Below, one piece after another: positions 1 to 64,000 of a stretch of DNA of 64,000 bases. A program made the position numbers and the translations under genes. The notes under the pieces were generated by a model. The model was not told where the DNA came from. It was given only the letters and a program-made list of their open reading frames with translations, and did no database searches. The stretch spans positions 392,770,001 to 392,834,000 of the forward strand of contig OZ024741.1 in assembly GCA_964016885.1 (NCBI GenBank), written 5' to 3'. Position 1 is the first letter of the stretch; every line of letters starts with the position of its first letter. This DNA is from Eledone cirrhosa. Taxonomy: Eukaryota.

Positions 1-15
1 ATATATATATTTATA

Positions 16-61
<46 letters not shown>

Positions 62-263
62 TATATATATAAATATATAATAAATACAATACCGGAGAAA
101 GCTTTTTAGCGATACTCCGGCCAAATTCCATCTCACTCAACAAACATTAGGAAATAAGTGATTATATTCCCAATTATGTGTTCGGGGTGCTAACTAAAAG
201 TATTACGTGGAAAATTGGCTGTATTATTTCAAATGAGACATATCTAATATTATAAATATATAA

Positions 264-298
<35 letters not shown>

Positions 299-407
299 AA
301 TATATATATAAATATATATATAAATATATATATAAATATATATATAAATATATATATATAAATATATATAAATATATATATATAAATATATATAAATATA
401 TATAAAT

Positions 408-452
<45 letters not shown>

Positions 453-459
453 TATATAA

Positions 460-542
<83 letters not shown>

Positions 543-549
543 TATATAA

Positions 550-592
<43 letters not shown>

Positions 593-635
593 TATATAAA
601 TATATATATAAATATATATATAAATATATATATAA

Positions 636-696
<61 letters not shown>

Positions 697-723
697 AATA
701 TATATATAAATATATATATAAAT

Positions 724-816
<93 letters not shown>

Positions 817-857
817 AATATATATATAAATATATATATAAATATATATATAAATAT

Positions 858-912
<55 letters not shown>

Positions 913-953
913 AATATATATATAAATATATATATATATAAATATATAAATAT

Positions 954-986
<33 letters not shown>

Positions 987-990
987 CACA
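1..990. repeat. (TA)n / TATAAA-interrupted microsatellite array with a short unique insert (~85-250)
   Basis: Directly visible; the YIYI ORFs are translations of this repeat. Confidence 0.95.
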
Positions 991-1029
991 CCCTCGTCTC
1001 ACCACCCCCACCCCATCCACACCACCCCT

Positions 1030-1445
1030 TTCAATGTAAAGTTATGTTGGTGCCACAACATCCAGGCCGAAACAAATGAGATCGTGTAGGTGTCACGACA
1101 AAAAACACACAGTCCACGCTGTAATGTGGCCGTGTAGGCAACACGGTAAAAACCTCCCAGCCCCACACTGTAAATGTCGTGGGTGTTAGGAAGGGCATCC
1201 AGCTGTAGAAAACCCGCCAGACAGTCCACGCTGTAATGTGGCCGTGTAGGCAACACGGTAAAAACCTCCCAGCCCTACACTGTAAATGTGGTTGGTGTTA
1301 GGAAGGGCATCCAGCTGTAGAAAACCCGCCAGACAGTCCTTTGCGAGCAAGACAACCACTCTTGCCTCAAGTGGGAAAACCCCGTCCAAAACCCATGCAA
1401 GCGTGGAACACGGACGTTAAACGTTGATGATGATGATGATGAGGA
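1030..1445 (+). mobile_element. RTE-type LINE 3' UTR fragment with an internal 112-bp tandem duplication and (GAT)n tail
   Basis: GGTGTTAGGAAGGGCATCCAGCTGTAGAAA matches the 3' UTR that follows the RTE ORF end at 10270-10790 (minus). It ends GGACGTTAAACGTTGATGATGATG. The duplicated unit starts at 1109, 1221 and partially at 1333. Confidence 0.75.
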
Positions 1446-1521
1446 TGATAAATAAATATATATAAATATATATATATAAGTATATATATATAAGTATATA
1501 TATATAAGTATATATATATAA

Positions 1522-1574
<53 letters not shown>

Positions 1575-1670
1575 GACATGCCCATGAAAATCATACCTTA
1601 TCGGTTGGATATTCTCTGGATAGAGAATATATGTATATATATATATATATAATATATATAAATATATATT

Positions 1671-1715
<45 letters not shown>

Positions 1716-1757
1716 ATATATATATGTATATATATATAAGTATATATGTATATATAC

Positions 1758-1812
<55 letters not shown>

Positions 1813-1870
1813 AGTATATATATATATGTATATATATATATGTATATATATATGTATATAAATATATGTG

Positions 1871-1904
<34 letters not shown>

Positions 1905-2211
1905 ATGTACATATATATATATGTATATATATATATTTGTATATGTATAGATATATAAATATATATATATATATTTGTATATATATATATGTATAAATAT
2001 ATATATATGTGTGTGTGTGTGTATCTATTTCCTTCTTATACTCCTCCCCCACCATTCTTTACTCTCATCTCCTCCTCTTCCTTACCATTTCCACCCCACC
2101 CCCTCTCACTTTTTCGCAATCTCATACATCAATCTTAAATTATTTTTCATATGTTGATTTCAAACATCACTATTCACAAGTGTTTGTTAAGTTTCATATC
2201 ATGTATCCCTA

Positions 2212-2277
2212 TTTATCTGATGAGAACGCACATATCATCCCATGATGATATTTGTTTTTGAATTGCGCATAATAAAA
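2212..2277 (+). ncRNA. Degenerate minimal type I hammerhead ribozyme (GAAA changed to GAAT)
   Basis: TTTAT-CTGATGA-long stem II-GAAT-TGCGCA-TA-ATAAA; palindromic stem III. Confidence 0.55.
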
Positions 2278-2325
2278 TACTTGGAACTCTTTAACCATCT
2301 TTTGATCTTATATTATATATATATG

Positions 2326-2356
<31 letters not shown>

Positions 2357-2371
2357 ATCTATATATATATG

Positions 2372-2431
<60 letters not shown>

Positions 2432-2587
2432 CCGTACTAAGAGTGATCAATGAAATTTCATTTTTTCCATTTATATATATATATATGCATATATATGAAT
2501 GAAAAATGGCGAGCTGAGTTGTTGCAAATAGGACACACATATATTAATTCTATCTTCATTTATTAATTCTATTTTTCATTTATTATA

Positions 2588-2631
<44 letters not shown>

Positions 2632-2748
2632 AATAAAAAGGAGATCAATATTGCCACAGGTACTTATTTTAAAAAATTGTTTGAATCTGGATTGCTTCGC
2701 TTATCTCAATTATATATATGTATATATATATATATGTATATATATACA

Positions 2749-3065
2749 TGTCGGGTCTCCCTTGAGTGCTGCTGGTAACATGTAACCCGGTACAACCTGT
2801 CGCATGGTCGAGTCGTCGGCGACTAAACCGGCAACCCCACCAAATTTACTTGGTGACGCGGGTGATTTTGGACACCCTGCAGGACAAAAATGAAAACCTG
2901 ACAAAGGGCGGAAGAACTCAAAAGTGTGTAAATATGTATATACACATGTACCGCGCGGTTAAACCACTGGGTGTGAAGGACCCCTAGCCTTTGTCAGGGC
3001 ATTCTTCTAAGAGAAGGCAACTCAGGAAACTGGGATAACTCCGATATAAAACCTGCGGCTCAGTA
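2749..3065 (+). mobile_element. Structured repeat resembling the 5' UTR of an RTE-like LINE (copy A)
   Basis: Aligns by eye with the reverse complement of 23640-23930; several conserved helices. RTE assignment is from pattern recognition. Confidence 0.6.
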
Positions 3066-4270
3066 GTTACCGTTGATGTTGATCTTTTCTTCTTTTCGGG
3101 TTATAGCTACTGTCGCTCAGAGAGTGGGATTGGCTCAGTGTACAGTCTTTCCTCACTTTAAAAAATATCTTCATGCACAGGCATTGCACGATAGAATTAA
3201 TTAATAATGGTATATTGTGCAATAGCCATACTCGATAACGAGGGGGCAGCCATATACATATGTATATAATCATCAGAAACAATAAAAAGAAAATATAAAG
3301 AATTAATACCTTTTAAAACAATGAAGTCAGATTTTAGCCTAAAATTAGCAGTTAAGCTAAAATCTCTCTTCACCATGTTTTATGAGGTATTCTTTCTATT
3401 TTCTTTTCCTTGATTCTGATGATTACAATGTTTTGTTCATCTAATTAATTAAGTAATAATTAATTATGTATTAGCTTAAAAGTTGGATGAAACATGTGTT
3501 AATGTATTAAGATGTAATATAATTAATAGTTTGGTCTTGTGTGTATTATTGTAATCTTAGCTCTATAATTTAACATTGTTACTTAAACATCTTCAAACAG
3601 GGACTTTATACAACTCGAACCGAATCATATTTAACCTTCTGAATAGTTTATTGTGATAAATCTTATATTTTGAGCTGTAATAATTCTTTTTTCACCTAAA
3701 TTTGTCTGTTTTCTCTTTTGAAAATGATCTTTTTTGAACTTATATATATATATATATAATGTTTAGTTCACAAACATGTGCCCAAATTGCTAATCCTGGA
3801 TTTAAGACAAGATTCTTCTAATGAATGTTGAAAGCCAATTGACGTCAGTGAACACTTGACTATCTGGAAGTATGCCAAGTGCAATTTAAACCATTCAGCC
3901 ATTATCAGTAATTTCATATCAGTCTGCTGCTGCTGGTGGCTGTCGACTTAAAGGCCAATTCAACCAAAACTTAGATCCAGATGCACAACTTTGTTTACTA
4001 TATTACTTTCTAAAATACCCAGTTAGTTTATTAAAAAATTATATATATGCCTATCCATATCCACATAAGAATGAAGGGTTCATTCTACTGATGTGGCTAT
4101 AAAATTGAGGCTTGTTTGTATAATTGCAAACGAATCGAATGTTATTATTAATATTCGAAAAACTCAGATTACATTTATTGTATTCAGCCATGTAGAGCGA
4201 AAATTTTCTTTTTATATATATATATGTCTTGTATATATATATATGTGTGTATGTATATGCATATATATAC

Positions 4271-4318
<48 letters not shown>

Positions 4319-4408
4319 GTAGAACACTGGAAGGTAATAGTGGTAGAGCACTCAGTCCATGGGACGAGTTAGGTAGTAGTGGTTACACAACAGTTAGTTC
4401 ACCATACC

Positions 4409-4444
4409 GAGAACAATTGTTTCACCTTAGCGGATCCTCAGCTT
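4409..4444 (-). ncRNA. Minimal hammerhead ribozyme in the inverted Penelope terminal repeat
   Basis: Minus strand AG-CTGAGGA-TCCGCTAAGGT-GAAA-CAATTG-TT-CT; weak stems I and II. Confidence 0.55.
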
Positions 4445-4661
4445 GTAATGGACATGGTTATACGGAACAGGAAGGACAACCGTACGAACGCGCATGCGCA
4501 GACACGGTCACTTCACTCAGGCAATACTAAATTGCGTGCGAGAGGGGTAAGGGAGATAACTGCGAAATTCCGATAACAGTAGGATAACAGTAGCTACCAA
4601 CCTCTCTAGCGTAGATTTCTTAGATATTAATTTAGACCTTCGCACACACACATACAGACCC

Positions 4662-5534
4662 TTGCATAAGCTTAACAAAAAACTCAATTACATTCACAAG
4701 GACTCATGCCACCCTCCCACTGTTTTTAGAAACTTCGTAAATAATATCAGTACTAGAATCTCAAACCTCTCCTCTAATAAGGCTATCTTTGACAGAGCAG
4801 CACCCTACTATAACACGGCGTTAGCTAACAGCCGCTTCTCGCAACCTATCACTTACTCTCCCACTAACAACAACAGCAATAAGAAAACAAAGCATAACAA
4901 TAAACAAACTATCTGGTTCTCTCCTCCCTTCTCACTCAACGTTAAAACCAACGTAGGCAACAAAATTCTAGCCCTCTTAGATAGATACTTTCTCATAGGT
5001 CATAAATACCGTTCCATCTTTAACCGACACAAAGTAAAACTAGGATACTCCTGCACTAAGAACATAAAGGCCCACATCACCAGCAGCCCTAGGAGCAACA
5101 CCCCACCAGGGCCACCAGGGTGCTCTTGCCGTAAGCCTGAAGCTTGTCCCTTTTAACAGCAATGCAACACACCCGCTGTAGTTTATGAAGCTGTGGTCAC
5201 TTCCAACCGACCAAATCAACCACAGGAGGTCAAATCCTATGTGGGTATGATGGAGGGCCGATTTAAGGAATGCTTCCTGAACCACCAGTCGACCTTTAGG
5301 TACCCGGACAGACGTTCATCCACGAAACTCACGAGCCACGTATGGTGCCTCAAGGACTCAAGTATAGACTACTCCATTCAATGGAAAGCCATCACTAAGT
5401 CCAAGCCATACGCAAGGGGCAATCCGTCATGTGGTCTATGTATTGATGAACGAATAAATATTCTAAAGAGATTACGCAATAACGATTGCCTAAACACGAG
5501 AAATAAATTCTTCACACGTTGTCCACACCTTTGA
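4662..5534 (+). pseudogene. Penelope-like RT thumb + GIY-YIG endonuclease, interrupted by a stop near 5155
   Basis: ORFs 4662-5156 and 5193-5534; motif series shared with the elements at 20146, 44760 and 58797. Confidence 0.85.
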
Positions 5535-5773
5535 AAACACCTCTTACATAACTACAAAGCTCCGGATTGAATTACAACAACATCCTAATTTTCTTATCAA
5601 CTAGAAACTTTCGTAATTTCGCAGTTATCTCCCTTACACCTCTCGCACGCAATTTAGTATTGCCTGAGTGAAGTGACCGTTTCTGCGCATGCGCATTCGT
5701 ACGGTTGTCCTTCCTGTTCCGTATAACCATGTCCATTACAAGCTGAGGATCCGCTATATATATATATGTATTG

Positions 5774-5807
<34 letters not shown>

Positions 5808-5811
5808 CATT

Positions 5812-6145
5812 ATATTAATAAATGGAAACTATATTTATAAAACCATAATTATTTTATTATATATATTTCAAGGGCAACCAAGGCAAATTTTGGTGCGCTT
5901 TCATCAGATAAAATACAAAATTTGTTTTATAAATGTTGACATACCCGCAGAAGAACAACCTTGACGGTTGGAGGTTCGCGAACATCCAACCGTCAAGGTT
6001 GTTCTTCTGCGGGTATGTCAACATTTATAAAACAAATTTTGTATTTTATCTGATGAAAGCGCACCAAAATTTGCCTTGGTTGCCCTTGAAATATATATAA
6101 TAAAATAATTATGGTTTTATAAATATAGTTTCCATTTATTAATAT
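5812..6145. repeat. Perfect ~160-bp fold-back palindrome of a Penelope terminal repeat with a hammerhead on each strand
   Basis: Arms 5812-5972 and 5985-6145. Same family as 18791-22741 and 46584-46891. Confidence 0.9.
6043..6106 (+). ncRNA. Type I hammerhead ribozyme (mirror copy 5851-5914, minus)
   Basis: ATTTTAT-CTGATGA-stem II-GAAA-TATATA-TA-ATAAAAT; all core nucleotides present, 7-bp stem I. Confidence 0.8.
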
Positions 6146-6290
6146 GGTGGATTGGCAGTATCGGTAGAGGCGTCGGACGCCATGCTTTGACGCATAGAGT
6201 TACGGCCGTTGCCATTCTGAGTTCAAATCCCGCCGAAGTTAACTTTACCTTTCATCCTTACGGGGTCGATAAAATTAAGTACCAGTAATG
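6146..6290 (+). mobile_element. tRNA-derived SINE (central TTTCATCCTTACGGGGTCGATAAA domain) nested in the Penelope repeat tail
   Basis: B-box GAGTTCAAATCCC. The host repeat resumes near 6293 (TACTCC...GAGTGCTTTATATCAGTTATAAAA, compare 46893-46935). Confidence 0.8.
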
Positions 6291-6376
6291 TATTTACTCC
6301 TCCAATCTGTTGAGTGCTTTATATCAGTTATAAAACTTTTAAGTTTGTTGAATTCCAACAAATTAAATATAACCTC

Positions 6377-6410
<34 letters not shown>

Positions 6411-6413
<3 letters not shown>

Positions 6414-7991
6414 TGCCCCGCAAAAGTTTACAACACATTAGGAAAAATGCGGTTTTAGGTATTTTTAATAAAGTTAGGGTAATGAAATTTAACTACTGAT
6501 AGAACATATAATGAGGCATTTAATGATACAATCATATTTAAAAAAAAATAACAAGGAAATAAATCATGAAGAAAAATCAATATTTTTATAACGCAAAAGT
6601 TTACAACACATTTTATATTTATCGCTTTTTTCAAGAAAATTCTTAAATTTTCAGATTTAAAATTCAGTAGAATGTTCTAGATTAGGTTTAAGGTAACTTC
6701 TAAGGACTTTTAAAAACATTATGTCATTATTTGTCTGACAACCATCCTGTAAACATTGACAACCGTCCTGTAAACATTGACAATATAGGGAAAAAATAAA
6801 CTGATTGATCAAGACCTCCGTAAACGCATTGAAGACCTTCATCAAATGGTGTTGGTTATAGAAAGATATCTTGTCAGTTAAATGTTCAGTTGGTACTATA
6901 ATTCGTCACTGGAAATCTCATCATTCCATCTGTCCTCTAATTAGTTCTGGTCGTCCTAGAAAGATAACGGAACGTGCAGCTCGGTTATTGACGAGAAAGG
7001 TTGACAACGAACCCCGGTGTACTCTTAAAAATCTTCAGGATGACCTAGAAGGAAGTGGAGTAAAAGTGAGCACAGATACAATTAGTCGTTCACTTCGTCG
7101 ATATGATATCTTTTCGAGGTCTCCAAGGAAAACACCACTTCTTACGAGGAAACACGTTCTTCGTCGATTAAACTTTGCAAATGAGCATCTCATCAAACCT
7201 GCGTCATTTTGGGAAGATGTACTTTGGTCGGACGAAACAAAAATTGAACTTTTTGGTCGAAAGGCTGTGACAAAAGTCTGGAGAGAGAAAAGTACTGAAT
7301 ATTCGCCGAAGAATACTATTCCAACTGTAAAATTTGGAGGTGGATCAATCATGGTCTGGGGTTGCTTTAGTGCCACAGGTGTAGGAAATATTGAAATAAT
7401 AGAAGGAAGAATGGATGGCGCTTATTATAGAGCTATTTTGCAAAGGAATTTATATCAAAGTGCACATTCTTTCAGCTTAAAGTCAGGTTGGTTTTTTCAA
7501 CAAGATAATGATCCAAAGCATACTGCAAAGCTAACACAATCTTGGTTAAGTACGAATGGAATAAATGTTCTAAAATGGCCAAGTCAGTCTCCAGATCGAA
7601 AATTTGTGGAGAGAACTGAAACACAGAATTCAAAAAAGGAAACCCCAAAATATCCCTGAACTAAAGAAAATTTGTTGTGAAGAATGGAAAAATATTAGTC
7701 AAGAAACATGCAAGAAGTTTGTAGGAGGCTACTCCAAACGCCTACAGCAACAAAGGTTACGCTACGAAATATTAAGAGATGATTTAATAAATGTGTTGTA
7801 AACTTTTGCTTTATAAAAATATTGATTTTTCTTCATGAGTTATTTCCTTGTTATTTTTTTTTAATATGATTGTATCATTAAATGCCTCATTATATGTTCT
7901 ATCAGTAGTTAAATTTTCATTACCCTAACTTTATTAAAAATACCTAAAACCGCATTTTTCCTAATGTGTTGTAAACTTTTGTGGGGCACTG
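6411..7991 (+). mobile_element. Full-length Tc1/mariner transposon with ~200-bp IR/DR terminal inverted repeats, TA target site
   Basis: TA|CAGTGCCCC...GGGGCACTG|TA. TIRs 6411-6611 and ~7791-7991, each with two AAAAGTTTACAACACATT motifs. Confidence 0.95.
6785..7790 (+). pseudogene. Tc1-type DDE transposase, frameshifted
   Basis: GRPRK, WSDETK, VWGCFS, FQQDNDPKH. The SPDLNPIENLW motif is broken by a deletion near 7598; the N-terminus is also frameshifted. Confidence 0.92.
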
Positions 7992-8576
7992 TATATAGTG
8001 AAAGAGTGAAGAATAACATGGTCAACAGTACAAAAAGGATTTTATTTACATGCTATTCTTCACTCTTTCACTATTATTACTCCAATATTAACCTGCATAG
8101 GAATTCCCAAGAAATCGCAACCTACCTAAGGAAACCTCTTGTTGAGTCAAACAACGCCGTACATTAAAACCATCCACAATACGGAGTACTCACAACCTCT
8201 AACTGGATTACCTATAACGATAATTTGTTATCCCATATAATATATATATACTTTATAAACAACAATCTCTTATGGATATGCCATATTATGTCTTCTTTTA
8301 GTATTCCAGGTAGTTTACCACTTGCAAAGGATTTTTGGAAGAGGATCTGCAGTGGTTTTTGCTAATGTTTGCTTGCATGATTTTTTAGAGGACTATACAT
8401 TGTATTGCTATGTTGATTATTATTATTGTGTTTTAATTTGTTTCTATTCATTGCCATAGTGTATAATATATTTGATTGATTCATTTTCATATTACCATCC
8501 ATACATTCAAGTTTATCATTGTGATCCGAGCAAGATAAAACTTAATTATAATATGATTTCATTATAAGATAAGGAG

Positions 8577-8695
8577 AAGGCACGTGGCTTAGTGCTTAGA
8601 GAGTTGGATTTGTATTCGTGAGGTTGTGAGTTCAATTCTTGGACTGGGTGATAAATTGTGTCCTTGAGCAAGACACTTTATTTCACATTGCTCTT
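8577..8695 (+). mobile_element. tRNA-derived SINE 5' portion
   Basis: A-box TGGCTTAGTG, B-box GAGTTCAATTC, GTGTCCTTGAGCAAGACACTT; related to 34570-34855. Confidence 0.75.
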
Positions 8696-8829
8696 TCTGC
8701 CAGGAGTTGCGACTGCTAGATAGTATCAGCAATGGAAAAACCAATGGAAACATTGTTTCCTTGGTCCAATTTGACAAGGTCTACCCCACTCAGCAAGCAA
8801 ATCAGGTCTGGGATCTTGTCGATCGATCA

Positions 8830-9180
8830 GAGTGATAAGATAAGGTGCTAATTCTATTAGAAATACACTTGTCTATAGAATAGAGAATTGTTTTAGGCTG
8901 GGTTGATTTTTTTATCTACATAGCAAATGTATTCTCCTGGTTTATGGTATGGTCTGTAAGTTCCCGATAGTAGATCTAAGGTAATATCTAAAAAAAATGA
9001 TCATTTTAGTATTCCTATCCATAGGTTATAGTTGTTAAAGAGTTAATACAGGTCATTTCTAGTTTGATCTATTTTGTATTTCTTATATTCTAGGGCAACG
9101 AAACCATCATCATGGTACAAACCACTTTTTGTCTTAGCAGCAAAAAATGAAACTAAACACAATTCAACAGTAGGCCCCGA
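8830..9180 (-). pseudogene. Degraded Penelope-like RT fragment
   Basis: Minus-strand SGLYHDDGF and FLDITLDL...YRPYHKP motifs. Confidence 0.7.
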
Positions 9181-9189
9181 TAGGTTCCC

Positions 9190-10265
9190 TGCTTGTGTCC
9201 TGAAGGTGTCGACACCAGCTTGCATCTCCTCTTGCTAATCTGTGGAGGAACTCACTGGATGCTGGATATATACCAGAAAACTTACTATCCCAGTCTGTTG
9301 TCCCAGTTTCAAAAAGGGAAACAAATTCTTTGCCGTGAATTACCATCCGATCTCACTCACCTCTCATATCATTAAGTTATTTGAGAGGGTTGTGAGATCA
9401 TGAATAACTCCCTTTCTTGAAAGCAACAGACTGCTGAACTCCAACCAATATGGGTTCCATAATAGAAGGGATTGCCTAATGCAGCTACTGCATCACTTTG
9501 GTGACATTTTGAGAGCTTTGGGAGAGGGCCTCAACACTGATGTCATCTACCTTGATTTCAGCAAGGCCTTTGACAGAGGTTGATCACAACATTCTACTGA
9601 AAAAACTATCCAACATTGGTGTCTCTGGAAAGTTACTGCAGTGGATCAAGTGTTTCCTGTCAAACAGAGTCCAACATGTAGTCGAAGGAGTACATCCAGC
9701 CCAGCCAAAGTCAGTAGTGGTGTTCCACAAGGCACTGTGTTAGGCCCACTTCTTTTCATTATCTACATTAATGATATTACTGACATCAACAGGCACAGCA
9801 ACATAAGAATCTTCGCAAATGATTCCAAGCTCCAGAAGGTCATCAATGGCATGGGTGACTGGATATGCTTCAATCAGATCTACTGGCTGTTATCCAATGG
9901 GCAGAAAAGAACAATATCCTGCTGAATGAGGACAAATTTGAGTTAATCCACTTTGGAAAAGCGGATGCCCTGAAATTCCCATACGCTCTTCCTTCAGGTG
10001 AAACTCTTGTAGCATCCAACAATATCAGAGACTTGGAAGTAATTGTGGACAATAACACAAGCTGGGCCACTAATATAAACAGCAGGATGTGTTCCTGGAT
10101 TCTCAGAACCTTTCAGTTGAGAGATATCAACACTATTATCCTTCTCTTCTCCACTTTTGCCTGACACCACCTTGAATACTGTTGTCACTGTGGTCTCCCC
10201 ACACGAAACAAAGTATCATGACAGTTGAAGCACCTCAAAGGTCAATTACAAAAAAGATAAATGGG
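9190..10265 (+). mobile_element. CR1-clade LINE reverse transcriptase fragment (frameshifted)
   Basis: QYGF, DVIYLDFSKAFD, VDHNILLKKL, SGVPQGTVLGPLLFIIYIND, IFANDSK. Confidence 0.9.
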
Positions 10266-10269
10266 CTTG

Positions 10270-10800
10270 GTTTCTACAGCTCAATGCCCTCCCTAACACC
10301 AACCTCATTTACAGTGTGGACTGGGTGCTTTTTGTCATGAAACCTACATGACCACTTTACTTTGTGGGCTGGGCACCTTTTACTGTGCTACCATCATGAC
10401 CACTTTACAGTGTGGGCTGTTGGCTTCACTGGATGTATACTTCGGTCTGTTCTCATAGGAGATGTATGGGAGTGTGTGGGGTGGGATGGTGCATACTATT
10501 TATATGCTTCAGTCTTGGACTGTGCCCGAGGGAAGTTGGGTCTTCTCTATTACTTTGTAATGCTAGAGATCTCAGTCCTGTGTCATTCACCTTTGAGATG
10601 TGCAACTGGGCAAGGTCAGATTTTATCACCTTGTCCCAAATCTTTCTGGGTCTTCCCACTCCAAGGCTTCCATCAACTTTGAGCGCTCTGCAGCTTTTCA
10701 TACAGCTGTCATCCTTCATACGCATCACATGTCCATACCAATGTAATCTCCTCTCTTGCACACACCATTTTAGTCCTCTTATGCCTAGTTTCTCCCTCAT
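10270..10800 (-). mobile_element. RTE-clade LINE 3' end (ORF C-terminus + 3' UTR)
   Basis: RRLHWYGHVMRM...GRPRKIW in ORF 10453-10821. Confidence 0.85.
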
Positions 10801-11399
10801 TTTATTTAAAGGTTCTTTCATAAAATTATGTAGGGAAGTTTTGGATAAATATAAACACTTTAAAACAAACAGATTTGTAATTTAGAACTAGGGTCATCTT
10901 CTTTGTTCCTATTTAACTTAAAATCTCAATCAAAATGTTATTATAATGGTTGATATCATAATATAGAAATATCTTGGTTATATTATATGAATTGAAATGT
11001 GTACCATTCTGCTCATTAAACATATAGTCATGACAGAGTTTATTAGAGTTTACTAGAGTTAGTGCTTCACTGGAAAATGTGGAGGATCTGAGTTTCTTCT
11101 AGTAGTGGCAGATGACAGAGGACACATCAGACAAAACACTCATTCCTCAATGTATTTCATATTCAATCTTATTTAATCAACATTTTCGGGGTTGTTCCCC
11201 CTATCTTTGACTAGAATTAATTATTTAGATAATGTTTATTTGCATCACTTGAGGGTGTGATTTTAATTAGCATAAATTTCTTGGATTACAACATATAATA
11301 CCTTATTTACTATTGGATGTTTTGTGTGTATTTTTCTGTAGTCATTTTAATGTTGGTTAGTGAAATCTTGCCTCTGGGATGTAACCCTTGATGGGATTG

Positions 11400-11402
<3 letters not shown>

Positions 11403-11486
<84 letters not shown>

Positions 11487-11502
11487 AAGAACGATAGAGA
11501 GA
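11403..11502. repeat. (GA)n microsatellite
   Basis: Directly visible. Confidence 0.95.
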
Positions 11503-12584
11503 GTTTATGTGTGAATGGTAGGTGCACCACTCTAAAAATATTAGCATTGCTTCCATGAAGACTATAGGATTGCAGCAATCAGAAACTGTTGAGGTTGTAG
11601 TATTCTTTCGAACTCTGAGAAGAAAACTTAGTGTTTCTCACATATTCATGACTGTAATTATTAAATAATTTGAATATTTTATCTGTGTTATAATCTATTG
11701 AGTATATAGTAAGTCCTTTTGATTTTTCTGCCAGCAGGAAATTTACAATATTTATATATGGGAGAAATGCCTGGTGAGAAATGTTTTTTTTTTTTTTTTT
11801 TTTTTTTTTAGTCAAAAGAAAAAATGTTTATGACTGAAAAATACTGGTGGGTGGGGGAAAGGAAAGACAGTATGCTCAAAATGGAGACTTGGCCAGAATT
11901 CTTGCAACAGAATGGACTCTTCTAAAGACCCTAAAAGACCAGCTGGTGGTGTTAAAATGGGGGGTGGATTGAGTTTACCACATAAGTATGTTACAACAGG
12001 ATTTGAAATGAGAATGCAAAGCATTAGAAGAGATACTGCAATGCTATATGAGTTTGCAAGTGTATTGCCCTAGATTTATATGTTATCAATTGCAGGAGGA
12101 TGAAAAGCAGAAAGGAACCAGAATAAACAGTGTAAGGTGACACACTAATAGTTCTGCCAATTCACCAATATATATATATATGAAAGTGAGATAGAAAAAG
12201 AGATTTGCAGGAATAAAAGACTGAAGCTTACTTATATATTTCATTGCATTTTATAAAGCTATTCAACTATCAAATTTAGTGTGGTAAGAGAAATAAAATA
12301 AAATAGTAACGTTTATGCTTTTCCTAATCTAATATAAAACATCAAAGTCAGTTTTGCATTGTTCACCTTTATTCAAATGCAGTTGATGTTAAAAAGGATT
12401 TATTGTGCAGTCACAGAGGATTTATTGTGCAGTCACAGTGAACTAGAGCATACTTGATATTATATATACAACATATGTTCTTTTGAAACAAGATCCCTCA
12501 CTTATTAATGGAATAAAACAACACAAATAACAATAATCATCTTCAATGCTATTTCTTTAAGCCTTTGAAATGCTAACACAATAT

Positions 12585-12784
12585 NNNNNNNNNNNNNNNN
12601 NNNNNNNNNNNNNNNNNNNNNNNNNNNNNNNNNNNNNNNNNNNNNNNNNNNNNNNNNNNNNNNNNNNNNNNNNNNNNNNNNNNNNNNNNNNNNNNNNNNN
12701 NNNNNNNNNNNNNNNNNNNNNNNNNNNNNNNNNNNNNNNNNNNNNNNNNNNNNNNNNNNNNNNNNNNNNNNNNNNNNNNNNNNN
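12585..12784. other. Assembly gap (200 N)
   Basis: Run of N. Confidence 0.99.
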
Positions 12785-18500
<5,716 letters not shown>

Positions 18501-33496: not shown

Positions 33497-33720
33497 TAAA
33501 TAGCAGCCAAATTCAGGTGAATGGTATAAGTAGCCATCGAATGGACTTTACACGTGCTAGAAATAGCAAAATTCAAGGTGAAAGATAAAAAAAAAAAGTA
33601 GACATAGAAGTGGTCAGTAAACGTGTCAGAAATAGCAGCTATATTCAAGGCGAAAGGTCAAAAAGTGGACATCGAAGTGGACTTAACTCATGCTAGAAAT
33701 AGCAGCCAAATTCAAGATGA
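33497..33720 (+). repeat. Minisatellite of ~62-70 bp, about 3.3 units (AAATAGCAGCCAAATTCAAGGTGAA...)
   Basis: Four unit starts visible; the motif resembles the interspersed repeat at ~29450 and ~41980. Confidence 0.7.
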
Positions 33721-33919
33721 CAGGGATAGTGGATGTTCGACCATATGTATAAAATATATAAAAATATATAAAAATTTTGCAATATATCATAAATAATTAT
33801 AATAGTAAAAAGAATAGACAGTGTACAAGAAACAAATACTAAAAACACGGGTCGTTTTTAAACATTCTACATGTAAACATTGACAGTCAAGTCTCCTTCA
33901 AATCATGTCTTGAAACGGA

Positions 33920-34330
33920 AGGGCAATAGCAAAGGAGACATCTGGCCTTCTTAGTTCCCGAGCCGCCTCCCTACTCATTGTTATCAAGGAGGAGTTGACC
34001 ATTCGCAGGAATGAGCCCGCGAATTGGAAAAGCTATTTCAACGCATCTCCCTCGCTGACCTCCGAGTTAATGCTTTCTTCATTCTGTCCTCTGTGAGCAC
34101 GTAGCGGCTTGCACCTGGGGTTCGGCACGCCAGTGAGCCTTCTCCCACACCGTACGGGTTTGTATCATTGGGGTAGTGATAGTATAGGTTGCCGATATCT
34201 ACGACACCTGTCGACACACACAGATAAACTTATGAACAATCACCCATCTAATCATGAGTCGCTGATATACAAAACCACGGGACAATCACGGCTAGAACGA
34301 CTTTAATTATAAATCTTCCTGGTTCGGGTT
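33920..34330 (+). mobile_element. CRE-like non-LTR retrotransposon 3' end (restriction-like endonuclease)
   Basis: ETSG...RAASLL...ELEKLFQRISL...NAF; homologous to the 36700 and 51320 copies. Confidence 0.7.
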
Positions 34331-34569
34331 ACCATCGGGTTAAACTACAGATTTGTAGTTATTTACACTGAAGCTAAATAACTTTTATTTTTTTTTGTTG
34401 TTCAACTATTATTTTTAAAATATTTTGCATCATGTGACAATGGAAATCATGTAAATTAAATTTGAATTACGTTGGCTTTTATTTAGGAGAAAGAATTCCT
34501 GTCTTTTTTTTTTTTTTCCTCAATGGAAATAGAAACAATCGAATAAAACAGACCCTAACCCTCAGATCT

Positions 34570-34855
34570 AAAAAAGTCTAAAGTCTGTCTTAAGCCAGAA
34601 GTCTCATTTGGCCGGTGCTTATCCCGGTTTCATGGCGTGAAGCGACTGAGAGTACAAGACTCCCCCCTGGACAGGACGCCCGTCCATCGCAGGGTTAAAC
34701 CTCCAGCTATTGTTGGTACTCATTTCCAGCTGAGTATACTGGAGCAACGTGAAATGAAGTGTTTTGCTCAAGAACACAACACGCAGCCCAGGAATCGAAC
34801 CCACGACATTATGATCGTAAGTCCAACACCCCTTACCACTAGGCCACGTGCCTCC
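34570..34855 (-). mobile_element. Full-length tRNA-derived SINE with a V-domain-like segment
   Basis: A-box TGGCCTAGTGG, B-box GGTTCGATTCC, CCCTGCGATGGACGGGCGTCCTGTCCAGGG, (AGACTTT) tail. Confidence 0.85.
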
Positions 34856-34913
34856 ACTCCACCCTCTGATGCGTGTAACATAATGACAGAATACACACAC
34901 ACACACACACATG

Positions 34914-34963
<50 letters not shown>

Positions 34964-34975
34964 CATATATATATA

Positions 34976-35022
<47 letters not shown>

Positions 35023-35026
<4 letters not shown>

Positions 35027-35218
35027 CGAAGGAAATGTGGTAAGGAACCAGGTGGACCATAACGCACCAAAGTACTCAATACTTAGAGTAGTAGAGTGGG
35101 TAATAGGAACGAGTAGGACCCCGAGGACTGAGCTCAAGCCGTTTCGACGGCTAATTCTGGACTGAATTAGCCGTCGAAACGGCTTGAGCTCAGCCGTCGG
35201 GGTCCTACTCGGTCCTAT
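35023..35218. repeat. Short (TA)n-flanked element with terminal fold-back (35102-35218); related copy at 22790-22913
   Basis: Shared GTGGTAAGGAACC...GTACTCAATACTTAG; the hairpin contains the hammerhead 3' half GAAA-CGGC...GCCG-TC. Confidence 0.75.
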
Positions 35219-35837
35219 ATATATATATATATATATATATGTGTATATATATATGTGAGTGTATGTGTATAATAATGAAGCGAAGCTGTTGAACAGGATC
35301 GATACGGTCGTTTTCCCACTCACTCATAATTTAATTAAGTCGATATCATTAAGACATCAACCCAAGGAAATCCGAGTGGACACTTATACATTAATTAGAA
35401 AGAAAAACGATTTCGTGTGGGTAGAAAATTTTAGTTTCTGCGACTCCATCTACTAGCGGCAATCCAAGTGGAACTATAATGCACAGAAATTAGGTAACGT
35501 TATTGAGCATTACGTAATTGGCTAGAGTTGCGTCTTCAGCAGGAAATTAGCCTCTCTGGAACAGATGAGCTATTCACACACTGCTCCGATGTACACCGGC
35601 CAGTATGGTAGTAAAATAGGCCTTATATAGTGGATTCTTGATGTATATCGGGAGGTGACTACAGCTAAAAAAGGTACTCAATACGTTAGTAGAGTATAGG
35701 CATTTTTTTTTATCATAGAAATGATTTCTACATGACTAGAACTGTTTGTGTGTGTGTGTAAAAAGTAAACTGAAATATCAAAGCAAAGAACAATGAAGAA
35801 ATATATTATTTTAACGCTTGAAATAATAGGAAAAGAG

Positions 35838-35873
35838 TCTTAACATTTCGGACACTAATCCTTCATCAGAAGA
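35838..35873 (-). ncRNA. Minimal hammerhead motif (related degenerate copy at 49486-49519, plus)
   Basis: TCTT-CTGATGA-AGGATTAGTGTCC-GAAA-TGT-TA-AGA. Confidence 0.6.
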
Positions 35874-36699
35874 TAGAATGAGAAATTAAAGATGAAATAG
35901 AAAGATAGAGAGTAAGTAGAGGAAGGAACGGGAAAAAATGTTGAAAAAAAACACCAAATAACACACATGTGTATTTAGTCAGCCAAAATATAGGAACCGA
36001 TCGTCACACAGATCAGACCAAAGACACTGTCTCCGTTACTGATAGACATTATGTGCCAGTCACAGCAGGTAAATTGATCTCGGCGGGATTTAAAATCGTA
36101 GCGCTGAGAGCTGGAACAAATGCTAATGCAATTAATCCGACGCTCTAACCGTTCTAATGATTCACATAATCGGATGTTCCACTATTTCTGCAAGCATTGC
36201 ACACATTCCGCTTTAAAGTTTTAATATATTCAATTCCACGAGAAAATAAATGAATGTTTGTATATCAACCTCCAGTTTAAAAGAAATAATGGGAGTCACA
36301 CCACAAGAGCTCCCATTGCGATTGCTGCCAGAGATGTTCTACCAATTGTGCTAACACTATTTTTAGTTGTCAAACTCGTCTTTTGGAAATATACAGGCAC
36401 CATATCTTTACACATTTCTAAATGTGTGTGCGTGGGGACAACTTAATTTATATATATTGATATATTTATATCAGAATCAAAGGCTGGTTATCTCAGATGA
36501 CTATAGCTTCGTGCTAATAACGTGAATACCATTGGTTCAATTATCAGACTGCACAACTTTACTTTATTATTATCTAGATTTATACATTTAAGTTATTTTT
36601 GATTTTTTAAAGAAATGTTGAAACAAATAAAAACGAACAAACTAATAGTTTACATTTGATAAGTGTATAAATATATAGGTAGCGACGGAAACACTCCAA

Positions 36700-37300
36700 A
36701 ACTACATGAGAAGGTAGTAAGTATTAATTAATAATAAACAACTACACAAAAGTGTCGATTAATGTGCGAGGAAAGCAGTCATAGTATGTATAGAAAGAGG
36801 ACTATTAAAGGCTGATTGTGCGTCTGTGAAACATATACATATACACCAGGACCGAACACAAAGGATCCAAACTCCCACTGTCGCTGCTTGCGTCTCTCCC
36901 CATCCCTCACTATTATGAGCAATTGGTGACTCAGCCGCTGGTCGCTTCTCTGCTCCGGCAGACAGAATGGAGAAGGCGTTTCCTCGGAGGATGGGAGGGA
37001 GACGCACTGGAAGAGCCATTCCAGCTCGCGAGTCTCATACCTGCGGGTAGCCAACTCCTTGTCGATAGTGGTGAGTAGGGAGGTGGACCTAGAGCCATGG
37101 ACACCAGAAGTATCCACTACTACGGGCTCGACCGCAAACCTTACAAGGGGTTTACCATCACTGAACGGGAAGATGGTCATGTCGTCTGGCCTTTTGCCGT
37201 CCCCTCGGTCCAGCTCCATCGGCTCAAGCTGGGGGGAGGGGGAGCCTGCAACATCCAAGCCATGCTTTATGACCTTGTTGAGAGTAGCATGGTGTGGTTT
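36700..37300 (-). mobile_element. CRE-like retrotransposon 3' end (restriction-like endonuclease)
   Basis: HATLNKVIK...LEPMELDRGDGKRPD...DTSG...EWLFQ...ILRGNAFSIL. Confidence 0.85.
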
Positions 37301-39454
37301 TGGGGTTTTTTTTCGACCAAATTAAGAACCCATCGAAAGCAGAGTCGGGATCTGTGATATATGTACAAATGTCTGTCTGTGTCCCATCTCTTCTCTCGTA
37401 ACACCTTAAACATTTCTTCTCACTCTTCAGCACACTTCTTTGTATGCAGCTGCATCCCTTTTTCTTGTAGCTATCATCTGATTCTCCGCTATTACCACAA
37501 TGCTGACTTAATGTGTTTTACTACTCTACCTCTTACTATCACCCTCTTTCTATCATGACTGCCACGTCCCTTATCTTTCATTCTGCGTCTTTCCTTTCTC
37601 TATCGTTTTCTTACATGCAACCATTCTTTTAGTTTTTCTTTAGCTTTCGCTCTGCATGATGTATTCCTCACCCACTTAAAACTGTTTGTATTGCTTTTAA
37701 TTTAGACATACGGCCAGAAATATTATTGGACAGTGGGTGTAGCGGAGGGGAGGAGTCGATTAAATCGACTAATACTTGACTGGTAATTATTTTATCGACA
37801 CCGAAATGATTAAGGACATCAACAATACAACGGTAAAGTCGCTTTACAATTACAGTGTCAACTCCGCTGTTGTCATTTCTACTTACCTTTAGCGTCATTT
37901 GAACTCTTCTTATTGACACTGTCGTACAGATTACTCCTACCCACCAGAAATTTTGGTTAGAGGGAACAATCGATTATATCGATCACTACTGTATTGGTAA
38001 TTACTTTGTCGACATAGAAGAATGAAAGACATCAATAACGCTACGAAAAAAAACCCACTTCATTATTACAATGCCCATTCTATCGTTATCACTTCCGCTT
38101 GCCTTCAGTGTCATTTTAACTTCTCTTACTGAAACTACTATTAATCTTACTTCCACTATTCTACTTTTCCTCTCACTTTCAATTTTTGTCTTTCTTTTCT
38201 CTTACATTTTCTGTCTCTTCACTATCTATATAAGCCTGTAGGTTGAGGGGGAAAAGGAAGAGAGGAAGGCAGTACTCACTCCTGGTGCTCCTGGAGATGA
38301 GGGTTGTACATTTTTTCGGGGTGTGTACAACCCCCGTGTAACACCTTCCCCCTATTGGGGATTTCAATTGTTATTTGTTATTGTATTAATAGTTTTATTT
38401 TCATATACTTGTATGTAAACTCCCCATTTGTATTTGTCCCCTTCTTTTGTGCCCTCGTGGCTAATAAAGAAATTTATCTATCTCCTATTTTTTTTAGGGT
38501 TAGTCTTAACTGTCGATCTCTACATTTTGTTTATATATTGATATTTTAACTCGAATTCGACACTCAATACACATATTTGCAAATCTTTCAGTGATCATAT
38601 TTCTATCCTTATTTTAGCAATCGAATCTATATTTGCGGTTAGAGTTCTTTAGTTTTTCTGTAACTTAATATGAGGTATGTGTCAATGATGTTTTCACCAA
38701 TAATATCATAGAAACGATGTTCCACAACTCCACCATCCTCTACTGCGAAAGGCAAGTGAGCTCTGGGAGTAACAGAAACAGATGAGCAACAATCCTGCTT
38801 TAATCATGGCCAAGAGCTGGGAGCCCTTAAAATCTCTTTATGCTATTACTGTTAAAATTCAAAATCATGGTGCATTCTGAGCTGCTGTCATGGCAGGATT
38901 CAGAATTGCTTAAGGCTATGGTAGTTATAGATTTCATAAAGTTGGGATTTGTCTTAATTCTTAATAGCAATTACTTTTATTTATTCATGTATTGCAGCTG
39001 GCCAGTTTCAATATTTGGATGTAGATTATGTCTGGACATTCGCTTTCCACACATTAGAAGAAGAATTATATTTCCATTAAGGTTTAATCCCCGACACTGC
39101 GGCTTATATTATTTTTTAAAAATTATTTTAACGTTTAAAGTATTTCAAGAAAAAAGATAAAATATGTTCAATAATAGTTTCAAGCTATTTTTACTTTAAC
39201 TTATTCCCGTGTTCTTTTATAATACTCATGAATTAGCTACATGGCATTTACACAACTGAATTGTGAAATATACTATTCGTATTGATCGTATATGTGTAGC
39301 ACAGTACATTATACACTGCAATGCTATAAACGTTTTGGAAAAGAAATTAATTTCTTACATGAAAGCTAAGGTTTTAAGAGAAACCCAATGGTGTTCTATT
39401 AAACCGAATATGCCTTGATTAGGAACAGTTCATTTATATCTATAGATATTTTTC

Positions 39455-39484
39455 AACCTGAGCAACGGCGGATATTATTCTAGC
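39455..39484 (+). mobile_element. Probable Helitron 3' terminus
   Basis: Degenerate GC hairpin CCTGAGCAACGGCGG followed by CTAG. Confidence 0.45.
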
Positions 39485-42400
39485 TTCATGTATGTGTATG
39501 TGTGTATATTTACACGCACACGCACACACACACAAACACACACACACACACACTGATTTGGTAAAAGAAAACTTGTTTTTAAAATGTTTTGACTGGATAC
39601 TGTAATAATATTTTTTACGAATTTTACGAATATTATCAGGGAATATTACCAGGAGCCCAATTTAGTTACTCAAGCTTCTATTTGGATAATTTGAGAAATA
39701 GTGAAAGATTTGACATACTCACGAAATAATATTAATAATGAAATAATTCCTTTATTTAAAATATCTCAGCGTAAAATAGACTCTTATAGAAGGATGAGCG
39801 CCTAATTAAATTTGGGATATCACCTAGCAAACAGTTAGTGCCTTACAACTTCGATTTCTATCAGAAATAAGAACCAACAAATTGCTGGTGTCAATTTATT
39901 CAATAACATCCTCTTTCCTAGAAGAAATTATAATCGACAGAAGTTGCTAATTACTTTTCCGATCTTTAGCAGATTTCAATAATTAGTTGCTACAAGTATT
40001 CAAAAAGGATGTTTTCTTTTCGTAAGAATATAACGATCGCTATTGAGACTTTAGGATGAAATTATACATCAATCAATAATTGCTTCAGAGGTATCGGCAA
40101 TACAGAAAACAAACATTTCCTTGATGCAGAATGCATTTGATTACATTATACGAATCTTAAACATCAATTCTGATATACACGCGTGCACGCACACGCATAC
40201 ACATATATATGTGTGTATACACATACATTTATACACACACAGACACACATAAATATATATATATATATATATATACATATGCATACACACAAATTTACAT
40301 ATACACAATGTTTATATTGGAAAATTGCATTTTTCTCATAATTTTAACAAAACTATACTACCAATAGTTCATTATAAAGGGTGAGGGGGGGGCAGTGAAA
40401 TATTACATTAAACCTAACTGGTAAAATATATCTGGTGAAATTAAAATAGCAATTGCTACATTATAAATGAATATAAGCTCGATGTTTTACGTCATTAAAT
40501 TAGCTGTGTCTGATAAACTTTGGCAAGAAGCATCATGTTGAAAATCCAATTGACAGTTGAGATTTCCTTCTACATTCCCTGGTCAGGTTTCACTGACATA
40601 TACTTAAACATGATTACTCTAACCGTCTTTTCCGACGAAAATTGAATGTCTTTTTGTACAGAAGTTATTTAGTTCTGGTTACATTTTTATCCATTTAATC
40701 TTCTTGTACTGGGAATGATTCTTATTCCATTCGACAGGGAAGTTAGCGCATAACTCATCCTCTTATTTAAACACGCACCGAAATACATTTTTAAAACCAC
40801 ACCAAACTTCTTTGGGATCAATTTTGCTTTTCCGTGTTAAGATACATATCAATAATATATTACGAAAATGCAATCGATTACATACTCTTCTCTTACTAAA
40901 GAAATCATTATTATTGACACTAGTAAAAACCACTGCGGAATTCATATTTTGGGAATGGATTTTCTCTACAAAATCAGGAGTGTTTGACTACTAGAAAAAG
41001 AATTTGCATTCGCTATCATATAACAAACCTGTCTTTAGCTAGATGAAAGAATTCCAATTGGAAGAAAGCCATGTCCGGTATCAAAAAACCTCAGTCAAGC
41101 AAGTCATTATGATTTTTCCCGTTAGACTCCAGACATGTATGAACACAAATGAGTTAAGCCCACTGTCGGGCATGAAAGCAGAAATACCTGCCGATCGGAA
41201 CTAATTTGACAATAGGCAAGAGCCCGACAAAGGATATATTGATACTTGTTAATTTAATGAATGACTAGGATATAAATCAGAAAGGTTCAAGAAGATTTAT
41301 AGCATTAGTCTGAGAGACGTTGAGGGATAGGTTAGTGCGTCTAATGGTTGCCAAAGGTTAGTAGTCGTAATTGGCCCTAATTGGCCCTAGATTGATATAA
41401 ATGATTTTCATTAGTAGGCGAGCGTATTAAAATTCCATTTTAAGAGTGTAGGTACATCAGACTGAGAGTAAAAACAAAACAAAAACGCAGACAAATTTGA
41501 ATCACTAGTGTTAAAGCATATACATATATGTAGAGCTGGAGAGAGAGAGGGAGAGAGAGAGATGGGGGTGGGGGTTAAGGATGTATTCTTTCTTTTTATA
41601 AGAGAGATACCAGATTCTATGAGAGCATGCTACATGTTTAGATAGCTATTTTGGTATATGTAATAGAAACTGACTGAATGTAAGGGGTGTTATAGAAAAA
41701 ATAATGATAATGGAAATAAAGTTATTGATACTGTATTGTAGATTAGCGTGTTCACTAGAAATTCTCTGTTTTAAAAGGGAATTATACAATTATAGATTCA
41801 GAATACACCTAACAGGGTTTACTTGAATTACATTGATCATAGTCTAATTTTCGGAGAATACTTAAATAGATTACAGATCATCCATGAACGAGTATATCGC
41901 TGATCAAAGGCAACCCAGTCGTCTTTTAGGTGCATCTAGAACTACCGTTTCCCTTATTTTAAGGCGGTAGGTTATGAATTGAAAGATGTAGCTGTCATTT
42001 CTAGCATGTCAACTAACACGTAAAGACTCCCACTTTGAATTGATATCGACAGAAATATTCAGGTCACCTTTTTTTTTCATTTGAAAATATCAAACTACTG
42101 AAAGAAAATTACAACTAACCAAGTTCGACAACACAGGTATGGTATCGAAAATGTTAATAATAATTACATAACTATTAAAAACTTGGCTTATAAATCAAAC
42201 GATAACCAAATCAATGTTTAAATGATTACATGGCATCTCTAGCATGTACTGCATTTCAATATTGCTCATCTTTTAAGAGTTTTTGTAGTGAAATATTAAG
42301 GAATACTCAAAGACATCGATTAGATTATCTATCGCCAAAGGTAAACAGATCTGGGTATAGGATAAAGCGCTACATCTAATTATATGATATAATTTTAGCC

Positions 42401-42764
42401 AATTTTCTTGACATTAATTTTTTGTCTTGAGTGGGAATGAAAAATGCTGAAGAATCTACTCAAAGGCGACTCACGAGACATCTTTAAAATGTTAAGCGAA
42501 GAAAAAATAACAAACAACAAAGCCGATTTCTTTAACAAATGTATAACAGAAAACAAAAAGAAAGCTGGTTGAGTATTTTCCGTTAATCGCTGCTGATGAA
42601 ACCATTATTTATGATGCAATCACGACTGTGGTAAGGAAATTGAACATAACACTGCAGAATTTGTTGGAAATACCATCAAAATAATTTTTTACGGTCTAAA
42701 AATAATTAATTCCTCAACCTTAAAACTTATCTTCTGAGTCACTGAAAGTGGAAAGTTGTACATG

Positions 42765-43467
42765 TATAACGGAATACTCCTATATTTTACCGGCGAAGAT
42801 TCGAAACCGAATCTGAGCTTTCCCGCCTCTGGGACAATCTATCGTTGCAAGTTCTCGCCTTTGTCCTGTCAACGATGATAAATGTACATTCCATTTGACC
42901 TGTGACCCCAATCTCTTGGGAGATGCTAACCACAGGTCATAAATCAACCGCATATATCCATCCTTCTAACTTTAGCACTTATTATAAATACAAGGACTTA
43001 GGGAACCAAAAAAGGAGGCTCGAAGCAGCAGTCAAGAAGATAACTATGTAGCATCACCCTATCTTTCTCCTGGCCCTTACTGGCTTACCTTCTCAGCCAG
43101 ACAGCCAGCTATGCCTGCCTGACAGATTGACCATTACTACTATGAGAATAAGATAAACTAAGAATATGCACACACACACACGCATAGTAAGTTCATATTG
43201 TTATATTATACTCTCATCCTATTTTTCCTGCCATATTGTATCTGCAAGACACAACACAACTTATATATCATATAGTCTTCTCTGATACATGGATTCACGT
43301 TGGCTCGTAGAGCCAACAATTTAATGTAGCGACGGTTCATGTCATACATTTTATTACTCGATGTTCAAATCGAATATTGTTATTATAAAATAAACATTGT
43401 TAACTCAATCATGGCATTATTCTTTTCATCCAAACACTCATCAAATCAACACAACCTATCTGTTACA
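42765..43467 (+). mobile_element. Solo LTR (~703 bp) with CATG target-site duplication
   Basis: CATG|TATAACGG...CTGTTACA|CATG; imperfect terminal inverted repeat; TATAAATA near 42982 and AATAAA near 43389. Confidence 0.7.
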
Positions 43468-43514
43468 CATGTATAGAAGTATGACATTAACATGATTGCG
43501 ACGAAAACGCTGTT

Positions 43515-44250
43515 ACTCTTATTCATCTTATCTTAGGTTCTTCCGCGCCTTTCGGCACAACAGTAAGTAGTCGCCAACAATCACGATCAGCAGCGGCTTT
43601 TTCACATCCGTGCCAAGTGATGTTGACTGCCATCTGGTCTTTTTGGAACGTTCGTCGTCAGGTGATCCGCCGCATCCGTTTGCTGCCAGGTGGATTCCAA
43701 TTCATCACCGTTGGGCAGGCACAGAATATGGCCAGCCAAGCGGCACCGGCGATCCATGACCACCCTCTGCCGCGTCCATCTCCGCAGGATTTCCTCGTTT
43801 CACACTCGATTACGCCAGGACACGCGAAAGATCTTTCGTAGACACCTCTGGTGGAATGCGTTCAACCTCTCTCTATCTTTGCCGTGCTCTTCCAAGTTTT
43901 GCTCGTCAAAAGTACTTTCGGCAGCATGATGCTCTTGTACAGGCGCAGCTTGATCCTGGTGCTGATGCATGAAGACGACCAGACTGGGCGCATCCACTGG
44001 AAAACTGCGGCTCCTGTGCCGATCCGACAGTTGATGTCAAGCTCTGCGTCGCCATCGATTGCCAGGATGCTACCCAGATGGATAAAGTAATCGACTTCTT
44101 CCAGATCTTCTTGGCTGACTCTGACCGCTGAACCTGTGTTGTTAGCTGTCCTCATCACCTTGGTCTTTTTGGTGTTGATTCTCAGACCGATCTTTTCCGC
44201 ACTCTCTTAGTTTGGTGGTCCAGTTTTCTAGGCTTCTCGGGTACTCGCGG
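43515..44250 (-). mobile_element. RTE-clade LINE 3' portion
   Basis: KTKVM, LEEVDYFIHLGS, KLRLYKS, LNAFHQRCLRKIF; TAAGA-type tail. Confidence 0.88.
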
Positions 44251-44749
44251 CTTCTGTATGGGCATCCAAAGAATTTAAGGCTAGAGATAATGCTGAATAT
44301 TATAATACAGCTTTAACTAGAGCGGCCCATGGTCGAAATATTAGTTATAAGCCTAGGATTCATGATTGAGATGACCTCTAAGGAAATTCGAAAATTAGTC
44401 TTGGGAAGGGGAGAAACCCACTTAATACAGGGAGGGTTGAAGCTACTGTACCTAAACCCTTGGAATCTAGCACCACTATGCCTGCAGGAAAGGCACATAT
44501 CCCTTGGCATACGAATAAACGCAATACTCAAGAAGGGACTAACGCTGATACAAACCACCCTGGCCCCAGCGTCCCCAACCACAGGACACCGACTGGGGTA
44601 GATGGTGGAATACTCCCACCAACGGGAACAGAACAGCAAGCAGAAACTGTACCACGCAACGGGGCAGAAGCAGTGCTAGAGGCCGTAGGGCCCCACCAAC
44701 TCTTCAACGGCCTGGTGTCTACTCAACCCACACACCTAGGACCAGTCAT

Positions 44750-45430
44750 AGAAAAATATAATCCACCATACTCCGTGTGTCTGCCGACCAGCCTGGCCCA
44801 TTTATTCTTTAGGGTGCTTGATAAATGCTTCCCGAGGACCCACAGGTACCATAGAATGTTTAATAGGTACACTGTGAAGCTCTTGTACTCCACCACATTC
44901 AGCGTAGACCATCATATAGCTAGCATCAATAGGAATAGACTTAGGACATTTAGACAGGCACCAGCCGATTCTCTAGACACCCAGCAGAGTCCGGACGAGG
45001 AAAGCAGTAGGCCCGGACTGACCCAAGTAACACTAATCAACCCAGGGACCGGGTGCAAGTCACAGAGACAGACTGCTCCAACCTACCCAATGAGCACCCT
45101 GCAGTAAACATACAGGGGTTGACCACATCATGTAACTGCAGAAACCGCGTCTTGTGCCCCCTTACAATAATTGCCTGGTGTAAAACGTAGTTTACCAATA
45201 CAGGGTTACTCGACACATATATACATAGGTGCAACATCAACGAGCTCCAAAGACAGGTGGTATAATCACTGCCACACCTTTAATAGGATCAACAAAAGTA
45301 AAAGTACGACCCTTTCCAAACTGATCTGGAAGCTCAATCTGGACATGACTCCGTACTCTTTGGTATGGTTCAATGTTAGGTAAGTACCACTAGACTGAAG
45401 CGGGTCTGCGATTTGCAGCCGTGAAGGACA
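44750..45430 (+). pseudogene. Degraded Penelope-like (Naiad-type) linker + GIY-YIG endonuclease
   Basis: YNPPYS...FPRTHRYHRMFNR, CNCRNRVLCPL, YIGATST. Confidence 0.85.
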
Positions 45431-45962
45431 GGAACTTTCCTCAAGCTATACGGATAGCAACCCTACCACACTGAGTCCCAAATATACCAACCCCAACCAC
45501 AACTTCTATCTCTTCTCTTCTTGTCTCTATTAACATCTAGATGTATCCCGGACTAACTTAGCGGTTGGGCTCACGCCTTACTTTGCCTTGGATTTCCCCG
45601 CTTTCTCACTTCCTTTGTTCTACGTCTCTAACCACTAGCTATTTAGCGAGATATTATACGTTGGCAGAATCCAATCATGGGTATCTACACACTCCCACAT
45701 TTCTGCTCTCCGGGTTTCACACTCTACCCTCTATTTAAAATTTGGTTTTCCTAAGGATCAACTATCTCCAACCTAATTTCTTTCGCCCATAGTCGTCAAT
45801 ACAAACTGCGATAAGTAAAGTACAAATGGCATTCTTAATATAGGTTAGCATGCACATGTTATTTTAATTCTTCTAAAGAGTACATATGTGTGTGTATATA
45901 TGTATATATATATATATGTGTGTGTATGTTTGTTTATGTGTATATAGATATATGTGTACGTG

Positions 45963-46081
<119 letters not shown>

Positions 46082-46180
46082 CGGGACTTTGAAGAAAAAG
46101 TAGGTATATATCTGTGTCGATTACTTCTTCTTACTTTATAATTTGTTATATATGTATATATATATATATATTTATATATA

Positions 46181-46210
<30 letters not shown>

Positions 46211-46217
<7 letters not shown>

Positions 46218-46575
46218 AAAAAGGGATGAAATCGAAAATGCAACTGAAGTCTTATTTTTTTTTAAATATATATATTTATTTGGTTCCTTTACCGGTTTCG
46301 CAGTTCTTCTGCTTTTCAAAAGGTGAGTTGAGATGGAGGGTCTGTAGTTTTTCTCACAATGGCAGATGTGAGAAAAACCACAGACCCTCCATCTCAACTC
46401 ACCTTTTGAAAAGCAGAAGAACTGCGAAACCGGTAAAGGAACCAAATAAATATATATATTTAAAAAAAAATAAGACTTCAGTTGCATTTTCGATTTCATC
46501 CCTTTTTCTTTATACTTCCACTCGTGTAGGACACCTCGGTTATTTTTCATTTTGTAAAAAAAACCTCACTTTCTA
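46211..46575 (+). mobile_element. Non-coding hammerhead element with 5' fold-back (palindrome 46211-46514); second copy 55240-55545
   Basis: Near-perfect arms, (TA)n flanks, U3-A8 hammerhead at 46402-46439. Confidence 0.85.
46402..46439 (+). ncRNA. Minimal hammerhead with U3-A8 core (also 46286-46323 minus, 55371-55406 plus)
   Basis: CCTT-TTGAAAA-GCAG-AAGAA-CTGC-GAAA-CCGG-TA-AAGG. Confidence 0.75.
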
Positions 46576-46583
46576 ATATATAT

Positions 46584-46960
46584 ATATACGATATTAAACA
46601 AATGGAAACTATATTTATAAAACCATATTTATTTCATTATACATATTTCAGGGATACCATATTAAAAATATGGCATGCCTTCGTCAGATAAAATACAATA
46701 TATAAACAGTTTTATAAATAATTTTGACGTACCATATTTATGGTACGTCAAAATTATTTATAAAACTGTTTATATATTGTATTTTATCTGACGAAGGCAT
46801 GCCATATTTTTAATATGGTATCCCTGAAATATGTATAATGAAATAAATATGGTTTTATAAATATAGTTTCCATTTGTTTAATATCGTATATCTACTCCAA
46901 AAACTTGTCGAGTGCTTTATATCGGTTATAAAATATTTACTTGTTGTAACCCAACAATTT
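46584..46960 (+). repeat. Perfect fold-back palindrome (46584-46891) of the Penelope terminal repeat with hammerheads at 46781-46844 (plus) and 46631-46694 (minus)
   Basis: ATTTTAT-CTGACGA-AGG...CCT-GAAA-TATGTA-TA-ATGAAAT. Confidence 0.9.
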
Positions 46961-46973
46961 TAAATAAAACTTT

Positions 46974-48244
<1,271 letters not shown>

Positions 48245-48342
48245 CGTGTATGTGTGAGTGTGTGTATATATGATAAAATATTATAGTTGGTTTGAAGCAT
48301 TATATATATATATATATATAATGCTTCAAACCAACTATAATA

Positions 48343-49043
48343 TTTATGCCACGAAACTACGTAGTCGAGGAATCTAGGAGAAGTTTGGGTATGATACATT
48401 TTATTACTAATTATATCTAAATGTTTCTTCTCTCTTCATAATGTATTTTTAACTCTGATACTGGTTCAGTCTAATTCAACCGGATTGGTCTGTCCCAGTC
48501 ATTCATTGAGCAACATCGGTAAGGTTGGCACCATTAACTCACGGTTGGATGTGGATGCATTCATGTATATGTGTGTGTCCGCATGTATCTGTGTGTTTCT
48601 AAATATATTGTTCATAACTCCCTCTGGTCGAGTAATCTTTGAAGTGTGGTGACTGCTGGAAAGCTGCCATTACTCATACTTCTCGCCTCCTTCACCACCT
48701 CTTCTACGGCTTCGATATAAATACCCCCTCCGCCTCCGTGGTATTTTCTTCGGGGTTATAAGAGGCTTAGCTCTGTTTCTCGACCGTTATATCGCGTGAC
48801 TATCTCCCCCTCCGCCTTTTGGGATTCTTTCTCACGTCATGTAGACGCGTTCTTGAAGCTAGTAAAATGAGGTATCCTCTTGATAAGTCGGCAGACCTCG
48901 CAAAGGCTCTATATCTTTATGATGTATTGTTTTTGTTTATGCCACGAAACTACGTAGTCGAGGAATCTAGGAGCAGTTTGGGTATGATACATTTTATTAC
49001 TAATTATATCTAAATGTTTCTTCTCTCTTCATAATGTATTTTT
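48343..49043 (+). mobile_element. Retrozyme-like non-coding element: 593-bp unit with ~107-bp direct terminal redundancy
   Basis: 48343-48450 is repeated at 48936-49043; complete hammerhead at 48875-48964. Confidence 0.8.
48875..48964 (+). ncRNA. Type I hammerhead with U3-A8 core and long stem II
   Basis: TCCTC-TTGATAA-GTCGGCA...TGCCAC-GAAA-CTACGTAG-TC-GAGGA. Confidence 0.75.
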
Positions 49044-49604
49044 ATATATATATATATATATATAACGTTGAAAGAGATAGAAGGCCAAACAATGCAAAAT
49101 GGACTGTAAGATGAGGTAACGAAAAGTTACCTGGTAATCTTTGTTTTGTTTTGTTGTTGTTCTTTTATCTGTCCAATACTTTGGGAGCTAAAAGTCCCTT
49201 CATCAGGGTTTAAGGAACCTTCAGTGGATAACGTTCCAATTTCCTCTCTTTGGGATTAAATTTTGATTTTGATTTAAATTTTTGCTGCGTCCACAGATTG
49301 ATTTTTTTTTAGTTTCAGAAGATCCCGTTAAGGGTGAAAGCAGCGATTCTTTGCTTAAACTTAAATCTGTTATTTTAATATTTGCAAGAGATGTCAACAT
49401 GAATGGACCTGTTATTTTTATCTAAAGACATTTTTTCCAATTCTAACCCGCCCGTCCCCTCAATCTATCTTATTTCTCATTCTTTCTTCTGATCAAGGAA
49501 TAGCGTCTGAAACGTTAAGCCCCTCCTCCTGCTATATCAAGCGTTAACCTAATATATCCCTTCCATATACTGTACCGATTGTGTTGTTATTTCTGTTTAC
49601 CTTT

Positions 49605-49684
<80 letters not shown>

Positions 49685-49692
<8 letters not shown>

Positions 49693-50636
49693 TGTAGTTC
49701 GTGTCTGTTTGTTTGTTTGTTTGTTCACGAACTCCTCCTATGGTTTTGGAGATAGACCCCCATAACCATATATATTCTGAAACTACATTGCCCAGAGTAC
49801 TTGGATAAGTATATTTCATTTTAATCAAAGGGTTCCTCGGGGACACAAACCCCCGCTGAAAATCCCCGCTGAAAATTGTTTCCCTTCGATTTATATGAAA
49901 TTTAAACCATAGGTAAAAGACAAGATATGATGCTTATTCACAAAATGTCAGCAAATTTCAATAATATTAAGATACTTTAATGAGGGTTAAACCTCCTATA
50001 GTGAAAATGTTCGTCAATAAATTGAACAAGATGTGTTGTAACAAAATTGCATGAGAACTTGATTGAAGCAACCATTATATTCGGGGCTTACAAAGGTCAA
50101 GCTCTTCTCATTGCGAGGATTCCACTTACACCAAGTGATAACGAGTTGCCTTTTACATTTAGGAGGCTGCAGTTCCCAGGGAGGCCATGCTTTGCTATGA
50201 GCATCAATAAGAGTCTAGGTCAAACTTTCAAAACTATTGGTATAAATCTGACAAACCCATGTTTCAGTTATGGCATGTTTTATGTGGCTGTTTCAAGGAC
50301 TGGTACTTCAAAAAATCTCTACATTTTAGCCAATCGAAAATAGACAAGAAATGTTGTTTACCCTGAAGTTCTTCATTAGGACAAAGTATGAAATATATTT
50401 TCATGTATTTATTATGTTAAAAAATAGATAATTAAACTTTGAATTTCTAATTTGAAAATAATGTTTTACACAAAAATGAAATGACCAAGTTTTGAATTGA
50501 TATTTAAAAAAATTATTTTTACAAGAAACAAAATAAGAATAAGATTTAATAAAGTAATTTTGATTTGATATATTACAAAAAATAATGTTTTCCAATTTTT
50601 CATGCATTACATTTTACATTGAGTAATATTGAAATG

Positions 50637-50640
<4 letters not shown>
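49685..50640 (+). mobile_element. Internally deleted Helitron with PIF1-helicase C-terminal remnant (50047-50380)
   Basis: RIPL...PFTFRRLQFP...FAMSINKSLGQT...FSYGMFYVAVSR...TRNVVYPEVL; Helitron-like 5' (GTTT)n segment. Confidence 0.88.
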
Positions 50641-50711
<71 letters not shown>

Positions 50712-50749
50712 GAGAATAGGATTGGCTGTGTAGTAGTTGGTATTTAAGG

Positions 50750-51002
50750 TAGCTTAAAATGGAGTGAGAATGAGAAGCAAGAACGGGGGAGGGGTTTCTC
50801 ATCAGTTGTCTACTGGAGGTCTCGGCCCTTCTGTTTTCCTTCCCTCCTTCCTCCGTTTTCTCAATAACTTACCCAGTTATTGACGCTCTGGGTGGTAGAT
50901 ATCTTGTCTTTAAAGTGTAGAAATATCCGAGACGCCAGTAGACAACTGATGAGGAAAACTCCGCCCGTCCTTGCTTTCTTCTTATTCTCACTCCATTTAA
51001 AG

Positions 51003-51005
<3 letters not shown>
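50750..51005. repeat. Diverged ~75-bp inverted repeat between microsatellites
   Basis: 50750-50826 versus 50926-51005. Confidence 0.7.
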
Positions 51006-51063
<58 letters not shown>

Positions 51064-51319
51064 CAAATTGGATTATAATTCTAACACCTTTCATTATCAT
51101 GACTTTTGATATTGATAACCATACACACGTCCATTTGTCTAATGGTCCCAAATCAGTTTATATATTTGAAATGTTCTCACTAGCAGTATTATATTAACAC
51201 TACTACCACTAATACAATTACAGAGGTCACAGAGGCCAAAACACTCTTAGTTTAGGGTATATATAGGCGGCGAATTAGCAGAGTCGTTAAAACGTCAGAT
51301 AGAGTGCTTTGTTTTAGTC

Positions 51320-51890
51320 ATAAGTAATTATAAACCACTACCTCCTTACGGAAAACTAACGCTGCACACCAGGTCCGAACACAGAAGAGCCCCACTCCCA
51401 CTGTCATCGCCTCCATCTCTCTCACCCTCCCAATCTCTCTCTATTATGAACAAATAGGGTCCCACGTACTGGCCGTCCCACGGCCCCGGCGGACAGAATG
51501 GAGAAGACGTTTCCTCGGAGGATGGTGAGGGAAATGCGCTGGAAGAGCCATTCCATCTCGCGGCTAGCCAGCTCAGCACCTATAGTGGTAAGTAGGGAGG
51601 TAGCCCTAGGGCCAAGGACACCAGAAGTCTCCACTGATAGGGGCTCGACTGTAAACCTGTCGGAGAGCGACCGATACTTGGAGAGTTTACTCTCCTCACA
51701 CCAATGAGCAGCAGTACCTGGGTTTGTTGCAGACTGCACCAGGTTGCCGCTGGAGAATGTGTCGCTGCAAGTGGCATCCCAGACAAGGGGTTTACCACCG
51801 CGGAACAGTAAGATGGTAGTACCGTCTTGTCATTTGTCATTCCCTCGGTGCAGCCCCACCACCTCGAGCTGGGAGGGAAACCTGCACGTG
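51320..51890 (-). mobile_element. CRE-like retrotransposon 3' end, flanked by SINE pieces (51265-51315 and 51895-52060)
   Basis: PGTAAHWCEESKLSKYRSL...VETSGVLG...WLFQRISLTILRGN. Confidence 0.85.
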
Positions 51891-52456
51891 TATGTAGAGG
51901 GTCGGACGCCATGCTTTGAAGCATAGAGTTACCTCCCTTTATGATCTGAGTTCAAATCCCGCCGAGGTTAACTTTGTCTTTCATCCTTACGGGGTCGATA
52001 AAATAAAGTACCAGTAATGCACTGGGATAATTGCTGGCCTTGTGCCAAAAGTAGAAACAATTATTCTTAACTCCGAAGCTGAGAATCATTCGGTTTCCTA
52101 AATAGAATATTAGTCTAATGACATCATTTATACCATAAACGTGGTTTTGTCTTTGCGTGTATTTATTCTCACGCTCCACATAACGACGTATTATCTTCAC
52201 TTTGTTCCGTTCATTGCCAGGGAACGTCTTCTCGAACCAAAGTATCGTCTTCCTGTTTTCCTTCGGTTGCAACGTTTTTCGAAATATTTAATTCTGCGTT
52301 CACAGATTGATCCCGTTAAGGGTGAAAGCAGCGATTCTTTGCTTAAACTTTAATCTGTTATTTTAATAAATATTTTCTGTAGGGTGCTTATATATTTGAT
52401 ATATATTTATCCTTATCGAGCCGTCTTTGGATTTTAGTCTTCACATTTATTATTAT

Positions 52457-52532
<76 letters not shown>

Positions 52533-52540
<8 letters not shown>

Positions 52541-52708
52541 CTGCTTTGGGAGGGTCATGTTGCCAATAAGAAACACACACATCAGTTGCTTTCACTCCAA
52601 TTTATTATAAATTAAATTTATAAATTTAATTTATAATAAATTTGAGTGAAACAACTGGTGCGTGTGTTTCTTATTAGCAACATGGCCCTCCCAAAGCATA
52701 ACAATATC
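52533..52708. repeat. Fold-back palindrome adjacent to (TA)n; single related arm at 55672-55750
   Basis: TATTGTTCTGCTTTGGGAGGGTCATGTTG versus CAACATGGCCCTCCCAAAGCATAACAATA; centre near 52620. Confidence 0.8.
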
Positions 52709-52785
52709 GGTTTCAACACACGTTTTCAGATAAAGAATCTTGCTAAACAAATTCAGAAACGAAATATATATATATATATATATAT

Positions 52786-53271
52786 CTAGAGCGGGTAAAA
52801 TTCCCGAGATCCATGGACGAGTTCTCTCCAGCGGTCTCTGTCCCTCATTATCGCTGCCATGCCCTGCGTCTCCAACAGACCAGTGTCTGTCCTTAGGGCA
52901 TCAACATACGTTAACCTTGGTCTTCCTCTTCCAGTGTGTCCATGTAGGGGCTCCCACAGGAGCACCGAGTGCAATGTCAACTCTGGATGTCGGTGAGCAT
53001 GTCCAGCTAACCTCAGTCTCCTCTGTGTCACTTTTGAGCTGACTTTTGGGAGGCTCCCATACAACTCTGAGTTTTTCATCCTCAGTATATACTGATTAAT
53101 GTTCAGAGCCATCCTCAGCATTCTCGTGTAGCACCCATCCACTATCTGAGTGAGTTTCTTGGTCAGTGTCCAAGTCTCAGACCCGTACAGCAGCACAGAC
53201 TCCACTACAGCAATGAAGATGCGGATTTTCAGGTCTTTACGAAGGTCCGACTTCCACACCGATCTCAAGCT

Positions 53272-53275
<4 letters not shown>
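52786..53275 (-). mobile_element. RTE-clade LINE 3' end inserted in (TA)n
   Basis: VESVLLYGSETWTL, RRLRLAGH, GRGRPRLTY, DRDRWR; uninterrupted frame. Confidence 0.9.
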
Positions 53276-53318
<43 letters not shown>

Positions 53319-53801
53319 AAAAATAAAGATAAAATATATAAATAAACGAAAAAAAAAAATATGGATACAATAAGAGAAAGATACAAAAAATGATGGAGGC
53401 AAATTGTGTTTGCACCATTTGCCTCCATCATGGATCAACTAAGCACCCTTGCTATATTAACACATTTTGATTTGCTTATCTTCAAGAACTATGCCTGTAA
53501 ATAACATTATTTTTCTTTCACCTTGCCTTATTATGCTCCACATTACGCCCCTTTTTTTCTCTTTTCTTTTCACTTCATAAACCTTGTTTGTAAATAACAT
53601 TATTCTTTCTGCACCATTTTTTTAACATGTCCAACACCACCATTCTACACCAATACATATTATTATCATTTGATAATGCATAAAAATGCTGAAACCGGTA
53701 ATAGACAATTATTAAATAAATAAATAAATGCCATTGTTAATTAATAAATAAATCAACTAATACCTTAATACTTCACACAAAGTAAAATATAGAAGAGCTT
53801 C

Positions 53802-53843
53802 AAAAATATGGAACGCTTCACGAATTTGCGTGTTATCCTTGCG
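53802..53843 (-). pseudogene. U6: U6 snRNA 3'-terminal fragment (retrocopy)
   Basis: Minus strand CGCAAGGATAACACGCAAATTCGTGAAGCGTTCCATATTTTT matches the conserved U6 3' end with one mismatch. Confidence 0.92.
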
Positions 53844-53846
53844 TGT

Positions 53847-53933
53847 CATCCTCTTCTATATTAAAACTTTTATACTCTGCTTTGTCTTGAGTACCTTACA
53901 TACTGTGGTTACCTCCGATTCAATCCGGAATAA

Positions 53934-53969
<36 letters not shown>

Positions 53970-54056
53970 TTATTCCGGATTGAATCGGAGGTAACCACAG
54001 TATGTAAGGTACTCAATACAAAGCAGAGTATAAAAGTTTTAATATAGAAGAGGATG
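53847..54056. repeat. Near-perfect palindrome (~90-bp arms) centred on (TA)n
   Basis: CATCCTCTTCTATATT...GGAATAACT-(TA)n-AGTTATTCC...AATATAGAAGAGGATG. Confidence 0.9.
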
Positions 54057-54551
54057 TGAATTGACCGCCAGAAACCGGGGTTACCTCCCTTTGGAGTAAC
54101 ATGTGCTTCACACCTGGTTTTGTGTTAGAACGAAAGCCTGTTGAGAAAGTAAATTCCTCTGTTCGATCTTCCAGAAACCTAACTTGTATACACCATAAGC
54201 GGATTTTGTTGATTTCGGATTTACAGAAACCTCACTTGGATATTCAGTAATTTCCAAGTGACGGTCCAGGTATATTATATATACAGATATGTGCATATGT
54301 GTATGTATGTATATTTTTATATGTATATATATGTGTGTGTGTGTATTTCCTTTTCTCACTAGTCAGTTCTTTCATTGATACAGATCACGCAGCTGAATTA
54401 GCGGTCGCTATTTTCAATTTGCAAAGCCCTTTAAACTGTATGTTATTACTCTGAGGTTTATTCCTTGTCGAGTGCTTGGCTCCACTGCTGAAGGCATTCG
54501 TTGGCTTGGCTGCTGATCGAACTTTGAATATACTGTACTATTGTATATATT

Positions 54552-54635
<84 letters not shown>

Positions 54636-54641
<6 letters not shown>

Positions 54642-55225
54642 TATGTATACGTACATACATATATGTATACAGACGTACAGTAGTATGTATATATATATAC
54701 ATACATGCACATATATATATATGTACGTATGGATTCACCGAACATTTATTATAATGGTCGGTGTGTTTGTAAACAAACATCCCGAATTAAGCCGTACAGT
54801 GTTTAGCAACCATCGTTGCTCATTTGTTCAACACTGACAAAGGAATGCAGTACTAGTTTCAAGCTTATTAGCTATCGTCAACAACGTATACCTTCCTGCC
54901 AGATGGTTGAACGTCTGAAAGTATATACTTTCCTTATGCATATTAACGGCTGAGCAGCCTAATTTGCATATCGAGTGAGTTAATCGGCCGAGGTACCGAA
55001 AACGATAAACGGAAAAAATGAAACGAAATTTCATTTCTCACTCTTAGTACGACTGTTACTTAAATATATATATGTACATATATATATGTGTGCATGTATG
55101 TATATATATATACATACTACTGTACGTCTGTATACATATATGTATGTACGTATACATACTTATATTTAAGTAACAGCCGTACTAAGAGTGAGAAATGAAA
55201 TTTCGTTTCGTTTTTTCCGTTTATA
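54636..55225. repeat. Nested inverted repeats of a family related to 47067 and 2429-2475
   Basis: 54636-54730 versus 55070-55165, and 55006-55068 versus 55163-55223; degenerate hammerhead at 54847-54885 (minus). Confidence 0.7.
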
Positions 55226-55538
55226 TATATATATATATATATAAAGAAAAAGAGATGAAATCGAAAATGCAACTGGAGTCTTATTTTTTTTTTAAATATA
55301 TATATTTATTTGGTTCCTTTACCGGTTTCGCAGATGTGAGAAAAACCACAGACCCTCCATCTCAACTCTACTTTTGAAAAGCAGAAGAACTGCGAAACCG
55401 GTAAAGGAACTAAATAAATATATATATTTTTTAAAAAAATAAGACTCCAGTTGCATTTTCGATTTCATCTCTTTTTCTTTATACTTTCACTCGTGTAGGA
55501 CACCTCGGTTATTTTTCAATTTGTAAAAAAAACCTCAC

Positions 55539-55603
<65 letters not shown>

Positions 55604-55789
55604 CACACACTCATACGCATATATAAACACATACATACACACACATATACATGCACACACACACATATATATATTGTTATACTTTGGGAGGTTCATGTTG
55701 CCAATAACAACACACACACACCTGTTGGTTTTCACTTAAATTTATTATAAGTTTCCGGTTGGTTGGTTGGTTCGATAACTGGAAGGGTG

Positions 55790-57352
55790 TTTGTATATTG
55801 TCAAAGCTCTTTCGTCACACATTCCGTGACCTCCTCAGTGAGTAGGTTTTTATTTTGTATGTCTCTCCTTCGTTCTGTCCTACAACATCTTGTTTTTGTG
55901 TGTTGTGTGTTGTGTGCTTAGTTTGCGCATGCGTTACATCCGGGTGTGTGTGTGTGTGTGTTTTTATTTATTTATTTATGTCTTTATTTATTTGTTCTAT
56001 CTGTGTGTGTGCCTGATTTGTTTTGTTAGTTTGGTATTTTTTGTATATCTGTATGTCTTCATTTTGTCCTTAGTTACTAGTTGTGATGTTATTCCACTCA
56101 TGCTTTCTGTTTAATTTTGGTTGGAGTTCGTTTAAGTTTGTTGCATCTTTGATTTGTCTGAGCATTGTATCTTTTCTGTGTGTGGATATAATTGTTATCC
56201 CTATGGTCTCTAATGTGCCCCTATATTCTATTTTGGCATGTCGGTGGAGTACTGATGAGTTTTTCCCATCCTGGAGTTTTCGCCAGTGTTCACTTATCCT
56301 TTCTCTTATGGAATTTCGTGGGATTGATACCAGTGAGCTGGGACTCCTACTTAAACTCACATACAATAAGGAATACTTAGACACACATGACCTCAGCAGC
56401 CTCTGCCCCACAAGGTCAGAAAGAGGCAGACCACCCACCATTACCTCAATGGCTAAGAAGACCCACACAGAAAGATGGAGCGGGTGGACTAGAGCCATAC
56501 GTACCCCCGAAAACCATGATGAATTAAAGACAATGATCGCACATGCGGTAGGGGCCAGTATAAAACTAACCCTTAAGGAACATATGTTCAAATTTAATGG
56601 TAAAACATATGCCCAAGAGGAGGGAGTAGCCATTGGCGTTAGCATACAGGTGACATAGCTAACCTCTTTATAGTATGGTGGGACAGAAAACTTAAGGAAT
56701 AATTAGACGACAATTTTATAACCCTGACTATGTACTCCCGCTACGTAGATGGCATAAATATTGTAGTAAAAACACCCCACAGGAGAACAGTCAGTAATTA
56801 GAGAAGAACGCTATGGAAAGCATCCAGCAAATAGCTAACTCCATCTACCAGAGATATTAAAGTTACTATAGACTACACAAATAAACACCCCAACCAGAGA
56901 TTACCCGTACTAGACACAGCAATCTGGCTGGAAACTATTAGTAATAGAACGCCAATCCTCCATTCGCATTATGCCAAATCCATGACCTCCAAATACCTGA
57001 TCCACCGAAACTCAGTTGTTTCAGATCACATGAAAATCAACATACTGATTGTGGACTTAATAAGAGTGATGAGGAATATGTCCCGCTGTGCAACCTCAAC
57101 GAATTAGAGAGACACATACAACACTTCATCCACTGCATGCAGTTCTCTGGCTACAATCAGAGAGACAAGATCAGGATATGTAAAGGAGCGAGAACCAAAT
57201 GGGCAAATATTGTAGAAAATGAGGCAAATGGAACTTGCTCCATGAATAGGAGAACATTTTGGAACAGAATAGAAAGGATTAGGAATAAGGCAAATAAAAT
57301 AAACTCATGGTATGATGGCAATAAATACCAAAGTGTAATGTTCGTCAGTACT
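55790..57352. mobile_element. Penelope-like element with internal inversion: endonuclease + hammerhead on minus (55790-56307), RT on plus (56308-57352)
   Basis: Minus: RERISEH...LHRH...RQIKDA...LNRKHEW and hammerhead 55801-55841. Plus: HMFKFNGKTYAQEEGVAIG...RYVD...LPVLD. Confidence 0.85.
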
Positions 57353-57478
57353 TAGTCAGAGAAATATTATGGAGGAGGGAGAAAGGAAAAAAGGGGTTTT
57401 TATTCTTAAAACACCCCCTTTCTTTCTTTCCCACCAAAATATTTCTCTAAGTTTTGATCCTACCACACTTACAATAAG

Positions 57479-57536
<58 letters not shown>

Positions 57537-57783
57537 GTATATTTATATACACACTCACAAATATACACTCATACCCTCTAAAACCATATTCCTAAAATAT
57601 AATTTCTTTTACAATCCTATATATATATCTTTCTCCTATAGCAATTGTCTGTAACTTACATTACCCTCCTCGCCACCCCCATCTGAACTCTTGACCAGTC
57701 CTTTAACACAATTGAGATACACACATATATATATACAGAAAAATTGCTCTCTCTAAAAATAATTTGTTCTGTGAAAAGACACA

Positions 57784-57839
<56 letters not shown>

Positions 57840-57846
57840 GACCCCC

Positions 57847-57877
<31 letters not shown>

Positions 57878-57972
57878 CATGTACGTACACATAAACACGC
57901 GCACACGTACGTAAATCGGCGCGACACATGTACCCGCACTCATACGAACGTATACACCAAATACACATATAA

Positions 57973-58007
<35 letters not shown>

Positions 58008-58069
58008 CATATAATCATATATACATATATAAATATACACGCATAAATGCGTATATAACGCACACACAC

Positions 58070-61000
58070 ATACCTATAGGTAAATACACATATGTTCAAC
58101 AACGTATATATACCAAAACCCTATGTACACATATACACACCATACATACGTGCAAACACACATACATACTCATACATACCCATATATACGCATATACATA
58201 CATACATATATGGGTGTATAAAAAAATTAAATTAAATTAAAAAAATACCAACGTACATATACGTATATATACACATATATATACATATACACTCACCCGC
58301 AAATAAACAAATATAATACACGTACATACACATACCCACACACACACATACACCCACATCCACAGACACACACACACACACATACATACACACATGCACA
58401 CACACTCACGCACACACACACAGACACAGACACATATATACATATACATATATATATATACACACACATATATACATATATATATACAATATACACATAA
58501 AAATACAAAAATATACACAAATACATATATACACACATACACAAATACATATATATACACACATATATGCATACAAATATACACGCACAAACACGAAATA
58601 CACGTATACACACATACCAGTATATATAATATATACACCTATAACAAATACAAGCATATATACGTACGAGAGAGTATACGTACCTTCACAAAACATACAG
58701 GTAATTTATACTAACCTATACAAATAAGTAATGGTATAAACATAAAATATACTTAGCTACCACATCAAGACGTAAATTATCCGCGTATTGTTCGTACTAT
58801 CCGTTAGGGTATAATGTGGGGCTGTATAACAGAAAAGTTTTGTGCAATTTGTGTTTACAAGCCGAAATTGTCTCGGATTTTTTGTTTAAGATGTTATCAT
58901 TGGCGTAGAATATTTCCAGGGCTTCAGTGGCGCAAAGATCGCACGGTCTTTTGTTTCGGTTATCCGATCTAGCTTTAGCTAGGATCTCCCAGTGTAACCT
59001 ATATTGGGTGTGGTTGTCTTTTAGATTCCAGATATAAGCTGAAAGTAACGTCATGTTCCTTCTTAAAGGGTTAAGAAAAGAATGGGTGTGCATGTAAAGA
59101 CGCTGCTTGAATCTATTGGTGGTTAACCCTATGTAGGCCCTACTAGACGTGAGTGTGTCGACCTTACATTTGTAGACAATGTTACTGGAGAGGCATTTCC
59201 CGGATAGAAGGCAGTCAACCTGATTCCTACAATTACAGTTAGTACTAGCTACAGGGTTGCACGTGTTACTACGGCTAGATAATTTGACTAAATTTGATGC
59301 AGTGATGTTATGTGCGAAGTTAAGAGTCGTGGAGTAAGATATTTTAACGGTATTTTTATTAAAAATGTTATTATATTTATGTGCTAAGGGGAAATGCTTC
59401 TTTATTAGAGAGAGAAAGATTTTAGCTAATGGTGTGGCCACCTCCATATTATATGGTGGATTATACCATATAATGCGTCCGGATCTATTTTTTCCTAGGT
59501 TTATGCTCGTACTTAGTATATTCTACCTTATCAGCAAATCCACTCCGGGCAAGAGCTTCATTGTAATATGTGGAAAGATCAGTGAAAATATGCTCGCTTG
59601 TAGATAGACGAGAAAGCCTCAAAGAAACGTTTCTTACCAGGTTCTTGGTTATGCTGGCGGGATGGTTAGAATTCTTACTGATCTAATTAAGCGAATCATT
59701 CGGCTTTCTATACGGGTAGTACAAGCCATTGGACAAATTGACAAATTGAGGGTAACGTATAGGTAGTTTACGACCGAAAGGTTGGCCTCAACTTGTATGG
59801 AGAGGTTGAAGCCTTTAAAGAAAGCTGGAAGTTCTTTTCTAAACCTATCGCAAGCTCGGGACCACACTTTGTCATGGTCAAAAGGCCGTCATCATGGTAC
59901 AAGCCTCCGCCTAGATTATGGAAATCTTCCTTGATAGAGAAAAGAAGGAAAAGGCCGATAAAATCTGTAACCTCCGCCAAATCACTGGCGCCCATAGTCA
60001 CGTCGAATGGGATACGATTAGATTTTGTATCCAAATAGAGTCGTCAAAATTAATCACCGACTTACGGCCATTGAGGATGTCATCAACTTCGAGATTTTTA
60101 ACCACCGTGAGCGTTTTAGCAAAATTGATAGCTCTAAGAAGAAGTGGTAAAATGATGGAGGAGTAGTAGTTGTTGATGTTGAATTGGATACAACGACAAT
60201 GTTCCTTGTTGCATACGCCATTGAACCAATCAACCACCGCGAAAGAATTATTCCACAATGCAAGAGGGGCCAAGCTTCTAATTTCAGGAATAATTCTATC
60301 TAAAATTCTTTTACTAAGTCTACCTAAAACAGACTTTGTAGGGTTTTTAGCAGAGAGTTATGTTTAGAGAGTTGTAATGTTGCCACGAGGAACCAGGTTT
60401 GGTAGAAAGATATGATAGGAATATCGACAACGACTTTAGCTTGTTTTTACAAAGGTTATTTATTAACAAAGGTTAAGAAGTGAATTAAGTTGGCATGCCA
60501 AGAATAATGAAATAATCCAATTAAGATTACAAGAGAAAATACGGTCGACTGGCTGAGGCGTTTGGCCAGGTCCGTAGTAAAAGTGTTGTGTCGTTACATA
60601 TTGTTTGTGCTTACGGAGCAAAAGAACAAGTGATGTTTACCTTAGCATGGTCAAGCTGCAAGTCAGTGATTTCTCAAATCTTCGCAGGCTATTTCTCCCT
60701 CAGAACGCGTAGGGATACATCCTCTTCTCCTGGCGCTGATTGGCTGAGCTGAGCCAAATCACGCACAGAGAATGTATGTGAGCCCGCGGAATCTAGGTCA
60801 CTACATCACCTCCGAGCAGATATTAAGCCGAAAATCGTTAACGATGAAGCCAAGCACCCACAAGGTACAGTTTACATCCCCCCTTCTAGACGGTAGTCGA
60901 TACAGATTATTGAATCAGCAAGAACAAATGCTGAAAGAGCACATCAGTGAAAAAATAATTGAGCAGAAAGATGCATGCAAGAAAATAAATGAGGCGCTAC

Positions 61001-62399
61001 GGGCCGTGTTGAGCCGATGTCAAATGACTAGCCGTTTTGTAGTTTACACGTGACCACCAAAGGTCTAACAGAAAACGGATAAAGTCTGACATGGGTGAAG
61101 TTGCTCTTCTTGCATTAAATGTTAATGGTAAGTGTTGTACCAGTAGCTGTGGACGAAGCTGTTATGGTAGTTTACCAGTGCTGGCAAGAAGATGATGGGT
61201 AGGCGAGAAAATGTTGGCTTCCCAGATGTATTGCCGAATGTGCTAGGGAGCCAGGAAAAAATGGCTGGTTGCTTTGATAAGAAAAAAAAGCAAGTTGAAT
61301 CTGTAAGTGGGTTGCAGTTCCATAATTCGGGCGAATCCACAGAAGTGGTGGAAATGCTGACAAGTCCAGTTCTATTTGTTGTTTTCCCGGTGAATTGGGT
61401 AAGATAACAAGATAGAGGTTGTTATGGACGATGAATGTGCAACGAGATGCGAAACTGTTTGAGTTCAGCTGCAATTAGCATTCTCGTGTTGCGGTGCAGG
61501 TGAATTAAGCTGCAAGTGTCGATAGCATGTTTTGGTACCTCCAGAAGGTGAAAAGGGGTCTCGCAGAATATTACGACGCTTGAAGATCACATACTATAGA
61601 CAACAACATGTTGGTGTGTGTATATATGCAGGCATGTAATACAGCAAAGAAAATGTGTGCGTGCGGTCACATATACAATGATAGAGAGAAATGAATTTTC
61701 ATATAATACAGTTTAAAAAAAATAAATGTCCAAAATAAATGCCTGAAAAAAAAGGAAGAAAGAAAGAATTGTTTCTTTTCTTTTAACAAAAAGTTCGCTT
61801 CTTTTTTCTTTGGGAACCCTCTTACTAGGGAGCTAGTAGAGTTGTTGTTGTGGTTGTTAAAGCAAAGTCACAATGAATCTTCTGTAGAGTAGAAGTCGAG
61901 CGTTGGAGAACCTAGAGTCACCAACATGGCAGCCACGTCTGACGCCATAATGGTGAGAAAACTAATGTCTGAATTTCTCGAGTCCTTGTGGTAACGAGAC
62001 AGAAGGTATGGTGGTTGCGTCGGTAAAGTTACAAGCCGTTCCCTGGTGTTGGTTAATAGTTAGCCATGTGTTGCTGCTGCTGGATGGTACTTTGTGGTAG
62101 CCGTTTTGAAATTTCCTCGTGGCGAAGTTTTTGAAATACTGCTAATTTTTTTTTTTTATATTCTAAAGAAAATTTGAATAATAAAAAAAATTATTTTCTA
62201 TGAAAATTATTTGGTAATAAAATCCCAAGATGGCCGATTGAAAAATGCGTCAGTGATGAAGAAGCCGTCATGTGGCACGATGCAGCCAATCAGACGGCTG
62301 GGATTGGAGAAGACAAGCTGTACGCGGGAAAACAAAATTTTTGAGTCTCCATTTGTAATTTCAACAGAACGCCGAAAGCAAAATTCCACATCCAGAGAA

Positions 62400-62437
<38 letters not shown>

Positions 62438-63985
62438 CAAACTATGCTTGCAAGGCAAGTTGTTCTTAGTTGGTGGTCACCGTACTCATTTTATCAACTA
62501 ATTGAAATATACCAAACCACCTCAACCGGATAGAAGACATCGTGTAATTTTCAATCCAAAAGGGAAATTTTTTGTTAGTCGTCGAAAAAACTCTTTTTTT
62601 TGTGTTGTATTTTTGTGTTCGTCTGTATGCGTGAGTCACTTGTGTTACCATGAAAGTTATGGCAGAAACATTGTGCAGGCCGCGTGCTTCAACAAATGGA
62701 ATATTATGAATTTTATGGACTTACGCTAAGTGAGTCTAGCTACCCGATTCGAACATTCCAAATGTTAAGCCACTCCACATAACCATTAAAACGAATGGCG
62801 AATTCAAATAGGCTGCGTTTTCATACTTAATCGTCGATGGTCACCAATTTAGCAGAGAGTTATGTTTAGAGCGTTGTAATGTTGCCACGAGGAACCAGGT
62901 TTGGTAGAAAGATATGATAGGAATATCGACAACGACTTTAGCTTGTTTTTACAAAGGTTATTTATTAACAAAGGTTAAGAAGTGAATTAAGTTGGCATGC
63001 CAAGAATAATGAAATAATCCAATTAAGATTACAAGAGAAAATACGGTCGACTGGCTGAGGCGTTTGGCCAGGTCCGTAGTAAAATTGTTGTGTCGTTACA
63101 TATTGTTTGTGCTTACGGAGCAAAAGAACAAGTGGTATTTACCTTAGCATGGTCAAGCTGCAAGTCAGTGATTTCTCAAATCTTCGCGGGCTATTTCTCC
63201 CTCAGAACACGTAGGGATACATCCTCTTCTCCTGGCGCTGATTGGCTGAGCTGAGCCAAATCACGCACAGAGAATGTATGTGAGCCCGCGGAATCTAGGT
63301 CACTACAGGTTAATTAGCCGAATAGAAGGGTTGTTAGCGAAATTGGGTTTGTGATCCTTCAGGGTAAAATGGGGAGAAATAGGGTTCAGAGGTTCGGTCT
63401 GGTCCTGGATGTTGAGTTCTGAAGTGATTTTAAACCCAGCATCGTTGATGTCATTAATGACTGTATATTGTATATATATATGTATATATGTATATATATA
63501 TGTATATACGTGTGTGTGTGCGTGTGAGTGTGTGTGTGAGAGTGGGTGTGTGTGGATGTAGGGGCATGCGTGTATGTGTGTGTGTATGTACGTGTATTAT
63601 ATTTGTTTATTTGTGTGTGTAGATTTATATTAGATATTTTATATATGTGGGTGTTTATCTATATATATGTATGCGTGTACGTATGTATGTATATGTATAT
63701 ATGTATATATATATAGATTATCGTTGTGTATGTGTATGAGTTGCTGTATGTTTGTATATGCGGGTGAGTGTATATATATATATATGTATACGTATATGTA
63801 CGTTGGTATTTAAAAACAAATGTTTATACACACATATATGTATGTATGTATATGTGTATATATATGGGTATGTATGAGTGTGTATGTGTGTTTGCATGTA
63901 TGTATGGTGTGTATATGTGTACATAGGGTTTTGGTAAATATACGTTTGGTGAACATATATGTATTTACCTGTAGATGTGTGTGTG
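58070..63985 (-). mobile_element. Penelope-like element (Naiad-type); coding remnants 58797-60345 and 63308-63460; low-complexity inverted repeats ~58070-58400 and ~63510-63985
   Basis: TLKDHKPNF...RLIN|PTKS split by the LTR insertion; FDVTMGASD, GGLYHDD, CNCRNQVDC, IVY...YIG, CDLC. Confidence 0.88.
60346..63307 (-). mobile_element. Non-autonomous LTR retrotransposon: 460-bp LTRs (60346-60805, 62848-63307), GGTT TSD, tRNA-Trp-like PBS
   Basis: LTRs differ at about 6 positions. PBS TGGTGACCATCGACG, PPT-like GGAGGTGA. Removing it restores the Penelope reading frame. Confidence 0.93.
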
Positions 63986-64000
63986 TGTGTGTGTGTGTGT

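What the first reader, a model, noticed from the sequence alone, without database searches (positions are those of the whole stretch)
48343..49043. Second retrozyme candidate: 593-nt unit with terminal redundancy spanning the cleavage site
Seen: a ~107-bp direct repeat containing the GAAA-CTACGTAG-TC|GAGGA half of the ribozyme. The downstream copy is a complete hammerhead, the predicted cleavage sites are 593 nt apart, there is no credible ORF, and a small TA-centred hairpin (48277-48345) caps the 5' end. Inference: copying past the junction of a circular or tandem RNA.
Basis: partly seen in the sequence, partly recalled or inferred. Interest (0 to 1): 0.75.

Follow-up and report, generated by a model that had tools for sequence, protein, structure and literature searches.

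The report
Penelope-copied retrozyme with two start sites
This is one copy of a very abundant non-coding 593-base jumping element that carries a hammerhead-type motif predicted to cut its own RNA, and the shape of about a hundred sister copies suggests that Penelope-like transposon enzymes likely copy it from a single RNA circle, starting each DNA strand at a different fixed site.

Summary
Observation confirmed: 109-nt repeat, sites 593 nt apart, complete type I hammerhead downstream (U3-A8 core), no ORF. The unit is a family with about 7,500 ribozyme copies, often in head-to-tail arrays. None of 96 sampled loci joins a Penelope ORF. Copies end at two fixed sites 163 nt apart, on (TA)n; 5' ends fall anywhere round the unit. 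In head-to-head insertions one arm ends at each site: 43 of 43 classifiable, 15 of 17 in a divergent subfamily. Units and arms of one insertion share private variants about 30-40 times more than matched copies elsewhere, and 76 passes cross the cleavage site without scar. The hairpin is not an element cap: it is a fold-back of unique target DNA. Verdict: a new non-LTR retrozyme family inserted Penelope-style, probably from a circle. Cleavage, circular RNA and the partner enzyme are not shown. The scan noted Penelope-type insertion shapes before in other genomes, not this family.

The parts
48343..49043 (+). the insertion: 1.18 units of the 593-nt element, 5'-truncated, ending at site A
   Evidence: 98-99% identical to other genomic copies over all 701 nt
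48367..48959 (+). 593-nt unit from cleavage site to cleavage site (predicted monomer or circle); non-coding; folds at -170.9 kcal/mol, z -4.2
48343..48451 (+). upstream copy of the 109-nt redundancy with the 3' half of the ribozyme; predicted cleavage after 48366
48875..48964 (+). complete type I hammerhead: U3-A8 core, bulged stem II with a long inner hairpin, palindromic 8-nt stem III; predicted cleavage after 48959
48936..49044 (+). downstream copy of the 109-nt redundancy
49030..49039 (+). site A, first fixed 3' end of the family (unit position 104; internal twin at 48446), used by this copy; follows a long predicted hairpin that pairs off the ribozyme's stem I strand
48600..48612 (+). site B, second fixed 3' end of the family (unit position about 267, window 48609), 163 nt downstream of site A; internal in this copy; follows a predicted hairpin at 48547-48590
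48276..48345 (.). 70-nt palindrome: unique host flank 48276-48301, target (AT)9 48302-48319, inverted copy of the flank 48320-48345, joined to the element through 3 shared T; a junction product, not part of the element
49044..49063 (.). (AT)10 on the 3' side, the other half of the target microsatellite

Best explanation
This is a 5'-truncated copy of a high-copy, non-coding 593-nt hammerhead-bearing family (a non-LTR retrozyme) that sits in (TA)n tracts, ends at one of two fixed sites, and is likely copied into the genome by a Penelope-like reverse transcriptase-endonuclease, probably from a circular monomer. Proposed cycle. (1) Inferred: copies with more than one unit are transcribed, the hammerheads cut out a 593-nt monomer, and it is ligated. 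(2) Inferred from copy anatomy: a Penelope-like protein, probably a dimer, binds one RNA and cuts both strands of a (TA)n tract. One strand primes at site A and the other at site B, annealing to short AU tracts. (3) Shown in DNA: each arm runs a random distance round the unit, through the cleavage site, for up to almost five units. (4) Shown in DNA: the two arms are joined head to head over a few shared bases, or one arm is missing and the other is joined to the target. (5) This copy, inferred: only the A arm survived, and the other target strand folded back on its (AT)9, copied about 25 nt of its own flank and joined the cDNA, which made the hairpin.
For: Family: 1,799 exact hits of a cleavage-site 29-mer, 7,701 of a site-A 26-mer, 7,820 of the core 5' box against 283 for the reversed control. 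Head-to-tail arrays with 588-595-nt period and no ORF between ribozymes. 87 of 94 3' ends abut (TA)n. Single-arm copies end at A 15, B 14, other 2 of 31. Head-to-head copies have one A and one B arm: 27 of 27 classifiable among 32 (p 1.5e-8), 16 of 16 among 18, 15 of 17 in a subfamily 75-82% identical. Arms are not mirror copies: only 6 of 49 have 5' ends within 15 nt of each other, and 3 of 49 share no sequence at all. Primer annealing: G to A at unit position 101 in 14 of 64 terminal A ends, 0 of 107 internal passes. One template: alleles seen in no other sampled insertion are shared at 0.92/kb between tandem passes and 0.68/kb between arms, against 0.024/kb for equally diverged copies elsewhere; 15 of 60 multi-pass insertions carry such alleles in every pass, 19 alleles, 9 across both arms. 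One insertion has six full units with 0-2 mismatches across both arms, one unit with a 16-nt insert. In the sample not selected on the ribozyme, 76 passes cross the cleavage site with 0 indels and 0 of 54 5' ends stop there. Ribozyme 40 of 40 positions identical between subfamilies against 217 of 303 elsewhere. Literature: one-sided tail and inverted arms are Penelope hallmarks (PMC8557442, PMC3846280, passages); a Penelope protein cuts and extends both strands, starts inside the RNA at two sites and is predicted to be a dimer (PMC11167929); the genome holds intact 713-aa Penelope-like frames.
Against: No partner element sharing sequence with the unit was found. Rfam does not score the ribozyme, and its catalytic stems are invariant, so covariation support is weak (1 of 26 pairs with a double change; 14 of 500 shuffles reach the score). 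The 40-of-40 figure is partly biased because the divergent subfamily was first reached by a pattern over the ribozyme's 3' half. In vitro, the anole Penelope uses uncut RNA and ribozyme-dead mutants insert normally (PMC11167929); 8 of 9 Xenopus retrozyme dimers did not cleave (10.64898/2026.07.22.740005). The A-plus-B rule has exceptions: one clear B/B (L173) and one doubtful (L184). Two insertions have private alleles in only some passes (L052, L063), and 16% of within-insertion differences are family polymorphisms, which a single error-free circle does not explain. A fold-back junction like this one was not found convincingly in 47 other single-arm copies (two hits, both in low-complexity sequence).
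Confidence: 0.65

Rival explanations
1. Same non-autonomous family and same Penelope-type two-site priming, but the template is linear: an uncut multi-unit transcript from a homogeneous array, or a terminally redundant transcript copied repeatedly by homology-guided jumps. The ribozyme serves some other step.
For: Uncut RNA is the main substrate for the anole Penelope in vitro (PMC11167929). Arrays of several identical units exist and could be sources. Seamless junctions are expected here too. Partly shared private alleles in L052 and L063 fit source arrays with unequal units.
Against: A new mutation reaches every unit only through a one-unit bottleneck, yet 15 of 60 insertions show alleles fixed in all passes. 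The strict A-plus-B pairing is simplest if the RNA has one A and one B site. The ribozyme is kept intact across subfamilies.
Confidence: 0.25
2. The unit is only the terminal repeat of an autonomous Penelope-like element, and these are its truncated stubs.
For: Most Penelope copies are short stubs with inverted arms and a one-sided tail; the window holds several. Only a small share of the thousands of loci was examined.
Against: Ribozyme-to-ribozyme distance is 588-595 nt in arrays of up to almost five units, with no room for an ORF. Penelope-like ORF pieces lie in the flanks of 22 of 96 loci but never continue the unit's 5' end.
Confidence: 0.05
3. Monomers insert, and arrays and shared variants arise later in place by unequal crossing-over or gene conversion, as for a minisatellite.
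For: Proposed for tandem formation in 10.64898/2026.07.22.740005 (discussion). Conversion would explain shared private alleles.
Against: The near-identical insertions have 0-2 differences, while diverged ones show 2-4% between their own units with mostly single-pass private changes, so homogenisation is not ongoing. Array lengths are non-integer, and both arms of one insertion can be multimeric.
Confidence: 0.05

Closest known systems
Metazoan non-LTR retrozymes (Cervera and de la Pena 2020, PMC7229834; parts 2-4 of 6 read)
   Same: Non-coding tandem units, one type I hammerhead each, low GC, strongly self-paired RNA, thousands of copies, co-occurring with Penelope-like elements. That paper proposes circle-templated reverse transcription by Penelope-like elements as a hypothesis.
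   Different: Unit 593 nt against about 170-400 nt there. U3-A8 core and a 59-nt stem II region. The predicted circle pairs off the ribozyme's stem I strand, whereas most metazoan circles there leave the ribozyme free. RNA not examined here.
Animal retrozymes as non-autonomous Penelope-like derivatives (Li, Clavereau, Pollet 2026, bioRxiv 10.64898/2026.07.22.740005; parts 1-3 of 5 read, supplements not seen)
   Same: Same conclusion on dependence; unit length lies within their 51-972 bp range; meets their criterion of consecutive units with complete ribozymes.
   Different: Their evidence is co-occurrence and terminal-repeat phylogeny, mostly in vertebrates. Here it is insertion anatomy, and no homologous terminal repeat of a parent was found.
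Insertion architecture of endonuclease-bearing Penelope-like elements: inverted 5'-truncated arm, 30-40-bp tail at one end, (TA)n targets (PMC8557442, PMC3846280; passages)
   Same: Inverted arms, tail on one arm only, microsatellite targets, microhomology joints.
   Different: Tail is 163 nt (about 170 in the divergent subfamily). No ORF. Junctions are mostly not palindromic (6 of 49 near-symmetric), against the self-priming reading in PMC3846280.
Poseidon element of the green anole, in vitro (Frangieh et al. 2024, PMC11167929; parts 1-2 of 4 read)
   Same: Two internal start sites downstream of the hammerhead, both target strands extended, AT-rich targets.
   Different: Their sites are adjacent and not homologous to the target; here they are far apart and show primer annealing. 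They saw no strand difference in start site in bulk; per-insertion pairing, as seen here, would be hidden in a bulk assay because A falls on either arm equally (14 against 13).
Penelope-associated hammerhead variants (Cervera and de la Pena 2014, PMC4209133; passages)
   Same: U3-A8 core described in Schistosoma; bulged helix II and palindromic helix III described in Drosophila virilis and others; dimeric cleavage expected.
   Different: Here these traits are combined in a stand-alone tandem unit.

Membership tests
non-LTR retrozyme | tandem units each with a complete type I hammerhead | tested here: met
   arrays of 2 to almost 5 units per arm, ribozyme in each; this particular copy has one whole and one half ribozyme
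non-LTR retrozyme | no protein-coding capacity, not joined to an RT ORF | tested here: met
   longest frame 85 aa; 0 of 96 loci joined to a Penelope-like ORF piece (queries were nine ORF pieces from the window)
non-LTR retrozyme | no fixed LTR pair (unlike plant LTR retrozymes) | tested here: met
   5' ends scatter over the whole unit, so the redundancy length varies; primer-binding site and polypurine tract were not searched for
non-LTR retrozyme | unit size | tested here: inconclusive
   593 nt: above 170-400 nt (PMC7229834), inside 51-972 bp (10.64898/2026.07.22.740005)
non-LTR retrozyme | ribozyme self-cleaves | not testable with these tools
   fold and conservation only
non-LTR retrozyme | expressed as unit-length linear and circular RNA | not testable with these tools
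   needs RNA data; none could be examined
Penelope-mobilised non-autonomous element | fixed 3' ends with optional tail, inverted 5'-truncated arm, tail on one arm | tested here: met
Penelope-mobilised non-autonomous element | (TA)n targeting, no poly(A) tail | tested here: met
   87 of 94 3' ends on (TA)n
Penelope-mobilised non-autonomous element | sequence homology to the terminal repeat of an autonomous partner | tested here: inconclusive
   none found in one family's 30 loci or in flanks; the genome has 74,454 candidate Penelope-like matches of which 150 were scored
autonomous Penelope-like element (terminal-repeat stub) | RT and GIY-YIG ORF between terminal repeats | tested here: not met
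   ribozyme spacing 588-595 nt in arrays

The most novel reading that the evidence does not exclude
A Penelope protein dimer grips one ribozyme-made RNA circle at two different fixed sites, primes one target strand at each, and both subunits roll round the same circle. This single rule would account for retrozyme arrays, Penelope's inverted arms and the tail found on only one end, and this family records it in thousands of copies with an unusually wide 163-nt spacing that makes the two starts easy to tell apart.
Probability: 0.45. Interest if true: 0.75.

Novelty: new member of a known kind. Interest (0 to 1): 0.55.

Why it matters
Animal retrozymes are known, but how they get back into the genome was a hypothesis (circle copied by a Penelope-like enzyme), and how Penelope elements make tandem, inverted, one-tailed insertions is stated as open in PMC8557442. 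This family gives per-insertion evidence on both: Penelope-type ends, strict pairing of two start sites, and one template for all units and both arms. It yields a direct test: a 593-nt circle, two mutable start sites and a (TA)n target. The element itself is not a new kind, and the one-sided tail was already described qualitatively.

Tried and rejected
RNA evidence: no RNA holder listed among 6 runs; this says nothing about expression. Four runs of unknown kind, contigs only, were laid on 48245-49300: one shows loose (AT)n ends at 48446 and 48608 but may be the assembly's own sample; one holds a 621-nt contig spanning a whole unit and one a joint that goes back a unit, which tandem DNA explains as well as a circle; the flanks had no cover, so the empty site was not seen. 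Not used as evidence.
Partner search: the window's most complete Penelope-like family has an unrelated 3' region; other families' 3' regions and a ribozyme catalogue of all flanks gave no match; a pattern meant to skip the main family returned 45 hits, and the 12 examined were all family members, 4 of them a divergent subfamily; a second such pattern did not exclude the family and served only as a count; DNA searches returned family copies only; one widely spaced pair proved to be two separate insertions. Pfam did not recognise five Penelope-like pieces. No match of a 21-nt ribozyme motif in metagenome contigs. No earlier scan note near this place or like this sequence.
Rfam: nothing at gathering score; at E up to 5 only palindrome-driven miRNA-type hits and sub-threshold hammerhead hits on the neighbouring element. 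The bacterial promoter scan does not apply to an animal genome and was ignored.
Rejected: hairpin as an element terminus; fold-back origin of the inverted arms in general; pile-up of 5' ends at the cleavage site; arms stalling at the other arm's start site (no clear excess). Target-site duplications could not be read because targets are (TA)n.
Literature: searches for Penelope with twin priming, for Penelope with hammerhead, rolling-circle, circular RNA, tandem and target-primed, for octopus with hammerhead ribozyme and for recent structural work listed no paper on per-insertion pairing of start sites; these were listings only, and subscription papers are not covered. Preprint supplements were not seen and may list related families. 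The host species was not determined; 'octopus' was only a guess used as a search word.

Full report
Observation. The repeat is 109 nt, at 48343-48451 and 48936-49044, 593 nt apart, with one mismatch. The downstream ribozyme is a complete type I hammerhead at 48875-48964, with predicted cleavage after 48959; the upstream copy holds only its 3' half, with the site after 48366. The core reads UUGAUAA, the U3-A8 covariant reported for Schistosoma Penelope-like elements (PMC4209133, passages). Stem II is bulged and carries a long inner hairpin, and stem III is a palindrome suited to dimeric folding. Rfam does not score it. No frame exceeds 85 aa. The unit folds better than all 100 shuffles (z -4.2).

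Family. The window lies in a 3.0-Gb assembly; its repeat content points to an animal, and the species was not determined. Exact-pattern counts give 1,799, 7,701 and 7,820 less about 280 background, so roughly 7,500 ribozyme copies. I took two samples in chromosome order: 60 of the 72 clusters among the first 100 hits, and the 36 clusters not yet held among the first 100 hits. A further 30 best-scoring loci, 20 loci of a subfamily 75-82% identical and 8 chosen loci were also read. Units lie head to tail with a 588-595-nt period, up to almost five per arm. Penelope-like ORF pieces occur in the flanks of 22 of 96 loci, as expected in a genome with 74,454 candidate matches, but none continues the unit's 5' end. 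The element is therefore a self-contained non-coding unit, not a stub.

Ends. 3' ends fall at unit position 104 (site A; window 48446 and 49039) or about 267 (site B; 48609). 87 of 94 abut (TA)n. Among 31 single-arm pieces, 15 end at A, 14 at B and 2 elsewhere. 5' ends are spread over the whole unit. In the second sample, not selected on the ribozyme, 76 passes cross the cleavage site with no indel, and 0 of 54 5' ends stop within 3 nt of it (0.8 expected at a uniform rate). A cut, unligated monomer was therefore not the usual template. At site A the G three bases before the end is replaced by A in 14 of 64 terminal copies and 0 of 107 internal passes, which I read as the (TA)n primer annealing over the RNA. 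Other equally AT-alternating tracts of the unit are rarely used as ends, so structure or protein binding probably picks the sites; both follow predicted hairpins that persist across subfamilies, mostly through one-sided changes.

Two arms. About half of insertions have two arms joined head to head, mostly over a few shared bases. One arm ends at A and the other at B in 27 of 27 classifiable cases among 32 (p 1.5e-8 against equal odds) and 16 of 16 among 18. In the divergent subfamily 15 of 17 pair this way, with one clear B/B (L173), one doubtful (L184) and one further case unclassifiable. Neither sampling pattern excludes A/A or B/B. The arms are not fold-back copies of each other: 6 of 49 have 5' ends within 15 nt, and 3 of 49 share no sequence. 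A tail on only one end of inverted insertions is a described Penelope trait (PMC8557442 and PMC3846280, passages), explained in vitro by two internal start sites (PMC11167929, first half read). Several other inverted stubs in the window show the same one-sided tail, 56-82 nt long.

One template. Alleles seen in no other sampled insertion are shared at 0.92 per kb between tandem passes and 0.68 per kb between opposite arms, against 0.024 per kb for copies elsewhere at the same 1% divergence (pairs are not independent). Counted per insertion, 15 of 60 carry such alleles in every pass: 19 alleles, 9 of them across both arms. One 4.6-kb insertion has six full units differing by 0-2 bases across both arms. 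More diverged insertions differ internally by 2-4%, mostly through single-pass private changes, so conversion is not keeping them alike. Against a perfectly clean reading: 16% of within-insertion differences are family polymorphisms (49% between matched copies), and two insertions have private alleles in only some passes. A monomeric circle explains fixed private alleles, seamless junctions and one A plus one B site most simply. An uncut homogeneous multimer or repeated jumps across a terminal redundancy remain possible.

Ribozyme conservation. Between two subfamilies, 40 of 40 core and stem positions are identical, against 217 of 303 elsewhere (p 1.6e-6); the 3' half was part of the pattern that first found the subfamily, so this is partly biased. 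Covariation is weak because the catalytic stems do not vary. In the predicted circle the 3' strand of stem I is taken into the site-A hairpin, which would protect a circle from re-cleavage; this is prediction only.

This copy and the hairpin. It is a single A arm of 701 nt, so the redundancy is simply 701 minus 593. The hairpin arm occurs nowhere else in the genome, even with one mismatch. It is an inverted copy of about 25 nt of host flank centred on the target (AT)9 and joined to the element through three T. I infer fold-back of the second target strand in place of a B arm. This junction type is rare: two weak low-complexity hits among 47 other single-arm copies. With one whole ribozyme, this copy could release a monomer only by read-through transcription and dimer-type cleavage of the half-site, which is untested.

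What is missing. No partner was identified, although intact 713-aa Penelope-like frames exist. Cleavage and circular RNA were not testable. In published tests many such ribozymes cleave poorly or not at all (PMC4209133; 10.64898/2026.07.22.740005).

Verdict. Real feature; new family of a known kind (non-LTR retrozyme, PMC7229834). The added value is mechanistic: strict pairing of two start sites and one template per insertion, which I did not find in print in searches. Earlier scan notes from other genomes describe similar Penelope-type insertion shapes; they were leads only. Interest 0.55.

Noticed in passing
window 47067-48220: Neighbouring hammerhead element with a 466-nt period, canonical core (sub-threshold Rfam HH9 hits), head-to-head arms and a 71-nt tail on one arm only; probably a second, unrelated family using the same mechanism.
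   Followed up: partly
window 46211-46577, 46581-46976, 52533-52770, 55240-55545: Further (TA)n-bounded inverted stubs with one-sided tails of 56-82 nt; those at 46211 and 55240 carry a hammerhead with the U3-A8 core, that at 46581 one with the canonical core.
   Followed up: partly
L149 1498-3639 (-); window 58797-60357 (-), 20143-21256, 4560-5534, 44382-45400: Very abundant Penelope-like elements with a C-terminal GIY-YIG region; several genomic copies keep a 713-aa open frame. Their assignment to the Hydra clade is my recollection of motifs, not tested.
   Followed up: partly
window 48716-48723: TATA-like box inside the unit; a variant is present in the divergent subfamily. Possible internal promoter, untested.
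   Followed up: no
L173 1230-2178; L184 1364-2109: Exceptions to the one-A-one-B rule in the divergent subfamily.
   Followed up: partly
L123 1589-1994; L125 1497-2327: Rare perfectly palindromic junctions, where both arms stop at the same unit position.
   Followed up: no
L102 (G000:C1:19618643-19625323): The same two-arm insertion occurs twice 2.55 kb apart; local duplication or assembly artefact. The second copy was dropped before counting.
   Followed up: no
L084 flank; L037 flanks: L084: a Penelope-like 3' end with another U3-A8 hammerhead next to the insertion. L037: the insertion's two flanks begin with inverted copies of each other.
   Followed up: no
window 6405-7997: Element with 210-nt terminal inverted repeats and a 265-aa frame that looks like a Tc1/mariner transposase (family name from recall).
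   Followed up: no
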